Source: Oceanispirochaeta sp. (GTDB lineage: Bacteria; Spirochaetota; Spirochaetia; DSM-2461). Taken from it: a stretch of 64,000 bases of DNA. The notes below the pieces were generated by a model. The model was not told the DNA's origin, did no database searches, and worked only from the letters and a program-made list of their open reading frames with translations. The stretch is taken from NCBI GenBank assembly GCA_963663385.2, contig CAXXXD010000003.1, positions 32,001 through 96,000 on the forward strand, written 5' to 3'. Each line of letters starts with the position of its first letter. Positions within the stretch are counted from its first letter, which is position 1. This document shows, one piece after another, positions 1-64,000 of the stretch. The position numbers and the translations under genes are program-made.

Positions 1-71
1 GTTTTTATGGGTAGATACCTACGTAATGCCTTTTGAATGGGCTACCCATAGAATACTATGGTTTTACCGGT

Positions 72-749
72 TTACTTCAACAGGGGACGGGCATAAAGGT
101 CCCTTTTCCTCAAACCGTTCTTCCGGGCCCGGTAAACCCATCCGACAGATCCCATCAGGGTATAAAGGAACCGGGGGAAACGGACTGCTGTATAAAGATT
201 TTCCGTCTCCGGGGCCTCCTCATTTTTCAGATCATCCTTCAGGGACTGATAGGCATGGAGTATATCCTTTTTCATATAGGAGTTGAGAGGCATATCCTTC
301 ATCTGTTTATAGGGCTCTCCCATCCCCATGCCGATCCCAAAACGCCATGTCAGGGCATTTTTCCGGCAGAAAAGCTGCAGGATATGGAGGGCGTCAGCAT
401 TTTGCCTCGCTTCGGGAAACCCGCTGTTAACAATACCATATACCCGGATGGCCTTCTTCTCTTTACGGGATTCTCTTTTTAATTCAAATTGCTTCAGCCA
501 CCAGGTCAGGTGCCCCGGCAGGGTATCCACGTAGAGGGGGAGGGCTATGATCCATATATCGGAATCCTCCATCTGGGAGAGGACCTCTTCAGTGTTTCCG
601 TCAAGTTTAACGGGGAGTGTCAGAATGTCCGTATGCTGTATTTTCCCATCCTCCTCGGAAAGGAAACCTCTAATATCCTTCAATATTTGAGCGGATGTGC
701 TGTTGTTCTCTCCCCGGGGGCTGCCGTTTATATAAAGAATCTTATTCAT
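72..749 (-). CDS. NAD(P)H-dependent FMN reductase / flavodoxin-like protein
   Basis: N-terminal ILYINGSPRG..STS phosphate-binding loop and PLYVDTLPG motif; start overlaps the stop of the upstream ORF (ATGA). Confidence 0.8.
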   Translation of the reverse strand: MNKILYINGSPRGENNSTSAQILKDIRGFLSEEDGKIQHTDILTLPVKLDGNTEEVLSQMEDSDIWIIALPLYVDTLPGHLTWWLKQFELKRESRKEKKAIRVYGIVNSGFPEARQNADALHILQLFCRKNALTWRFGIGMGMGEPYKQMKDMPLNSYMKKDILHAYQSLKDDLKNEEAPETENLYTAVRFPRFLYTLMGSVGWVYRARKNGLRKRDLYARPLLK

Positions 750-1297
750 GCCTCTTCTCCTTCCAGAAATCTGTCCAGTGCGGAAAAATCACTTTTTTCT
801 CTGATAACCACAGTGTTCATTGCATCCCTGTGGATGTTGTCGTTCAGATTCTCTCCACAGCGTCTGAACAGTTCCTCTTCTTCCTGATCAATTCCTTTCC
901 CGTAACCGGTCAGGTAGGGGACGGGGTTGGAGTCATACCGCCCGGGGTGATGGGTTTCTCCCTTGTAGCGTACAAAAAACGGGAGCACCTTTCCGATGGA
1001 ACGATCCAGGAGGATTTTAAGAGCCGGGCTGTAACCTCCCCATGTGACCGGACAGATATACATGACTCTGTCGCTGTTTATCTCCTCTTTCATAACAGCC
1101 TGAGCATCGTCGTTGAAAATACATTTTCCGGGAGTTTTCACCCAGCAGTTGAAACATCCCCTGCAGGGATGCCGGGACACTTTTCCAAGATCAAGAAACT
1201 TTACCTCCCTGCCGGATTCCGAGGCTTTGTCTTTCAGATACCCCAGGATTTCCAGACCCTGAGGATCAGAGGTATCATGAATAATCAGGTGCTTCAT
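746..1297 (-). CDS. flavodoxin-family (iron-sulfur flavoprotein-like) protein
   Basis: CRGCFNCWVKTPGKC Cys motif and PVTWGGYSPALKILLDR; GGAG RBS upstream. Confidence 0.8.
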   Translation of the reverse strand: MKHLIIHDTSDPQGLEILGYLKDKASESGREVKFLDLGKVSRHPCRGCFNCWVKTPGKCIFNDDAQAVMKEEINSDRVMYICPVTWGGYSPALKILLDRSIGKVLPFFVRYKGETHHPGRYDSNPVPYLTGYGKGIDQEEEELFRRCGENLNDNIHRDAMNTVVIREKSDFSALDRFLEGEEA

Positions 1298-1327
1298 AAT
1301 TAATCTCCTATCGATTACATTGTATTG

Positions 1328-1398
1328 ATGTTTACGCTGTTAACATTTCTGAAGTTTAGAATTTTATGTTTACACTGTCAACATAAAAGGTCTATAAT
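1328..1398. promoter_or_regulatory. divergent promoters with two palindromic TetR-type operators
   Basis: ATGTTTACGCTGTTAACAT (1328-1346) and TTTTATGTTTACACTGTCAACATAAAA (1362-1388); minus TTGACA-N17-TAAACT (1381-1353); plus TTTACA-N18-TATAAT (1369-1398). Confidence 0.7.
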
Positions 1399-1407
1399 CG
1401 GGCTGAT

Positions 1408-2016
1408 ATGAATAATTATCATCATGGGAACCTGAAACAGCTGCTGCTCGAGGAAGGAATCAAGCTTCTGGCGGAGGAGGGGTATAACAACTTCTCTCTC
1501 CGTAAGCTGGCGAGACGATGCAGGGTTTCGCATACCTCGCCCTACAGGCACTTTTCTGACAGGAATGAGCTTATACTGGCTATTGCGAGAGACGTACAGG
1601 ATAAATTCAATACGGCTCTCAGGGATGCTCTGAATTCAACAGAGGGAACGCAAACCGAAAAAATCCTGGCTATGGGAAGGGGGTATGTTCATTTTTTTCT
1701 GGAAAATCCGGATTTTCTGGAGCTGCTTTTCCTGACACCCGAGCTGTGGGATCTATCCTGCGGCAAACACGATCACTCAGACGGTTCATCTCTGGAAACC
1801 TACCTTGCGGCTGTTTTTCAGCTTCTTGCCGAAAGAGATTCTGATTTTGAGGGGTTTTCCATGGATCCTTCCCATCTGGACGGCCGTATTCCGGGGGAAG
1901 CCCTCCGGCCCTGGTGCCTGGTGCACGGTTTAACGGTTCTTCTGGTAAAAAAGGCTCTTCCCGTCTCAGATCCAAAGGCTGTTGATCAGCTTATTTCTCA
2001 GGTTCTTTCTGTTTAA
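1408..2016 (+). CDS. TetR/AcrR family regulator
   Basis: YHHGNLK...FSLRKLARRCRVSHTSPYRHF HTH; C-terminal WCLVHG motif. Confidence 0.92.
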   Translation: MNNYHHGNLKQLLLEEGIKLLAEEGYNNFSLRKLARRCRVSHTSPYRHFSDRNELILAIARDVQDKFNTALRDALNSTEGTQTEKILAMGRGYVHFFLENPDFLELLFLTPELWDLSCGKHDHSDGSSLETYLAAVFQLLAERDSDFEGFSMDPSHLDGRIPGEALRPWCLVHGLTVLLVKKALPVSDPKAVDQLISQVLSV

Positions 2017-2023
2017 AAACTTC

Positions 2024-2090
2024 TTGACAACATTATATATTCAAAGTATAACAACTGTTATATAACATGTGTTATACAACAGCTGTTATA
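2024..2090 (+). promoter_or_regulatory. sigma70 promoter overlapped by three tandem palindromic operators
   Basis: TTGACA(2024)-N17-TATAAC(2047); TATAACAACTGTTATA, TATAACATGTGTTATA and TACAACAGCTGTTATA at a 14-bp period. Confidence 0.75.
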
Positions 2091-2116
2091 TAAAAATCAA
2101 AAGAAACAGGATCAAT

Positions 2117-3457
2117 ATGAAACCGGATAAGCCTTACTTTTCTAAATTTATATCGGCTGTTTTTCCAGCTGTTCTAGCTGTCTTTATGGCCGCTCTCTAC
2201 AACATTGCCGATACCTTTTTTGTGGCAAAAGGGACGGGTATCCCTGGAGTTGCTTCGGTAGGTATGGTCCTGCCTCTGATGATGATAGTTATTGCTGTCA
2301 GTCAAACAATCGGTACAGGATGTTCAATCCTTATTTCCTTTGACCGCGGTTCAGAAAAGTCTTCCTTTCAACATATAGCTGCTACATCCGGTATAAAACT
2401 GGCCGTATTATTCGGTGTGATAGTTATTACAGCATTAAGCCTTTCACGAAAGACTATTTTCAACAGTATGGGGGCCGGACAAATTGAAAGTGAACTAGCC
2501 GAAAAATATATGCTTTTTCTGTTGCCGGGGATTATACCATTTGCTGTAACAATGGTTATGGAAAATCTGAGTCGTTCTACTGGACAATATAATCTGGCTT
2601 TAAAATCCATGATAATAGGCGGTTCCTTTAATATAATGCTTGATTATCTGCTTATTATAGTTCTCCCGTTCGGCGTTACAGGAGCCGCCATAGCCACATC
2701 TCTCTCTCAAACATGCTGCATGATATTTAATATGGCAGTCCTATTCGGAAGAAATGGCTATTTCTCCTGGTATTCCGGTAAAACCGTTATAAAAAAGATA
2801 CTCTTGTTTGGTATTCCGGTGCTTATTCATCAACTCTCTCAAGCCTTGGGACTTTTAATGCTCTACTTTTTTACAAGGAACAATACAAACGACATTCATC
2901 TGGCAGCCATTGGGCTTTTTTACAAAATCAGTTTTCTTTTTATGCTTTTGCATATAGGAATCCTTCAGGGGATGCAACCTCTGCTTGGATACTATAAAGG
3001 GCAGAATAATTTTGTATATTTCAGGAAAACCCTGGCTTATTCATTTTTTTCATCACTGTTTATCAGCTTCGCCGGTTTTATGATCCTTCAGTTGTTCCCG
3101 GATAAAACAATTGGTATTTTTCTTCCCTCTCTGGGGGCTATACCTTCTATAGTCAGAAATCTTCGGATTATGGCATTTTCCATGCTTTTCTGGCCCGCTG
3201 GTATAATAATCGGAGGATACTTTCTTTCAGACAGGAACCCGTTTCTTTCATCTTTAATAAATGCATCACGCAATCTTATATTTCTTTATCCTTCGCTTCT
3301 TACTGTTAATTATTTTATGAATCCCTTTGAGAGCATATGGACTGGCTCTGTCGTTGCAGATGCCCTGACTGCTCTGTTGGGAATAATCCTGTTTTGTCTA
3401 TCCGTATCAAAAGGAAGCTTAACTAGCGTCTTCATATGGAAAAGAAGTGTTCAGTAA
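2117..3457 (+). CDS. MATE family efflux transporter
   Basis: About 12 TM segments, YNIADTFFV, NIMLDYLLI..FGVTGAAIAT, QGMQPLLGYYKG; start moved to ATG 2117 after AGGA. Confidence 0.9.
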   Translation: MKPDKPYFSKFISAVFPAVLAVFMAALYNIADTFFVAKGTGIPGVASVGMVLPLMMIVIAVSQTIGTGCSILISFDRGSEKSSFQHIAATSGIKLAVLFGVIVITALSLSRKTIFNSMGAGQIESELAEKYMLFLLPGIIPFAVTMVMENLSRSTGQYNLALKSMIIGGSFNIMLDYLLIIVLPFGVTGAAIATSLSQTCCMIFNMAVLFGRNGYFSWYSGKTVIKKILLFGIPVLIHQLSQALGLLMLYFFTRNNTNDIHLAAIGLFYKISFLFMLLHIGILQGMQPLLGYYKGQNNFVYFRKTLAYSFFSSLFISFAGFMILQLFPDKTIGIFLPSLGAIPSIVRNLRIMAFSMLFWPAGIIIGGYFLSDRNPFLSSLINASRNLIFLYPSLLTVNYFMNPFESIWTGSVVADALTALLGIILFCLSVSKGSLTSVFIWKRSVQ

Positions 3458-3521
3458 ATTGCAATTACTAAGAAGAACTCACCATGTTTATAAAAGTAAA
3501 GGAATCCGGGTATAAAAAGAC

Positions 3522-4079
3522 ATGCCTCCAAAAAAAGAAATTACAAAAGATATGATATTGATAAGTGCGTTCAATCTTGTAAGAGAACAAGGTTACCTGC
3601 AGCTCACAGCAAGGAACCTGGCAGGATATATGAAGTGCTCGACAATGCCTATTTATTCTGAAATTGAGAATATGGAAGCTCTGGAAAGGGACGTGGCAGG
3701 TAAATCTCTGGATCTTCTCATTAAATACCAGATTACCAGATACGCAGACGATCCTGTTTTATCCATCTCGCTGGGAACTCTCCGGTTTTCTCTCAATGAG
3801 AAAGAGTTATTTAAAGTTATGATGCTCAATGACGATCCTGGACAAAAAGAAACAAGAGCTTTAATGCAGAATAAGGCCAGAGAGGAAATCACGGAGTTTC
3901 TCAGAAAAATCGGTTCCTGTACTGAAAGGGAAATAACTGACATGCAGGAAATATTAAAAAAGATGATGATCTTCACAATAGGTCTATGTGTTTCCTTTCA
4001 TTTCAATGCTGTAAGTGTGACGAAGGAAGAGCTGGAAGAACGCATCAGAGATTATTATCGTTTGCTGGAAAATCATTAA
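3522..4079 (+). CDS. TetR/AcrR family regulator
   Basis: MPPKKEITKDMIL..LTARNLA..CSTMPIYS HTH. Confidence 0.88.
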   Translation: MPPKKEITKDMILISAFNLVREQGYLQLTARNLAGYMKCSTMPIYSEIENMEALERDVAGKSLDLLIKYQITRYADDPVLSISLGTLRFSLNEKELFKVMMLNDDPGQKETRALMQNKAREEITEFLRKIGSCTEREITDMQEILKKMMIFTIGLCVSFHFNAVSVTKEELEERIRDYYRLLENH

Positions 4080-4109
4080 GCACAATTGGAAACCGCAGGG
4101 AGGAGATTG

Positions 4110-5021
4110 ATGAACTATAATCCATCTGAATTTGATGCTTTTGGACCCTGGATATATCAGGTTAATGCAATATACCCTCTTCCTCCTTTATATAAGGGGT
4201 ATTCGAACAGGCTCGATTCTGCTCTGATTGTGCTGAAGATTCCCCGGGATATAGAGAGGGCCAATGCCAGCCCCGATATGCATCTGTACGATGCTGTACT
4301 TGGACTTTATAAGTCGGAACTGCTTCTTCTTGAACGCAGGGAAGATCAGGTCTGTGAAACGCTCCTTCCTTATGATCAGATTAAAGAAATAAAAAACTAT
4401 ACCTGTCTACTCAGCGGCAGGCTTACCCTTTATACAGAAAACAGAAGTGTGAAAATCCCATACAATACTGTGTCGGAAAATATAATACGGCATGCAGTAA
4501 AAATCATTAGAGATAATCAAGCTCATATCAATAGATTTACAGGCATCAGCCCCATGGATTTCAACCTTGAAACAATGGCGTTTGGTTTCGTTAATGAGGT
4601 TCAGACTATTATTGATGAGAATCCCGGTTGTTACCTTGCTGCCTATCAGCCAGAGATCAGTCATAAAATCCCAAAAGAGACATCTAATTCCGTTTTAGCT
4701 AGGCTGATGCCAATGGAAAGAGTTAAATCCAGCTTTGCAGTTCTGACCAATATGCATGAATTAACGATTATCTCGCGAACGTTCTATCTAAAAAAATGTT
4801 CTACCGATGTCTATTCCTATCATTATAATTACATCAGTGCTTCAAACATAACATCTATTGAAACGGAAGAACTAAGCAGCGAACATGACCGGCTCAGGAT
4901 AGGTACGGGAAATCATGTCAGCACATTCCGGTTTGAGAAGAAGAATAAACGGATGTATGCACTGTTAAATAACCGGTGGAAAACAGATAAACACTATCCT
5001 CTGTATTCCTCCATATCATGA
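4110..5021 (+). CDS. hypothetical protein (possibly two PH-like domains)
   Basis: 303-aa ORF with GGAGGAG RBS before ATG 4110; no family recognised with confidence. Confidence 0.7.
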   Translation: MNYNPSEFDAFGPWIYQVNAIYPLPPLYKGYSNRLDSALIVLKIPRDIERANASPDMHLYDAVLGLYKSELLLLERREDQVCETLLPYDQIKEIKNYTCLLSGRLTLYTENRSVKIPYNTVSENIIRHAVKIIRDNQAHINRFTGISPMDFNLETMAFGFVNEVQTIIDENPGCYLAAYQPEISHKIPKETSNSVLARLMPMERVKSSFAVLTNMHELTIISRTFYLKKCSTDVYSYHYNYISASNITSIETEELSSEHDRLRIGTGNHVSTFRFEKKNKRMYALLNNRWKTDKHYPLYSSIS

Positions 5022-5459
5022 GCCTGCAAAAAAACGGAAATCAAAATCAAATTCCTTCAGATCTATTACTTTAATGCTTTCAAACCGGGGGTGAAGGGGA
5101 TTGATCAGGATATTGTATTCTTCCCGTACCACTTTTGACGGGACGATTATGGCCAGTGAACTCATACTCTCCAGCCAGAGATCACCCTTTTCGTAGGCAT
5201 AGGGATCGGATGAATAATCATGGTCCCTGAACTCTTCTGAAATCAGATCATCCCGGATTTCCAGTTTGATATGCATCATGTTTCCGGGCGGTGTATTTGT
5301 TGAGAAGTGAACAAGATTTTCACAAACGCAGAGGGATACGGATTCAGAGGTATAGATCATTCTCTTTCCGGCAGAATTCCATCGTCCTCCAAATAATCTT
5401 GCCCCCTCCCCGGAGAGGTCCCGGATATGTTTTCTGCTGGCAATCCGGTGTATTACCAT
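5016..5459 (-). CDS. RES-domain toxin (NAD+-consuming, MbcT/ParT-like)
   Basis: HRIA..LSGEGARLFGGRWNS, YTSES, E..VH, IVPSKVV, NILINPLHP; TGATG overlap with the antitoxin gene. Confidence 0.9.
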   Translation of the reverse strand: MVIHRIASRKHIRDLSGEGARLFGGRWNSAGKRMIYTSESVSLCVCENLVHFSTNTPPGNMMHIKLEIRDDLISEEFRDHDYSSDPYAYEKGDLWLESMSSLAIIVPSKVVREEYNILINPLHPRFESIKVIDLKEFDFDFRFFAGS

Positions 5460-5887
5460 CAGGAATAGATTCCCCACTCGATTCTTTCCAGTATATCAAG
5501 AACAAGTTGCGAGCCGTAACGGGAGTCCATAATCTCCAGTGGAACAGCCCCGTCCATTGAACTGTTCGGTTCATTCAGCCACAAATTGAACTTATGGGCA
5601 TCATCAAAAACCTCCATTCCCTTTGCTACAATCTGTGCCAGCTGCAGGGTTGATTCAGTTACGGGAGAGGGTAGGGGATCCGTTTCTTTAAAACGGGAGA
5701 GGTTTCTCTGACTGGTCCCTACAAGTTTGGCCAGTTGGGGTATGGAAATGTTGATCCTTTTCTGAAGAGTCAGCAGGGATGTTTTGGGAAGGCCTTCCTT
5801 TACAACTTCAATATAATCCAGAGTTGTATTGAGGGGATGATGCAGAACCTGATCTCCTCCCAGTATATCCAGAACAGTGCTTTTCAT
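5459..5887 (-). CDS. Xre/MbcA/ParS family antitoxin
   Basis: VKEGLP, HTH, C-terminal WLNEPN..MDGAVPLE..YGSQLVLDILERIEWG. Confidence 0.9.
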   Translation of the reverse strand: MKSTVLDILGGDQVLHHPLNTTLDYIEVVKEGLPKTSLLTLQKRINISIPQLAKLVGTSQRNLSRFKETDPLPSPVTESTLQLAQIVAKGMEVFDDAHKFNLWLNEPNSSMDGAVPLEIMDSRYGSQLVLDILERIEWGIYS

Positions 5888-5916
5888 TGGATCTCCTTGT
5901 TGGCCTTATGGCTGTA

Positions 5917-5945
5917 ATTGTAAAGTCGGCTGGCGTGTAGGTCAA
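5917..5945 (-). promoter_or_regulatory. sigma70 promoter of the TA operon
   Basis: TTGACC-N17-TACAAT on the minus strand, then AAGGAG RBS. Confidence 0.65.
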
Positions 5946-6035
5946 GGGATATTACCTCTTAATCCAAATCTGCAGCGGAAAAAGAAGGGGATTGTCACAA
6001 TTCTGCTACAATTCTGCGCTATAATCACCAGTGTT

Positions 6036-6731
6036 ATGATCAGAAAGCAGCATATCGCCGTTGTTGATGATGAAAAAAGCATACAGAGAACTCTCAGCGT
6101 TGCCCTGGAGGATCAGGGGTATACTATCAGTCTGTACAGCTCCGGTGAAGACGCCCTGGAAAAGGTAAAAACGAATCTGCCCGATCTGATTATTCTGGAT
6201 ATAATGATGCCCGGTATCGACGGGATTACCTTCTGCTCGCTTCTGAGAGAGACCCATCAGAATATTCCCATTATTTTTCTGTCTTCACGTGTGGATGAAC
6301 TGACAAAGCTGGAAGCCCTGAAAAGAGGCGGTGATGATTATATGAGCAAGCCCTTCTCTCTCAACGAGCTGCTGGTAAGAATTTCCGTCTGTCTGCGGAG
6401 GGTGGAGCAGCTTTCGCAGATACCTGCCTGCTCCGTTGGAGAGCAGAAAGGATTCCATATCGACGACGGGGCTTACCAGATCTATTATGACGGGTATCTG
6501 ATCAATCTTTCGGTGACGGAGTTCCGAATTTTCCGGGCGCTTTTCAGTCATCCGGGGATAGTGTTTTCAAGAGACAAGCTGATGGCAGCGGCTTACCCGG
6601 AAGACGGTTATATTTCGGACAGGAATGTGGACAGCCATATAACAAGAATCAGAAAGAAAATAAAACAGCACTGCTGTGAATTTAAAGGAATCGAATCAGT
6701 TTATGGTCTTGGTTACCGGTACCGGAAATAA
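6036..6731 (+). CDS. OmpR-family response regulator (ChvI-like)
   Basis: REC (VVDDE, LDIMMP, KPF) plus winged HTH (DRNVDSHITRIRKK, YGLGYR); start at ATG 6036. Confidence 0.92.
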   Translation: MIRKQHIAVVDDEKSIQRTLSVALEDQGYTISLYSSGEDALEKVKTNLPDLIILDIMMPGIDGITFCSLLRETHQNIPIIFLSSRVDELTKLEALKRGGDDYMSKPFSLNELLVRISVCLRRVEQLSQIPACSVGEQKGFHIDDGAYQIYYDGYLINLSVTEFRIFRALFSHPGIVFSRDKLMAAAYPEDGYISDRNVDSHITRIRKKIKQHCCEFKGIESVYGLGYRYRK

Positions 6732-8172
6732 AATAAAAAGAATCCTCTACAGTAAAGTCCTCTGGATCTTTATACTGAATTCGCTTCTTATCCTGATTCC
6801 GGTAAGCGGCATGATTCTGATCCGTTCCAGAGACTACCAGGCCTTGAATATACGAAGCATGACAGTCAGGGAGTTGAGCAGAAGTATCATAAGCTTCCTG
6901 GAGCAGGGAGCAGCGCCGGATCTGTTGAGCAGCAGTCCCGTGATTGCTCCCTGGCAGAGAATCCTCCTTGCCGATCCGGATAATCTCCGTATCCTGTCTG
7001 ATTCGGGGTGGCGGAAAAATGATACGATTGCCTCTTTCGAGTACGAACTGCCTGTTTCAAACCATATCAGCCGATTTCTGGGAGACGTTCCTGATCCCGA
7101 GCTGGAGGGAGGGGCGATTCTGGAGCGGATGACCCGCTACATCCAGTCGGGAGAAGATAAATTCAGCATTATCGATTACCGTTTCCTGTATTCTCTCAGG
7201 AATTTTCAAACCCGGGAAGGGCGGATACAGACTCTTATCCTTCTGGTGGATAAATCGGATCTGATGAAGAGTACGAAAATCTATAAAATCCTACTTCTGA
7301 TGACTACTCTGATTTCCCTTCTGACAGCTTTTATTCTGAGCACAGTATACTTCAGACTGCTCATAAAACCTCTAACCCTTTTAACGGAGGAAGCTCTGCG
7401 TATAAAGGAAACAGGAGAACCTCCGAAGGTTCCCTTCTCCATGGAAAAGAGGGTTGATGAGATCGGACTCCTGTCAAGGGCATTCTCAATCACGACCCGG
7501 GAACTGGTTAAGAGTCGGGAATCACTGGAAGACTTTACAGCGGATATTCTGCATGAATTGAAAAATCCGCTTACGGGGATTCGAAACGGGATCGAGATTC
7601 TGAACAGAAAGGAGAGGGCGGGTTCCGAGAGCAGGGAGATGCTTTCAATTCTCTCCCGGGAAACCGGGCGTATTGAAAAACTGCTTTATGATATTCGGGA
7701 ATACAGTCTCTCCGGCAAGGAAGAGGTTCTTTCCGCCTGGTCTGATCCGACGAGTCTTATAGAGGGCGTCCTGTCTCTCTATGCGCAGTGGGATATCAGC
7801 TGCTCCCTTAAGGGTTCCCGTCCGGTAAAACTCCCTGAGGATCAGTTCATCTCCCTTTTAACAAACCTTCTGGATAATGCTGTCGGGTTTTCCCCTGTTC
7901 CCGGCTCTGTTTCTATCGAATATACAGATAAGGGCACACAGTCGTTTCTGACAATACGGGACGAGGGGCCGGGGATCCCCCTGTCGAACAGGGAGAAAAT
8001 CTACAAGCGGTTCTATTCCTGCCGGAAAGAGCCTGAAGATGAGAGCAATCTTCATTCCGGTCTGGGTCTATCTATCGTCTGGAAAATCCTGACTAACAAC
8101 GGGCATGCCGTCCGCTATGAGGAAAACTCTCCCCGGGGAGCCGTATTCATCCTTACCTTCAACAATGCCTGA
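6703..8172 (+). CDS. sensor histidine kinase (HAMP-HisKA-HATPase)
   Basis: Two TM segments, DEIG HAMP, HELKNPLT, NLLDNA, DEGPGI, GLGL; exact start uncertain. Confidence 0.9.
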   Translation: MVLVTGTGNKIKRILYSKVLWIFILNSLLILIPVSGMILIRSRDYQALNIRSMTVRELSRSIISFLEQGAAPDLLSSSPVIAPWQRILLADPDNLRILSDSGWRKNDTIASFEYELPVSNHISRFLGDVPDPELEGGAILERMTRYIQSGEDKFSIIDYRFLYSLRNFQTREGRIQTLILLVDKSDLMKSTKIYKILLLMTTLISLLTAFILSTVYFRLLIKPLTLLTEEALRIKETGEPPKVPFSMEKRVDEIGLLSRAFSITTRELVKSRESLEDFTADILHELKNPLTGIRNGIEILNRKERAGSESREMLSILSRETGRIEKLLYDIREYSLSGKEEVLSAWSDPTSLIEGVLSLYAQWDISCSLKGSRPVKLPEDQFISLLTNLLDNAVGFSPVPGSVSIEYTDKGTQSFLTIRDEGPGIPLSNREKIYKRFYSCRKEPEDESNLHSGLGLSIVWKILTNNGHAVRYEENSPRGAVFILTFNNA

Positions 8173-8259
8173 TGTCACATTATTGTGACATTCTTTTCAT
8201 CTTTCCGCTGAGATCTCCTTATCCCAAACAGGAGATACTGGGGGCAGGGAGCTAATCAA

Positions 8260-9339
8260 ATGAAAAATACTAATGGATACAGAACTGTTTTTCTGCTGCT
8301 GCTGATTTTTCTCAGCTGTTTTCAGGTCTTTGCCGAGTGGGAGAACCCGTCCGACAGGTACATCAATGCCTATAAAGCATATGAAGGCGCTCCGGTTCCC
8401 ATCGAAGAGGACGGAATTAAACATTTTGTCTACTTTGCCAGGGATCGGGACCGGATCCGCAACCACCCTTTTCTGAAGAATTCCCGTTTTGCAGGGGCTC
8501 AGATCATGTACTCCTGGGCGCAGCTGGAAACAGCCCCCGGTGAGTATGACTTCTCCCTGATCCGTGAGGATCTGGCCTGCCTTCAGTCCGGAGGGAAAAA
8601 ACTGTTTATTCAGCTTCAGGATGCCACCTTCTCCACGCGGTATAAGGGTGTTCCGGCTTATCTGCTGACGAAGGAATTTGAAGGAGGAGTTATTGAGCAG
8701 CGGGATGATGATGGAAACCACGAGGGATGGACGGCCAAGCGCTGGAATCCTGTCGTCCGGGAGCGTTTTGCTCTGCTGATGAAAGCTCTGGGAGATGAAT
8801 TCGACGGTGTCATTGAAGGGATTAACCTGCAGGAATCGGCTGTAGGTGTATCCCGGGCTTATGATCCATCCTTTTCTCCGGCTCTTTATGCAGAATCCCT
8901 GAAAGCCAATATGCTGGCTATGAAAAAAGCTTTTCCCCGGTCGGTAACCATGCAGTATGCCAATTTTATGCCCGGAGAGTGGCTGCCCTGGGAGGATGAA
9001 GGGTATCTGAAATCTCTCTATGAATACGGAGAAGAGATAGGTGTCGGTCTGGGAGCGCCGGACCTGATGGTTCACCGTAAAGGGCAGCTGAATCATCCCC
9101 TGGCCATGATGCATGAATCGGATTACAGCGTTCCCCTCGGGATTGCCGTACAGGACGGGAACTATATTGGAGAAACCGGCAACTATACGGTCCAGGATGA
9201 GGCAGAGGAGAAGAGGACGAATCTCGTCCCCATGCTTCAGGCTTTCGCCCGGGATTTTCTGAACGTTCAGTATATGTTCTGGGTGGATCAGGAGCCGTAT
9301 TTTGAAGAAGATGTTCTTCCCTGTTTTATTTCACGGTGA
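8260..9339 (+). CDS. secreted protein, glycoside-hydrolase-like TIM barrel
   Basis: Signal peptide (..QVFA); YSWAQLETAPGEYDFS resembles the GH35/GH42 N-terminal motif; activity unknown. Confidence 0.6.
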   Translation: MKNTNGYRTVFLLLLIFLSCFQVFAEWENPSDRYINAYKAYEGAPVPIEEDGIKHFVYFARDRDRIRNHPFLKNSRFAGAQIMYSWAQLETAPGEYDFSLIREDLACLQSGGKKLFIQLQDATFSTRYKGVPAYLLTKEFEGGVIEQRDDDGNHEGWTAKRWNPVVRERFALLMKALGDEFDGVIEGINLQESAVGVSRAYDPSFSPALYAESLKANMLAMKKAFPRSVTMQYANFMPGEWLPWEDEGYLKSLYEYGEEIGVGLGAPDLMVHRKGQLNHPLAMMHESDYSVPLGIAVQDGNYIGETGNYTVQDEAEEKRTNLVPMLQAFARDFLNVQYMFWVDQEPYFEEDVLPCFISR

Positions 9340-9417
9340 CTGGGATAGGGGCTTCTTCAGCCCTTCTGCGGGAAGGATCTGCCTCGGGTTCTGCAGGATG
9401 AATATCCGTAGGCTAGT

Positions 9418-12219
9418 TCAGATAACCCATTGGATATCATTGATCTGTTCTCTGTTCAATTCCCTGTCCGCGTAGCGGTATATTAAACCGGTCCGGTACA
9501 TTAAATGCAGTATCTCTTTGTCGATATGCTCCTCTTCTGCCATCTTCTGCAGGATTTCAAATGCTTTGGAAAGCTTCAGGGGCTCCCGGTAGGGTCTGTC
9601 CTTGGCGGTCAGTGCCTCAAAAATATCGGCAACCGCAATGATTCTGGCCTGCAGGGGGATCTGTTCGTACTTCAGTCCCTCCGGATACCCGGTGCCGTTC
9701 AGTTTCTCATGGTGCATGGAGGCGTACCGGGCGACCTTGCCCAGGTGTCTGGGAAAGGTCAGTTCGTTGAGGATGCGCTTTGTCATCTCCGCATGGTGCT
9801 CGATGATTTTCCTCTCCTGACTGTTCAGATTGCCTCTTCTGATGGATAGAAGATCGAATTCCTCTTCAGTCAGCAGCGGCTGTGTCAGCTCTCCCATGGT
9901 GAAACTCCTGCTCCGGATTCGCTTCAGTTTTTCCAGATCCTCATCTGTCAGGTATCCTCCGCTGATGTTGCAGCTTTTAATGAACTCAAGCTCTTCCATC
10001 AACTCCTCCGGAGAGTCGTCGACTTTCGGAAATATTGTCTCTTTTCTGTTTAATTCCAGCAGCATTCTATAACGCATAACAATCCTGTCAATGCCATCCT
10101 GGAATTTCTGCATCTTGGTCTGTTTATCAATCAGGCTCTCCGGTGTGGTAATCTTTCCGATATCATGCATCCACGCGGCCATATAGAGTTCTTCCATCTC
10201 CTCGGATGAAAAGGATACTTCCGAATAGGAACCTGTTTCATCTTTATTAATCTCCCGGGCAATCATCTCGGTAAGGGTAACAACCCGCCGGATATGACCT
10301 CCGGTAAAGGCGGATTTCTCATCAATGGCCATAGCGATGCTTTTAATAAAAGCATGGAACAGGGATTCAAGGTCCTTCTGGAGCTGGACATTCGTTAACG
10401 CCACAGCCGCCTGGGAGGCCAGTGAAATAATAAGACTCTCGGTTATGGTTGAAAAGGGGATCACTTCTCCTGATCTTACGCGGGCGTTTATAAGCTGAAT
10501 AACCCCGATAAGCTCCCCCTCGTTGTTTTTCATGGGGATCACAAGCATGGACCGGGAGCGGTAGCCGTTGCGGGAATCATAATTCCGGGTTCCCTGAAAA
10601 TCGAATTTATCCGTGCTGTATACATCCGGGATATTGATAACCTCTCCCGTAAGAGCCGCATGGGAGGAGACATTGAAATGGTTGGGATTTCCCGATTCAT
10701 CGTATAGGGGAACCGGTGGAAAGGTAACAGGGGTTCCGCTGGTCCCGCCCATATGGAAATTCATGGTTTCCGTATGAAGGATGACAAAATCCAGATGTTT
10801 TTTCTCCGTATTGTACAGGTACAGGGTTCCTCCGTCGGCATTTGTCAGTTTCCGGGCTTCATTCAGTATGATCTCCAGCAGATGAATAACATTTTTCTCA
10901 GTAGAAAGGGCCAGGCCTATATCGGCAAAGGCCTTGTACCCGGCTTCGCTTTCATGAAGGATATCCAGTTTCTCCAAAAGCTCTCTGTTGGCGGAACTGA
11001 GTTTCCTTCGAAGATCATTGTAGGCTTCCGCCAGAAGGTAGAATTCATCTCCCGTATCCAGGGTAATCTCTTCAAACTCCTCCTCATCCATTTTTTTCAT
11101 GGATTGGATAAGGGTTTCCAGGGGATCAAGAATGTTTTTGCTGAACTGATGCCTGAAAAGGAAAAAGAGAAGAAACACTGTTGTTATAATAAAAACAATA
11201 ACAGAAAGAATAACCATATTCCGCGCGTAGATCAGATTCCTTCTTTTGTGAACCAGGAGAATAGAGTAATTCTGGCCTGTATTGCCTTCTGTTGCCAGAG
11301 GTATCGGGGCGTAATAGATATGGCAGAGTTCCTGTTCCAGTCTGATATTCCTGATGCTCCCGGATTCTCCCTTTACTGCTGCCGATACGGCAAGGCCGAC
11401 TTCCGGGGGCCATTCCAGAACGGTTTTTTCCTGATTCAGAAAACCGTCCCCATTCAGTTTCCCCCTGTCCTCCAGCAGGGTCGAGCGTGTCATCTCAATC
11501 AGGTTGTATATATGCGCAATTTTTTCCGCATCCGGATGAGCGATAATCACCCCGTTCATATCAGTTACAATCGCATACATATCGCTGGATTTTACATAGC
11601 TCTCAACCAGGTTCTGTATATGCTGAAAGTTGATGTCCATCCCCAGAATCCCGATGAGCGAATCCCCCTCCAGGATGGGATGAAATACAGAAGCTGCCGG
11701 CTTATTCCCTGTAAGGGAGTAGTAGGAGAAGGAGATAAACGGCCTGTAATCCCTGCCCTCTGTAATCTGCTTGAACCACCAGCGTTCGGAGCGCTGTCCC
11801 AGCATCCCGTAACTGCGAGCCGTCTGGTTGCCTTCCGCATCCTGGAGAAAGAAGAGGTCCACAAATCTGTACCTCTGCTGCATAGCTGCGAAGAGGGGGA
11901 AGCCGGAACTGTTGCCCAGGCTCCCTGAGGTATCATAATCCTCTGCATAAGCAGTTTTGCGCCTCTCCCAGCTCTCCGCTTCAATCAGGGAATTTCTCAC
12001 TTCCGGATTGATGGATAACTGATAGTTCAGGGTTACCGCATGTTCCAGAAAACGTTCCATGCTTTCAGCCAGGCCGTCGATATAGATCCGGTCTTTTATC
12101 CTGTTATCCTGTTCGGATTTCACCAGCAGATAAGCCGTAATAAACCAGGAGGAAACAGTGACGGATATCCCGACCGAAAGGATCAATAAAATGTACAGTT
12201 TTCTGGATATTTTACTCAC
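9418..12219 (-). CDS. HD-GYP c-di-GMP phosphodiesterase with Cache, HAMP and GAF domains
   Basis: WMHDIGK, HHEKLNGTGYP, ADIFEALTAKDRPY; two TM segments; GAF (ADGGTLYL..MLVIPM); GTG start. Confidence 0.9.
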   Translation of the reverse strand: MSKISRKLYILLILSVGISVTVSSWFITAYLLVKSEQDNRIKDRIYIDGLAESMERFLEHAVTLNYQLSINPEVRNSLIEAESWERRKTAYAEDYDTSGSLGNSSGFPLFAAMQQRYRFVDLFFLQDAEGNQTARSYGMLGQRSERWWFKQITEGRDYRPFISFSYYSLTGNKPAASVFHPILEGDSLIGILGMDINFQHIQNLVESYVKSSDMYAIVTDMNGVIIAHPDAEKIAHIYNLIEMTRSTLLEDRGKLNGDGFLNQEKTVLEWPPEVGLAVSAAVKGESGSIRNIRLEQELCHIYYAPIPLATEGNTGQNYSILLVHKRRNLIYARNMVILSVIVFIITTVFLLFFLFRHQFSKNILDPLETLIQSMKKMDEEEFEEITLDTGDEFYLLAEAYNDLRRKLSSANRELLEKLDILHESEAGYKAFADIGLALSTEKNVIHLLEIILNEARKLTNADGGTLYLYNTEKKHLDFVILHTETMNFHMGGTSGTPVTFPPVPLYDESGNPNHFNVSSHAALTGEVINIPDVYSTDKFDFQGTRNYDSRNGYRSRSMLVIPMKNNEGELIGVIQLINARVRSGEVIPFSTITESLIISLASQAAVALTNVQLQKDLESLFHAFIKSIAMAIDEKSAFTGGHIRRVVTLTEMIAREINKDETGSYSEVSFSSEEMEELYMAAWMHDIGKITTPESLIDKQTKMQKFQDGIDRIVMRYRMLLELNRKETIFPKVDDSPEELMEELEFIKSCNISGGYLTDEDLEKLKRIRSRSFTMGELTQPLLTEEEFDLLSIRRGNLNSQERKIIEHHAEMTKRILNELTFPRHLGKVARYASMHHEKLNGTGYPEGLKYEQIPLQARIIAVADIFEALTAKDRPYREPLKLSKAFEILQKMAEEEHIDKEILHLMYRTGLIYRYADRELNREQINDIQWVI

Positions 12220-12394
12220 TCTTCAACCTCGGGAACCAAGTTATATTCATTAGAAAAATAATCATCAATTTAAATATTGTTTCTTCCGAAGCAATATTCA
12301 AGAATAATTATTGTATTTTCTGATTCTTTCGGACAGGATCGCTGCCTCTTCTCCTTCGATCTGTTGCAGATCGGGGAAAGAGGCAGTCATGTTT

Positions 12395-13222
12395 TCAGCC
12401 CTTGATACCGGTGGAGGCGATCCCTTTGACAAACTGTTTCTGGAAAAGGATGAAAAGGATCAGCATGGGCCAGATGGCAATGGTTGCTCCTGCCATTAAC
12501 TGGGGATAGTCCGTAAAGAACTGTCCCTGTAAAGTCGCCAGTCCGGAAGAGAGGGTGAACTTCTCAACAGAGGTGTTGACAATAAGAGGCCACATAAGCT
12601 CTTTCCAGGCAAAAAGGGATGTAAAAATCCCCAGAGAGACCAGGGCGTTCCCGCAGAGGGGAAGCATTATCCGCCAGTAGATGCTGAAAGGGTTGCAGCC
12701 GTCTATTACCGCTGCCTCCTCCAGATCTTTCGGGATGCTCATAAAAAACTGCCGGAGAAGAAAGGTTCCGAAGGCGCTGACAAAACCGGGCAGAACAAGG
12801 CCGGCAATGGTATCCAGCCAGCCGAGCTTTACGGCTATCAGGTATTGGGGAATCAGGAATATCTGGGGAGGAACCATCATCTGTATTAAAACCAGATAAA
12901 ACAGAAGATCCCTTCCGGGGAATTTGAGCCGGGCAAAACCGTAGGCCGCCATGGAACTGAACAGGAGAACCGGAATCATCCGTCCGCCGATCATTCCCAT
13001 GGTGTTGATAAACAGCCTGGAGAAGGGCAGGAGTCCCGATACTTCCCGGTAGTTCTCCCAGCGAGGTGATTCCGGCAGATATCTGATGGGTATCTGTGTC
13101 GATTCGGCCAGGGTTTTAATGGAAGTAAGAAACATCCAGAGAAAAGGGGCTGCCATTGTCAGAGCTCCCAGAAGGAGCAGTATATATACTATTGAGTGCT
13201 GGTTTCGTTTTTTTCGTATCAT
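12395..13222 (-). CDS. carbohydrate ABC transporter permease (MalG-like)
   Basis: EAA loop IPKDLEEAAVIDG; AAYGFARLKFPGR. Confidence 0.92.
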   Translation of the reverse strand: MIRKKRNQHSIVYILLLLGALTMAAPFLWMFLTSIKTLAESTQIPIRYLPESPRWENYREVSGLLPFSRLFINTMGMIGGRMIPVLLFSSMAAYGFARLKFPGRDLLFYLVLIQMMVPPQIFLIPQYLIAVKLGWLDTIAGLVLPGFVSAFGTFLLRQFFMSIPKDLEEAAVIDGCNPFSIYWRIMLPLCGNALVSLGIFTSLFAWKELMWPLIVNTSVEKFTLSSGLATLQGQFFTDYPQLMAGATIAIWPMLILFILFQKQFVKGIASTGIKG

Positions 13223-13227
13223 TTTAA

Positions 13228-14130
13228 TTAATCTCCATAATGGACCCATTTCTTCTGCATTCTGAACTGTATGACCGTCACAAGGAGAATCAGGATAAGC
13301 AGTCCCATAATCAGGGATGAGGCATAGGCTTTGTTCATGGATTCAAATCCCTGCTGATAGTAGTAGCGAACTACGGTCCTGGCAAAGGGATAGGCCGGAT
13401 TCGAATTGGTGGGGGGATACATCATATAGATAAGATCAAACTGTTTCAGTCCGTTGATAATACTTGTAATGACTACAAAAAAGATTGAGGGCGTCAACAG
13501 GGGCAGGGTGATGTACAGGTATCGCCTGACAGGAGAAGCCCCGTCAATCAGGGATGCTTCATGATACATTTTGGGAATCCCCTGCAAACCGGCCAGGAGT
13601 ATAATCATGTTGTATCCGACAGATTGCCAGATTGCGATAACGGCTACCGACGGAAGCCCCCATACGGGATCTGTATTCCATGCCGCTACGGGCAGGTGGA
13701 ATACAGCCAGCAGCTGATTCAGGATCCCGTAATCGGCATTGTAAATCCAGCGCCAGATCATGGCCACTGCGGCAGGAGCTGATACGACGGGCAGAAAAAA
13801 GATTGCGCGGAAAAGTCCTTTCCCTTTGATTCCCAGATTGAGGAACTGAGCTGCAATAAGTGAGAATACCGTACCCAGCGGCACGGTCAGCAGCGTAAAC
13901 AGGAAGGTATTATAAACAGAACGCCAGAAATCCCTGTCCTTTATAAGAACCCTGTAGTTATTCAGTCCTTCCCAGTCGAAGCGGCCGAAATCTCCCGAGC
14001 TGCAGAGACTCAGATAAAATGTTTGTATCATGGGCCAGATATTCAGAAGAATAAGGCCCAGAATAGTGGGGAGGATCATGAAGTATCCCCAGCCGATGGC
14101 AGCCCAGCGGCGTGTAGTTATATTGCTCAT
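13228..14130 (-). CDS. carbohydrate ABC transporter permease (MalF-like)
   Basis: LAGLQGIPKMYHEASLIDGA; ITLPLLTP. Confidence 0.92.
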   Translation of the reverse strand: MSNITTRRWAAIGWGYFMILPTILGLILLNIWPMIQTFYLSLCSSGDFGRFDWEGLNNYRVLIKDRDFWRSVYNTFLFTLLTVPLGTVFSLIAAQFLNLGIKGKGLFRAIFFLPVVSAPAAVAMIWRWIYNADYGILNQLLAVFHLPVAAWNTDPVWGLPSVAVIAIWQSVGYNMIILLAGLQGIPKMYHEASLIDGASPVRRYLYITLPLLTPSIFFVVITSIINGLKQFDLIYMMYPPTNSNPAYPFARTVVRYYYQQGFESMNKAYASSLIMGLLILILLVTVIQFRMQKKWVHYGD

Positions 14131-14162
14131 AATATTTATTGTTATCCTAGATAGGTTGGGAG

Positions 14163-14196
14163 GAACCGGTCTCTCCCCGCCGGGAGAGACCGGTTC
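14163..14196 (-). terminator. 15-bp stem hairpin after the solute-binding protein gene (mRNA stabiliser or partial terminator)
   Basis: GAACCGGTCTCTCCC-CGCC-GGGAGAGACCGGTTC. Confidence 0.6.
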
Positions 14197-14215
14197 TCTT
14201 GTATAATACTGTTTA

Positions 14216-15475
14216 TCAGTTGCTGCCCATTACTTCGTTTACCCGGGCGGCGATGCTGTGGCACCCGTCTTCCACGCTGATTTCATTATTCATGATTTTT
14301 ACCATGGTTTCTTTTTCGAACTGCATGTATTTGGGTGCTTCCTTGGTGTAGGGGTAGGGGAATCCGTCTCCCAGCTGTTCAACATAGGCATTCAGATTGA
14401 ATTTCTTATTATAGGCAATCCAGGGAGCCTGGGTATTTTTGTAGGCCGGGATGGCAGCCCCTTCTTCGGCACTGATCAGCTGAGCCTCATAGGTCCCCAG
14501 AAACTTGACAAATTCCCAGGCTGCTTCGGGGTTGGATGTATCGGCTGCCACAGAGTTGGCCAGACCATTGTAAACAGTTGCCCGGCGCTTACCCATGGGA
14601 AGTACCGCAAGGTCGGCAATCTCGGATGTCACTTCGTTTTTGGAGAGCCAGGAAACATTCCAGGCCCCGGTGTAGTACATAGCCAGTTTTCCGGATGAGA
14701 ACATGATGTTGGGTTTTGTATCCGCCATCTGCTGTACCGTGGGAGATACCTTGTATTTATGGATCAGATCGTGAAGAAACTGAATGGCGCCGATCGCTTC
14801 CGGACTGTCAAAACCGGAACGGCTGGTCTCGCTGTTGATTACCTGGGCATTGTTCTGGAACATGATGTTATAGTACATCTCCTGTCTGTCCACAGCTGCG
14901 GCAAATCCGTATACTCCCTCATCCTCATTTGTCAGAAGGGCCGCCGTTTCGACCAGTTTGTTCCAGTCCCAACTGTCATCGGGATAGGCCAGGCCGGCCG
15001 TATCGAACATCTTTTTATTGTAAACAAGGGCGATTGTATCGAAATCCTTGGGGATCCCGTAACTCTCGTCTCCGATTTTATACAGGTTGGTTACTCCCGA
15101 GGGGTAGTTGCTCATATCCAGCTCGGGATCCTCATCTATTCTGTCCGAGAGGGGCATAAGTTTACCCGCATCGGCGTATTTATGAAAACGGGTAACATGC
15201 ATCCAGAATACGTCCGGCATATTGCCGCCCAGGGTAGCCGCTTCCAGTTTGGTCCAGTAATCGCCCCAGTTTGAAACCTGAAGTTCAACAGTAATATCGG
15301 GATTCTGTGCCATAAAAGCTTCAGCCATGGCCCTCATCCCGGGTTCCTGGTTTTTATCCCAGAAGGCATAGGTAATGGTCGAGGGACCTTCGGTTTTGCT
15401 CTCCTGATCTCCGGATGCCCAGAGGGCTGTGCCGATCAGAGTCAGTGTCAGAATCATCAAGAAAAACTTTTTCAT
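14216..15475 (-). CDS. sugar ABC transporter substrate-binding protein
   Basis: Signal peptide (ALWASGDQE), MPDVF, YNKKMFDTAG, WDW, EAAWEFVKFL. Confidence 0.92.
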   Translation of the reverse strand: MKKFFLMILTLTLIGTALWASGDQESKTEGPSTITYAFWDKNQEPGMRAMAEAFMAQNPDITVELQVSNWGDYWTKLEAATLGGNMPDVFWMHVTRFHKYADAGKLMPLSDRIDEDPELDMSNYPSGVTNLYKIGDESYGIPKDFDTIALVYNKKMFDTAGLAYPDDSWDWNKLVETAALLTNEDEGVYGFAAAVDRQEMYYNIMFQNNAQVINSETSRSGFDSPEAIGAIQFLHDLIHKYKVSPTVQQMADTKPNIMFSSGKLAMYYTGAWNVSWLSKNEVTSEIADLAVLPMGKRRATVYNGLANSVAADTSNPEAAWEFVKFLGTYEAQLISAEEGAAIPAYKNTQAPWIAYNKKFNLNAYVEQLGDGFPYPYTKEAPKYMQFEKETMVKIMNNEISVEDGCHSIAARVNEVMGSN

Positions 15476-15599
15476 TTTTTCAGCTCCTTATATTTTTTCA
15501 TAAGTATAGGAGCGCTGTTAAACGCTGCGTAGTGAGCAATCTTAATGAAAAGGAGGATTATCTTTTGATTACTCTCAACCTCAGTTCTGTAAAGGTGCA

Positions 15600-17147
15600 C
15601 TAATTTCCGATTTGGTGCATTTCCTTCCTATACTCTCTGGGGGTTAACCCCGTATGGGTTTTGAACAGGCGGCTGAAATACTTTTCGTTGGGAATGCCGC
15701 ACTGAGCCGCAATTTCGTAAATCCTCAGCTCCGGACGGGATTCCAGAAGTTTCCGGGCCAGTTCCATTCGTTTCCTGATCAGGTAGTCACTGAAATTCTC
15801 CCCTGTTTTTTCCTTAAACCAGCTGCTGAAATAACTCCCGCTCAAGCCGCTTTGCCCGGCTGTTTCCTGCAGGGAGAGAGGGCGGGACATATTCGCTTCA
15901 ATAAAGGCAAGACAGCGGCTTATCAGATTAACAGGTTGGCATTTTGCCTGATCTTCTATTCCCTTCAGGGCATCCTGAAACAGTTTCTCCAGTTCATCAA
16001 GCGAGGATATATGCCATAGGGAACAGAGCGGCAGCTGCCGGGGCGACCGGGCTGATCCTTCCATGGCCAGACCGGCCTTCTGCCGGTTCAGGTAGGCAAT
16101 AAACTGAAGAGACAGGTTTTTAAGGGTTTTTGCATCCTTCAGTCTGCGGAGGTGAAGAAAAACCCCGGTCAGGATTTGCTCCTTTTCCTCCGGCGTGGTC
16201 GAATGACTGATCAGGAGTCTGAAATCGTCCATCCATTCCGGGGATTCCTCAGGGATGCTCGCCTTCATATTTTCGGAGAATCCCAGGGGACTGTCAGAAT
16301 GAAAGAAGGAGTCCCACATTACCATCTCCGTTTCAAGGTAGGCATCATTCAGATAACACAGATTGTCTGTCAGGGGGCCGATCCCCCAAAAAACAGGCAG
16401 AGATAAATAGGTAGCCAGGGCATTGCGAAGGCGTTTCTCCATAGCCCGGATTTTCTGTTCTGTCAGCTCTTCCTTTTTTCCGTATAACAGAAGGATCCAG
16501 TAGTTTTTTTCCGGCCCCGGATCATAGAAAAAGATCCCGCTTCCTCTTGCCACGCCTTCGGTTATCTGAAGCAGGGTCATCTTCTCTTCGTTTCCCGCCA
16601 TGGGTTGGCGGATCTGCAGTATCCCCGGCCTGTAGGATAACTCCTTCCAGGAGTGTTCCAGATTTTCCAGGCTTTTCTGCCGTATTCCGGATGAGGAATT
16701 CAGCAGGATCTCTTTCAGGATATGGCTGCCGTGACGGGGAACCCTGTCCGGCCGCATACCATTATCCCCCGGGGGAATCCTCTGTTTGAGGGTACGGATA
16801 AAGGCCAGGAAATTCTCCCTGTTCAGATCGGTTTTCAGTATATAATCGGCAGCTCCGCAGCGGATGGCTTCCTGGGCATACTGGAAGTCTCCATGATTGC
16901 TTAATACCGCCACTATCCCCGGGAAGCTCCGTTTTTTCAATTCCTTCATCAGTTCCAGACCGTTCATCAGGGGCATCTGAATATCCGTCAGAATCACGTG
17001 GGGCTTGAGTTTTTCCGCCATTTCCAGAGCTTCCATCCCGTTTTCCGCTTCTCCGCAAATACGGCAGCCCTCACTGTTCCAGTCCAGAAGCATTTTAATT
17101 CCGGTTCTTACCAGTAGTTCGTCATCAGCCAGCAGTATATCTAGCAT
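15600..17147 (-). CDS. response regulator, REC plus AraC (YesN-like)
   Basis: LADDE..TDIQMP receiver domain; C-terminal AraC double HTH. Confidence 0.9.
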   Translation of the reverse strand: MLDILLADDELLVRTGIKMLLDWNSEGCRICGEAENGMEALEMAEKLKPHVILTDIQMPLMNGLELMKELKKRSFPGIVAVLSNHGDFQYAQEAIRCGAADYILKTDLNRENFLAFIRTLKQRIPPGDNGMRPDRVPRHGSHILKEILLNSSSGIRQKSLENLEHSWKELSYRPGILQIRQPMAGNEEKMTLLQITEGVARGSGIFFYDPGPEKNYWILLLYGKKEELTEQKIRAMEKRLRNALATYLSLPVFWGIGPLTDNLCYLNDAYLETEMVMWDSFFHSDSPLGFSENMKASIPEESPEWMDDFRLLISHSTTPEEKEQILTGVFLHLRRLKDAKTLKNLSLQFIAYLNRQKAGLAMEGSARSPRQLPLCSLWHISSLDELEKLFQDALKGIEDQAKCQPVNLISRCLAFIEANMSRPLSLQETAGQSGLSGSYFSSWFKEKTGENFSDYLIRKRMELARKLLESRPELRIYEIAAQCGIPNEKYFSRLFKTHTGLTPREYRKEMHQIGN

Positions 17148-18898
17148 ATATGGGGTCCTCCCTGAAACAGCAGTGTACAGAGCGCCCCGCCTTCAGGAAG
17201 ATTGGCCAGTTTCAGCTCGCTCTTCTCTCCGTAGTACAGTTTCAGTCTGTCTCTCACATTTTTCAATGATATTCCGTTTCCCGTAATCATATAGGAACCG
17301 TTCCCTGTCCAGTTCTCCAGCAGATCTGCCGGAAAACCCGATCCGTTGTCCCGTATGCGGCAGATCATTCCGTCCCTGCTTATTTCACTCTCTATCCCGA
17401 TGAGGCCTCCCGCCTCTCCGAAAGCATGGAACAAAGAATTTTCCACCAGGGGCTGGAGCAGCAGTTTCGGTATAGGGAAATTGTCGCACTCCCCTGTCCC
17501 TGCTATTTTCAGTGTGAACCTGTTCTCGTAACGGATATTATGGATGGATACGAAATGACGGATATTTTCCAACTCCTGCTGATAGGGGATCAGCTCTTCA
17601 TCCCGGTTGATGCTGTTTCGCAAAAGGCTTGTCAGGGATGTAATGACTTCCACAATAGAATCACTCCCCTGTATCATGGCCATCCATTTAACCGAATCAA
17701 GGGTGTTGTACAGGAAATGAGGCCTGATCTGGGCCTGCAGGGCAGAAAGTTCGGCCTGCCGTTTTTCCTCCTGGTTTCTCAGCAGTTGACTCTGATACTC
17801 CCGCATCCTCAGGGTCATGCGGTTGAATGAGCGTTCCAGGGAGCCGACCTCATCGGTTCTTCCGGTCAGAACCGAGAGTTCAAACTGTTTATCCTCAAAC
17901 TGATGCATCTCCTTTTCCAGTCCCTTCAGGGGAGACGTGATACGGGATGACAGGATAGAACTGACCAGCAGTGCGGCCAGTACGGAGGCAAACAGGGTTG
18001 CCAGAAAGAGTTTACGGATAGTACTGACAGGAGCCATCAACTCCTGTTTCCGGATCTCCTCAAGGAGGATAATACCATCGGAAGAAGTGGAGTAGGAGTA
18101 CCAGAATCTTTCATCCTCAAGGTTCTGCTCCATGTTGCCGCTGCCCTGTTCCTTCAGGATTCTGTCCAGTATTTCCTGCGGGAACCCGGCCAGAGCCGGA
18201 AAGAGAATGCTTCCCTTCTGGTTAAACAGGAGGATCCTCCTTCCCTTCCGGGCGGGCAGATTGCGGATAATCTCTTCAAAAACCGTAAAATAATCCAGAG
18301 AAATGACCAGGGTTCCCTTGAGTTGTCCCTGCCGGTCATTCAGGGGGTGTACAAGACTGATATACTGGGTTTTCCCCTCCCTCGGCATGGCTTCGGTACG
18401 GGAAAAATTCTTGACGTCCATATAGAACAGCTGGGTATGTCCCGTTTCTTCCGCTTTCCGGAACCAGCTGCTGCTGCGTATGTTTTCCTCCTGGATATCG
18501 AAGGTATAGGTCGTAGACAGAATCCCTTTTTCTCCCGGATAAAGGGTAATGGATAACAGTCTGGTTCTCCGGCTGATATAACGGAGCAGGATGGCCGTCA
18601 GTTCCTTCCGGTTTTTTTCCGGATCGTCCAGCAGGCGCATAAAAAGCGGATCCTGTTCGAGATCATTGGGGACATAGGTCATCTCATCGATAAAAAACTC
18701 CAGATTCTGTCTGACAAGCCGCAGGGTTGTGGTGGCGCTGTTCAGGATCAGCTGCTCCATAGTTGACGATGAAGAGCGGATCAGAGGCAGGCTCTGAAGA
18801 AGGAGAAGAGAAACCGTCAGGAGAGAAATGGTGGCAAACAGCCTGTTTTTTAAACTGCTTTCAAACCATCTCAGCAGGGGGACTCTGATCTTTCTCAC
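17141..18898 (-). CDS. sensor histidine kinase (YesM-like)
   Basis: LQAQIRPHFLYNTLD, PKLLLQPLVENS, DNGSG. Confidence 0.9.
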   Translation of the reverse strand: MRKIRVPLLRWFESSLKNRLFATISLLTVSLLLLQSLPLIRSSSSTMEQLILNSATTTLRLVRQNLEFFIDEMTYVPNDLEQDPLFMRLLDDPEKNRKELTAILLRYISRRTRLLSITLYPGEKGILSTTYTFDIQEENIRSSSWFRKAEETGHTQLFYMDVKNFSRTEAMPREGKTQYISLVHPLNDRQGQLKGTLVISLDYFTVFEEIIRNLPARKGRRILLFNQKGSILFPALAGFPQEILDRILKEQGSGNMEQNLEDERFWYSYSTSSDGIILLEEIRKQELMAPVSTIRKLFLATLFASVLAALLVSSILSSRITSPLKGLEKEMHQFEDKQFELSVLTGRTDEVGSLERSFNRMTLRMREYQSQLLRNQEEKRQAELSALQAQIRPHFLYNTLDSVKWMAMIQGSDSIVEVITSLTSLLRNSINRDEELIPYQQELENIRHFVSIHNIRYENRFTLKIAGTGECDNFPIPKLLLQPLVENSLFHAFGEAGGLIGIESEISRDGMICRIRDNGSGFPADLLENWTGNGSYMITGNGISLKNVRDRLKLYYGEKSELKLANLPEGGALCTLLFQGGPHIC

Positions 18899-19803
18899 GA
18901 TTTCTCCTCTTTTGTCAAAAAAACAGGTTCTCCCAGAATCGGAGCCCTTTTTCTTTTTCGGAACTCACGGGGGGGGCAGCCGTACTGTTTTCTGAAACTC
19001 CGGGAAAAAAGACCGGGATCTTCGAATCCGCACAGTTCCGCAATAGCCGCAATATTCCGGGCAGAGTGTATCAGATATTCCGCCGCTGATTCCAGCTGAA
19101 CTTCCCGGATCAGCTTCCCCGGGGTAATCCCCGTGTTCTGCCGCAGCCAGGTTATGAAGTAGTGAGGTTCATATCCCCACAGGGCGGCCAGTTTGTCAAC
19201 TGAAGCGGATGTCAGGCTTTTCTTAATCATCTCTTCAGTCTGCTTTCTTACGGAAGGGTCCATTTTCGCTCTGGCAATGGAGGCGTCTATCAGAAGAAGG
19301 AGTTCATAGGCTGTCCGGGAATTGCTCCGGAAATCTTTCACATCCCTGCCGTTCAGATCTTCCTGCAGTTCCTTTGTTCTTTTTATTATTTTCCCCGGAT
19401 CCGCCAGAGGGATAAGGGAACCGTTTTCTTCTCTCCATTTCCTGAATAAGGAGACCGCTGCAGGGCCCGTAAAGGTCAGATAGATAAACTCCCATGGATC
19501 GTTTCCTCTGTGCCTGTAGCAGAACGGCACTTCCGGAGATGCCAGAAAAGCACAACCCGCAGGAACCGGATGCATGCGTTCCCTGCAGCTCTCAGAGTAC
19601 CATCCTGTTCCTTTGAGGGTCAGCTGAAAAACCTCGCCTTTGTGATAGCGGCTCAATCGTTCATTATCAAAGATATAGTCTGCGGAATTGACTGTCTCAT
19701 GCCCTGTACCAAAAAGGTTCACAGGCAGTCCGGGATTGCCCCGCTGTTCCGGAGAGATAAAAACATAATTGCCGTTTTTCCATAAAATCATATTTATATC
19801 CAT
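18895..19803 (-). CDS. AraC family regulator
   Basis: Cupin-like N-terminus; CGFEDPGLFSRSFRKQYGCPP. Confidence 0.88.
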   Translation of the reverse strand: MDINMILWKNGNYVFISPEQRGNPGLPVNLFGTGHETVNSADYIFDNERLSRYHKGEVFQLTLKGTGWYSESCRERMHPVPAGCAFLASPEVPFCYRHRGNDPWEFIYLTFTGPAAVSLFRKWREENGSLIPLADPGKIIKRTKELQEDLNGRDVKDFRSNSRTAYELLLLIDASIARAKMDPSVRKQTEEMIKKSLTSASVDKLAALWGYEPHYFITWLRQNTGITPGKLIREVQLESAAEYLIHSARNIAAIAELCGFEDPGLFSRSFRKQYGCPPREFRKRKRAPILGEPVFLTKEEKS

Positions 19804-19888
19804 GTTTTACGAGTAATAAACATATATTATTATAACCTGTCTTATTAAAATACAAGTTAAATAATATTTTTGGAAGGTTTTTTTTATT

Positions 19889-21424
19889 ATGCTGGAACTG
19901 AAGCAGGAGCAAAATGAGTACTGGTGGGGAGGCCGGGTGACTGACGGAACAGTCTACCCTGTTCTGAACGGACCCTATTCGCTGGACTTTGCTGCCGTGA
20001 GGGGCGCCAATCAGATGCAGCCTCTCTTTCTTTCCTCTGCAGGACGCTGGATATGGAGTGAGGAACCTTTTCGCTTCAACCTTGAGAACGGACTTATATC
20101 GGCTGAAGGCCGGGGAGAAATTGTGACTGGCCGGGCAGGCAGTTCCCTGAAGGAGGCCGCTTTGCACTGCAGCAGTACCTTTTTCCCTCCATCGGGAAAA
20201 ACGCCCGATCCGGATCTGTTCCGGAAACCCCAGTACAATACCTGGATTGAACTTATGTATAATCAGAATGAACAGGACATTCTGGAGTATGCGGAAAAAC
20301 TTCTGAAGGAAGGGTATCCGCCGGGTATCCTGATGATAGACGATACATGGCAGGAAGACTACGGCGTCTGGAATTTTCACCCCTCCCGCTTTTCCGATCC
20401 TGCCGGTATGGTCAAAACCCTCCATGAATGGGGATTTAAAGTCATGCTCTGGGTCTGTCCTTTTGTTTCGGCTGATTCCATTGAGTACCGCTGCCTGGCA
20501 GAGGATGGGTATCTTCTTATGCAGGAGGGAGAAAGCGATGTCCTGTGGTCGAATACAAGCAATGTACCAGCCATTATACGCTGGTGGAACGGGGCCAGCG
20601 GTGTTCTGGATCTGACCAACCCGGGGGCGGAGAGCTGGTTCCGGGATAAGCTGGACCGGCTTCAGAATGAGTATAGTGTGGATGGTTTTAAATTTGATGC
20701 GGGGGATCCTGTTTTCTACAGGGGAGATTATAAAACATATAAACCGGTCAGCGCTGAGGAGCAGTGTTCCCTGTATGCCCGTATCGGTCTCAGTTATGAT
20801 CTGAACGAGTACCGGGCCTGCTGGAAAATGGGAGGGCAGGCTCTGGCTCAGCGTCTACATGATAAGAAGCATACCTGGGAGGATCTGGCAGCCCTGGTCC
20901 CGCAAACCCTTATACAGGGCCTGGCGGGATATCCATTTTCCTGTCCCGATATGATCGGGGGAGGAGAATACCTCTCGTTTCTGAATCTGGATTCCATTGA
21001 TCAGGAGCTGGTTGTCCGTTCCGCCCAGTGTTCCTCCTTAATGCCCATGATGCAGTTTTCCGCCGCACCCTGGCGGATACTGGATGAGAAGCACCGTAAA
21101 CTCTGCCAGGAAGCGGCCCGGTTACATACTGAACGGGGCAACCTCTTTCTCCGGCTGGCCGATGAAGCGGCCCGAACGGGGGAACCGATTGTCCGCTCAC
21201 TGGAATATTCCTTCCCGGGAGAAGGCTTTGAAGAGGTTGCCGACCAGTTTCTTGTCGGAGAGAGCCTGATGGTCGCCCCGGTAGTAAGGAAAGGGCAGAG
21301 GTCCCGTCCCGTTCTATTTCCCTCCGGATTGTGGAAGGATTCTGAAGGGACAATATGGGAAGGACCGGGCGAACAGGAGGTTGATGCTCCGCTGGAAAAA
21401 CTCCTCTGGTTTGAAAGGGTCTGA
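19889..21424 (+). CDS. glycoside hydrolase family 31
   Basis: PQYNTW, IDDTWQ, GFKFDAGD nucleophile, PDMIGGG acid/base, DQFLVGESLMVAPV. Confidence 0.9.
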   Translation: MLELKQEQNEYWWGGRVTDGTVYPVLNGPYSLDFAAVRGANQMQPLFLSSAGRWIWSEEPFRFNLENGLISAEGRGEIVTGRAGSSLKEAALHCSSTFFPPSGKTPDPDLFRKPQYNTWIELMYNQNEQDILEYAEKLLKEGYPPGILMIDDTWQEDYGVWNFHPSRFSDPAGMVKTLHEWGFKVMLWVCPFVSADSIEYRCLAEDGYLLMQEGESDVLWSNTSNVPAIIRWWNGASGVLDLTNPGAESWFRDKLDRLQNEYSVDGFKFDAGDPVFYRGDYKTYKPVSAEEQCSLYARIGLSYDLNEYRACWKMGGQALAQRLHDKKHTWEDLAALVPQTLIQGLAGYPFSCPDMIGGGEYLSFLNLDSIDQELVVRSAQCSSLMPMMQFSAAPWRILDEKHRKLCQEAARLHTERGNLFLRLADEAARTGEPIVRSLEYSFPGEGFEEVADQFLVGESLMVAPVVRKGQRSRPVLFPSGLWKDSEGTIWEGPGEQEVDAPLEKLLWFERV

Positions 21425-21433
21425 TCCCGTTCA

Positions 21434-21589
21434 CTACCTGTTCAAGCACACCAGATTCATACATCTTCCGCCTTTCTCCAGAGTCAGGAGGTTTTCATAG
21501 GTCGTATCCCGGATATTATCTACCGCCTCTCTGGTGAAAAAGGCCTGGTGAGCTGTAATCAGTACGTTGGGGAAGGTCTGCAGCCGGGA
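21434..21589 (-). pseudogene. ldhA: C-terminal remnant of a D-lactate/2-hydroxyacid dehydrogenase
   Basis: Translates to SRLQTFPNVLITAHQAFFTREAVDNIRDTTYENLLTLEKGGRCMNLVCLNR*; the N-terminal part of the enzyme is absent. Confidence 0.85.
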
Positions 21590-21641
21590 ACTCCTTTTTA
21601 AAGGAATAATATGTATATACCTCGGGAATGATCATTAGAAG

Positions 21642-22418
21642 ATGGATATTCCTGAGATAAATAGGTATATTTCACGTATGTTAGTTCAGCAGCCCTATGG
21701 GGCGCCTCATATAGAATACGTCGACCGGGTCATTATTAACCGCTATTGGGAATCGGAGGAACATATCCGTCCTGTCTGGAAACTCTACTGGAACAAGCGG
21801 GAGGGTGCGGTTTTAACCTTTCAGGGAAAAAAAGTAGAGCTGCTGCCGGACCGTTTCTATCTGATTTCTCCCATGACGCGCTATGTCCCTTACTGCCGTG
21901 AGAATGTGGAACATTTCTATATTCATTTCAAACTGCCCCGGGAGTACGGTTCTCCGCCCCAGGGCATATGGGAAATCCCGACTGGCAGATTCCGTTATAA
22001 ACAGGTATCCCGGACGGATTCCGGTTTTCTGCTGCTTGAAATAATCTGCTACTCTCTGGGGCATCTGCCTACCGGTCTATTTGATCAGGATCACCCCGAT
22101 CCATTGGGAGATCTTTTTCTCTGGCTGGAGGAGCACCTGCATGAAAACTGCCGGAACTCCGTGCTGGCCGGGATTTCCGGTTACACCGAGGATACCCTCA
22201 ACAGGATTTTTATCCGGGAGACCGGGTTAAGTCCCCAGAAATATGTGCAGGGTCTGCGGGTTACCCGTGCTGCCAATCTGTTGAAGCGGACATCCCTTAC
22301 AATCGAAGAGATCGCCGAGCAGTGCGGTTTTTTCGACAGGTCCCACTTCCACCGGGTATTTCAGAAAAAAATCGGCTTGAGTCCTGTCCGGTTCCGGAAG
22401 GTGATGGGGGAGTTATGA
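21642..22418 (+). CDS. AraC family regulator
   Basis: EEIAEQCGFFDRSHFHRVFQKKIGLSP. Confidence 0.9.
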   Translation: MDIPEINRYISRMLVQQPYGAPHIEYVDRVIINRYWESEEHIRPVWKLYWNKREGAVLTFQGKKVELLPDRFYLISPMTRYVPYCRENVEHFYIHFKLPREYGSPPQGIWEIPTGRFRYKQVSRTDSGFLLLEIICYSLGHLPTGLFDQDHPDPLGDLFLWLEEHLHENCRNSVLAGISGYTEDTLNRIFIRETGLSPQKYVQGLRVTRAANLLKRTSLTIEEIAEQCGFFDRSHFHRVFQKKIGLSPVRFRKVMGEL

Positions 22419-22439
22419 TTGCGTTACAATATATGGTAA

Positions 22440-24518
22440 TCATAAAAGATCTTCAGTTGTAGCAACCCTGTTCCTGCCGTTCTGTTTGGCAAAATAGAGG
22501 GCATTATCCAGCTTTTTCAACAGATCTTCACTTTTCCCGCTCTCTTCGGAAGAGGCTACCCCGAAGCTGCATGTAACCGGCCCGACCGTTTTGAAATTAT
22601 GGGATTCCAGAACCTTTCTCAGGGTCTCGGCCAGAAAGGCCGCGCCCTTTAAATTGGTACCCGGACAGATAATCAGGAATTCCTCTCCGCCCCATCTGCC
22701 GAAAATGTCAGTTCTTCTCAGCTTTTCTCCCACCAGTCTGGCAAGGGTTATAAGTACCTCATCTCCCTCCAGATGGCCGAAACTGTCATTAATCAGTTTA
22801 AAATGATCTATGTCAAACATTATCAGGGCATAGTTTATATTTACCCGTTTTCGAAGATTGTGCTGTGTTTCCAGCGTCCTGTCCAGTTTCCTCCGGTTGT
22901 AAATTCTGGTTAAGGCATCTGTTTCGGATAGGGAGGACAGTTCCTTTTCTGCGCTGATATCATGCCCCACAGTTATATAGCCGGTTTTCTCTCCGAAGAT
23001 ATTATAGAGGGGAAGGGTATAAGCTTTTGACCAGTAGTAAGACCCGTCCTTTTTTAAGTTTTTGATCTCTCCTTCCCAGAGCTCCTCCCTGGATATACTC
23101 TCACGGTACTCTTCCAGAAATGATGCAGGAATATCCGGGTGCAGAGTGGTTTCGTAGTTTCTGGATAGCAGGTCGGTTTCATCAAAACCGGATATACTGC
23201 AATAGGCTTTGCTTGCCTGTGTTATAGTTCCTCTGCAGTCTGTCCGGATGATGGGCACATTATTGTTTATAATATCCACATAGGCATTAAGCTGCTGTTC
23301 CGCTGCCTTTTGTTCTGTAATGTCCCTGGCCACACCGCGGTACCCTTTCAGTGTTTCCGATTCCCTGACGATTATCCCGTTCATAAGCAGACAGAGCTTT
23401 TTCTTTTCCTTTCCCTCCATCCACAATTCCAACCCGCGGATCCATGGTTCATCTTCATTGATATTCACCTGATACAGCCGGGCGGTCATTTTCTCTTTAG
23501 ACTCTTCGCTCATTAAATCCAGAAGATTTTTTCTTATTAAATCTTCAGGACTATAACCGAACAGATTCATAACCGAGCCGGATGAGTAGGTCAGGTTCAT
23601 CTTACTGTCACACTCCCATACCCAATCGGAGGAAACCATGGCAAAATCTTCAAACCGTTCCTGATTTACCCGGAGTTCTTCGGATTTTTCATAGAGTTTA
23701 TAGATGAGGTATTCAAGGAAAAACAGAATAGAAAGGTATATGAGAACGAGAGTTACCACCTCCATGGGTTGCAAGTTATTTTCTTTATAAGGAGCAATTG
23801 TTATTGTCCACTCCCTGTCGGGAAGAACAACCTGAGTCGATAGGGCGCGATCATTCCCATATATTTCGGATGATCCGAACAGGGGGATCTGAGTGTCCGA
23901 TTCACTTCTGTTATCCATAATAGCCAGGTAAACACTGTTTTCCCGGGCCAGATCGCTAATGGGAGCGATTAGACTGTCAAAATCCAATATAGATGACACA
24001 ATCCCCCAGAAACGGTCAGGGTCATGATCCTGAAAAACGGGTACCCTGCCGATAAGACCGACACCTCCCTGAATCAGTTCCAGGGGGCCTGCCAGTATCA
24101 TCCGGTTTTCATCCCGCGCCTTCCTAACCTGTTCCCACTGATCCGGCAGGGATCGGTAATCAACTCCCAGCACCGCTTCGTTCCCTTCCAGGGGATACAC
24201 GTCCTTGATTATGAGATCCGGTGCGATCACAACATTCTTGAGATTATTATACTGCCTGAATAGCTGCTCCGCCAGGGCGTAAAATTCCTCATGGGCTGCT
24301 TCCGGATGAAGCGACACATACGCGGCTATATTATATATGATCAGAAAATTGCTGTTGATGGAATATTCCAGCCGGTTTCTTAATGACGACAGGATGGAAA
24401 GGTTTCTTTCTCTGCTCTTGTTCTGCTTTTGAATGAAGGCTACAGTTCCAATAAAAACGAAAAACAGTGTTACCAGTATAAAAAGCCCGGCACTATTACG
24501 AATATACTTTTTTCTCAT
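22440..24518 (-). CDS. diguanylate cyclase with CHASE and two PAS domains
   Basis: LAGPLELIQGG CHASE; PAS/PAC; RWGGEEF with RxxD I-site; start uncertain. Confidence 0.9.
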   Translation of the reverse strand: MRKKYIRNSAGLFILVTLFFVFIGTVAFIQKQNKSRERNLSILSSLRNRLEYSINSNFLIIYNIAAYVSLHPEAAHEEFYALAEQLFRQYNNLKNVVIAPDLIIKDVYPLEGNEAVLGVDYRSLPDQWEQVRKARDENRMILAGPLELIQGGVGLIGRVPVFQDHDPDRFWGIVSSILDFDSLIAPISDLARENSVYLAIMDNRSESDTQIPLFGSSEIYGNDRALSTQVVLPDREWTITIAPYKENNLQPMEVVTLVLIYLSILFFLEYLIYKLYEKSEELRVNQERFEDFAMVSSDWVWECDSKMNLTYSSGSVMNLFGYSPEDLIRKNLLDLMSEESKEKMTARLYQVNINEDEPWIRGLELWMEGKEKKKLCLLMNGIIVRESETLKGYRGVARDITEQKAAEQQLNAYVDIINNNVPIIRTDCRGTITQASKAYCSISGFDETDLLSRNYETTLHPDIPASFLEEYRESISREELWEGEIKNLKKDGSYYWSKAYTLPLYNIFGEKTGYITVGHDISAEKELSSLSETDALTRIYNRRKLDRTLETQHNLRKRVNINYALIMFDIDHFKLINDSFGHLEGDEVLITLARLVGEKLRRTDIFGRWGGEEFLIICPGTNLKGAAFLAETLRKVLESHNFKTVGPVTCSFGVASSEESGKSEDLLKKLDNALYFAKQNGRNRVATTEDLL

Positions 24519-24578
24519 GATCAATATAGTACGTCCTGGAAACATCTCTTGTCAAAGGTATGTTTCCAGGACTGCCGG

Positions 24579-26399
24579 CTAATTCAGCAGAGCCCTGGTT
24601 TGCTGATCTTTTAACTGAAAAAAGGATACCGTTCTTTCCAGCATATTAGCCTGTTCCGCAAGGTCTTCCGAGGTAGCGGATATCTCCTCCGAAAAACTGG
24701 CGTTCTGCTGTACAACCCTGTCCAGTTGCAGAATCGCGCTGTTTACCTGTTCGACACCCGAACTCTGTTCATTGCTGGCTGCGCTTATCTCTCTTACCAG
24801 TTCGGATGTCTGCTTAATATTCACTATCAGTCTGGAGATCATTTCAGCTGCGGATTCCGCACTTTTACTCGTTTCCTGAGAGAGTTCGGTTATCTCCCCT
24901 GCGGCTTCCTGACTGTTCTCCGCCAGTTTCCTGACCTCAGATGCCACGACGGCAAAACCCTTGCCGTGTTCTCCCGCTCTGGCTGCCTCAATGGCGGCAT
25001 TCAGAGCCAGCAGGTTTGTATTTCTGGCAATTTCCTGAATAATGGAAATCTTCTCTATAATTGATTTCATGGCTTCCACAGCTTCTTTTACAGCGGCTCC
25101 GCTCTCTTCTGCATCCCTGGCAGCCTGTTCCGCCATTTTCTCGGTTTGCATGGCATTGTGGGCATTCTGGGAAATATTCGAGCCCATTTCCTCCATAGAG
25201 GCGGATACCTCTTCCGCTGCTGTCGCCTGGGAGGAAGCTCCTTCCGACATCTGTGCTGTGTTGGAGCTGAGCTGAACACTGCCCGATGCAACAGAACCGG
25301 ATGCTTCCATAACCTTCCCGACAACATCGGCTATCTTGACAGACATTTCCCGCAGGGCATTGGCAAGGTCTCCCACCTCATCATTCGTATAAACATCCAG
25401 AGTGGCATTCAAGTTTCCCCCCGCAAGTGTATTGGCAAACTGTACGCCCTTCTGCAGAGATCTGGTAATTCTGTTTAATATAGTTATGAAAACAAACAGG
25501 GAAATAAAGACTATGACAACCAGCAGGATAATGACATTCCTGACAAAGGCTGTCAGAGTAGAGGTAAATTCCGCAAGCGGGTAGGCAACGATCCATGTGG
25601 CTTCTTCATATTTCATGGCACCGTAAAAGGTATCGTTCAGCACCTTAAAACCCTCTCCCCTTACAGATTGTAAAAAGAACTTAAGCTCTTCGTCATTAAG
25701 GGATTTTCCAACCTTGTTCAATTCGGTATGTCCCATAATTGTAAAATTATTATCTATAAGAAAGGCTGTTCCATTGTGCGAGATCTGGAGACCTTCGAAA
25801 GTACTGGCAACGGAACTGGATTCGATTACACTCTGCAGCTCCTTTGGCGTAATTCCAATCTGTACAATCCCCGGAGCATCTTTTCTGGCCACTCCTATAT
25901 ACTGGAACAGTACTTTATCCACACCTCTGGGCGCCGGATCCTGAGCCAGGGTCAGGTCAGGATCCTTCAGAATCCGGAGGAAGGGTTTTGTCTGCTCCGA
26001 GGTTGCAAAATCAAACCCGAAAAATCCGGGAATATTCCCCCACCGGAGTACACCCTCGCCGTCGGTTACATGAATCTCGTCTATTCCGATCGCCTCGGCC
26101 AGGGCAGCCATGTTCTCCGTTTCGATTAAAGCGGGATCTGTCTGGATTGTTTCTGCAACAGATTTGGCAATACGGATGAAATTTTTATTAAGGGATTCTT
26201 TCAGAATATTAATCTGTTCCTGGGAATCCTTCAATGCCGTGGTAATCTCAGAAAGCTGCTCTTCAGCTGTAAGAAGCATCAAGTCATCGATGGAATTTCT
26301 CTGAAGTACATAGGAATAGGTTGAAACCAGAACGAGCGACACAATAAGGATCGCTGATATGGGAAGCAATATTTTAGTTTTAACACTGAGTTTTATCAT
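24579..26399 (-). CDS. methyl-accepting chemotaxis protein
   Basis: Two TM segments, [37 protein letters not shown]; its RBS is supplied by the IS right end. Confidence 0.95.
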
Positions 26400-26460
26400 T
26401 ATACAAACTCCTATAAAAAGTCAATCATAAGCCTATTAACAAGCTTACAATTGAACCGGA

Positions 26461-27573
26461 TTACCCAGTTTTTACGGCATTGAATGCAGCCGCCTGCATC
26501 TTCAAGTACTTATCATCCGGAACCATCTTCAACGGATCAAAGGGTTCACGGGTTTTCAATATGGAGTACACTACCGTACTCATCTTTCTTGCAGAGGCGA
26601 TAATACTCGTGCCGCTGCCCTTGTTCTTCTTCATCGCTCTGTACTTCGTCATGATACGGTAATTGCCAGTCGTTTTCCGAGTTCTAACCATTCCCATAAC
26701 ACACTGAACAAATGCCGTTCTCAGTTCTACAGCCCCTCTCTTTGTTATATGCCCATGATGAATCGTCTCATTGGAGTTCTGCACCCATGGTACAAGACCG
26801 GCATAAGCCGAATACTTCTTGGCACTGGCGTACCGCTTGATATCATCCGTATAGGCCCTAATAGTCGATGCCGTTATCAATCCGACTCCCGGGATCGTCT
26901 GCAATAACTGTACATCCTCATCTTCCTTTACAAGTTCCAGCAGGACTTTCTCTAACTGCTTGACCTGGTTCGAAACCTGATCTATCGTAGAAAGCAGCGG
27001 TTCTATCGCTTTGGCAGCGCTTCCGAAACTCCTATGGTCCACGAGACCGATGAGGATGCGCTGCCTTTCTTTTTTACTCTGCAGCGCAGCTCTTTTTGTT
27101 TCAATTCCATACCCTAGAAGCAGTCCGTGAACCTGATTCTTCAAAGATACGACTGATTTAACAAGGATAGTTCTGGATTTAAGAACTCTACGGATATCCT
27201 CACTCTCCTGAGAACAAAGCTGTGATTCGGGAAGCATATCTTTTTCCAAGAACTCTGCTAGAGTTCTGGCATCATGCTTATCCGTCTTTTTCACTGATTC
27301 ATTTACAACTTTGAATTTCAGTGTATTCACAACCACCACCTCAATCCCTGCTAGCAATAGCTTGTTACGGAAGAACCGGGCATTTCCTGTTGATTCCACT
27401 GCAGCCCTAACATCAAGGCCCTCTTCTGTATAGGACACTGCTTTCTCAAGAAATGCTCTGTAACCGTCCTCAGAGGTCGGATACATTCCTGATTCACAAA
27501 TGCTTCTATCATCACTCAGGAAACAGACTGTTAACTGGGATTTGTGCAGATCCACTCCGATACTCATCTTCAT
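26461..27573 (-). CDS. IS110 family DEDD recombinase/transposase
   Basis: Minus strand by direct reading (track says +); GVDLHK, VEST, KTDKHDA (DEDD), TIPGVG, AYAGLVP..QNS; ATG 27573 follows AGGAG. Confidence 0.95.
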   Translation of the reverse strand: MKMSIGVDLHKSQLTVCFLSDDRSICESGMYPTSEDGYRAFLEKAVSYTEEGLDVRAAVESTGNARFFRNKLLLAGIEVVVVNTLKFKVVNESVKKTDKHDARTLAEFLEKDMLPESQLCSQESEDIRRVLKSRTILVKSVVSLKNQVHGLLLGYGIETKRAALQSKKERQRILIGLVDHRSFGSAAKAIEPLLSTIDQVSNQVKQLEKVLLELVKEDEDVQLLQTIPGVGLITASTIRAYTDDIKRYASAKKYSAYAGLVPWVQNSNETIHHGHITKRGAVELRTAFVQCVMGMVRTRKTTGNYRIMTKYRAMKKNKGSGTSIIASARKMSTVVYSILKTREPFDPLKMVPDDKYLKMQAAAFNAVKTG

Positions 27574-27587
27574 ACCTTCGCTCCTAT

Positions 27588-27773
27588 TGCCTAAAACAGC
27601 GCCTGTACGGTGAATTGATTCCATTCTCCTATCCGGTCTCGAAGACCATTGAATGTTTCGGTCACGGCTCTTCATTCTCCTGTACGGTCTCGGAGACCAG
27701 TAAAAATGGCGAACAGTAACCTGGCTGTTCTAAACGATGTTTAGAACATTGTATCAATCCACAAGCCTATGAA
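27588..27773 (-). ncRNA. putative bridge RNA, copy 1
   Basis: Mirror of 33115-33300; boundaries approximate. Confidence 0.7.
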
Positions 27774-28116
27774 GACTTTTTATCATTCCTCCTGTAATAG
27801 AATTTAAAAATCTGTTCACTTTAAATAACGTATAAATGAACTATCTAAACCAATCCTAAAAAAACGTGGTATAGAGTGCTTGGTATCTCTATGAAGTATT
27901 GTGATTATTGAGTAGGGATAGTAATGCCCGTTTGTTAATTCTGTGAAGGCCGAACGGCCCGTCTCATGACAGCGGCCATCCTGCCCGGTAAAAACACCAG
28001 CTCAATTCAGCTCCGTTAAAAATACGTTTCCCGGGAGTCAAAGGCATATCAAATAAGTGGTATTAAAGATCATATATTTTGAAGAGATATCGGGGATCAG
28101 GGCTTATAGTAGGGAT

Positions 28117-29322
28117 ATGAAAAAGAAAACCCCTGTGATTTCCGGCCTTTTATCGCTCTCTTTTATTGCCTTTATCTCCCTGGGACTGCCCGACGGCTTA
28201 CTGGGAGTCGCCTGGCCGGGGATCCGTCAGGATTTTTTCCTGCCCCTTGATGCATTGGGATCCCTCCTGGTTTTTTCCACGACCGGTTATATCCTGTCCA
28301 GTTTTTTCAGCGGAACCTTTGTCCGGCTGCTCGGATTGGGAGGCCTTCTCAGCATCAGCTGTTTCATTACGGCATCGGCTCTTCTGATCTACTCATTTAC
28401 ACCCTTCTGGATTCTTTTTGTTCTCTCCTCCATGCTGGGAGGAGTCGGGGCCGGAGCCATTGATGCGGGTATTAATACATATGTTGCCGGGAACCATAGT
28501 GAAAGGATGATGCAGTGGCTTCATGCCAGCTTTGGAATCGGAGTAACCCTCGGCCCACTTATCATGACATTCAGCATTGTTCATACCGGATTCTGGCAGC
28601 GCGGGTACCAGACTGTTGCCGCAGCGCAGCTGGTTCTGGCCGTCGTCTTCTTTACGACCCGATCATGGTGGAAGGGTCGGAAATACGAAGATGCTGTTCA
28701 GGAAACAGATCCTGTCAGTTTAACGGATACCCTCAAAGTCCCGGCCGCCTGGCTTGGTATGCTGATATTCCTGTTATACACAGGTGTGGAACTGGGGACC
28801 GGACTCTGGTCCTATACACTGCTTACCGAGTCCCGGGGAATCTCGCCGGGGACAGCCGGATTTGTAACAGGCAGCTACTGGGGAATGTTCACGCTGGGAA
28901 GAGTCCTGGCCGGATGGTATGCGCGGAAACTGTCTGTGGGGAATCTGATTTATATCAGTATCTTTCTGGCTCTTGCGGGAGTCCTTTTAATTTTATGCAA
29001 CATACATAACGTCCTGACCGTGGCAGGTTTTGTTTTAACAGGATTGGCAATCGCCCCTGTTTTTCCGGGGCTTGTTTCCGATACGGGAAACCGGGTCGGT
29101 TCGGAATTCGAGAAGCATACAATCGGGATGCAGATAGCGGCCGCCGGTGTGGGGGCCGCCATTATTCCGTCACTGGCGGGTGTTTTCGCCAGAATATTCG
29201 GGCTGGAAGTCATACCGTTTTTTATCCTGACAGCCCTGATCCTTTTGCTATTCTTTTTCCGTTTATCCCATGGTATGAAAAAGAACCGTCAGCCCGTAAG
29301 AGAGTCGTCCCTTACGGACTGA
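28117..29322 (+). CDS. MFS transporter
   Basis: About 12 TM segments; FISLGLPDGLLGVAWP, GAGAIDAGIN, WLHASFGIG. Confidence 0.9.
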   Translation: MKKKTPVISGLLSLSFIAFISLGLPDGLLGVAWPGIRQDFFLPLDALGSLLVFSTTGYILSSFFSGTFVRLLGLGGLLSISCFITASALLIYSFTPFWILFVLSSMLGGVGAGAIDAGINTYVAGNHSERMMQWLHASFGIGVTLGPLIMTFSIVHTGFWQRGYQTVAAAQLVLAVVFFTTRSWWKGRKYEDAVQETDPVSLTDTLKVPAAWLGMLIFLLYTGVELGTGLWSYTLLTESRGISPGTAGFVTGSYWGMFTLGRVLAGWYARKLSVGNLIYISIFLALAGVLLILCNIHNVLTVAGFVLTGLAIAPVFPGLVSDTGNRVGSEFEKHTIGMQIAAAGVGAAIIPSLAGVFARIFGLEVIPFFILTALILLLFFFRLSHGMKKNRQPVRESSLTD

Positions 29323-29329
29323 CGCAATC

Positions 29330-31222
29330 TTATCCCTGAATCATCTCTTCCCACTCCGTATACATCTTCTCCAGGCGGGAGGTCAGCTTATCCAGCTTGC
29401 CGGCGGTCTGCCGGCCTTTCAGTTTGTCCTTATCCCGGAAGGCTTCCTTTAATAACTCCTCCAGTCTGGATTTTTCATTCTCTCCTTCCTGAATCCGTCT
29501 TTCCAGAGCCCGGCTCCTGTCATCTGCGGCAGGTTCCGTTTTCTTCCTTTCAGCTCCCCGTCTTGAAATCTTTCCGCTGAGCCGCGGCAGAACGGGATAC
29601 TTCGTTCTGAAATACCCGGAGAAATTCCCCTCATAGGATTTGAATCGCCCCTTATCAATTTCTATAACCCGGTCTACCAGTCTGTCCAGAAAGTAGCGGT
29701 CGTGCGAGACCACCAGAACGGTTCCCCTGAACTTTTCGATAGCCTGTTCAATCATCTCCCGGCTGGGGATATCCATATGATTGGTCGGCTCGTCCAGTAT
29801 GAGAAAGTTGGTTTTTCTGTACATCAGACGGGCCAGCTGGAGACGGTTGACTTCTCCCCCGGAGAGAACGGAAAGAGGTTTTTCCATATCCCCGCAGGAA
29901 AAGGAAAAGTTTCTGGCCAGGGAAAAAGCGCCGTCCTTTGACAGAGCTCCCCAGCTTCGAATTTCATCCTCTACTGTAAGGGCTCCTTCCTGAAATTCCG
30001 GTGTTTGAGAAAGGTAGCCCACTATCTGACTGGGGCCCAGGCGCAGGTGAGTACTGTCCCATCTCCCCTGATCCAGCAGAACTTTCAGAAAGGTGGATTT
30101 CCCGCAGCCGTTCGGTCCCACAAGAGCCACCTTCTCCCGGCAACGGATTTCCAGATCAGCCCCGGCAAAGAGGGTTCTTTCTCCAAAACTCCAATTAAAA
30201 TCTTTTACCTGCAGGGCGATGTGTGAGCGGGAATCCTCGTCTCCGAAATCCAGGTTGAGGGCTTCTTCCTCCAGGCGGGGTTTCTCAAGGGTTTTATTTC
30301 TTTCTTCTGCCAGTTTCTGTTTCGCCGTACCCAGGCGCGCCATGACACTGGCCGGCGGATTATACTGGTTCATGGCTATGGTCTGGAGCTGTTTTATCTC
30401 CTTTTCCAGTTTCGCCTGAACCCTGCGGCTTGCTTCATAGGCGCTTTGCTCCGCAATGGCATTTCTGTATTTTTCTGTTCTAAAGGACGTATAGCTCCCT
30501 TTAAATTCAGTCAGTTTGCCCTCAAACAGGTCCAGCAGAACGGGACAGGTCTTTTCCAGAAGATACCGGTTGTGAGAAACAATCAGAACAGCGCCCGGAT
30601 AGGACGCCAGAAAGGATTCCAGCCAGGCCAACCCCAGATAATCCAGGTGATTCCCCGGTTCATCCAGAATGAGCAGTTCCGGTTCAGTCAGAAGGGCTCT
30701 GGCAAAAAAGATCATGCTCCGTTCTCCGCCGGAGAGGGAGCCCATCGGCTGGGTCAGAGGATTATCCAGCCCCAGTTTCGCTAAAAGGGCTTTTCCTCTA
30801 TCCAGAGCGGTGTATCCTCCTTTACTTTCAAAAAGGTCGCATACCTTCTGATACCCGGCCAGCAGCTTTCCCATTTTTTCCGGATCGGTTGCCAGCGAGG
30901 GATCAGCCATTCGCAGCTCCATCTTCTTCATCTCTCTGCTGAGGCCGGAGAGCTCTTCCACCAGGAACTCTTCAATCGTCCGGGACGGCTCGAAGCGGGG
31001 CTGCTGGGGAACGTAGCCGCATCTCAGCCCCGGTTTTTTCATGATGCGTCCCTTATCGGGTTCGTCCTCTCCCGTAATTAAGCGGATAAGAGTTGTCTTT
31101 CCTGCTCCATTGGGACCTATCAGACCATATTTTCCGCCTTCCAGCAACCTGAAGCCGGCGTTGATGAGTATCTCTCTGGAACCGTTATGCAGGTTCACAT
31201 TGTTTGCGTTGATTAAATCCAT
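29330..31222 (-). CDS. ABC-F family ATPase (ribosome-associated, possible antibiotic resistance)
   Basis: Two ABC domains (GPNGAGKTT, LSGGE, LDEPGNHLD; GPNGCGKST, LDEPTNHMD), no TM segments. Confidence 0.93.
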   Translation of the reverse strand: MDLINANNVNLHNGSREILINAGFRLLEGGKYGLIGPNGAGKTTLIRLITGEDEPDKGRIMKKPGLRCGYVPQQPRFEPSRTIEEFLVEELSGLSREMKKMELRMADPSLATDPEKMGKLLAGYQKVCDLFESKGGYTALDRGKALLAKLGLDNPLTQPMGSLSGGERSMIFFARALLTEPELLILDEPGNHLDYLGLAWLESFLASYPGAVLIVSHNRYLLEKTCPVLLDLFEGKLTEFKGSYTSFRTEKYRNAIAEQSAYEASRRVQAKLEKEIKQLQTIAMNQYNPPASVMARLGTAKQKLAEERNKTLEKPRLEEEALNLDFGDEDSRSHIALQVKDFNWSFGERTLFAGADLEIRCREKVALVGPNGCGKSTFLKVLLDQGRWDSTHLRLGPSQIVGYLSQTPEFQEGALTVEDEIRSWGALSKDGAFSLARNFSFSCGDMEKPLSVLSGGEVNRLQLARLMYRKTNFLILDEPTNHMDIPSREMIEQAIEKFRGTVLVVSHDRYFLDRLVDRVIEIDKGRFKSYEGNFSGYFRTKYPVLPRLSGKISRRGAERKKTEPAADDRSRALERRIQEGENEKSRLEELLKEAFRDKDKLKGRQTAGKLDKLTSRLEKMYTEWEEMIQG

Positions 31223-31259
31223 AAAACTTCCTCCATTGTAAGAAAACAGCGTTTGCCAC

Positions 31260-31340
31260 GCTTCCGGAGGAAAAGGGATATGAGATGTGTCTATCTGTAA
31301 TTTATCTTAATTTTCTCATACCTTTTTTATGTCCGGAAGC
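31260..31340 (-). promoter_or_regulatory. translational attenuator upstream of the ABC-F gene
   Basis: Imperfect stem GCTTCCGGA..AAAAGG.TATGAGA / TCTCATA..CCTTTT..TCCGGAAGC; the 3' arm carries TTCCTCC, complementary to the ABC-F SD GGAGGAA. Confidence 0.7.
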
Positions 31341-31386
31341 TCCCGAGCTGTCTTCCTCCAACGGACTTGTATAAAAGCCATGTCAT
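31327..31386 (-). CDS. leader peptide MTWLLYKSVGGRQLGSFRT
   Basis: AGGAGG RBS 8 nt upstream; its last codons overlap the 5' arm of the attenuator. Confidence 0.7.
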   Translation of the reverse strand: MTWLLYKSVGGRQLGSFRT

Positions 31387-31543
31387 AGTAAATGCCTCCT
31401 GAATTAAAAAATCTTTTAACACTATAGTACCGATTCAGAGAATCTTGAAGGGAAATACGGTTTTTTTGTTTAATATCTTCGATTAGGTGATAGAATAAAA
31501 TGTACGTTGGTAATTTTATTCTATTTTAAGGAGGGGATTTTCC

Positions 31544-31903
31544 GTGCTGATAGAGTGTAAACATGTCAGTCAGGAACAGGTTGGTTTCCGGCGATATTTT
31601 ATGGATACATTTTTTGATCTCTTTGTCTGGTATGACAGGGCGGATGGAGAGATAACCGGTTTTGAACTCTGCTACGACAAACAGAACAATGAGCGGTCCA
31701 TCATATGGGACAGAGCTGCAGGATACACTCACAGCGGAGTCGACAGCGGCGAAGAGGACCCCGGACGTTATAAGCAGAGTCCCGTACTGGTGGCAGATGG
31801 TGTACTGGACAGCCTCTCCCTTGCCAGGAGATTCAAGGAAAACGAACTTCAGATGGATAGAACTGTTTTTGAGACGGTCTACCGGAAAATCGTTCAGTAT
31901 TGA
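31544..31903 (+). CDS. hypothetical protein
   Basis: AAGGAGG RBS before GTG; 119 aa. Confidence 0.75.
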   Translation: MLIECKHVSQEQVGFRRYFMDTFFDLFVWYDRADGEITGFELCYDKQNNERSIIWDRAAGYTHSGVDSGEEDPGRYKQSPVLVADGVLDSLSLARRFKENELQMDRTVFETVYRKIVQY

Positions 31904-31979
31904 ATCCCGATCCAGCCGGTTTAGGTTCAACTCCGGAACAGGTGCGGTCTCTGAAGGTTTCCTTCTGATTTATTGCTTC

Positions 31980-32023
31980 TGTAGGACTGGTCCTACAAAA
32001 AAAACAGTAAGTTCCTACTTACA
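31980..32023 (+). promoter_or_regulatory. two NarL/GacA-type palindromes upstream of citC
   Basis: TGTAGG-ACTGGT-CCTACA (31980-31997) and AGTAAG-TTCCTA-CTTACA (32006-32023). Confidence 0.7.
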
Positions 32024-32052
32024 GATTTAATGGCGGGGTTGAAAATACTTTT

Positions 32053-33105
32053 ATGTCTACCGAACAGTATGAAACACGAACTATGGATTTAAAACGGGAA
32101 TCGGACAGGAAGGCGCTGGAGGCATTTCTTGATAAAGAAGAGCTTACCATGGAACAGGACCTTGACTATGCGGTCTGTCTGTTTGATGAGGATAAAATTA
32201 TTGCTTCCGGGTGTGCCGCGGGAAATGTTCTCAAATGCATCGCTGTTGATTCCGATTACCAGGGGCAGGCCCTGACAAACCGGGTTATATCCTATTTACG
32301 GCTTAGAGCCTATCATGAAGGTTACACCTCCCTTTTTCTGTTTACAAAACCGAAAAACGAAACCGTATTTTCAGAGCTGGGTTTTTATACCCTGGCGGCT
32401 TCTCCCGATGCCATTCTGATGGAAAACAGTCCCGAAGGGTGTGAAAACTATATTGAATCCCTGGAATTCCCTTCAGACGGTATCCCGGCCGCCTCAATTG
32501 TAATGAACTGCAACCCCTTTACTCTGGGGCACCGCTATCTGATAGAGACGGCCTGTAAAGAGAACCAAAGGGTTCATCTCTTTGTTGTAAAAGAGGATCT
32601 CTCTGTGTTCCCCTTTGCTGCCCGAATGGAAATGATCCGGAAAGGAACGGAGGATCTGAAAAATCTCTTTATTCATGAAGGCCGGGATTATATTATTTCC
32701 CGTGCCACTTTCCCGACCTATTTTATCAAGGACAGTAAAATTATAAACGACAGCCATACCCGGATTGATCTGGATCTTTTTGCCGGGAAAATCGCTCCCC
32801 CTCTATCAATTGTAAAGCGGTATGTGGGAGAAGAACCATTTGACATTGTAACATCCCGGTACAACCGGATGATGAAGGAAATTCTTCCGGAAAAGGGAAT
32901 AGAAGTTGTTGAGATTCCCCGTAAATCGGTGGGAGATAAAGCGGTAAGCGCTACGAAAGTCCGTCGTGCCATGGCAGATGAACAGTGGGACATGCTGAAA
33001 GAGTGGGTGCCCCGTACCACACTGGATTTTCTGCTTTCTCAGGAAGGACGGAAAATCGCAGAAACTATAAGGAAAAGTGCTCGAAAGCTTTTACAGGAGG
33101 AATGA
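32053..33105 (+). CDS. citC: [citrate (pro-3S)-lyase] ligase
   Basis: GNAT N-terminus, IVMNCNPFTLGHRYL, YIISRATFPTYF, RYVGEEP; stop codon supplied by the IS left end. Confidence 0.96.
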   Translation: MSTEQYETRTMDLKRESDRKALEAFLDKEELTMEQDLDYAVCLFDEDKIIASGCAAGNVLKCIAVDSDYQGQALTNRVISYLRLRAYHEGYTSLFLFTKPKNETVFSELGFYTLAASPDAILMENSPEGCENYIESLEFPSDGIPAASIVMNCNPFTLGHRYLIETACKENQRVHLFVVKEDLSVFPFAARMEMIRKGTEDLKNLFIHEGRDYIISRATFPTYFIKDSKIINDSHTRIDLDLFAGKIAPPLSIVKRYVGEEPFDIVTSRYNRMMKEILPEKGIEVVEIPRKSVGDKAVSATKVRRAMADEQWDMLKEWVPRTTLDFLLSQEGRKIAETIRKSARKLLQEE

Positions 33106-33114
33106 TAAAAAGTC

Positions 33115-33300
33115 TTCATAGGCTAGTGGATTGATACAATGTTCTAAACATCGTTTAGAACAGCCAGGTTACTGTTCGCCATTTTTACTGGTCTCCGAGA
33201 CCGTACAGGAGAATGAAGAGCCGTGACCGAAACATTCAATGGTCTTCGAGACCGGATAGGAGAATGGAATCAATTCACCGTACAGGCGCTGTTTTAGGCA
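33115..33300 (+). ncRNA. putative bridge RNA, copy 2
   Basis: 5' hairpin TGTTCTAAAC/GTTTAGAACA (33140-33162); two modules with GGTCT(C/T)CGAGACC hairpins next to target-like TACAGGAG and donor-like ATAGGAG; boundaries approximate. Confidence 0.72.
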
Positions 33301-33314
33301 ATAGGAGCGAAGGT

Positions 33315-34427
33315 ATGAAGATGAGTATCGGAGTGGATCTGCACAAATCCCAGTTAACAGTCTGTTTCCTGAGTGATGATAGAAGCATTTGTGAATCAGG
33401 AATGTATCCGACCTCTGAGGACGGTTACAGAGCATTTCTTGAGAAAGCAGTGTCCTATACAGAAGAGGGCCTTGATGTTAGGGCTGCAGTGGAATCAACA
33501 GGAAATGCCCGGTTCTTCCGTAACAAGCTATTGCTAGCAGGGATTGAGGTGGTGGTTGTGAATACACTGAAATTCAAAGTTGTAAATGAATCAGTGAAAA
33601 AGACGGATAAGCATGATGCCAGAACTCTAGCAGAGTTCTTGGAAAAAGATATGCTTCCCGAATCACAGCTTTGTTCTCAGGAGAGTGAGGATATCCGTAG
33701 AGTTCTTAAATCCAGAACTATCCTTGTTAAATCAGTCGTATCTTTGAAGAATCAGGTTCACGGACTGCTTCTAGGGTATGGAATTGAAACAAAAAGAGCT
33801 GCGCTGCAGAGTAAAAAAGAAAGGCAGCGCATCCTCATCGGTCTCGTGGACCATAGGAGTTTCGGAAGCGCTGCCAAAGCGATAGAACCGCTGCTTTCTA
33901 CGATAGATCAGGTTTCGAACCAGGTCAAGCAGTTAGAGAAAGTCCTGCTGGAACTTGTAAAGGAAGATGAGGATGTACAGTTATTGCAGACGATCCCGGG
34001 AGTCGGATTGATAACGGCATCGACTATTAGGGCCTATACGGATGATATCAAGCGGTACGCCAGTGCCAAGAAGTATTCGGCTTATGCCGGTCTTGTACCA
34101 TGGGTGCAGAACTCCAATGAGACGATTCATCATGGGCATATAACAAAGAGAGGGGCTGTAGAACTGAGAACGGCATTTGTTCAGTGTGTTATGGGAATGG
34201 TTAGAACTCGGAAAACGACTGGCAATTACCGTATCATGACGAAGTACAGAGCGATGAAGAAGAACAAGGGCAGCGGCACGAGTATTATCGCCTCTGCAAG
34301 AAAGATGAGTACGGTAGTGTACTCCATATTGAAAACCCGTGAACCCTTTGATCCGTTGAAGATGGTTCCGGATGATAAGTACTTGAAGATGCAGGCGGCT
34401 GCATTCAATGCCGTAAAAACTGGGTAA
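33315..34427 (+). CDS. IS110 family DEDD recombinase/transposase (370 aa)
   Basis: DEDD motifs as in copy 1; ATAGGAG RBS at 33301; the first catalytic Asp (GVDLHK) falls near the N-terminus as usual. Confidence 0.95.
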   Translation: MKMSIGVDLHKSQLTVCFLSDDRSICESGMYPTSEDGYRAFLEKAVSYTEEGLDVRAAVESTGNARFFRNKLLLAGIEVVVVNTLKFKVVNESVKKTDKHDARTLAEFLEKDMLPESQLCSQESEDIRRVLKSRTILVKSVVSLKNQVHGLLLGYGIETKRAALQSKKERQRILIGLVDHRSFGSAAKAIEPLLSTIDQVSNQVKQLEKVLLELVKEDEDVQLLQTIPGVGLITASTIRAYTDDIKRYASAKKYSAYAGLVPWVQNSNETIHHGHITKRGAVELRTAFVQCVMGMVRTRKTTGNYRIMTKYRAMKKNKGSGTSIIASARKMSTVVYSILKTREPFDPLKMVPDDKYLKMQAAAFNAVKTG

Positions 34428-34486
34428 TCCGGTTCAATTGTAAGCTTGTTAATAGGCTTATGATTGACTTTTTATAGGAGTAGAGA

Positions 34487-34783
34487 ATGAAAATTGTAAA
34501 AACGGGTATGGCCGGATCTCTCGAATCCAGTGATGTCCTGATAACTGTCGACAGCAATCACGGTAAAGGGCGTGACGTCAGCCTGAGCAGTATTGTCAAA
34601 AGACAGTATGGAAAACAGATCCTGAAAGTGGTTGATGATACCCTGGATACCCTGTCCATCAAGGATGTGAAAGTCCGTCTGGAAGACAAGGGCGCCCTGG
34701 ACTGTACGATCCGGGCCCGGCTTGAAGCGGCCGTCTACCGGGCTGCCGGAAGTGAAACCTATCCCTGGGAGAACCTGTCATGA
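34487..34783 (+). CDS. citD: citrate lyase acyl carrier protein (gamma)
   Basis: AGSLESSD attachment motif, DKGALDCTIRAR. Confidence 0.97.
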   Translation: MKIVKTGMAGSLESSDVLITVDSNHGKGRDVSLSSIVKRQYGKQILKVVDDTLDTLSIKDVKVRLEDKGALDCTIRARLEAAVYRAAGSETYPWENLS

Positions 34784-35682
34784 AACTCAGACGAACCATG
34801 CTCTATGTGCCCGGCAATAATGCGGGGATGATGAAAGACGCCCATATCTACCGCTCCGATTCTGTCATGTTTGATCTGGAAGATTCGGTATCCCTGACGG
34901 AAAAGGATTCGGCCCGCTTCCTTGTGTTTAATGCCCTGACCACCCTGGACTACGGCGGAATTGAAACGGTTGTGCGCATCAATGGTCTGGATACGCCCTA
35001 CGGCCGGGAGGATATCAGGGCAATGGTCCGGGCAAGACCGGATGTGATCCGGCTCCCGAAAACCGAGACCCCTCAGGATGTACTGGATGTGGAAGCACTG
35101 ATAGAGAAAGAGGAAAAAGCGTCGGGCCTTGAAGTTGGAACCATTCTGATGATGGCGGCCATTGAAGGCCCCCTGGGAGTTCTCAATGCCTATGAAATCG
35201 CCACGTCTTCCAAACGGCTGATCGGTATAGCTCTGGGGGCTGAGGACTATGTTACCAGCATGAAAACCACCCGTTCCCCCGAAGGAATCGAGATCCTTTT
35301 CGCCCGTTCCCAGATTGTCGCGGCGGCCCGTGCGGCGGGTATCTATGCTCTGGATACGGTTTATTCGGATGTGAATGACGAAGAGGGATTTATCAATGAA
35401 GTGAAACTGATCAAACAGCTGGGGTTCGACGGGAAATCGGTTATTTCTCCCCGGCAGATACTCCCGGTTCATGATATTTTCTGTCCTACCGATAAGGAAA
35501 TCGACCACTCCATCCGGGTTATTCAGGCCATAAAGGAAGCGCAGCAGAAAAATTCCGGTGTCATCTCCCTTAACGGGAAGATGGTGGACAAACCCATTGT
35601 AGACCGGGCCCGCCGGGTTCTGGAGATGGCGAATGCATCGGGGATCCGGGTAAATGAACTGGAGGAGTACTGTAATGAGTAA
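34780..35682 (+). CDS. citE: citrate lyase beta subunit
   Basis: LRRTMLYVPGNN, FDLEDSV, LGAEDY, GKMVDKP. Confidence 0.97.
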   Translation: MKLRRTMLYVPGNNAGMMKDAHIYRSDSVMFDLEDSVSLTEKDSARFLVFNALTTLDYGGIETVVRINGLDTPYGREDIRAMVRARPDVIRLPKTETPQDVLDVEALIEKEEKASGLEVGTILMMAAIEGPLGVLNAYEIATSSKRLIGIALGAEDYVTSMKTTRSPEGIEILFARSQIVAAARAAGIYALDTVYSDVNDEEGFINEVKLIKQLGFDGKSVISPRQILPVHDIFCPTDKEIDHSIRVIQAIKEAQQKNSGVISLNGKMVDKPIVDRARRVLEMANASGIRVNELEEYCNE

Positions 35683-37216
35683 AAATGCTATCGGCCGGGA
35701 GATCCCTGCTGAAATTGACGGTAAAGAACTGCTTCCCTTCGAGGGCGCGTTTAAACGAACGCCTCTGGTCCGTCAGGATAAGGGAAACAGACAGCTTCCG
35801 CGACTGAACAAGCTGGTGGATACGATTGAACAGGCGGTATTGAAAACGGGATTGAAAGACGGTATGACCATCTCTTTTCATCACCATTTCCGTTCGGGGG
35901 ACTATATCCTGAATATGGTTATGGATGTTGTCTCCAATCTGGGAATCAGGGATCTGACCATCGCATCCAGTTCACTGACCACGGTACATGATGAACTGAT
36001 CCGGCATATTGAGAAGGGAACGGTAAGCCAGCTGATCACCAGCGGTCTGCGGGGAAAGCTGGCCCAGTTTATTTCTGCCGGTAAAATGGAAAAACCCGTT
36101 CTCTTCCACAGCCATGGCGGCCGTGCCAGGGCAATAGAAGTGGGGCAGATCAGGATTGATGTTGCCTTTCTGGGGGTCCCTTCCTGTGATGTCTATGGAA
36201 ATGCCAACGGTTATACCGGTCCTTCCGCCTGCGGTTCCCTGGGGTATGCCAAAGTGGATGCCAAACACGCCAGCAAGGTTGTTCTGATCACCGACTATCT
36301 GGCCGATTATCCCAACACTCCCTTCAGTATCGACCAGGACCTTGTGGATTACATTGTAAAAGTAGACGCCGTGGGCGACCCGGAGAAGATCAGTACCGGA
36401 GCCACCCGGATAACCAAGGATCCCCGGGATCTGCTGATTGCCCGGAATGCGGCGGATTTTATCGTTGCCAGTCCCTACTTTGAAGACGGTTTTTCCATGC
36501 AGACCGGATCGGGCGGCGCTTCTCTGGCTACGACCCGGTTTCTGACGGAACAGATGGAAAAAAGAGGAATTACCTGCAGCTGGGCCCTTGGCGGAATTAC
36601 CAGTCAGATGGTTAAAATGCATGAGGCGGGGCTGATCGGTAAGCTGCTGGATGTGCAGAGCTTTGATCAGGAAGCCATCGCCTCTATCGGCAGAAACCGT
36701 CTTCATACGGAGATTGACGCCTCCTACTATGCCAATCCCCTGAATAAAGGCTGCGCTGTCAATAAACTGAACGTGGTTATTCTCAGTGCACTGGAGATCG
36801 ATCTGGACTTTAATGTGAATGTCCTGACCGGTTCGGACGGTGTTATTATGGGAGCCTCCGGCGGTCACTCGGATACGGCCATCGGCTCGGGACTCTCCGT
36901 GGTCGTGGCTCCGCTGATACGGGGACGGACCTCCACTGTTACGGAGAAGGTCCTGACCGTTATAACCCCCGGGGAGAGTGTGGATGTTTTTGTTTCCGAC
37001 AGGGGCATTGCCATCAATCCGCGCCGGAAGGACCTTCTGGAGCATTTCAGCCGAGTCCGTCTTCCCTTCTGTACCATGGAGGAACTGCTGGACAGGGCGG
37101 AACGGCTTGTGGGAAAACCGGACCCCATTGAATTTACAGACCGTATTGTCGGTCTGGTGGAATATCGGGACGGAACAATTATCGATACGGTCCGGCAGGT
37201 GAAGGCGCTGGATTAA
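35675..37216 (+). CDS. citF: citrate lyase alpha subunit
   Basis: GLKDGMTISFHHHFR, SHGGRARAI, GASGGHSD; ATG 35675 after GGAGGAG. Confidence 0.97.
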   Translation: MSKNAIGREIPAEIDGKELLPFEGAFKRTPLVRQDKGNRQLPRLNKLVDTIEQAVLKTGLKDGMTISFHHHFRSGDYILNMVMDVVSNLGIRDLTIASSSLTTVHDELIRHIEKGTVSQLITSGLRGKLAQFISAGKMEKPVLFHSHGGRARAIEVGQIRIDVAFLGVPSCDVYGNANGYTGPSACGSLGYAKVDAKHASKVVLITDYLADYPNTPFSIDQDLVDYIVKVDAVGDPEKISTGATRITKDPRDLLIARNAADFIVASPYFEDGFSMQTGSGGASLATTRFLTEQMEKRGITCSWALGGITSQMVKMHEAGLIGKLLDVQSFDQEAIASIGRNRLHTEIDASYYANPLNKGCAVNKLNVVILSALEIDLDFNVNVLTGSDGVIMGASGGHSDTAIGSGLSVVVAPLIRGRTSTVTEKVLTVITPGESVDVFVSDRGIAINPRRKDLLEHFSRVRLPFCTMEELLDRAERLVGKPDPIEFTDRIVGLVEYRDGTIIDTVRQVKALD

Positions 37217-38067
37217 TGACGCAAGCGCTCCCTGTTCAGATCCGCCCGGCCTCTCTGGCCGCCCGTTCCATGGTAGAGGAGGTTCTTCTCTCTCCCAAAC
37301 CGGGACTGGTGGATGCCCTGGACAACGGCGCTCACCCGGATATGGATCTGTCCCTGTTTCTGGCAAGCGCAGAAACTGTTCGGCCCTATCTGGAGGAAAT
37401 CGAACGGGTGACTCCCTCTGAAGGGGATTCCCGGAGCATACTCGAAGTAATCCGGCCTGTGGGGATCCTGGCGGAACAGGCCATGTTTAAGGCTACCGGG
37501 GGTGTGAATACCCATAAAGGCCAGATTTTTTCGCTGGGGATCTGTACGGCGGCGGCCAAACGGACTCCGGGAGGGGCTCTGTGTGTTCTGGACGAAGCAT
37601 CCCGTATCTGCTCAGGCATAAGCGGAGAGCTTCATATTTCTCCCGGTCCGGCGGATGAATCAGTCAGTAATGGTCAGAAGGCTTTTCAAAAGTACGGAAG
37701 CACCGGGATAAGGGGCGAAGCAGAGAGGGGCTTTCCCTCTGTCCGCTGCCATGCCCTGCCAGCCTACCGGCGTATCCTGGCCTGTGGCGGAAACAGGGAG
37801 GAAGCGGCTCTGGAAGCCCTTATGACCCTTATGACGGTTGCGGAGGACAGCAATGTCCTTCACCGCCGCGGTATGGAAGGGCTTGCTATACTGAGAAGTC
37901 TGGCCGGGGAATTCCTTCTCTCCGGAGGTATGCTCCGGAAGGATGCCTTTTCCTGCCTGAAGGAGATGAATTCCCTTTTTATCCGGGAAAATATCTCTCC
38001 CGGAGGCTGTGCCGATCTTCTGGCGCTGACCCTCTTTCTTGCTGCTCTGGAGGACGACCATGGATAA
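37216..38067 (+). CDS. citG: triphosphoribosyl-dephospho-CoA synthase
   Basis: PKPGLVD, ATGGVNTHKGQIF, ISPGGCADLL. Confidence 0.95.
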   Translation: MTQALPVQIRPASLAARSMVEEVLLSPKPGLVDALDNGAHPDMDLSLFLASAETVRPYLEEIERVTPSEGDSRSILEVIRPVGILAEQAMFKATGGVNTHKGQIFSLGICTAAAKRTPGGALCVLDEASRICSGISGELHISPGPADESVSNGQKAFQKYGSTGIRGEAERGFPSVRCHALPAYRRILACGGNREEAALEALMTLMTVAEDSNVLHRRGMEGLAILRSLAGEFLLSGGMLRKDAFSCLKEMNSLFIRENISPGGCADLLALTLFLAALEDDHG

Positions 38068-38572
38068 ACTGGTTACCCTGCCGGAAATGCTGGCGGCCAG
38101 GGAGGAGCGTTTTGCCGTAAGACGGGTGTTTTTTCAGAAGGAATCCAATACCCCTGCTTTACTGCAGATAACAGTTAATAGTCCCGGTCCGGGTAAAAAC
38201 AGTGATAAAATCCGTCATATATTCGATACCTGTATAATGCTGATAGGGAAAGAGTTTCCTTCGGCAAAGGTTCTTCCCGTTTCATCCCGAAATAAAAACA
38301 GCGGACCCGAGGGGTTTATCAGCCTTTGTGAACCGGCCCGGGAGATTAAAGAGGTTGTCTGCCGTCTGGAGGAAGAACACCCCCTGGGGCGGTTGTGGGA
38401 TATCGATGTTTTTACCACTCCCGTCAGTTCGGTTTCCCGGCAGGATATCGGCCTGGATGAACGAAAATGTTTTCTGTGCGGCGATTCCGCCCATGCCTGT
38501 GCCCGATCGAAGAAGCATTCCCTGGAGGAGGTCCTCAGTTATATTGATGCCCTTTACAGGGATCACGCGTGA
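38060..38572 (+). CDS. citX: apo-citrate lyase phosphoribosyl-dephospho-CoA transferase
   Basis: LPEMLAAREER, HPLGRLWDIDV, RKCFLC..CARSKKH. Confidence 0.95.
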   Translation: MDKLVTLPEMLAAREERFAVRRVFFQKESNTPALLQITVNSPGPGKNSDKIRHIFDTCIMLIGKEFPSAKVLPVSSRNKNSGPEGFISLCEPAREIKEVVCRLEEEHPLGRLWDIDVFTTPVSSVSRQDIGLDERKCFLCGDSAHACARSKKHSLEEVLSYIDALYRDHA

Positions 38573-38620
38573 ATGTTTCGGACTATGCGAGTTAATTGTT
38601 CCATAGTAAGATGGATGGTA

Positions 38621-41600
38621 ATGAAAAGCCGGTTCATTCTCTTCTGTTTTCTTATCCCTTCACTCCTTCTTTCTGCTGCTGAACCGGGTAAAAGGAGTTA
38701 TCACTTCTCCTATCTGACCATGGACCAGGGGCTTTCAAGCAATGCGGTATACTGTATGCTTCAGGACTCTTCCGGGTATATGTGGTTTGGTACTTTCAGC
38801 GGACTCAACCGGTACGACGGCCGGAGCACCCAGGTTTTCAGACCCCGTATCGGCGATTCCGGCAGCCTCGGCAGTTCTGTTATTTTCTCTCTTCTGGAAG
38901 ACAGGGACGGCCGGCTCTGGGTCGGTACGGATGGAGGAGGCCTGAGTCTGTTCAACCGGGAGACCCTGGATTTTTCCTCTTTCCGTAATGATCCGGACAA
39001 TCCCCTCAGCCTGTCAAGTAATCAGGTTTTCGCTCTGGAGGAGGATCATTCCGGCCGTCTCTGGATAGGTACGGCAGGAGGAGGACTCTGCCTCTACCGG
39101 GGGGAGGGGCTCTTCTTCATACTAGACCAGGAGAATTCCTCCCTGGTCAGCAACAGAATCCGGACCCTTTACTGTGATAAAGAGGGAATCCTCTGGATCG
39201 GAACCGAAAAAGGACTGTCCCTTTATGATACGGAATCCGGGCATTTCCTATCTTCCGACTCCGTAACAGGCATGCCCCTGCTGGACAATCTTTTTATACG
39301 GGATATAAAAGCCGACGCCCTGGGGAATGTCTGGCTTGGTACGGAAAAAGGTCTCTTTCTGTTTAATAGGAAGGAGGGCGTTTTATCTTCCTTCTCCCTT
39401 CCCCGGGAAGTCTCAGTCCGCTCAATCAGCCTGGACAGTATGAGCCTCTGGATTGGAACGGAGCGTTCGGGTGTTCTCATATATGACTTTATGAAGGACT
39501 CCTGGGATACCCTGCGCTCAACCGGAAAGGACGGTTCTCTCAGTTATGATAAAATCCGCAGCCTTTACAGGGATCATAACGGTCTTGTCTGGATTGCTAC
39601 CAGAGGAGGCGGGGTTAACCTCTACAATCCGGCGGTCTCTCTGATGGAAACCCATAATGAACTGAAGGATATCCGTAATATGGTTGAACGGAGGGACGGA
39701 TCCATCTGGATCGGTACCGACGGGAGCGGAATCGGTGTACTGGACAGACAGAGCGGCCGGATAAAATCCTGCGTCCTCAGCCCTTCTGATTCTCAGTCGG
39801 ATAACGACCATGTTTACTCATTTATGGAGGATTCCGGGGGCACTCTCTGGATCGGTACCGACGGGAGCGGCCTTTATCGTCTGCCCCCTGGAAAATCACC
39901 GGAGGAGGCGGAGCATTTCCCTCTGCATAACCCGGATACGGGAGCTTCCAGGCGAATGACTGTCTGGGCGATACTGGAGGATGCCGATGGGAATGTCTGG
40001 GTCGGGACAGAAGGTGAGGGCCTTTATGTGATACAGGGGGATAATATCAGCCATTACGGACACGAGCCGGAAGATCCCGAAAGCCTGAACGGCAATGCCG
40101 TCCGTTGTCTTTTTGAAGATTCCCGGGGCAAAATCTGGGTTGGAACCTGGGACGGCGGCCTGAACCTGTATAAACGGAATACCGGTAAATTCAAAAGATT
40201 TGTCCGTTCCGCATCTCTTCCCGGAAGCCTGAGCGATAACAGCGTTAATGTTATCCTGGAAGACTCTTCCGGCCGGCTCTGGGTGGGAACCTCCGGCGGC
40301 GGTGTGGACATTTATGATCCGGGAGAGGGGCGTTTTCAGAATATTTCCACTCAGGACGGACTGGCCGGAGACAATATATACGGTATTCTGGAAGACGGCC
40401 GGAAAAATATCTGGTTATCCACAGATACAGGGCTTTCCCGTATAGGACCGGGAATTGACTCTGTATTGAACTACAGCCGGGCTGACGGTCTTCTGGCAAA
40501 TGAGTTTTCCCAGAATGCCTACTTCAAAGCTTCCGACGGAACCCTTTTCTGGGGCGGTCCCAGGGGGATCTCCTCGTTTCATCCCTCTGCTCTGTCCGGA
40601 GAGAGCCATCCTTCGGATATTGTTATAACAGGTTTAAGTATTCACAATATTCCCATAGGCATTGGAGAGGAATATGATGGCCGGGTTCTCCTTGATAAGG
40701 ATGTATCCCTGAAGGAGGAGATTATCCTGCCCTATACAGCCAATAATCTGAGTTTCCGTTTTTCCATCCTCTCCTATATTGATCCCACCAAGCATCACTA
40801 TTCGGTACAGTTGATAGGCCTGGAGGAGCATCCCCGGTTTCTGGGGAACCGTAATGAAGTCAGCTATGCCCTGATTCCTCCCGGTGACTACACCCTGAAG
40901 CTGACCGGAACGGATCATAACGGGCTTCATACCACTCAGGAAAAGGAGCTGCATATCCGGGTTCTGGCGCCTTTCTGGATGAATCCGCTGTTCCTGTCTT
41001 TTTCATTGCTCTTCGTTTTTTCCCTTTTTGCTCTGGGATTCTGGCTCCGCCTCCGGTTCCTCCATAAAAACAATGAACAGCTCCGGAACTTCACCATGCA
41101 TATGGAGAAGGCAAGGGAAGAGGAAAGGAAATCCGCGGCCAGAGAGTATCATGATGAACTGGGACAGCAGCTGACTGCCATGAAATTCGATCTTTTCTGG
41201 CTTAACGGGCACCCCCAGGCGGAAGAGGGCGTTCGCAGGGAAAAAATCGCCTCCCTGCTGGATGTGGTAAACGATGCCATCGGATCGGTCAGGTCCATAT
41301 CAACCAATCTGCGTCCCAAGGTGCTGGATAACCTCTCTTTGAAGGAGGCGCTTGAGTGGCAGAGCCGCCGTTTTACCAAAAGGACTGCCATCCCGCTGGC
41401 TCTGGATATACATATGGAGACTCCTTTAATGAGGAATGATCCTGACGGAGAGGTGAAAACAGCGGTTTTCCGTATGTATCAGGAGATTCTTACCAATGTT
41501 ATCCGGCACTCCGGAGCCGATGCTGTTGAAGTTCGAATCACCCGGGACCGTGAGGAATTCCGTCTTATGGTCCGGGATAACGGCATAGGAATCGGAAAAT

Positions 41601-41737
41601 TTGATATAAATAAGAATAACTCTTTCGGATTGATCGGTATACGGGAACGCTGCCGTCATCTGAACGGCCGGTTTCTGATTGATAATCATCCCGAGGGAGG
41701 AACGGTGGTAAGGATTATCCTGCCTCTGAAGGAGTGA
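38621..41737 (+). CDS. sensor kinase with beta-propeller (Reg_prop)/Y_Y_Y ectodomain and HisKA_3
   Basis: Signal peptide, many D..G.LW(I/V)GT..GL repeats, one TM, AREYHDELGQQLT, QEILTNVIRH, DNGIG. Confidence 0.92.
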   Translation: MKSRFILFCFLIPSLLLSAAEPGKRSYHFSYLTMDQGLSSNAVYCMLQDSSGYMWFGTFSGLNRYDGRSTQVFRPRIGDSGSLGSSVIFSLLEDRDGRLWVGTDGGGLSLFNRETLDFSSFRNDPDNPLSLSSNQVFALEEDHSGRLWIGTAGGGLCLYRGEGLFFILDQENSSLVSNRIRTLYCDKEGILWIGTEKGLSLYDTESGHFLSSDSVTGMPLLDNLFIRDIKADALGNVWLGTEKGLFLFNRKEGVLSSFSLPREVSVRSISLDSMSLWIGTERSGVLIYDFMKDSWDTLRSTGKDGSLSYDKIRSLYRDHNGLVWIATRGGGVNLYNPAVSLMETHNELKDIRNMVERRDGSIWIGTDGSGIGVLDRQSGRIKSCVLSPSDSQSDNDHVYSFMEDSGGTLWIGTDGSGLYRLPPGKSPEEAEHFPLHNPDTGASRRMTVWAILEDADGNVWVGTEGEGLYVIQGDNISHYGHEPEDPESLNGNAVRCLFEDSRGKIWVGTWDGGLNLYKRNTGKFKRFVRSASLPGSLSDNSVNVILEDSSGRLWVGTSGGGVDIYDPGEGRFQNISTQDGLAGDNIYGILEDGRKNIWLSTDTGLSRIGPGIDSVLNYSRADGLLANEFSQNAYFKASDGTLFWGGPRGISSFHPSALSGESHPSDIVITGLSIHNIPIGIGEEYDGRVLLDKDVSLKEEIILPYTANNLSFRFSILSYIDPTKHHYSVQLIGLEEHPRFLGNRNEVSYALIPPGDYTLKLTGTDHNGLHTTQEKELHIRVLAPFWMNPLFLSFSLLFVFSLFALGFWLRLRFLHKNNEQLRNFTMHMEKAREEERKSAAREYHDELGQQLTAMKFDLFWLNGHPQAEEGVRREKIASLLDVVNDAIGSVRSISTNLRPKVLDNLSLKEALEWQSRRFTKRTAIPLALDIHMETPLMRNDPDGEVKTAVFRMYQEILTNVIRHSGADAVEVRITRDREEFRLMVRDNGIGIGKFDINKNNSFGLIGIRERCRHLNGRFLIDNHPEGGTVVRIILPLKE

Positions 41738-41741
41738 GACT

Positions 41742-42380
41742 GTGCATAAGCTTCTAATTGTTGATGATCATCCACTGGTACGGAAAGGACTCTGTCAGAT
41801 TCTCCGGGAGGAAATCCCCCTTGCCGTACTGGATGAGCTTTTTAACGGGAATGATGTGCTTCCCAGAGTGGAAGAGACTGCCTACGATGTGATCATACTG
41901 GATATTTCCCTGCCGGGAAAAGACGGATTGGAAGTATTGAAGGATCTCCATTTCTACCATCCCGGAATTCCCGTGCTGATCCTGAGCATTCAGCCTGAGA
42001 GCCAGTATGCCCTCCGGGCATTGAAACTGGGCGCTTCGGGGTGTCTGAACAAGGCTTCGGCTCCGGAGGAACTGGTGGATGCGGTTCGTCAGGTTTTACG
42101 GGGCGGGCGCTATCTTTCTCCAAAGGTAAGCCAGCTGCTTCTGGAGGACTACCAGAATGTCCATGCCGACGAACCCCATACACATCTGTCCGAACGGGAG
42201 TATCAGGTCATGATTATGCTTGCATCGGGGATGACTTCGAGTGAAATTTCGGAGCAGCTGAACCTCAGTATCAAGACGGTAAGCACCTACAGGTCCCGGC
42301 TGCTGCAGAAGATGAATCTGAAGAATAATGCTCAGTTAACTTACTATGCGGTAAAGCATAATCTTATATCCGGAACCTGA
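41742..42380 (+). CDS. NarL/UvrY-family response regulator
   Basis: VDDHPLVR, LDISLPG, LSERE..LSIKTVSTYRSR LuxR HTH. Confidence 0.93.
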   Translation: MHKLLIVDDHPLVRKGLCQILREEIPLAVLDELFNGNDVLPRVEETAYDVIILDISLPGKDGLEVLKDLHFYHPGIPVLILSIQPESQYALRALKLGASGCLNKASAPEELVDAVRQVLRGGRYLSPKVSQLLLEDYQNVHADEPHTHLSEREYQVMIMLASGMTSSEISEQLNLSIKTVSTYRSRLLQKMNLKNNAQLTYYAVKHNLISGT

Positions 42381-42398
42381 TTTCCGAACTCTCTGTTT

Positions 42399-42416
42399 TG
42401 TAGGAGAAATCCTACA
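42399..42416 (+). promoter_or_regulatory. NarL/GacA-type palindrome upstream of tctC
   Basis: TGTAGG-AGAAAT-CCTACA; extra half-site TCCTACA at 42433-42439. Confidence 0.7.
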
Positions 42417-42526
42417 GACCTTTCCTTTCACCTCCTACATCCCATTCCTGAATTCCCCTTTTACAATATTTTCAGATTGAGCTGAGAAACCGGTTCATAT
42501 ACCAAAAGATTCAAAGGAGATTTGTT

Positions 42527-43534
42527 ATGCGAAAGGGAAAAATTTTTTCCATTATCCTGACCCTGATTTTTGCCTTATCCATGGGACTGGCTGCAGAAGG
42601 ACAGAGCGAAGATTCTGCCAAAGGGAATCCTGCGTACCCCAAGGGTGTTCTTGATTTTGTAGCTCCCGGCGGGGCAGGCGGCGGTTGGGACCTGACCATC
42701 CGTACAACTGCCAAGGTTCTGAAAGACACGGGTCTGGTAAAAGTTCCCATGCCTGTCAGAAACAACCCCGGTGCAGGCGGTTCCGTTCATCTTACCAGTC
42801 TGCAGGAGAAAAAAGGTTCAGACAAAATCATTACGGTATATTCCTCTCCTCTTATTCTGACACAGCTGAACGGCACAACAGATCTTGGGTATCAGGATGT
42901 GACACCCCTGGCTTCACTGATAGCAGACTATGCCGTGTTTGTTGTAGCCGCAGACTCTCCCTATCAGACTATGGCCGATCTGATGGATGCTCTCAAAAAA
43001 GATATTAAAAGTGTAAAAATCGGCGGCGTTTCTTCAGTCGGTTCCATGGATCATATTCAGTTCCTGATGATGGCCAAGGCCGCGGGGATCAGTAATCTGG
43101 ATGAAATCGACTATGTCAGCTTTGATGATTCCGCTACGGCACAGGTTCTGGGAGGGCATATCGACATGTTTTCAACAGGGCTGTCCGAAGTTCTCGGGCT
43201 GATCGAAAGCGGCGACCTGAGGGCCCTTGCCCAGACGGCTGATCATCGTGTTGGAGAAGGCGTTGTGGGAGAAATCCCCACCTGTATAGAACAGGGCATT
43301 AATGAAACTTTTGTAAACTGGAGAGGCCTGTTCGGTACACCTGATATGCCCGACTATGCCGTTGAATACTGGAGAAACACTCTGGCTGAAATGGTTAAGA
43401 CTCCCGAATGGAAAGCAGCCTGTGATACAAACGGGTGGGACGATGCCTATCTGGATGCTCCTGAATTTGATGCTTTTCTGGCAAAAGTCAACGAAAACTA
43501 TAAGACCATTCTGTCTGACATCGGAATGTATTAA
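42527..43534 (+). CDS. tctC: tripartite tricarboxylate transporter substrate-binding protein
   Basis: APGGAGGGWDLTIR, NNPGAGG, NWRGLFG. Confidence 0.93.
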   Translation: MRKGKIFSIILTLIFALSMGLAAEGQSEDSAKGNPAYPKGVLDFVAPGGAGGGWDLTIRTTAKVLKDTGLVKVPMPVRNNPGAGGSVHLTSLQEKKGSDKIITVYSSPLILTQLNGTTDLGYQDVTPLASLIADYAVFVVAADSPYQTMADLMDALKKDIKSVKIGGVSSVGSMDHIQFLMMAKAAGISNLDEIDYVSFDDSATAQVLGGHIDMFSTGLSEVLGLIESGDLRALAQTADHRVGEGVVGEIPTCIEQGINETFVNWRGLFGTPDMPDYAVEYWRNTLAEMVKTPEWKAACDTNGWDDAYLDAPEFDAFLAKVNENYKTILSDIGMY

Positions 43535-43607
43535 TTGAAAGGAAAGGGACTGTCAAAAGGCTGTTTAACCCGGCTTTTCTGATGGTCCCTTTATACTGGA
43601 GGAAACT

Positions 43608-44078
43608 GTGAGTTTATCTTTATTGCCGTCCCTGATGTGTTTTGTTCTGGGGGTGGTTTATACCACAGCGACATTTATGCTGCCTGATGCTTCCGTGGGA
43701 AGAGCGTACGAACCTAAAATCTTTCCCATGATGCTGGGATTCGCCCTGATTATTCTGTCTCTCAGCCTTCTGGCAAGAGAATTCAAAGCGCAGAAAACAG
43801 AACAGAAGAAAGAAAAGCTTCCTTTATATAAAGAAGCCGGATTCCGTAAAATCCTGTTAACCTGTCTGTTTTCTGTCATTTATGCCATGTTATTCGATAA
43901 AATCGGATATGTGATCAGCACGGTTATTTTTCTGGAACTGGAACTGGTGCTGTTCAACGGCAGAAAAAACTGGAAAGTCAATACGGCTGTTGCTCTTCTG
44001 TTCAGCCTGTTTATCTATATTGTGTTTTCCAAGCTCCTGGGTGTCTATCTTCCCCTGACGCCGGGCATTTGGATTTGA
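43608..44078 (+). CDS. tctB: tripartite tricarboxylate transporter small membrane subunit
   Basis: Four TM segments, PKIFP, FSKLLGVYLP; lies between tctC and tctA. Confidence 0.9.
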   Translation: MSLSLLPSLMCFVLGVVYTTATFMLPDASVGRAYEPKIFPMMLGFALIILSLSLLAREFKAQKTEQKKEKLPLYKEAGFRKILLTCLFSVIYAMLFDKIGYVISTVIFLELELVLFNGRKNWKVNTAVALLFSLFIYIVFSKLLGVYLPLTPGIWI

Positions 44079-44088
44079 GGTAATAAGT

Positions 44089-45591
44089 ATGGAAACATTA
44101 TCATTTCTGCTGGATGGATTTATGGTCGCCCTGACCCCTATGAATCTGATATGGGTCACAATCGGCGGTTTTCTTGGAACCATCATAGGTATGCTCCCCG
44201 GTCTGGGACCGGCAACAGGCGTTGCGGTACTCCTTCCCCTTACCTTTTCAATGGGTCCGACCGCTGCCCTCATTACCATGGGCGGCGTATATTACGGCGC
44301 CATGTACGGTGGTTCAAGAGCGTCTATCCTGATCAACACACCGGGTGACGGAGCTGCCGTTGCTGCAACTTTTGACGGTTACCCCATGACTTTAAAGGGA
44401 CGGGCCGAGTCTGCTCTGGCCGTCTCGGCAATCGCCTCTTTTATCGGCGGAGTCTTTGCAACCTTCTGTATGGTTGTCATTGCCATCCCCGTGGCCCGGT
44501 TTGCCCTGAAGTTCGGCCCCGCCGAATACTTCATGCTCTTTATATTCGCTCTTTCCGCCACCGCATCCATGACGGAAGGCAATCGTTTGAGAGGTTTTAT
44601 CGCTACCATCCTGGGGCTGATGATCGCTACTATCGGTATAGACGGTCAGTCCGGGGTAAGCCGTTTTACCATGGGCATACTGGAACTGCAGAGCGGAATT
44701 GATTTTCTGATTGTGATAATTGCCGTGTATGCTCTGGGTGAGGTTTTCAAGAGCTTTAAAAATATCGATACAGGCAACACAAATGTGCAGAAGAAGTTCG
44801 GCCGGATATGGCTCTCCAGGGAAGAATGGAAACGTTCTGTGTGGCCCATTCTGAGAAGCGCTCCTGTCGGATTTTTTGTGGGAGCTCTTCCCGGCGCCGG
44901 TGGTACAATGGCTTCACTCATGTCCTATAACAATGAGAAACAGATTTCCAAACATCCCGAGGAATTCGGAAAAGGGGCAATCGAGGGGCTTGCTGCTCCC
45001 GAATCCGCCAATAATGCGGCTTCCGTGGGTGCCATGATTCCTATGCTGACCCTGGGGATCCCCGGTTCGGGGACGACAGCGGTAATGATGGGGGCCCTTC
45101 TTCTGTTAGGTTTGCAGCCGGGCCCCATGCTCTTTCAGCAGCAGCCTCTGATTATCTGGGGACTTATTGCCAGTATGTTTGTCGGGAATGTCATTCTGGC
45201 CGTGATGAATATACCTCTGGCGGGACTGCTTGTAAGGGTTCTCTCCGTCCCGCCCAAAATTCTTTACCCGATTGTACTGGGACTGGCATTTGTCGGGGCT
45301 TACGCCATCAGCTACAGTGTTATGGATTTTTACCTGCTCGTTCTGTTTGGACTTGCCGGATACTTTATGAGCAAGACAAAGTTCCCCGCCACCCCCATGA
45401 TCCTGGCGGTTATCGTTGGAAACAATATGGAACAGTCCTTCAGACGGGCCTATAAAATCGCGGATGGAGATATCGGTATCTTTTTCGGCTCTCCCATCTG
45501 TCTGATTCTGTTTGCTTTAACAGTCTTCTCAGTTGCCTATCCAATCATCCGGGGATTGCTGAATAAAAGGCGGGCTACGGTTTCCGCCTGA
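44089..45591 (+). CDS. tctA: tripartite tricarboxylate transporter large membrane subunit
   Basis: GMLPGLGP, YYGAMYGGS, APESANNA, LTLGIPGS. Confidence 0.95.
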   Translation: METLSFLLDGFMVALTPMNLIWVTIGGFLGTIIGMLPGLGPATGVAVLLPLTFSMGPTAALITMGGVYYGAMYGGSRASILINTPGDGAAVAATFDGYPMTLKGRAESALAVSAIASFIGGVFATFCMVVIAIPVARFALKFGPAEYFMLFIFALSATASMTEGNRLRGFIATILGLMIATIGIDGQSGVSRFTMGILELQSGIDFLIVIIAVYALGEVFKSFKNIDTGNTNVQKKFGRIWLSREEWKRSVWPILRSAPVGFFVGALPGAGGTMASLMSYNNEKQISKHPEEFGKGAIEGLAAPESANNAASVGAMIPMLTLGIPGSGTTAVMMGALLLLGLQPGPMLFQQQPLIIWGLIASMFVGNVILAVMNIPLAGLLVRVLSVPPKILYPIVLGLAFVGAYAISYSVMDFYLLVLFGLAGYFMSKTKFPATPMILAVIVGNNMEQSFRRAYKIADGDIGIFFGSPICLILFALTVFSVAYPIIRGLLNKRRATVSA

Positions 45592-45616
45592 TCCATTAAA
45601 AATCCAACTCCTTTTT

Positions 45617-45652
45617 ATCCCGGTGAAACCCTCCGTTTTCACCGGGATTTTT
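45617..45652 (+). terminator. rho-independent terminator after tctA
   Basis: ATCCCGGTGAAA / TTTCACCGGGAT followed by a T run. Confidence 0.8.
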
Positions 45653-45729
45653 GCGTAAAAGCGGGATAGTTCTTTTAAAAAACGCAAAAAACGCTTGCAT
45701 GCTTTATACGCTCTATCTACTATGGAGTT

Positions 45730-47334
45730 ATGAAAAAAACAATTCGTAAAGATAATATTGATGGGAATTTTGAGCTGGCTGTTAAAGTTCCTTTACTGAA
45801 AAAAATTCTGATAATCCTGTTTTTCCTCTCTTTCCTGATTATTGCGCAGGATGTGCTGAAGAGAGCAGTACTGGAGTCCTTTATTCTACACGGAGTTCTT
45901 CCTCTGGTGATATTGTCAGCCCTCATGGGGATCCGAAAAGAGTATTATACTGTAACGAGTAATCTGTTTTTTTCGCTCTGTGTTATCATCCTTGTTTTAC
46001 TGCGGATTCGGACAGGTTACGAAGGACCGCAATCTCTCCCGCTTTTTGCCGTTATCATCGGCTCCTTTGTTGTATTTGCCTCTGTTTTTGTTACCCCCGG
46101 GATGATGAAAACCCTGATAGGGATTTACGATGTCACTTTTATTCTATTTATTATTCTCTCTTTTTTTCAGATCTCTGCCAGGGGGCTGGAAGATAAGGTT
46201 AATCTCCAAATCCTCTATCCCTCCATTGCGGTTATTACCATCTCCACAGGTCTTGTCTTTATACGAAGGATCTCAGATACACTTCTCTCCCGGGTAAAAC
46301 GGACCCTTGAAGATGTCGAGTCAATGAATGAAAAAAACCACAATATTATGACAGAGGCAGCTCTTCAGCTGGATAAAGCGGATATCCTGCTGCATGAAGC
46401 CAGGGAAACAGCCAGCGCCGGAACGGAGATAGAGATGAATGTCAAGAATCTCAATAACCGGATTCAGGATCAGAACAACCGTTTTACCCACACCGAGGAG
46501 GAGCTCGGGCTTGTTCGTAACAGTATGGATACTCTTTTTTCTCTTTCCCGGAATCAGAGCGATCAGATTCATGAATCAGGTTCGGCCATTGAGGAAATGG
46601 CTGCGTCGATTAACAATGTTACCGTTATTATTCATGAAAAGACAAAAGGGATTGATCATCTGCTTTCCAAATCACGGGAAGGGGATGTTGTTGTTAATCA
46701 GACAAGAGACGCTTTCGGGAAAGTTACCGAAAGGCTCGGTTCCATTGCGGACATGACCAGGATGATTTCCAAAATAGCCGCACAGACCAATCTGCTGGCA
46801 ATGAATGCGGCTATTGAGGCAGCCCATGCCGGAGATGCCGGAAGAGGTTTTTCCGTAGTGGCTTCGGAGATCCGCAACCTGGCGGAATCCAGCTCCCGTA
46901 ATGCCAAGGATATTGCCGATACAACAAAAGATCTGGTGAGTTCCATCCATACTGCGGATAAAGAGATTGATTCGACCAGTAAATCCTTTTCAGAAATACA
47001 CGATGAGATTAATGAGCTGTCTCATGCCATTTCGGAAATCGAAATAAGTGCTTCAGAGCTGAACTCCGGAACTGCGGAAATTCTGAGTTCAACAGGACAG
47101 TTAACCTCCATCACCGGTGATATGAATCGTCAGCTGGAGAATGTCCGGGAACATCATGGCGCTATTGTTGCGGATATGGGTGAAGTTTCCCGTATTTCCG
47201 GAGAGTTAAATACGGGTATGGAAGAGATCGAAGTCGGCATAACACTGATACGGGAGTCAATCCATAAAATCAGCGAGCTGTCCAGTGAGCTGAAGACTCA
47301 GAGTGAAGTTCTGAATCAGGAGTTTAATAATTAG
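45730..47334 (+). CDS. methyl-accepting chemotaxis protein with multi-TM sensor
   Basis: About six N-terminal TM segments; [31 protein letters not shown]. Confidence 0.92.
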
Positions 47335-47515
47335 AAGTGAAATCCAGCCGCTGCCCGGGACGGGATCTCCTAAATACTAGAGGAAGAAGCCGAAAAAGAG
47401 TGTATTAACCTGGCTGAAAATCAGATTATGACAAATCAGGCCGGATTTTAATCTACCGAGTGAAAAATCTGTTTGTTTACTTGAAAAAAAAGAGAATGGT
47501 AGGTATATATAATAT

Positions 47516-47533
47516 TATTAGCCACCCCTAATA
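47516..47533 (+). promoter_or_regulatory. putative DtxR/MntR-type operator
   Basis: TATTAG-CCACCC-CTAATA just downstream of TTGAAA-N17-TATATA. Confidence 0.55.
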
Positions 47534-47568
47534 GCGAGCTGAACTAAAATCAATTTGAAGGAGTAATT

Positions 47569-48378
47569 ATGGATACCGGAAATATCATGTTTGCATTGGG
47601 ACTGACCATTTTTGCGGGACTCTCGACAGGTATAGGGAGCCTGATGTCCCTGCTATCAAAGAAATTCAATCCCAAATTCCTGGCGGCATCTCTTGGCTTT
47701 TCTGCCGGTGTGATGATCTATGTCTCTCTGGTTGAGATATTTGTAAAAGCAAAGGATGCTCTGGAGGCTTATTACGGCCCTAAACAGGGCTATACCTATA
47801 CAACTTTAGCTTTTTTTGCCGGGATAGCAGTGATTGCCATAATTGACAAGCTCATACCTTCCTATGAGAACCCTCATGAAATAGGAAATATTAATCAGGA
47901 AGTACCCGGAAAGTCGGGGAACGATCAGAAGCTGATGCGCATGGGCCTGTTTTCCGCCCTGGCTATTGGTATTCATAACTTCCCCGAAGGTCTGGCCACA
48001 TTCATGGGCGCTTTAACAGATCCCACCCTTGGTATCAGTATTGCGGTCGCCATCGCCATCCACAATATTCCCGAAGGAATCGCTGTTTCAGCTCCCATCT
48101 ACTACGCAACCCAAAGCCGCCGAAAGGCTTTCTGGCTCTCTTTTCTTTCCGGCTTCGCCGAACCGGTGGGGGCCCTGATCGGATTCTTCCTTCTGCGAAA
48201 CCTCTTTAACGAGGCCACCTTCGGTATAATATTTGCCGGTGTAGCCGGTATTATGGTTTATATCTCTCTGGATGAACTCCTTCCTACAGCGGAAGAATAC
48301 GGGGAACACCATATTGCCATCGGGGGATTGATAGGCGGTATGGCCGTTATGGCGGCCAGCCTGCTTCTGTTTATCTGA
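47569..48378 (+). CDS. zupT: ZIP family divalent metal transporter
   Basis: AGLSTGIG, IHNFPEG, IHNIPEG, SLDELLP. Confidence 0.95.
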   Translation: MDTGNIMFALGLTIFAGLSTGIGSLMSLLSKKFNPKFLAASLGFSAGVMIYVSLVEIFVKAKDALEAYYGPKQGYTYTTLAFFAGIAVIAIIDKLIPSYENPHEIGNINQEVPGKSGNDQKLMRMGLFSALAIGIHNFPEGLATFMGALTDPTLGISIAVAIAIHNIPEGIAVSAPIYYATQSRRKAFWLSFLSGFAEPVGALIGFFLLRNLFNEATFGIIFAGVAGIMVYISLDELLPTAEEYGEHHIAIGGLIGGMAVMAASLLLFI

Positions 48379-48388
48379 TCCGGAGATC

Positions 48389-48492
48389 CCCTTAATCCTC
48401 TCCACCCTCGGTTCCGCTCGGGTATCCGGGGAGGGGACATAATGTAATTACTTCTCCCCTTGAGGGGAGAATGAGAGGGGTTCGGAGAGGAC
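48389..48492. repeat. GC-rich REP-like palindromes between convergent genes
   Basis: TTCTCCCCT-TG-AGGGGAGAA (48452-48471) plus CCTCTCC/GGAGAGG outer arms. Confidence 0.45.
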
Positions 48493-48495
48493 TTA

Positions 48496-49344
48496 TTAAT
48501 CTTCGGACTCTTCCATCAGTTTTATCCACTCGTTTTCGTCCCGGGGGATGAATTTCATAAGAAATCCGCCCTGGTGGCAGAAAACGGGATTTTGAGGATT
48601 GGCCAGATTGAAATTCACCCGGTCATGCCCCCAGTTGGTCCTGAAGAAGACTCGGTTCTCAGGCACTCTTTCATCATGGGAGTAAATGGCATCCACTTCA
48701 TTCTCATCCACGATTTTTCCATCTACTGCCCGGATTGCCGAGGCCAGTTCGGCAGGAGGCTGGGCATGATAGATCAGAACTGTCAAACCGCCGATTTTCC
48801 GTATTTCCGTATGATGCTCCGTCTCCAGCCATTCGGAGGCTCTTTTTTTAGCCCTTTCAAAACGGATTTTATCCTCCAGGCCTTCCCTGAAGAGGGTCAG
48901 AATCATTTTGGGATTTTTCTCAAAACTTTTCAGCAGCAGCTTCTGACTGAAGGACCAGTAGTGCTGGGTTTCGCTGACCGCTTCGTAGTCGTCCAGAACC
49001 CTGAGGCCACCCGTATCAACCCTGGATACCAGACGGATATAGTCGGCCAGTTCCGATTCCTGCAGAAGCGGGAAAAGGCTCTCAAAAACCAGAAGAGCGG
49101 CGCTGCCCAGGGTGCTGTCCTGATGGTGATCAAAGAGCCTGCCCTCAGGATGAAAAACCATTCCGCAGTCAAGGAACCAGTCCTCTTCCGAATAATTTCC
49201 GCTGCCGACCATTCCCGCGGCTTCCTGAGAGGGGATACGCAGTATCTCGGCAGGCTCCTCACCCAGGTGGATGGAGAGGAGGGCTGAAGCCAGCAGCTCA
49301 TCCATATGAGCCTTTCTGTCGTGTGTCACTATTCTATAAGCCAT
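48496..49344 (-). CDS. MYG1-like (DHH superfamily) putative exonuclease
   Basis: IVTHDRKAHMDE, DCG..FDHHQD, VDTGG, FCHQGGF. Confidence 0.8.
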   Translation of the reverse strand: MAYRIVTHDRKAHMDELLASALLSIHLGEEPAEILRIPSQEAAGMVGSGNYSEEDWFLDCGMVFHPEGRLFDHHQDSTLGSAALLVFESLFPLLQESELADYIRLVSRVDTGGLRVLDDYEAVSETQHYWSFSQKLLLKSFEKNPKMILTLFREGLEDKIRFERAKKRASEWLETEHHTEIRKIGGLTVLIYHAQPPAELASAIRAVDGKIVDENEVDAIYSHDERVPENRVFFRTNWGHDRVNFNLANPQNPVFCHQGGFLMKFIPRDENEWIKLMEESED

Positions 49345-50797
49345 TCTTTTTTTCCTTTTCGACAGCCCTGAAAAGGGCTTCATGAAGTTTTACCATTGCC
49401 AGGGTATCCCGGGCGCAGTAGTCAAGGAGATCCTTTCTCAATCCCGGTATCTGTTCATCCGGGATATCCCCCCGGGCCATCCCGGCATAAGCCGCCAGGG
49501 CGGATGAACCGTTTCCTATGGAAAGGTCATCATAATGCATATCCGGAACCAGGGCGGGCAGGGTTTTTTTTATGGATGTTCTTCCTTTAAACTCGGGGTG
49601 GTAAATCCCGTTTTTAATGATCTTCTCCAGATCCACCAGACGGGGAACCAGGGCCTTCAGGCTTTCTGTCAGTTCCGGGAAAAGGGAAGCCAGCTTTCCT
49701 ATGGTGCTCTGTTCAAAACCGGAATAGACAACAATACTGCCCGATCCCTTCAGGTCATGAATCAGTTTCTCCGCCAGATCTTTTCTGCAGTCCCTGTCCG
49801 TTTCCGCCAGGAACTCCCTGTGATCCGTCACTTCCCCTATCTCCGAACAGATATGAACAGAGTACTGGGTGACAATCTGCTGATAGGGCAGGGTGTCCGG
49901 AAAGAGGGGAATGGCCGTCATGGTTGTTTCAAAATCCAGGTAGAAGGCCGGCCATTCAATGCATTCAAGCATACTTTCCAGTTCTGACGATACAATGGTT
50001 CTGTTTTCCAGAAGACTCCGTTTCATCATTTCCTGATGAGGGGTCAGTTCCATCTGTTCCGGCAGATCGCGGATCATGCTGATTCCCTTGTCTATAAGTT
50101 TGTCATAGACTTTGCGGGAGAGAAAGGGCAGGCTGATAATGTGCTCATGAACGGGAAAATCAAAACAGTTTGAAGAGTATTCACACTTTTTACAGGAGGG
50201 ACCGAAAGGGGCTTCCGGTCTGTCTGTGTCCAGCAGCATCTGTTCTATCCATGGCGCTGAGCGGAGAAACTCCCCGGTGCGCAGCCTGACTGGTTTGGTA
50301 TGATCAACTGCCTGGAACAGATTTTCCACGTTCTGATCAATGGTATATTCCCTTGACAGAAGCCAGAGGATTCTGTCCTGCGCTGCATAACCGCACATCT
50401 CCATTACCATGGAGGTATAAGCCAGGTCGGCAATAAACAGGGCCTTATCTCTAATGCTGGATTTTACCTCAACAAGGTTCCAGCAGCCGTTTTTTTTATG
50501 AAGGATATCGGCTCTTGCCCTGTAGCTGCCGCAGCAGAATGCCGCTTCATACAGTACGGTTCCATCGGGAGAACCCATAAGGGATTCGGTTATCCGGGCG
50601 GCCCGGACCATATCCTTCTCTTCAATAAGGATCCCTTCCGGATAGATCAACCTGGCCAGTTTTCCTATTTCCCTGCCCTGTTCGATTTTAAACTCATCTG
50701 CTCTGTCCATTGTAACCCGTTCCGGCCTATGCACAGACTGCCAGGCATAACTCGGGCAGGATAATGCATCAAGAAACAGGTTTTTCGTAATCCCCAT
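49334..50797 (-). CDS. DUF2779-type protein: Cas4-like PD-(D/E)XK nuclease plus DEDD/RNase H-like exonuclease
   Basis: C13 plus CKKCEYSSNC, ADIL..EVKSS, YLDFET, SIKKTLPAL, YCARD. Confidence 0.8.
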   Translation of the reverse strand: MGITKNLFLDALSCPSYAWQSVHRPERVTMDRADEFKIEQGREIGKLARLIYPEGILIEEKDMVRAARITESLMGSPDGTVLYEAAFCCGSYRARADILHKKNGCWNLVEVKSSIRDKALFIADLAYTSMVMEMCGYAAQDRILWLLSREYTIDQNVENLFQAVDHTKPVRLRTGEFLRSAPWIEQMLLDTDRPEAPFGPSCKKCEYSSNCFDFPVHEHIISLPFLSRKVYDKLIDKGISMIRDLPEQMELTPHQEMMKRSLLENRTIVSSELESMLECIEWPAFYLDFETTMTAIPLFPDTLPYQQIVTQYSVHICSEIGEVTDHREFLAETDRDCRKDLAEKLIHDLKGSGSIVVYSGFEQSTIGKLASLFPELTESLKALVPRLVDLEKIIKNGIYHPEFKGRTSIKKTLPALVPDMHYDDLSIGNGSSALAAYAGMARGDIPDEQIPGLRKDLLDYCARDTLAMVKLHEALFRAVEKEKKNGL

Positions 50798-50856
50798 GTC
50801 CCGATTGTATCAGGACAGGAGAAATAGTTCATCCCTCAGGAGGAATTAACGGGTAA

Positions 50857-52917
50857 TCAGAATTCTACAAAACTATCTTCATGACTTGCGGTATATTCAA
50901 TCTCTGTCATTTCCTTCGGCAGTTGAGATTTCGGCTGAGACTGGAATCCGGATACAGGATTATATTCCACTTCTGTCTTCTTCTTTCTTTTCCCCGCAGG
51001 ACTTCTTCCATTCTGTATAAGCGGAGTAGTCTCCGAGGCATCAATTTTGAAAAAGGAGATAAGCTGTTTGAGGTTCTCCGCCTGGGAGGAGAGCTCTTCC
51101 GCCATGGCGGCTGCTTCCTCGGATGCAGATGCATTCTGCTGGATCACCGTATCCAGCTGGTTGATAGCCTGACTGACCTGACTGGCTCCGGATTTCTGCT
51201 CCTTGCTGGAGGCGCTTATCTCCTGTATCAGATCGGCGGTATTCTTGATCTTCGGAACAATCTCCTGCATCAGCTCTCCCGTCCTGATGGCCTGATGGAC
51301 GCTGCTGCCGGCCAGTTCGGATATTTCATTGGCGGCAGTCTTGCTGCTGGAAGCCAGTTTCCCCACTTCCGCTGCTACAACGGCAAATCCTTTTCCATGT
51401 TCTCCCGCCCTTGCCGCCTCTATAGCGGCATTCAGACTGAGCATATTGGTAGAGCGGGCAATCTCTTCTATAATGCTGATCTTTTCGGAGATATTCTTCA
51501 TGGCTTCCACGGTCTCCAGAACAGAACTCCCTCCCTGTTCCACCACATTTGCCGCTTCCCGGGAGATGCTCTCGGTTTGTACCGAGTTATCCGAGTTCTG
51601 TTCAATATTGGCTCCCATCTGCTCCATGGAGGAGGATATCTCCTCAGCCGAAGCGGCCTGCTCGGCGGCGCCCTGTGAAATCTGCTGAGCCGTGGAACTG
51701 AGCTGGATGCTGCCGTCGGCCACGTTGTCCGCCCCCCGGATAACCTGGGAGACAACCTCTGTCAGGCTTCTTTTCATATGATTCAGGGCATCCGCCAGCT
51801 GTCCTATTTCATCCTTCTGATTCAGGTCCACTGTAACAGTCAGGTCTCCGCTTGATAGTTTCTCCGCAAAAGCTACTCCCTTGAGAAGGGGCACCGTAAT
51901 CCCTCTGGCTATTATGTATGCCAGGAGTATCCCGATCACAAACGCAATAACACTCATTATCAGGACACCCTGTCTTGTTATAATGGCAGCCTCAATCATC
52001 TGCTGATCGGTCATCAGGTTGCTGCGGACTTCACTTCTCAATTCACCCAGAATCGTTTGAACTCCGACCAGGGACGGCTGGGTTTTTTCCGTAAAAATAC
52101 GGTTGGCTTCATTCATATTAATCAGATCGTCTTCTGCCAGTGCTTTCAGATTGCGCAGGTGTTCGAGTGTGCGTTCCAGCAGAGGATACGTTGTATTGGT
52201 GAAGAAAGCAATTCCCGCTGTATTGCTCCTTTTCATCTGCTGTTCAAGGGTAACAGCCGATTCATGGAGTTGTTCGTGAACAGCTATCATCCGGTCCCAC
52301 TCCGCTTGAAATTCCGGTCCGGCTTCCCGGTAGATCTTCTCCGCTTCGGGTGACTGGAGCCACTGCCCCAGTTCACACTTGTCCGGATTTTTTTCTACGG
52401 AAAGGGATGTCTTTTTTGCCAGCAGCGCCGACTGTATGGTTTCCGCCCAGACATGGTGGTCGTTTGCCCTGGCTGCCATCAGGCCGGGCAGCATGGGATC
52501 GGCCTGCCTGAAAATCGACTTTATTTCCGAGGCGGATTCATGGAGTAGTCTATGGGGCTCTTCGATGTTTTTCAGTATAGGTTCCAGTGAAGGAATCATA
52601 CTGACTGCTTCTTCCCTCTCCTTTCCATAGAGCCATTTACCGAAGGCGCACTGATGATCGTCCATTTCCACATTCAGTTCGGTTATGTTTTTGTCTGTCA
52701 GCAGGGCGTTGACTTCCTGCATCCAGTTAAGATGATCCACCTCTTTCTGAGCCAGGGACGCATCCAGTTTATTCCCCTCAATGACTTCCCCTGCATTATC
52801 CAGGATCTGTGAAATCCCCAGAAAGGCCCAGACGGCAATCGCTGTCAGAAGGAGTATAATCATACCGAACCCGATATACATTTTTTTAGAAATTTTGATA
52901 TCTTTCCACCCGTTCAT
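50857..52917 (-). CDS. methyl-accepting chemotaxis protein with tandem CZB domains
   Basis: Two H..W..C..G.W..H..LH motifs between TM1 and TM2; HAMP; MCP signalling domain. Confidence 0.9.
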
Positions 52918-53074
52918 TATTTTCCCCCGAAAAATCCCCTGTATAAACAGTAAATTATAAAAGAGTGAGTATCCGAAATCAAATATTTATTATTAAATTA
53001 CTACTTTTACTAATTCATAATTCAAAGAGATAACTTATTGAAAAAAGGGGAAGAATGTTTAATTGATATGGTCA

Positions 53075-54448
53075 CTACCAGGTGTATGTTACAACAGGTG
53101 TGCTGTGAAAGTTATTGATACAGGACACATTCATCAGATCCACCTCGCTGGTCTGTACCGTTTCAAAGTGAAGGTAAAGGTCATCCGGGATAGCCGGGTC
53201 TATATCAAAAATATGAATGGGCGCTGCTGTTCCGTTGAGATAAGCGCCGACCTTGTCATTTCTAATAATAAAATGCAACTCATCCCAAACCGCAGGAGCC
53301 AGACCGACGGGCCAGCTGTCGGAAGTCATTTCCACATCTTCTACAAAAGATTTTACTATCATATCTGCCGAACGAAGCTCTACTGTAATCCTCGTGCCAA
53401 AATCATCTATATCTTTTTTCAGATGGAGTCTGACTATGGGTTCGGCCGGAAAGGCCAGTGCCGTATGCAGCATTTTAAAGTATATTATTTTATTTTCCCC
53501 CACCTGATAACCGTCCAGAGAGAAGGTGGCGGGAGTGGTTAAATTGGCAGCGTTTAGTTTTACATAATAATCCGGGGCCATGCCGTATTCAAAAGAAAAT
53601 AATGAACCGTTTTCCGTATGGTAGTTGAAAAGATCATCATCTGTGGTGTTTGTTGTTCCCGGTTGTCCGTTCATGGTATCGGGATTTAATACAAATTCTC
53701 CCTTCAGTGTGAAATTCTCATACCTTACAGAGCCGTCATAGTCATTCAGATCTATTTGAGCATACCGGGTGACTGTTGTCAGTCCCTCCTGCCAGGGGTT
53801 ATCCGCCCAGTCGGGATGGGCTGAATTCTCTGCCCGCATCCACATGACATACTTACCTCTTTTGATGGAGGGAAAGCTTCCGCTTCTGTAACTGCCGGTG
53901 CCTTCTTTCAGTTCAAAGTAGAAGAGGGTTTCGTCTTCCGGGTTGTAAAGCCAGGCTCCCACATAGGCCGGATTCCGGCCGTCTGCAACCATTTCACTAA
54001 TATCCGCTTCCAATACCAGCCCGTTAATATCCTGTGAGAACGGATCGGGCATTTCCAGAGAGTTGTTCTCATTCAAGCTCCAGACATAAGTACTGCCGAT
54101 TCCTGTATCGAAGGCAAAGGCAGCTCCGGAGGTTTCCGTATAGGTATGTTCCACCCGTGCCTCCGCTTCCCAGTACCCTTCGGTTAATTCCAGGGCCGCC
54201 GTTGCCGTTTTATTTGCGGTATCGCAGGTCATCGTTCCGGTAAACTCTTCTCCGGTTTCAACATTCCGGATCGTATAGGCGGCTGTATCGATTGAATAAT
54301 CTCCCGTCCAGGGGAGCGAGAGGGCAACACTGCAGGTGGATATTTCATCTTCGCCTTCTGTTTTATCCTCTTCCGAATCGTCTTCCGTCTGAAATTCACA
54401 GGCCAGGAAAAGGAGAAGAAGGATGTATAACAGATATCGAACTTTCAT
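53075..54448 (-). CDS. hypothetical lipoprotein
   Basis: MKVRYLLYILLLLFLAC lipobox, acidic linker, beta-rich body. Confidence 0.75.
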   Translation of the reverse strand: MKVRYLLYILLLLFLACEFQTEDDSEEDKTEGEDEISTCSVALSLPWTGDYSIDTAAYTIRNVETGEEFTGTMTCDTANKTATAALELTEGYWEAEARVEHTYTETSGAAFAFDTGIGSTYVWSLNENNSLEMPDPFSQDINGLVLEADISEMVADGRNPAYVGAWLYNPEDETLFYFELKEGTGSYRSGSFPSIKRGKYVMWMRAENSAHPDWADNPWQEGLTTVTRYAQIDLNDYDGSVRYENFTLKGEFVLNPDTMNGQPGTTNTTDDDLFNYHTENGSLFSFEYGMAPDYYVKLNAANLTTPATFSLDGYQVGENKIIYFKMLHTALAFPAEPIVRLHLKKDIDDFGTRITVELRSADMIVKSFVEDVEMTSDSWPVGLAPAVWDELHFIIRNDKVGAYLNGTAAPIHIFDIDPAIPDDLYLHFETVQTSEVDLMNVSCINNFHSTPVVTYTW

Positions 54449-54513
54449 ATGGGATTTACCCTCTATTATAATATATCACTTAATATTAAATTAAAATGAA
54501 GGATTTTGTCTCG

Positions 54514-54551
54514 AAAAAAAAAGCACAAATGACTTGAACATTTGTGCTTTT
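54514..54551 (-). terminator. rho-independent terminator
   Basis: AAAAGCACAAATG / CATTTGTGCTTTT stem with a long U tract on the minus strand. Confidence 0.8.
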
Positions 54552-54817
54552 CACTTTGAGCTGATACTCAACTCCATCTTTTACAAGACAGTACGTTTTA
54601 TACTGACAACAGAAACGCTACTCTGTAAGGTGGTTCACTTTCCTTATTCATAATATATTCAAAACTCCTTTCAATATCAGAATTTTGTTCTCATGAACAT
54701 ATTTTGAATATAGTCTCTTCCAGAGCAGAATGCAAATTTTTTTGATGAAATTCTTTGCTGTTTCCCAATGGAAATAGAGTAAAATCTTTTTTTATCAGGA
54801 ATTATTCTATAGAAAAA

Positions 54818-55600
54818 TTATCTGATAAAACCCGTAAAATTATAGATACAAATAGTAATGATGACAGCCATTACTCCTATAAAAAGCTTATCTACTTCTT
54901 TATGGGTCATCCTGTGTGATAAATGGGAGCCCAGGATTCCTCCGCTGATGCCGCCGATAATCATAAGAAGCAGTATGGCCGGTTCAAAATGGGGTACATT
55001 CCCGGCCAGAATGGTAAATATCAGGTTTGTTACCTGAGAAAAAAATATAATAAAGATTGAACAGAGGGCGGCTGTTTTGGAGTCCATGGAAAAGAAGAAG
55101 TAGAGAACGGCCAGATTGATCGGTCCGCCGCCGATGCCCAGGAAGGATGCAATCCCCCCCAGAATCAGACCGATAAAAACCGTAAACAGGCTGCCGTCTT
55201 TATGAAAAGGTCTGATTTTATCTTTACAGATGGTGAAGAACAGCACCCCCAGGGTAATAACAGCAAGCATAAGTGACTGAGTTGCGCCCACTACCCGTTC
55301 ATTCCCAAAACCGGATTTTACTATATCGAACAGCATCTTACCCAGAAAGCCGCCTATAACACCTCCCAGTGCCATCAGGGTACCGATGCGTTTATTCAGT
55401 TTGACAGGGGATTTTCTGCTGCGAATCAGGGTTACTGTTGTCATGGAAAGGACTGTGCTGCCGGAAAGAAAGCTGATAGTGCTCACACCGAAAGAACTTA
55501 TCCCGTCCAGAACCGGTTTGATTATGACTCCTCCCCCTATTCCGCTGATTGCTCCTACGATTGATGCTCCCAGGCTGATGAAAAAGTATAGTACCGGCAT
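54818..55600 (-). CDS. TauE/SafE (TSUP) family transporter
   Basis: GAISGIGGGVIIKP and FLGIGGGPIN repeats; about eight TM segments. Confidence 0.9.
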   Translation of the reverse strand: MPVLYFFISLGASIVGAISGIGGGVIIKPVLDGISSFGVSTISFLSGSTVLSMTTVTLIRSRKSPVKLNKRIGTLMALGGVIGGFLGKMLFDIVKSGFGNERVVGATQSLMLAVITLGVLFFTICKDKIRPFHKDGSLFTVFIGLILGGIASFLGIGGGPINLAVLYFFFSMDSKTAALCSIFIIFFSQVTNLIFTILAGNVPHFEPAILLLMIIGGISGGILGSHLSHRMTHKEVDKLFIGVMAVIITICIYNFTGFIR

Positions 55601-55747
55601 GAAGTTCGTCCCCTTTTCTGAGCATAGTATCTCAGGTTGCAGGAATTATTCCAGCGGAAGGGGAGAAAATCTTGTCATTTCAGTGATTCAGGTTATACTG
55701 GTAAAGGTCTTTATTGTATAGAAAATCAGGAAAGAGAATGGGAATAA

Positions 55748-56959
55748 ATGAACGGGAATCCTTCAGACCACATTGATGTAGTCGTTGTGGATGATAGTCA
55801 GGATATTCTTGATATCCTTGATATCATTCTTGGTGATTACGGCTATAATGTCAGAACCTACGATTCAGCGGAGGCTGTTCTCAGGGATGTCCCCTTATCT
55901 TTTATCCCCGATCTTTTTCTTCTTGATGTGAATCTGCCCGGTATGAGCGGTCTGGCTCTTTGCCGCAGCTTCAAGGAGACCCCTGTTCTGAATCTGGTTC
56001 CTGTGATTTTTATCAGTGGCCTCATGGAGGATTCTGATAAAAAAGAGGGATTCGAAGCGGGGGGCGAAGACTATATTACCAAACCTTTTTCAAAGTCGGA
56101 TGTCCTTGCCAGAGTTAAGACTCATATGAAACTCAGGAAATCCCTGCAGGAATTACAGCTTCTTAATACCGATCTGGAATCCCGTATTGTAGAGAGAACC
56201 CGGGAACTGCAATCGGCCAAGGAGGAGGCGGAAAGGGCCAACCGGGCAAAAACGGAATTCCTGTCCAATATCAACCATGAAATGCGAACTCCCCTGAACG
56301 GGATTCTGGGAATGCTGAATCTGTTACGGGATATTTCGATGGATCAGGAGGGAGCCTCCTACCTCTCTCTGGCCGAGTATTCAGCCAATCATTTGTCTGT
56401 TATAATCCGTGACATACTGGATTATTCACAACTTGAAACACACCGTATGATTTTTCATTACAACCCTGTAGACATAGGGGAAATGATAAGAAAACTGTGT
56501 ACTATTCAAAGGGACGACGCCCAGGCAAAAGGACTGGATATCCACATCGTTTCTCCGGATACGGAATCCCTTTTTACAGGAGATGAAACACGTCTGTATC
56601 AGATCCTGACCAACCTTCTATCCAACTCCGTTAAATACTCGCGAAAAGGGACTATTACAATCCGATACAGGGTTGAAGACGACCTTTATGTTGAAGTTCA
56701 GGATCAGGGAATCGGTATCCCTCCGGATAAAATGGAGGATATTTTTCTTCCATTCCTGCAGCTTGATGCTTCCTATACGAAAGAGAACAAGGGAATCGGT
56801 CTGGGGCTTTCCATAACACGTAATCTGGTAAAGTCCATGGATGGTTCCATTGGTTTAAAATCCGACAGCAATGGAACCTGTTTTACGATTATTATTCCTG
56901 ATAAAAAAGTCTCTTCGGTTCCCCTGGCACTTGAGGGAACAGAATTTCACTATCAATAG
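55748..56959 (+). CDS. hybrid response regulator-histidine kinase
   Basis: REC followed by FLSNINHEMRTPLNG, NLLSNSVKY, DQGIGI, GLGL. Confidence 0.92.
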   Translation: MNGNPSDHIDVVVVDDSQDILDILDIILGDYGYNVRTYDSAEAVLRDVPLSFIPDLFLLDVNLPGMSGLALCRSFKETPVLNLVPVIFISGLMEDSDKKEGFEAGGEDYITKPFSKSDVLARVKTHMKLRKSLQELQLLNTDLESRIVERTRELQSAKEEAERANRAKTEFLSNINHEMRTPLNGILGMLNLLRDISMDQEGASYLSLAEYSANHLSVIIRDILDYSQLETHRMIFHYNPVDIGEMIRKLCTIQRDDAQAKGLDIHIVSPDTESLFTGDETRLYQILTNLLSNSVKYSRKGTITIRYRVEDDLYVEVQDQGIGIPPDKMEDIFLPFLQLDASYTKENKGIGLGLSITRNLVKSMDGSIGLKSDSNGTCFTIIIPDKKVSSVPLALEGTEFHYQ

Positions 56960-57048
56960 GCAGAGCTTTTCCTTTCTTTCCGATTCCTGTAGAATAAATA
57001 AAAATACATAAAATTGGTCGAATCCAAGGTCACAAACAAGGAACGTGT

Positions 57049-59271
57049 ATGAAATCAACAATTATTTATACAAAAACGGATGAAGCGCCGGCTCTGGCAA
57101 CTTATTCATTACTGCCGATTGTTCAAAGTTATGCAAAAGCTGCCGGAATTACTGTAGAAACACGGGATATCTCACTGGCTGCCCGTATCCTGGCAGTATT
57201 CCCCGAATATCTTGAGGATGAGCAGAAGGTTCCGGATGACCTGGATGAACTGGGTAAACTGGTAAACCGACCTGAGGCCAACATAATAAAACTCCCCAAT
57301 ATCAGCGCTTCCATTCCCCAGTTAAAAGCGGCTGTAAAAGAACTGCAGGATAAGGGATTCAAGCTTCCCGAATACCCGGAAGAACCTCAGACTCCCGAGG
57401 AGCAGGAAATCAGGAAGCGTTACGATAAGGTTAAAGGCAGCGCTGTTAACCCTGTCCTGAGAGAAGGGAACTCCGACCGCCGGGCGCCGAAAGCTGTAAA
57501 ACAGTACGCTATGAAACACCCTCACTCTATGGGAGAGTGGAGTAAGGACTCCAAATCACATGTTGCCAGTATGGATCAGGGGGATTTTTACGGGAGTGAG
57601 AAGTCCATAATTCTGGATAAAGCCTGTACGGCAAGAATTGAACTGCTTGATACTTCCGGCAGTACAACAGTCCTGAAGGAGAGCCTTCCTCTTATTGAAG
57701 GCGAAATCCTGGATGCGGCGGTGTTAAGCCGGAAGGCCCTGCGGTCGTTTCTGGAAAAGGAGATCGCCGATGCCAAGAGACAGGATGTTCTCCTCTCTGT
57801 TCATCTGAAGGCAACCATGATGAAAGTATCGGATCCTATTATCTTCGGTCATGCGGTATCGGTATTTTTTAAAGATGTTTTTGAAGAGTATCGGGATCTT
57901 TTTGCCGAACTGGGTGTTGATCCCAATAATGGAATGGGTGACCTCCTTCATAAACTGCAGACCCTTCCTGATGCGGAAAGAAGCGAGGTGGTCGGAGCCA
58001 TAAAAGCGGCTTATGATGAAGGACCGGAACTGGCTATGGTCAATTCCGATCTGGGAATAACAAACCTGCATGTTCCCAGCGACGTGATTATTGATGCCTC
58101 CATGCCGGCGGCTATCCGCTCCTCCGGGAAGATGTGGGGCCCCGATGGCAAGCTCAAGGATATGAAAGCCATTATTCCGGACAGGTCTTACGCCGGTGTT
58201 TATCAGGCTGCCATTGACTACTGCAAGGAACACGGCGCTTTTGATCCTACCCTTATGGGCAGTGTTTCCAATGTAGGATTAATGGCACAGAAAGCGGAAG
58301 AGTACGGATCTCATGACAAGACTTTTCTGATTCCGGTAAACGGCACAGTCCGGGTTGTCAGGGAAGACGGTGCTGTTCTGCTGGAAATTCCTGTGGAGGA
58401 GGGGGATATCTACCGCTCCTGCCAGGCCAAGGATGCTCCCATCCGGGACTGGATAAAACTGGCTGTAAAACGGGCTGTCGCAACTGGGACTCCTGCCGTT
58501 TTCTGGCTGGATGAAAACAGGGCTCACGACAGAAACCTGATCGAAAAAGTTAATAAATACCTTCCTGAACACAATACGGACGGTCTGGATATCAGGATTA
58601 TGTCTCCAGACAAGGCAACCCGTTTCTCTATGGAGCGGATCAGCAGGGGAGAAGATACCATATCTGTAACCGGAAATGTTCTACGGGATTATCTGACGGA
58701 CCTTTTTCCCATACTGGAAGTGGGAACAAGCGCCAAAATGCTGTCGATCGTTCCCCTTATGAACGGAGGAGGACTGTTTGAAACCGGAGCTGGAGGCTCT
58801 GCTCCCAAGCATGTGCAGCAGTTTGTGCAGGAAGGGCACCTCCGATGGGATTCTCTGGGCGAGTTCCTTGCCCTGGCTGTATCCTTAGAGCATCTGGCAG
58901 GGGCCTGTAATAATCCTCAGGCTAAAATCCTGGGCGAGACACTGGATAGGGCTACCGGGCAGGTTCTGGAAAACAATAAAGCCCCTTCCCGGAAAAAGGG
59001 AGAGCTGGATAACAGAGGCAGTCATTTCTACCTGGCCATGTACTGGGCGCAGGCTCTGGCAGAGCAGAATGATGATGACGATCTGAAGAATATATTTAAG
59101 AGCGTGGCCGGGGAACTTGCCGAAAAGGAGAGCCTGATACTGAAGGAACTGAATGACGTTCAGGGTGAAGCCGTTGATCTGGGCGGTTATTACTATGCTG
59201 ATGAAAAACTGATTTCTCAGGCAATGAGACCCAGCAGCACCTTTAATACAATTCTGGACGGATTACAGTAA
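57049..59271 (+). CDS. icd: monomeric NADP-dependent isocitrate dehydrogenase
   Basis: [49 protein letters not shown]. Confidence 0.97.
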
Positions 59272-59307
59272 CTGTTACTTCTCTGATTAAATATCGCTAT
59301 TAACTAG

Positions 59308-59341
59308 AGGCTGAGTATCTGCACAGGCAGGTACTCAGCCT
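59308..59341. terminator. hairpin between convergent genes
   Basis: AGGCTGAGTATCTGC / GCAGGTACTCAGCCT. Confidence 0.7.
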
Positions 59342-59364
59342 TATTGATTAAGGGAGGAGGGTCA

Positions 59365-59835
59365 TTAAAGTTTTCTTCCCAGTTTTTTTTCAACCTGTTT
59401 TTTTTCCCATTCAGGGCCAAAAAGTCTGATAGGACTGAATACCCTTACTCCATGAGTGAGTATGCCGATTCCCCAGCCCATGGCCGGCCATTTCGCCCAT
59501 ATATATCTAGGTTCGAAAATCAGATTCCCTGCAAATAAAAGGGCGATAACTCCCAGGTAGGTAAATAGATGTCCGTAAAATCCCTTTTCATTCTGTACCT
59601 GTTTAAATGCCCGCTCTTCTTCCAGTGATACGGTATTCTTATCCATATTATTCTCCTCCAGCTGAAAATCAGAAATTTCCATATTAAATACAGCAGCAAG
59701 GCATTTAAGGGATTCCAGTCCGGGTTTTGCACCCCGTTCAATTCTCTGAATCGTTCTGGTACTTAACCCGCTGAACTCAGCCAGCTCTGACTGGGACCAG
59801 CCCCTTTGAAGTCTCAATTTTTTAATAATCAGCAC
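59365..59835 (-). CDS. XRE-family HTH plus 2TM domain protein
   Basis: AGGAGG before GTG 59835; WSQSELAEFSGLSTRTIQRIE; WPAMGWGIG..H 2TM motif. Confidence 0.88.
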   Translation of the reverse strand: MLIIKKLRLQRGWSQSELAEFSGLSTRTIQRIERGAKPGLESLKCLAAVFNMEISDFQLEENNMDKNTVSLEEERAFKQVQNEKGFYGHLFTYLGVIALLFAGNLIFEPRYIWAKWPAMGWGIGILTHGVRVFSPIRLFGPEWEKKQVEKKLGRKL

Positions 59836-59981
59836 ATTCTGCCTCCTGCTGTATCTCTGTTGGGAAGATAGGATAATTATATATCTGATCATACGACAAA
59901 TGGACGACAATGATGAGACTGTCGAATAAATGACGGGTTATCCGAGGTAATCAGGATTCCCGGGGACGCTTTTGGAAAACT

Positions 59982-60452
59982 TTATTCTATTTCAGAATCC
60001 AAAAATCCATTTTCCCTGAGAATCCTATTCCATTCACCTTTGTTCATTTCATTACTATTAATGATATTTTCTTCAAGCCACTTGGTAAGACCTGAAATAC
60101 GAACAGCCGTCTCATGATTTATGGAATGTTCTATACGACAAGCCTGATTCTCAACCCATGCACCCTCCAGACCCAGGATTCTGTTCAGAAACCGGAGAAT
60201 TATTTTGTGTCTGCTCAAGATGCATTTTGCAACCTTTCTGCCTTTTTCTGTAAGAGTTATATATGAGTTTTTTTCATATTCAATAAATCCTGCTTTTTTC
60301 AGATTCTTCAGTGCACCGGTAACAGACGGCATTTTTACCGAAAGCCTCTCGGAAATATCTTTAACCCTTGCTACTCTGTTTTTTTCTTCAAGTATCAGGA
60401 TTGTTTCAAGATAATCTTCCTGACTGGGAGACAGCTGCTTGATATTATTCAT
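59982..60452 (-). CDS. DtxR/MntR family metal-dependent regulator
   Basis: SQEDYLETI, RVKDIS..PSVT, RHKI, ACRIEH. Confidence 0.93.
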   Translation of the reverse strand: MNNIKQLSPSQEDYLETILILEEKNRVARVKDISERLSVKMPSVTGALKNLKKAGFIEYEKNSYITLTEKGRKVAKCILSRHKIILRFLNRILGLEGAWVENQACRIEHSINHETAVRISGLTKWLEENIINSNEMNKGEWNRILRENGFLDSEIE

Positions 60453-60566
60453 ATTTAAAAGCTAACATTATTAGATTTTCCTATCAAGATTGATAACAAC
60501 CCATGCATATCATCTCTGCATTAAAATTACTGAAAAATAGCCTGAATCTATCAGGATTTGCAGCAA

Positions 60567-61187
60567 TCAGGGATTGTGGACAAATCTATGGCTGTTTCCC
60601 AGCATCAGGGATTCAATAGTATAAACCTTTCCCAGCCTGTCAAACTCTACCTTCCAGATTTCTCCATTATTGGGGAAGGCTTTAGGATAGAGGGGCAGGG
60701 TATTTTCCAGTATCCCGCGAATCATCCGGAAGGCGACAGCATGGGTTACAATCAGTATACTTTCCGGTTCCGGCTGATTTTCCATATCCCGGAAAAAGCT
60801 GTGAAGCCTCTGGGCGATCATTTCGTAAGATTCGCCCCCTTCCGGGATCCAGTCCCAGCGCTTCAGGGCATCCATCTCGTAATCGCTGTGGTTTTTTACC
60901 TCATCGTAGGACATTCCGGAGAATTTCCCCAGTTCCTGTTCAGACAGGCGTTCATCCTCATCTATTTTCAGCGAATAAACTCTGGAAAAGGATTCCGCAG
61001 TCTGTCGGGCCCGCACCAGAGGAGAGGATATTATCCGGTCAATTCTGACAATTCCCTTCAATTCATCTGCTATAAGATCCGCATCTGCTTTTCCGTCTGC
61101 TGTAAGGGGGAAGGGGCCGCGGCTGGCCAGGATCCTGGCTTTATTGGCTTCGCTTTCTGCGTGACGTATCATATATAGTGTTTTCAT
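60567..61187 (-). CDS. histidine phosphatase family protein
   Basis: RHAES, SSPLVRARQTA, GGES, VTHA. Confidence 0.92.
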   Translation of the reverse strand: MKTLYMIRHAESEANKARILASRGPFPLTADGKADADLIADELKGIVRIDRIISSPLVRARQTAESFSRVYSLKIDEDERLSEQELGKFSGMSYDEVKNHSDYEMDALKRWDWIPEGGESYEMIAQRLHSFFRDMENQPEPESILIVTHAVAFRMIRGILENTLPLYPKAFPNNGEIWKVEFDRLGKVYTIESLMLGNSHRFVHNP

Positions 61188-61305
61188 AGGGAGATTGTAG
61201 GATTAATGTCTCTTTATTGGAATAAGGGAGCTTCCCTTTTTAATATAAAAAAATCCATATATAGCTATCAGGGTGTTGACCTGGTAAAACAAATGTGAAA
61301 CTATT

Positions 61306-61327
61306 ATAGGGTAGGGGGGTATCCTAT
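61306..61327 (+). promoter_or_regulatory. CsoR-type operator
   Basis: G tract flanked by imperfect inverted arms: ATAGGGTA-GGGGGG-TATCCTAT. Confidence 0.65.
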
Positions 61328-61618
61328 ATGGCTAAAGAAACAAGAAAAGCACATCATCCGTATGAAACAAAGGCTAATATGATTACCAGGCTGAACCGGA
61401 TAGAAGGGCAGATTCGGGGAATAGCCCGGATGATTGAAGAGGATATCTACTGTGATGACATTCTGAATCAGTTTAAAAGTGTCGATTCCGCAATAAACGG
61501 TGTGCGGAAAACCCTGCTGGAAGCGCATATGAAAAGTTGTGTGGTTCATCAGATTCAAAGCGGCCAGCTGGAAGTAATTGATGAACTTTTGGCAACTATC
61601 GGAAAAATGACGAAATAA
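61328..61618 (+). CDS. csoR: copper-sensing repressor
   Basis: [21 protein letters not shown] (C-H-C ligands); lies upstream of copA. Confidence 0.92.
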
Positions 61619-61637
61619 ATTCCCCCCGGGAGGTTTT

Positions 61638-64000
61638 ATGGAAATTTTGCAACTTGATATAAAGGGCATGACCTGTGCATCCTGCGTGGCGCATGTAGAA
61701 AAAGGTATAAAAAAGCTTGAAGGGATCGATATGGCATCGGTTAACCTTGCCACAGAAAAAGCTACGATCAGTTACGACCCCGATAATGTGGAGGCGGCTG
61801 CTATTATCCGGGCTGTTATGGATGCTGGGTACAGGGCTGCTGAAGCTGCAGACATTCCTGCTGATGAGGCCGAGGTTGAGAGGAAACAGGGTGAAAGGCG
61901 ATTGAAATACAAAATAACCCTTTCGGGCTTTTTGAGTGCGCCATTGCTGCTGGCAATGTTTGCTGCGATATTTCGTATAGATGCCCTTATGTTCCTGCAT
62001 AATCCCCTGCTTCAGCTTGCATTGGCTACCCCGGTACAGTTTTATGTGGGGCGTCAGTTTTACCTGACAGCATGGAAAACCCTTAAGGCAGGAAATCCGG
62101 GGATGGATCTGCTGGTTGTTATGGGAACTTCTTCAGCCTATTTTTTCAGTATTTTTAACGGTTTCTTTGCTTCATCCAGAGGAATTGAAAGTACGGGGCT
62201 TTATTTTGAAGCTTCCGCCATTATTATAACCCTGGTTCTTCTGGGAAAATTCCTGGAGGCCAGGGCAAAGGGAAAAACTTCACAGGCAATCCGCAAGCTG
62301 ATGGATCTGCAGCCGAAATATACGAGAGTCGAGAGGGACGGAGGTGCTATACAGGTTCCTGTAAGCGATGTACAGCCGGGGGATATTATCCTTGTCAGAC
62401 CGGGAGAGCGGATTCCCGTGGATGGTGAAATCCTGAGCGGTCATACCTCTGTGGATGAAAGCATGATCACCGGAGAGAGCATGCCCGTTGAAAAAAGGGA
62501 AGGAGATTCCGTTGTCAGCGGTACTATCAACTCCTATGGTTCAATCCGCTACAGAGCGGTCCATACCGGTAAGGATTCTGTTCTGGCCAGGATTATTGCC
62601 GTAGTGGAAGCGGCTCATGGGTCCAAGGCTCCCATTCAGAAACTGGCGGATAAGGTTGCTTCCGTTTTTGTTCCAACCGTACTGGGGATTGCCCTGGCGG
62701 TCTTCCTGATCTGGTGGCTCGCTGCGGGATCGTTTTCCAGCGCTGTTGTGGCAGCCGTTGCGGTTCTTGTCATCGCCTGTCCCTGTGCGCTGGGCCTGGC
62801 TACGCCTACGGCTATAATGGTTGGTACAGGTATGGGTGCGCAGCGGGGCATTCTTATTAAAAACGGAGAAGTACTGCAGCTGGCGGGTAAACTGGATGCT
62901 GTTGTTCTGGATAAGACCGGGACTATAACCCAGGGGCGTCCCGAGCTGCAGAAAATTATCCCCGTAGTAAGGGGAGGGACGGAGGTCGTACTATCCGAGG
63001 AAGAGCTGCTCATCACTGCCGCATCTCTGGAACAGAACTCCGAACATCCCCTGGCAATGGCAATTGTTGATACGGCAGAGGACAGAGGCCTGGATCTGAA
63101 GAATTGCAGTGATTTCTCAGCAGTTCCCGGTAAGGGTATCAGGGGTAACATTGAAGGGAACTCCTATCTGATGGGGACGGAGGTTCTGATAACATCAGCC
63201 GGTATAACCATTGAGCCCATACTGGATGAAAAGAGAAAGCTGGAGGAAGAAGGGTATACGGTTATGATTCTGGCTTCCAATGAATCTGGTGATTTCCGGA
63301 TCTCGGGGCTGTTCGCTGTGGCAGACCGCATCAAGGAGAGTTCTGCTGCCGGAGTGGCTGCCCTGAAGGAGATGGGCCTTAAGGTTTATATGATTACGGG
63401 GGATAACGCAAGAACCGCCCGTGCTATAGCCGGTAAAGCCGGAATAGAGAATATCCTCTCGGATGTTCTTCCTGAAGGAAAGGCAGAGGAAATCCGGAGG
63501 ATGCAGAAAAAGGGACTGACTGTGGCTATGGTTGGGGACGGGATTAACGATGCGCCTGCCCTGGCTCTGGCTGATGTGGGGGTAGCCATGGGGCAGGGGA
63601 CGGATATTGCCATGGAAACGGCGGATATCACCCTGATGAGAGGGGATCTGAGAGAGATTGCTGCAGCTATTCAGCTCTCCCGCAAAACCATGCAGAAAAT
63701 CCGGCAGAATCTGTTCTGGGCTTTTTTCTATAACAGTATCGGTATTCCCTTTGCCGCGTCGGGGCTGCTGAACCCGGTTATTGCCGGAGCTGCCATGGCT
63801 TTCAGTTCTGTTTCGGTTGTTTCAAACTCTCTCAGTTTAAAGAAATTCAGATTTATGGCGGATCATGGAACCGGCAGAGAAAACCGGGAATCAGAAAAAG
63901 ACAATAAGGTGGATAATATGGAAAGGATTATTACAGTGGAAGGTATGAGCTGCAATCACTGTAAAATGAGCGTGGAGAAGGCGGCGTCTGCTGTGGCAGG
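61638..64000 (+). CDS. copA: Cu(I)-translocating P1B-type ATPase, truncated by the window end, with a C-terminal HMA domain
   Basis: Not in the ORF track; GGAGG plus ATG 61638; [43 protein letters not shown]; in-frame GMSCNHC near the window end. Confidence 0.93.

What the first reader, a model, noticed from the sequence alone, without database searches (positions are those of the whole stretch)
33091..34489. IS110 bridge-recombinase element that targets Shine-Dalgarno sequences and rebuilds them
Seen: both copies have the left flank TTACAGGAG and end in TTATAGGAG followed by T. Removing the 1381 bp restores TTACAGGAG-TAGAGA-ATG (citD) and TTACAGGAG-TTTGTATA-ATG (MCP, minus strand, junctions at 26408/27789). 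Both insertions therefore lie in the RBS of a host gene and are co-oriented with it, and the element's own AGGAG replaces the SD at the same spacing. Known: IS110 elements insert without a true TSD through a shared core chosen by a bridge RNA. Inference: this element uses ribosome-binding sites as abundant, conserved, low-harm targets that also supply host read-through transcription. I do not recall SD targeting described for IS110, but I cannot search the literature.
Basis: partly seen in the sequence, partly recalled or inferred. Interest (0 to 1): 0.92.

Follow-up and report, generated by a model that had tools for sequence, protein, structure and literature searches.

The report
IS110 element that inserts into Shine-Dalgarno sites
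This is a small mobile element of the IS110 family whose own guide RNA spells a ribosome-binding site, so every copy sits just upstream of a host gene's start codon and leaves a fresh ribosome-binding site behind; mycobacterial IS900 has a similar habit, so it is a new variant rather than a new kind.

Summary
The 1381-bp element (window 33100-34480) has 10 near-identical copies in this genome. All 10 lie after a host ...AGGAG (8 of 10 ACAGGAG), end in TTATAGGAG, and are followed by 6-8 nt and a co-oriented ATG of a real gene. Only about 11% of 1444 unoccupied ACAGGAG sites have that context.

It encodes a DEDD/Ser IS110 recombinase and a two-loop RNA in its left end. One loop carries ACAGGAG (left flank plus AG core) and CAUUUUUACU (complement of core plus an A-rich spacer). 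The other carries AUAGGAG and CAUUC, matching its own ends.

In 77 relatives the guide equals the left flank at positions -1 to -7 (79-100%) and falls to chance at -8. A near-identical strain has the empty citC-citD site, skipping exactly 1381 bp.

Related Spirochaetia elements behave alike: 35 of 35 junctions in the multi-copy sets, and 42 of 49 lineages with SD-type guides. One nested subclade has retargeted to other repeats.

Not shown: that host genes stay expressed. The right end carries a terminator-like hairpin and no RNA data exist.

SD-to-start-codon targeting is already known for IS900 and IS901. New here are co-orientation, the RNA-coded SD and a guide order reversed relative to IS621.

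The parts
33091..33099 (+). Left flank: host SD of citD (TTACAGGAG). The last two bases, AG (33098-33099), are the inferred core.
   Evidence: This junction varies between copies, so it is host-derived. It equals the 3' target guide at 7 of 7 positions.
33100..34480 (+). IS110-family element, copy 1 (1381 bp, counted with one copy of the AG core).
   Evidence: 10 copies in the genome. An empty site skipping exactly 1381 bp is seen in run X6.
33100..33314 (+). Left end (215 bp, non-coding), encoding the bridge RNA. It starts GAATGATAAAAAG, which is conserved in 52-79% identical relatives.
33167..33228 (+). Target-binding stem-loop: closing stem, internal loop carrying both target guides, inner hairpin at 33190-33202.
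   Evidence: The stem pairs covary (UA/CG/AU) in 55 sequences. The guide-to-guide 'pairs' of the MFE fold show 0 compensatory changes.
33180..33189 (+). 5' target guide CAUUUUUACU, the reverse complement of core AG plus right flank TAAAAATG.
   Evidence: Occupied sites match TAAAAA at a mean of 3.8 of 6 against 1.99 for unoccupied SD-context sites (MWU p=1.5e-4). Cross-lineage covariation is weak.
33205..33211 (+). 3' target guide ACAGGAG, the same sequence as left flank plus core. It is followed by AAUGA (33212-33216), which is complementary to the antisense strand of the first bases of the left end (handshake-like).
   Evidence: Guide equals left flank at -1 to -7 in 79-100% of 77 loci and 21-22% at -8 and -9. 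375 of 462 matches against 249 +/- 8 when permuted.
33233..33237 (+). 5' donor guide CAUUC, the reverse complement of the left-end start GAATG.
   Evidence: a GAATG start goes with CATTC in the commonest forms. Covariation with variant starts is not clean.
33256..33262 (+). 3' donor guide AUAGGAG, the same sequence as the last 7 bases of the element.
   Evidence: 69 of 81 loci are concordant by script. 9 more (ATGGGAG) are concordant by eye in the alignment. The variants ATAGAAG, ATAAGAG and ATGGGAG covary with the right end.
33315..34427 (+). Recombinase gene (370 aa, start MKMSIGVDLHK, own AGGAG 8 nt upstream).
   Evidence: DEDD_Tnp_IS110 8.7e-21 and Transposase_20 4.6e-19. NF033542 'IS110 family RNA-guided transposase' 1.5e-67. 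IS621 8wt6 9e-16.
34428..34480 (+). Right end (53 bp). It holds a hairpin at 34434-34467 followed by CTTTTTAT, a TTGACT -35-like hexamer at 34464-34469, and the last 7 bases ATAGGAG (34474-34480), which become the new SD.
   Evidence: TTGACT, 17 nt, then TAAAAA (with TG upstream) forms only across the joined ends.
34466..34475 (+). Sub-terminal inverted repeat GACTTTTTAT, paired with ATAAAAAGTC at 33105-33114.
34481..34783 (+). Right flank: 6-nt spacer TAGAGA, then citD (ATG at 34487, 98 aa).
   Evidence: ACP family PF06857, 6.4e-28.
32053..33105 (+). citC (citrate lyase ligase). Its stop codon now lies 3-5 nt inside the element.
26408..27788 (-). IS copy 2, inserted in the SD of an MCP gene (24579-26399, minus strand). 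Left flank is at 27789-27797.

Best explanation
The element is an IS110-family insertion sequence. Its recombinase is guided by a bridge RNA encoded in the 215-bp left end.

One loop of that RNA carries two target guides. ACAGGAG reads the bottom strand of an SD up to and including an AG core. CAUUUUUACU reads the top strand of the core plus the A-rich spacer. The other loop carries AUAGGAG and CAUUC, which read the element's own joined ends.

Recombination at the AG core, inside AGGAG, puts the element between the host SD and the start codon, in the same orientation as the host gene. The element's right end (..TTATAGG + AG) is almost the same as the target's left half. So the right junction carries a full SD at the original spacing, and the host's own SD is left in front of the bridge RNA gene.

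Shown: family membership; 10 of 10 SD sites; guide/flank covariation; RNA stems supported by covariation; an empty site.

Inferred: the circular intermediate with a junction promoter (TTGACT, 17 nt, TAAAAA); expression of the RNA and recombinase by host read-through when integrated; continued expression of the host gene; and that SD sites are kept by the clade because they are many and tolerated.
For: Family: Pfam DEDD_Tnp_IS110 and Transposase_20. NCBIfam NF033542 scores 228 bits against a cut-off of 140. D8, E60, D98, D101 and a serine align with the IS621 residues (IS621 residues named in PMC11208158).

Sites in this genome: 10 of 10 copies sit at (A)CAGGAG, 6-8 nt before a co-oriented ATG, against 11% of 1444 unoccupied sites.

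Sites in relatives: G013 6 of 6 and G009 1 of 1. OY776510.1 15 of 15, plus L045, L047 and L048. Together with this genome that is 35 of 35.

Left-flank covariation: the 3' guide equals the left flank at -1 to -7 in 100, 100, 99, 95, 96, 97 and 79% of 77 loci, and in 21-22% at -8 and -9. That is 375 of 462 matches against a permuted 249 +/- 8 (maximum 280 in 5000 permutations). Within SD-type guides alone it is 143 of 208 against 101 +/- 5.

Donor covariation: the donor guide equals the right end in 69 of 81 loci by script, plus 9 by eye, with three covarying variant classes.

RNA structure: folding z = -3.8. Stems H2, H3, H5 and H7 are 76-100% paired, with compensatory changes in H2, H3a, H5 and H7, in 55 sequences.

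Right flank: it matches the 5' guide better than background does (3.8 against 1.99 of 6, p=1.5e-4).

Empty site: one contig of run X6 skips exactly 1381 bp. Eight congeners have citC-citD adjacent with no element between.

Base-pairing rules used (left guide reads the bottom strand, right guide the top strand, core included in both): PMC11208160 passages and PMC11208158 passages.
Against: Sequence match alone does not explain the sites. 10 unoccupied ACAGGAG sites match at least 5 of 6 spacer bases, and 7 of them fall in my crude CDS calls, including one full 13-nt match. Meanwhile, occupied sites include spacer matches of only 2-3 of 6.

L094 (guide GUAAAGAG) sits inside a LuxR-like reading frame. 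7 of 49 SD-type lineages have no ATG within 3-11 nt, although one of these has a GTG at 6.

Covariation of the 5' guide with the right flank across lineages is weak: 151 of 384 against 137 +/- 6.

The empty allele in X6 has T where this genome's left junction has C at -6, which simple recombination at the core does not predict.

The order of the guides in each loop is the reverse of IS621. My naming of the target and donor loops therefore rests on covariation alone, not on similarity to a solved complex. Rfam 15 has no matching family.

The right end's hairpin plus U5 (-15.4 kcal/mol against shuffles at -5.8 +/- 2.2) could stop transcription before the rebuilt SD.
Confidence: 0.8

Rival explanations
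1. The element targets only a 7-nt word (NNAGGAG) wherever it occurs. The all-SD pattern is then made afterwards by selection, because insertions inside genes are lost and those that regenerate an SD survive. SDs as such are not sensed or preferred.
For: 80% of unoccupied ACAGGAG sites lie in (crudely called) coding sequence. Well-matched sites there are empty. Occupied sites include poor spacer matches. L094 shows an insertion in a reading frame where its guide matches. The 5' guide covaries only weakly with the right flank.
Against: Even if all intragenic insertions were lost, only 57% of the remaining sites are SD-context (0.57^10 = 0.004), and 35 of 35 holds across four genomes. Occupied sites fit the 5' guide better than other SD-context sites do (p=1.5e-4). 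GGAG is kept in the guide in 53 of 83 lineages, on all deep branches of the recombinase tree.
Confidence: 0.3
2. The insertions are polar knock-outs. The right-end hairpin plus U-run terminates transcription, so the rebuilt SD is a by-product of the likeness between the element's right end and its target, and it has no function.
For: A hairpin at 34434-34467 is followed by CUUUUUAU. A stable hairpin is seen in 9 of the 16 other lineages folded (-10.7 to -17.7 kcal/mol). No outward promoter that could include the SD was found. All 10 host genes look dispensable.
Against: The stem has only 3 G-C pairs among 15, and the structure differs in more distant lineages. In OY776510.1 two copies lie about 8 kb apart. 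By my reading of the start of each flanking translation, with no family search, one lies before a gene that looks like a 2-oxo-acid dehydrogenase E1-beta and the other before one that looks like lipoamide dehydrogenase (L033 and L032). Full termination there would silence what looks like a core enzyme operon. All three frames entering the element close within 3, 19 and 32 nt, which fits a design that lets upstream genes end cleanly.
Confidence: 0.3
3. Target choice is made by the protein reading AGGAG directly, and the RNA motifs are coincidental.
For: AGGAG is invariant in most lineages, so the invariant part cannot show covariation.
Against: Positions -3 to -7 vary and track the guide. This includes complete retargeting to CACGGAG, CACAAAG and CGCAGAG with matching flanks. 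The family's RNA guidance is established experimentally (PMC11208160 and PMC11187229: abstracts in the listing, passages).
Confidence: 0.03

Closest known systems
IS621 / ISCro4 (IS110 group bridge recombinases, solved with bridge RNA)
   Same: Same two protein domains, with the catalytic D, E, D, D and S aligned. The RNA is encoded in a long left end with two stem-loops, each with an internal loop carrying two guides. One guide has the sense of a flank plus core and the other the antisense of core plus flank. A 2-nt core is repeated at both ends, and a promoter forms only across the joined ends.
   Different: In IS621 the 5' guide of each loop has the sense of the left half and the core is CT on the recombinase strand. 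Here the sense-of-left-half guide is the 3' one and the core reads AG on the recombinase strand (CT on the other), so the gene cassette is flipped relative to the recombination sites. The strong guide here is 7 nt on the 3' side. The sub-terminal inverted repeat is 10 bp, against 2-3 bp reported for the IS110 group. The target is an SD, not a REP-like sequence. Protein similarity is low (E 9e-16, C-terminal domain only).
IS900 / IS901 of Mycobacterium avium (IS110 family)
   Same: They insert between the SD and the start codon of host genes. The motif CATGNNNNNNTCTCCTT is the reverse complement of AAGGAGA-N6-CATG (PMC8141618 passage; PMC2942039 passage; Doran 1997 by title only).
   Different: Taking the published motif as written in the IS's own orientation, the IS900 recombinase gene runs antisense to the host gene, and the host signals are said to serve an antisense ORF (hed). 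Here the recombinase and RNA are co-oriented with the host gene. The RNA basis of IS900 targeting was not analysed in what I read.
REP-targeting IS110 members (ISPpu9, ISPpu10, IS621 itself)
   Same: They use a short, abundant, repeated genomic word as target (PMC1525189 and two preprints, seen as search listing and abstracts only). A nested subclade of the present group does the same with 8-nt intergenic repeats.
   Different: The main group uses a functional translation signal rather than an extragenic repeat.

Membership tests
IS110 family (IS110 group, bridge-RNA guided) | Recombinase with an N-terminal RuvC-like DEDD domain and a C-terminal Tnp domain | tested here: met
   PF01548 8.7e-21 (residues 5-155) and PF02371 4.6e-19 (222-302). 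NF033542 equivalog 228 bits against a cut-off of 140.
IS110 family (IS110 group, bridge-RNA guided) | Catalytic D, E, D, D and Ser present | tested here: met
   D8, E60, D98 and D101 are invariant in alignment A1 and align with the IS621 chain (weak first stretch). A serine aligns with the serine of YES in IS621. Equating it with S241 rests on my count, which assumes a 2-residue offset in the chain.
IS110 family (IS110 group, bridge-RNA guided) | No terminal inverted repeats and no target duplication beyond a shared 2-nt core | tested here: met
   The ends are GAATGA... and ...TAGGAG. The host AG (or up to AGGAG) is shared. The overlap of the two target guides is AG. The empty site skips exactly 1381 bp.
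IS110 family (IS110 group, bridge-RNA guided) | Long left end encoding a structured RNA with a target loop and a donor loop that covary with flanks and ends | tested here: met
   Left end 215 bp, right end 53 bp. Stems covary. Target guide against left flank. Donor guide against right end.
IS110 family (IS110 group, bridge-RNA guided) | IS621-type order of guides (sense-of-left guide 5', antisense-of-right guide 3'; CT core on the recombinase strand) | tested here: not met
   The order is reversed in both loops and the core reads AG on the recombinase strand. This is a feature of IS621, not a stated requirement of the family. The papers report diverse bridge RNA structures, but their figures are not held.
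IS110 family (IS110 group, bridge-RNA guided) | Circular intermediate with a junction promoter | not testable with these tools
   Only the sequence prediction is available: TTGACT, 17 nt, TAAAAA with TG upstream, across the joined ends.
IS1111 group | RNA in a long right end; sub-terminal inverted repeats of 7-17 bp | tested here: inconclusive
   The RNA is in the left end and the right end is short (not met). The sub-terminal inverted repeat is 10 bp (met). Group definitions come from a PMC11208160 passage.
IS900-like SD/start-codon targeting IS110 elements | Insertion between SD and start codon | tested here: met
   10 of 10 copies here and 35 of 35 in the multi-copy sets.
IS900-like SD/start-codon targeting IS110 elements | Recombinase gene antisense to the targeted host gene (host signals drive an antisense ORF) | tested here: not met
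   The recombinase is co-oriented with the host gene in all 35 junctions.
IS900-like SD/start-codon targeting IS110 elements | Sequence relationship to IS900 p43 | not tested

The most novel reading that the evidence does not exclude
A clade of Spirochaetia bridge-RNA elements may have made the ribosome-binding site itself its address, with both RNA loops spelling an SD (target ACAGGAG, donor AUAGGAG).

Each insertion would then (i) place the promoter-less RNA and recombinase genes behind a host promoter, (ii) hand the host gene a replacement SD, and (iii) create a new near-target at its own right end. Point (iii) would explain the tandem element-after-MITE arrangements and the many donor-like left flanks.

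The cassette is flipped relative to IS621 and IS900, turning an antisense lodger into an in-operon passenger.

The C at -6 of the citC-citD left junction is absent from the empty allele and from congeners, but it is identical to the guide. It could then reflect a link between guide and flank that goes beyond simple site choice.
Probability: 0.3. Interest if true: 0.8.

Novelty: new variant of a known kind. Interest (0 to 1): 0.62.

Why it matters
This appears to be a natural bridge RNA whose target guide is a functional translation signal present before most genes. That bears on three questions.

First, how an RNA-guided element can spread to many sites while disrupting no reading frame: only two upstream genes have their last codons changed.

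Second, how guides drift in nature. Positions -5 to -7 change between lineages while GGAG stays, and one nested subclade has switched to other repeats.

Third, how much freedom the system has in loop layout, since the guide order is reversed relative to the solved IS621 complex.

For genome annotation, it explains 10 recombinase genes wedged between SDs and start codons in this genome, and similar patterns in related metagenome bins. For tool builders, a guide that tolerates 1-2 mismatches in a 7-nt word shows how low specificity can be in nature.

It also puts the 1997 IS900 observation on an RNA-guided footing that could be tested directly.

Tried and rejected
- Rfam 15 scan of 32900-34700 at E up to 1: no family matched.
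- RNAalifold on 55 left ends recovered only 11 pairs. I therefore counted pairs on the single-sequence fold instead.
- First left-end alignment (A2) held one row with wrong coordinates (L012). That row was dropped and the correct stretches of L012 and L013 were added.
- Alternative model, with crossover left of -6 so that CAGGAG belongs to the element and TAGGAG to the host: rejected. The right junction is constant in 31 of 31 copies in three genomes while the left junction varies between identical copies.
- Pairing of the guide's CAU with the start codon: it would need a 5-nt spacer. The spacers are 6-8 nt in this genome and the mode is 6 across lineages. Complementarity at +7 and +8 is at chance. 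Rejected.
- Excision footprints: TTTTATAGGAG occurs 13 times outside the copies, against about 3 expected by my base-composition estimate. Most occurrences look coding, so I made no claim. No solo ends or MITEs were found in this genome.
- Ancestral state of other sites: the SD regions of orthologues in congeners are too diverged to tell. The GFO-family gene had no clear orthologue.
- A flank seen in run X7 was searched in this genome to find a reciprocal empty site: not present.
- RNA evidence: no RNA holder was listed.
- Runs X7, X8 and X9 gave no contig across the citC-citD site.
- Earlier notes of this scan: nothing to show.
- Literature: searches for IS110 or bridge RNA or bridge recombinase together with Shine-Dalgarno or ribosome binding site found no paper linking bridge RNAs to SD targets. 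The one joint hit uses the terms in unrelated places.
Full report
**What is there.** Window 33100-34480 (+) is a 1381-bp element. Its left flank is TTACAGGAG, its last bases are TTATAGGAG, and it is followed by TAGAGA and the ATG of citD. A second copy lies at 26408-27788 (-), with the same flank word, and is followed by TTTGTATA and the ATG of an MCP gene. The two differ at 1 of 1381 positions.

The assembly (4 contigs, 5.3 Mb) holds 10 copies, 99.86-100% identical.
- All 10 left flanks end in AGGAG: 8 ACAGGAG, 1 AAAGGAG, 1 GCAGGAG.
- All 10 elements end in TTTTTATAGGAG.
- All 10 are followed by an ATG at 6 nt (5 copies), 7 nt (3) or 8 nt (2), and that ATG opens a co-oriented ORF of 98-689 aa.
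- All ten ORFs match Pfam families: citD ACP, MCP, H+-pyrophosphatase, URO-D-like, DUF6588, GNAT, GDPD, Zn-ADH, GFO/IDH/MocA and an alpha/beta hydrolase.

Two insertions lie inside operons. citC now ends ...LLQEE* three bases into the element, instead of at the host TAG. A 395-codon upstream frame at C1:363212 ends 32 nt into the element. All three frames entering the element close within 3, 19 and 32 nt.

**Is it more than chance?** Of 1444 unoccupied ACAGGAG sites, 161 (11%) have a start codon 4-10 nt downstream opening an ORF of at least 80 aa. A further 1162 lie in coding sequence by my crude ORF-based calls, and 121 are non-coding without an SD context. Ten of ten is 3e-10 under the first rate. 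It is still 0.004 if every intragenic insertion were removed by selection.

**An empty site exists.** A 693-nt contig of run X6 is identical to the window over the 525 flank bases it covers except one base (the -6 position, below). It joins 33088 to 34470, skipping exactly 1381 bp. In 8 of 10 congeners searched, citC and citD are adjacent with an SD and no element between them.

**What it is.** The ORF at 33315-34427 has the two IS110 domains and passes NCBI's equivalog model 'IS110 family RNA-guided transposase'. Its only solved relatives are the IS621 and ISCro4 recombinases. D8, E60, D98, D101 and a serine align with the IS621 catalytic residues (residues named in PMC11208158).

The 215-bp left end folds well below shuffled controls (z = -3.8). 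It forms a 5' hairpin and two similar stem-loops, each with an internal loop around a short GGUCU.CGAGACC hairpin.

In 55 left ends from relatives, the 5' hairpin, the closing stem of the first module and both inner hairpins keep pairing through compensatory changes. Their paired fractions are 76, 87-100, 84 and 96%, with 117, 41, 10 and 29 double-change cells. The guide-to-guide 'pairs' of the single-sequence fold show none.

**The guides.** The published rules for IS621 are as follows. The left guide has the sequence of the left half plus core, because it pairs with the bottom strand. The right guide is the reverse complement of core plus right half. The core is read by both (PMC11208160; PMC11208158).
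- The first loop carries ACAGGAG (33205-33211), which equals left flank plus AG. It also carries CAUUUUUACU (33180-33189), the reverse complement of AG plus TAAAAATG.
- The second loop carries AUAGGAG (33256-33262), which equals the last 7 bases of the element. It also carries CAUUC (33233-33237), the reverse complement of the first bases GAATG.
- The two target guides overlap on AG, so I take AG as the core (CT on the other strand).

**Test by covariation.** Relatives came from three sources. They came from 41 related genomes, from species-representative genomes (23 loci) and from metagenomes.

I parsed 91 loci by script. Of these, 77 had both the 3' guide and at least 9 nt of left flank.
- Guide and flank are identical at -1 to -7 in 100, 100, 99, 95, 96, 97 and 79% of loci. 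At -8 and -9 the figure is 21-22%.
- At the variable positions -3 to -8 there are 375 of 462 matches, against 249 +/- 8 when flanks are permuted (maximum 280 in 5000 permutations).
- Within SD-type guides alone, 143 of 208 match, against 101 +/- 5.
- Examples: ACAGGAG here, UCAGGAG with flank TCAGGAG in G009, AAAGGAG with flank AAAGGAG in G013.

The donor guide equals the right end in 69 of 81 loci by script. Nine more (ATGGGAG) were mis-read by my pattern and are concordant in the alignment. The variant ends ATAGAAG, ATAAGAG and ATGGGAG each go with the matching guide. Three loci disagree, and two of those are visibly damaged copies.

The 5' target guide is a weaker determinant. In this genome the occupied sites match TAAAAA at a mean of 3.8 of 6, against 1.99 for unoccupied SD-context sites (p = 1.5e-4). 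Across lineages the excess over permutation is small: 151 of 384 against 137 +/- 6.

**How general is SD targeting?**
- G013 (another genus, 75% identical protein): 6 of 6 copies. G009: 1 of 1.
- A Spirochaetia MAG, OY776510.1 (79% identity): 15 of 15. L045, L047 and L048: 1 each.
- With this genome that makes 35 of 35. From this tally I left out L046 (1.7-kb contig, ATG at 4 nt opening only 4 codons), L050 (decayed copy), and L049, L051 and L052 (no right junction held).
- Taking one row per locus, 49 loci with SD-type guides (..[AG]GGAG) have at least 14 nt of right flank. Of these, 42 have an ATG 4-9 nt downstream and one has a GTG at 6 nt. The other six are L067, L086, L098, L100, L122 and L124.
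- L094 (guide GUAAAGAG, flank GTAAAGAG) lies inside a LuxR-like reading frame.
- Twenty-six loci have other guides (CACGGAG, CACAAAG, CGCAGAG and similar). Only 2 of these have a nearby ATG. They sit in intergenic clusters of 8-nt direct repeats.
- On a midpoint-rooted FastTree of 83 recombinases (no outgroup, supports not inspected), SD-type guides occupy all deep branches. The other guides form one nested group, which contains a small SD-type group inside it.

**How it most likely works.**
- Shown: an RNA-coded 7-nt word that is an SD; a second guide fitting the A-rich spacer; recombination at or next to AG within AGGAG; a right end that differs from the target's left half by one base, so the right junction keeps an SD at the old spacing.
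- Inferred from the family's known mechanism: a circular form. Across its joined ends, TTGACT (right end), 17 nt and TAAAAA preceded by TG (left end) would form a promoter (compare the IS621 junction promoter).
- Inferred: in the integrated state the RNA and recombinase genes are read from the host promoter, because they lie in the 5' leader or inside an operon, in the same orientation.
- Open: whether the host gene is still expressed. The right end has a hairpin (34434-34467, -15.4 kcal/mol against -5.8 +/- 2.2 for shuffles) followed by CUUUUUAU, just before the rebuilt SD. No RNA run was listed.

**Differences from what is known.**
- In IS621 the loop order is stem, left guide, stem-loop, right guide, and the core is CT on the strand that encodes RNA and recombinase. 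Here the guide with the sense of the left flank is 3' of the inner hairpin in both loops, and the core reads AG on the coding strand. Seen from the other strand the layout is canonical: the 5' guide ends in CU, the 3' guide ends in AG, and a stretch follows that is complementary to the other partner, like a handshake guide. So the gene cassette is flipped relative to the recombination sites.
- The published IS900 motif, CATGNNNNNNTCTCCTT, is this target on the opposite strand. I take it to be written in the orientation of the IS. That fits an IS900 recombinase antisense to the host gene (hed ORF), and a flip in the present clade.
- The 10-bp sub-terminal inverted repeat is longer than the 2-3 bp reported for the IS110 group.
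- I could not see the figures of the papers that show other bridge RNA layouts, so the reversed order may already have been drawn somewhere.

**Novelty.** Insertion between SD and start codon is in print for IS900 and IS901. I saw Doran 1997 by title only. I saw the Plague 2010 passage and the Conde 2021 passages. My searches found no paper tying a bridge RNA guide to an SD. I therefore file it as a new variant of a known kind.

**Unexplained.**
- The empty allele reads TTTTATAGGAG, with T at -6. Three of eight congeners also have ATAGGAG before citD. This genome's left junction has C there, giving the perfect 7 of 7 match to the guide. Either a T>C variant preceded and permitted the insertion, or the base changed afterwards, or the X6 allele is a deletion that crossed over in TTTTA.
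- In OY776510.1, 9 of 15 left-flank 7-mers are ATAGGAG (the donor-loop word) and only 4 are TTAGGAG (the target guide). Five of these copies sit directly after a MITE-like repeat. The one read in full, upstream of L036, starts and ends like the element. This fits donor-loop 'half-match' recognition as described for IS621 (preprint 10.64898/2026.08.31.748434, abstract only), but I did not test it.

Noticed in passing
L031, L036, L037, L042, L043 (upstream of the element; OY776510.1): A MITE-like repeat of about 110 bp lies immediately upstream of five of the 15 full copies. The copy upstream of L036 starts like the element's left end and ends in ..TTCTTATAGGAG. Its own left flank there is CTTAGGAG, which matches that lineage's target guide.
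   Followed up: partly
L081-L084, L090, L091, L093, L096, L097, L102-L105, L109, L110, L113, L117, L123, L126-L129, L131, L133, L136-L139: Relatives at 51-57% identity carry guides such as CACGGAG, CACAAAG and CGCAGAG. They sit in intergenic clusters of 8-nt direct repeats, with inverted copies about 100 nt away in two of the eight loci whose flanks I read (L082, L084). Where the right junction is held, the right flank often repeats the target word. This is a natural retargeting away from SDs within one nested subclade.
   Followed up: partly
window 33125: The citC-citD copy has a private A at element position 26, where the other nine copies and all four laid runs have T. The copy at C2:510237 has a second private change at position 841.
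   Followed up: yes
L032 and L033 (OY776510.1, about 8 kb apart): Two copies lie close together. By my reading of the start of each flanking translation (no family search), one lies before a gene that looks like a 2-oxo-acid dehydrogenase E1-beta and the other before one that looks like lipoamide dehydrogenase. If so, this bears on whether insertions are polar.
   Followed up: no
runs X6 and X7 (loose ends at 33093): The near-identical strain has the element at sites not found in this genome (one flank is absent from G000), and it has the ADH site occupied as here. Copy sets therefore differ between close strains, which points to recent activity.
   Followed up: partly
window 22440-24545 (-) and 29330-31222 (-): Neighbouring genes are a long sensor-type protein whose C-terminal sequence looks like a GGDEF domain (by eye, no family search), next to the MCP gene, and an ABC-F type ATPase. 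These are ordinary context.
   Followed up: no
G000 genome-wide: TTTTATAGGAG (the element's last 11 bases) occurs 13 times outside the copies. I estimate about 3 expected from base composition. Most occurrences look coding, and none has element sequence beside it.
   Followed up: partly

Follow-up and report, generated by a model that had tools for sequence, protein, structure and literature searches.

The 64,000-nt stretch of Oceanispirochaeta sp. DNA analyzed here (referred to below as the window) contains an insertion sequence lodged between the former Shine-Dalgarno sequence of citD and the start codon of that gene. A first-pass annotation had read the non-coding left end of the element as a bridge RNA with two duplicated loop modules, one binding the target and the other the donor, and had proposed RNA folding and covariation of the guides across homologues as a check of this reading. 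Both lines of evidence, followed in related elements, lead to the same answer: the left non-coding end very probably encodes a bridge (seek) RNA, with which the DEDD recombinase of the element would pair the joined element ends with a genomic target. Such RNAs have been described for IS621 by Durrant et al. 2024 (PMC11208160) and Hiraizumi et al. 2024 (PMC11208158), and the same protein family has been shown to use them (PMC11208160 and PMC11187229).

An IS110/IS1111-Family Element Inserted behind Shine-Dalgarno Sequences

The anatomy of the element is clear. It is an IS110/IS1111-family insertion sequence of 1,381 bp that occupies positions 33100–34480 of the window (plus strand), between citC (citrate lyase ligase, 32053–33105) and citD (acyl carrier subunit, 34487–34783), and it corresponds to the block common to 10 copies in the genome, which differ from one another at 0–2 internal bases. 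An IS-free junction is present in a contig from a public run of a related organism (X6), where position 33088 is joined to 34470; exactly 1,381 nt are skipped, with 5 nt of ambiguity, and this is thus a clean 1,381-bp insertion without duplication. The only sequence common to the junctions of the 10 copies is AGGAG, which was already in the target, and since AGGAG is present at both junctions the boundary that we have drawn at 33100–34480 is arbitrary within it. Consistent with membership of the IS110/IS1111 family, the element has no terminal inverted repeats, generates no target-site duplication, and inserts sequence-specifically. Sequence comparison within the window reveals a second copy, inverted, at 26408–27788 (minus strand), ahead of an MCP gene (24579–26399, minus strand; Pfam MCPsignal and HAMP) and with TTTG as its right flank.

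Within the element, a recombinase gene encoding 370 aa (33315–34427, plus strand) leaves 215 nt of non-coding sequence upstream and 53 nt downstream. The protein matches Pfam DEDD_Tnp_IS110 (E 8.7e-21) and Transposase_20 (E 4.6e-19), that is, the N-terminal RuvC-like DEDD domain (PF01548) and the C-terminal Tnp domain (PF02371), both matches exceeding the curated cut-offs. Its matches in the PDB are the transposase chains of IS621 and ISCro4 (E about 1e-15), and in the PDB alignment the serine of its ..VQNSNE.. stretch is aligned with that of the ..YESGSS.. stretch of IS621, the conserved C-terminal serine of IS621 being S241 according to PMC11208158 (motif description in PMC11187229). The best plasmid match by tblastn, 74.9% identical, is on a Thiospirochaeta perfilievii plasmid, and the matches are named only "IS110 family transposase." Close to its two ends the element carries a perfect 10-nt inverted repeat, ATAAAAAGTC on the left (33105–33114) and GACTTTTTAT on the right (34466–34475), both on the plus strand and invariant among homologues, and a sequence scan picks out a terminator-like hairpin followed by a T run in the right end (34434–34467, plus strand). 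A search of the genome for solo ends or footprints returned 25 extra TTTATAGGAG and 8 extra GAATGATAAAA sites, none of which extends into element sequence, and a search of this genome for miniature elements, as short end-pairs, found none.

For comparison, we collected related loci, 76 from genome contigs together with the best 80 of 259 from metagenomes. Among their sources are Spirochaetota, Desulfobacterota, Lentisphaerota, and other MAGs, with protein identities as low as 33%. The pattern of insertion is the same throughout. All 10 copies in this genome sit directly after AGGAG, with a same-strand ATG 6–8 nt downstream; relatives with readable flanks sit after xxAGGAG, mostly 4–9 nt before a same-strand ATG; and even the distant family with 33% protein identity follows the same Shine-Dalgarno site pattern. 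In each case the inserted right end provides the downstream gene with ATAGGAG, i.e., with a renewed AGGAG.

The exchange point itself can be narrowed down. The first-pass annotation had proposed an AG/CT core, and the left flanks of three loci (L061, L152, and L155) have only GAG in common with the right end, which places the exchange within these last 3 nt. Strand exchange would thus occur within the GAG common to donor and target, and the core is most likely the AG dinucleotide (CT on the bottom strand), a choice within GAG made by analogy with IS621, where each of the two guide segments stops at the core-binding bases (PMC11208160 and PMC11208158). An exchange within GAG would put the element between Shine-Dalgarno sequence and spacer, co-oriented with the gene, with its own right end giving a new AGGAG. 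As for the IS-free X6 allele, it has a T at 33094 where the window has a C, so that it equals the element's final 11 nt. This could be a strain difference or the result of a deletion between two 11-nt imperfect repeats; it is not the product expected from exchange at the core and is unexplained by the model.

The Left End Displays a Conserved Bimodular RNA Fold

An outer stem encloses the fold of the 215-nt left end, which consists of a 5' hairpin and two loop modules resembling each other; the hairpin, stems, and loop segments picked out in the first-pass annotation are all found where it had placed them. This folding is better than that of shuffled sequences (z -2.99, with 0 of 200 as good, and z -3.26, with 1 of 200), and it is conserved. 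In an alignment of 29 distinct homologous left ends, the RNAalifold consensus comprises 26 pairs, of which 12 show compensatory changes, and recovers the module-1 stems, both inner hairpins, and the outer stem. The structure that we tested, which was written by hand and has 29 pairs, is paired in 97.3% of cells across the 29 homologues, against 22–41% when the partners are slid; 12 pairs are changed on both sides, and there are 74 doubly changed cells compared with 23.2 in shuffles. Since conserved U.G pairs would be A.C on the opposite strand, it is the plus strand that corresponds to the RNA; all RNA coordinates given below are on this strand. A scan of 32900–34700 against Rfam 15, with E up to 10, returned four chance-level matches, none of them relevant.

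The outer stem, formed by 33126–33135 and 33269–33278, encloses the hairpin and both modules, and four of the five pairs between alignment columns 34–38 and 212–216 show changes on both sides. The 5' hairpin (33140–33162), a 10-nt perfect inverted repeat with arms TGTTCTAAAC and GTTTAGAACA, is poorly aligned because its sequence varies; a hairpin with greater stability than shuffled sequences is present at this place in 81 of 84 distinct homologues. We also observed that the 3' arm of this hairpin (33153–33162) can alternatively pair with 33288–33299, a segment directly upstream of the ribosome-binding site of the recombinase gene. This pairing covaries: over 84 distinct rows the native duplexes have a mean of -18.8 kcal/mol, compared with -13.4 when the partners are those of other homologues. 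The alternative helix might couple folding of the guide RNA to translation of the recombinase.

Module 1, the predicted target-binding loop with its closing stems, spans 33167–33228. Its stem strands (33167–33183 and 33212–33228) are 96.5% paired in columns 92–106 with 151–165, where three pairs are changed on both sides, and it contains an inner hairpin, GGTCTCCGAGACC (33190–33202), flanked by a conserved U (33189) and a conserved G (33203). In columns 114–118 with 136–140, which cover this hairpin, 28 of the 29 rows have U.G, and GC is exchanged for AU and UA for CG. Module 2, the predicted donor-binding loop (33233–33266), is built in the same manner around an inner hairpin, GGTCTTCGAGACC (33241–33253), and ends in AATG (33263–33266). 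The inner hairpin is 100% paired in columns 177–181 with 188–192, with three pairs changed on both sides, and the C-G and A-U pairs that close the module are kept in all 29 rows.

The 3' Segment of Module 1 Tracks the Left Flank of the Target

If the modules read DNA, their loop segments should follow the sequences that they pair with, and the 3' segment of module 1 does so. This segment, UACAGGAG (33204–33211, within GTACAGGAG at 33203–33211), is predicted to pair with the target's bottom strand. As had been noticed in the first reading, it equals the left flank plus core, namely TACAGGAG at 33092–33099 (plus strand), the former Shine-Dalgarno sequence of citD, which ends in the putative AG core. 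Six of the 10 copies in the genome have TACAGGAG as their left flank, and the other four depart from it by one or two mismatches at positions -6 to -8. Covariation was assessed on the ten bases left of the element at each locus, after dropping rows with incomplete guide columns or fewer than nine flank bases and counting rows with identical guide and flank once, which, with loci grouped by their pair of module-1 guides, left 70 guide families and 103 distinct sites. At -7, 56.9 of the 70 families match where 23.1 are expected with guides permuted (p 2e-4), followed by 66.7 against 53.0 at -6 (p 2e-4), 66.8 against 64.0 at -5 (p 0.0014), and 69.5 against 67.5 at -4 (p 0.014); because the families are mutually related these permutation p-values overstate independence, the effect at -7 being large nonetheless. 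No signal is seen at -8 and -9 in the same 70 families, and a run with 26 families gave the same picture. Natural variation of the guide is confined to -6 and -7, bar rare changes at -5 and -4, and rare changes to AGGAG are matched in both guide and flank (CGGAG in L157 and GAGAG in L061).

A match to the guide does not by itself predict occupancy, since 349 of the 355 TACAGGAG sites in the genome are empty. In one MAG (OY776510), 9 of 15 left flanks resemble the right end of the element and not the guide, and three copies lie directly behind miniature elements with the same termini. The right-end-like flanks might be explained by insertion of the donor-arm "half-match" type, which a preprint reports for IS621 (10.64898/2026.08.31.748434).

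Part of the guide is repeated further downstream. The motif ACCGTACAGG is found at 33200–33209 and recurs, as the first-pass annotation had it, at 33277–33286. The second occurrence was considered as a third guide and rejected: columns 217–226 do not covary consistently with either flank, whether scored as identity or as complementarity, and the motif is conserved in all homologues, whatever their guide. We also looked by eye, in the homologue tables, for handshake-type pairing by the two bases that follow each 3' guide (A-N), and saw no matches to the other DNA partner.

The 5' Segment of Module 1 and the Target's Right Side

The 5' loop segment of module 1, UUUUUACU (33182–33189), is a weaker candidate. 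It would pair with AG followed by TAAAAA, for which 2 of the 10 sites offer a perfect AGTAAA, and may add a few pairs with the AG core and the A-rich spacer on the top strand. In citD the right half of the target is TAGAGA (34481–34486, plus strand), the spacer before the start codon at 34487. The TTTACT that had been read as complementary to this side does lie inside UUUUUACU (33184–33189), but its role as a guide has fared less well. Among 24 families no register of the segment covaries significantly with the right flank, and a 99-cell matrix from 77 families with 117 sites has no more than two prominent cells, which are neighbors (z 2.9 and 3.4).

The bridge RNA could therefore be one-armed at the target, with the 5' segment acting as a spacer and the right side relying on the AG core and on easily melted A/T-rich spacers. 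This null result and marginal signal are in line with such a reading, as are the base at +1, which is T in five and A in five of the element's own 10 sites where the segment predicts T, and the penultimate base of the segment, opposite the core G, which is C here and A in most relatives. Several observations speak against it. The right flanks of the 10 occupied sites match AGTAAAAA at 3.8 of 6 positions, compared with 2.06 of 6 (p 3e-4) for 107 empty sites, namely gene starts that follow ACAGGAG and carry no copy of the element. The whole of this gain comes from +3 to +6, positions enriched in A, and the A-rich right flanks could reflect composition and not pairing; a smaller difference persists when AT content is matched (p 0.04). 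Moreover, the two cells with the strongest covariation lie side by side along a single antiparallel diagonal, L031 matches at 6 of 7, and the IS621 and IS1111 systems have guides for both strands (PMC11208160 and PMC11187229). On balance, we regard a one-armed RNA as a serious possibility, although rather an unlikely one, and the 5' segment as a possible guide for the right flank, short or discontiguous.

Module 2 Matches Both Ends of the Element

The donor side is more straightforward. The 5' segment of module 2, CAUUC (33233–33237, within CATTCAAT at 33233–33240), is complementary to GAATG, the first 5 nt of the left end (33100–33104, plus strand), which would form the right donor arm. Eight different left-end 5-mers occur among homologues (GAATG, GCACG, GTATG, GAACG, GCATG, GTACG, GAGTG, and GGATG), and each has its perfect complement in module 2. 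Using the 101 of 109 rows that have complete columns, with 15 distinct combinations of segment and left end, 66 of 75 positions are Watson-Crick pairs, compared with 51.0 expected by permutation (p 5e-5). The first-pass annotation had allowed that this 5-mer might instead be stem; as a mere RNA stem with the downstream A-N-U-G, it fits worse at the third and fourth bases.

On the other side of the inner hairpin, the 3' segment AUAGGAG (33256–33262, overlapping GGATAGGAG at 33254–33262) is identical to the right end of the element plus core, ATAGGAG at 34474–34480 (plus strand), just as had been proposed. This right end would form the left donor arm and core, and citD now has it as its Shine-Dalgarno sequence. 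The match is kept in nearly all homologues, where segment and right end are both nearly invariant, so that the evidence here is identity without covariation. Taken over about 100 relatives, sequence comparison thus supports three guides, the 3' segment of module 1 and the 5' segment of module 2 by covariation and the 3' segment of module 2 by identity, and the bridge RNA with target- and donor-binding loops that was originally proposed is supported by this RNA-DNA covariation in related elements.

The left end could instead be no more than a 5' leader controlling translation of the recombinase, in which case the protein would pick AGGAG together with the subterminal repeats, and the matches to the flanks would be Shine-Dalgarno-like decoys. 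AGGAG is indeed present in both 3' segments, the 10-bp subterminal repeats are invariant, and the conserved alternative helix joins the 5' hairpin with sequence just ahead of the ribosome-binding site of the recombinase gene. A decoy, however, has no need to track positions -6 and -7 of the insertion sites or the first five bases of the left end, and use of RNA has been shown in the same protein family (PMC11208160 and PMC11187229), which makes a leader of this kind very improbable. Least likely of all is that the roles are swapped, the donor being read by module 1 (UACAGGAG) and TAGGAG, as a constant target, by module 2 (AUAGGAG), with CAGGAG belonging to the element and the crossover to the left of -6: the IS-free X6 allele (..GCTTTTATAGGAGTAGAG) is the uninterrupted site predicted in that case and all copies and homologues have ATAGGAG at the right junction, but bases -5 to -7 vary among otherwise identical elements (A at -6 in L005, G at -7 in L007) as well as in the OY776510 family, where -7 is A in 9 of 15 and T in 5 of 15, and in one JC231 copy, which differs at -5, so that these bases are flank and not element, while sites with only GAG in common with the right end put the exchange within the last 3 nt.

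A Circular Intermediate Could Supply the Promoter

With module 1 as target loop and module 2 as donor loop, a cycle of transposition can be proposed. Excision would generate a circle in which the right end, ...TTGACTTTTTATAGGAG, is directly joined to the left end, GAATGATAAAAAG..., the junction thus reading ...TTTTTATAGGAG joined to GAATG..., without CAGGAG being carried along. Joining would bring a -35-like TTGACT in the right end (34464–34469, plus strand), which is conserved in homologues, to 17 nt upstream of a -10-like TAAAAA within the left subterminal repeat (33106–33111, plus strand). By analogy with IS621 and ISEc21, this would create a junction promoter, from which transcription starting near 33118 would yield both guide RNA and recombinase message. 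No promoter-like site was found on the plus strand before the RNA in the integrated copy, and no joined right-end/left-end form, tandem or circular, was found among the collected loci or in the genome. Among the public sequencing runs listed as containing the stretch there was no RNA run, and the four that were compared with it consist of DNA contigs. On the model of these better-known elements, we infer transcription from the circle-junction promoter and binding of the RNA by the recombinase, and the guides might in principle be reprogrammable.

Discussion

How does this element compare with the systems in which guide RNAs have been characterized? With IS621 it shares a DEDD recombinase that has a Tnp domain and a serine at the aligned position, the location of the RNA in the left end, ahead of the gene, and a -35-like sequence in the right end with a -10-like one in the left end. 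The likeness extends to the RNA itself, in which a 5' stem-loop is followed by target and donor loops of similar build, each with two guide or candidate guide segments around an inner hairpin that end at core-binding bases; a U precedes and a G follows the inner hairpin, as do U59 and G72 in IS621, and one side of the donor pairing is discontiguous. What differs is the guide order. According to PMC11208158, the loops of IS621 have their bottom-strand guides first (LTG 50–58 and LDG 123–130) and their top-strand guides after the hairpin (RTG 77–80 and RDG 157–165), and the guide order of ISEc21 is given as the same (PMC11187229), whereas here the bottom-strand guides (33204–33211 and 33256–33262) lie 3' of the inner hairpins and the long guide is the 3' one. 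With this reversal, the CT core as seen from the RNA is on the strand opposite to the gene, and in that view the geometry would be the one of IS621. The element further differs from IS621 in having 10-bp subterminal inverted repeats, an outer stem that closes the whole RNA with a donor loop whose closing stem is only 2 bp, and a Shine-Dalgarno sequence as target, where IS621 uses REP elements. Protein similarity to IS621 is low, at E about 1e-15, and lies mainly in the C-terminal half.

In other respects, the element resembles the IS1111 group. In the seekRNAs of ISEc11, ISPa11, and ISKpn4, as described in PMC11187229, the match to the top strand lies 5' of the match to the bottom strand, and the same order is found here, clearly so in the donor loop and, in the target loop, in that the bottom-strand match is 3'. 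IS1111-like, too, are the orientation-specific insertion without duplication and the subterminal inverted repeats with short terminal extensions, repeats that are about 7–17 bp in IS1111 elements (PMC11208160). Unlike in almost all IS1111 members, where the non-coding region is downstream of the gene, it is upstream here; exceptions with an upstream RNA listed by Siddiquee et al. 2024 (PMC11187229) are ISMtsp17 and a few others. The layout is therefore mixed, with IS1111-type guide order and subterminal repeats and an IS110-type position of the RNA upstream of the gene. These mixed features bear on how the two arrangements are related, and we infer that the IS110 and IS1111 arrangements may be the same RNA-DNA geometry with the polarity of the site flipped relative to the gene. 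As for the choice of target, landing between Shine-Dalgarno sequence and start codon is shared with IS900 and IS901 of Mycobacterium avium, also of the IS110 family, as stated in PMC2942039 (citing Doran 1997 and Inglis 2003); a consensus of the IS900 site was looked for in PMC8141618 and not found there.

The mechanism proposed here is already known, and bridge or seek RNAs are to be expected in most IS110 and IS1111 elements; a preprint survey lists bridge RNAs of varied structure by the tens of thousands (10.64898/2026.10.21.760802), and the supplements of such surveys may already contain this clade. We suggest only tentatively, and as the less likely case, that these elements represent a broad, undescribed lineage of RNA-guided insertion sequences, with a bridge RNA hard-wired to the Shine-Dalgarno sequence, a layout intermediate between IS110 and IS1111, and an alternative helix that perhaps couples folding to translation. 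The value of the present case is that its guides are directly readable and that about 100 natural relatives are available for checking them. If our reading is correct, AGGAG would combine four functions, as the constant portion of the target guide, as part of the donor guide, as exchange core, and as right end of the element. Holding all four roles, it would ensure that each insertion gives the downstream gene a new ribosome-binding site. For the annotation of this genome, each of the ten copies points to a gene that now has its ribosome-binding site from the element. More generally, it would provide an explanation at the level of RNA for the long-known landing of some family members between Shine-Dalgarno sequence and start codon.

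The empty citC-citD junction and the element copies

An allele of the citC-citD junction without the insertion sequence (IS) is present in a public DNA run, X6, in which the sequence is identical to ours over 289 + 36 nt with the sole exception of position 33094, which is T in the IS-free allele and C in the window. As a result of this T, the empty site in run X6 (33088-33099 with 34470-34480) matches the element's last 11 nt exactly. The T allele could reflect either strain variation or a deletion involving the two flanking 11-nt imperfect repeats. Within the element, the only difference that sets the citC-citD copy apart is at position 33125, which is A in this copy and T in the nine other genomic copies, as well as in all four runs that were compared.

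Additional pairing and repeats in the window

In the candidate bridge RNA, the 5' hairpin has a 3' arm (33153-33162) with a further complementary segment at 33288-33299, separated by approximately 5 nt from the downstream Shine-Dalgarno sequence of the recombinase. Over 84 distinct rows, native duplexes exceed in stability those formed with partners from other homologues by 5 kcal/mol. Such a helix would run across the outer stem, and would therefore form a pseudoknot or else belong to an alternative fold. A short segment of the recombinase gene (33832-33854) shows 77-78% complementarity to both modules, covering the hairpin and guide of each (33189-33210 and 33239-33261); given that the hairpin is a palindrome, this may be due to chance. 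Immediately internal to the right end of the element, a terminator-like 15-pair hairpin (34434-34467), which precedes the T run belonging to the subterminal repeat, might stop read-through into the downstream gene. Elsewhere in the window, there is a 197-nt direct repeat with 71% identity (24883-25079 and 51314-51510), the first copy of which is within the MCP gene region.

Variant, miniature and distant relatives

Among the related loci, the hairpin 3' arm and the guide are tandemly duplicated in module 1 of L064 (~870-900), the right end is partially duplicated in L039 (2140-2180), and an insertion replaces AUAGGAG in module 2 of L041 and L138, which are thus probably decayed copies. In MAG OY776510, miniature elements of ~110-170 bp are found immediately 5' of full IS copies (L015:684-790, L016:~640-790 and L022:~640-790). 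Their left and right termini are those of the IS, GAATGATAAAA... to ...TTATAGGAG, and they contain an inverted left-end copy. Of the 15 left flanks in this MAG, nine are like the element right end and not like the guide.

A distant family, with only 33% protein identity, occurs in the Lentisphaeria MAG CP091727 (L072-L085). It exhibits a subterminal repeat of its own and an upstream non-coding region of ~280 nt, within which lies GAAAGGAG. These elements are likewise inserted after xxAAGGAG, before ATG, so that the preference for Shine-Dalgarno sites extends across a wide lineage.
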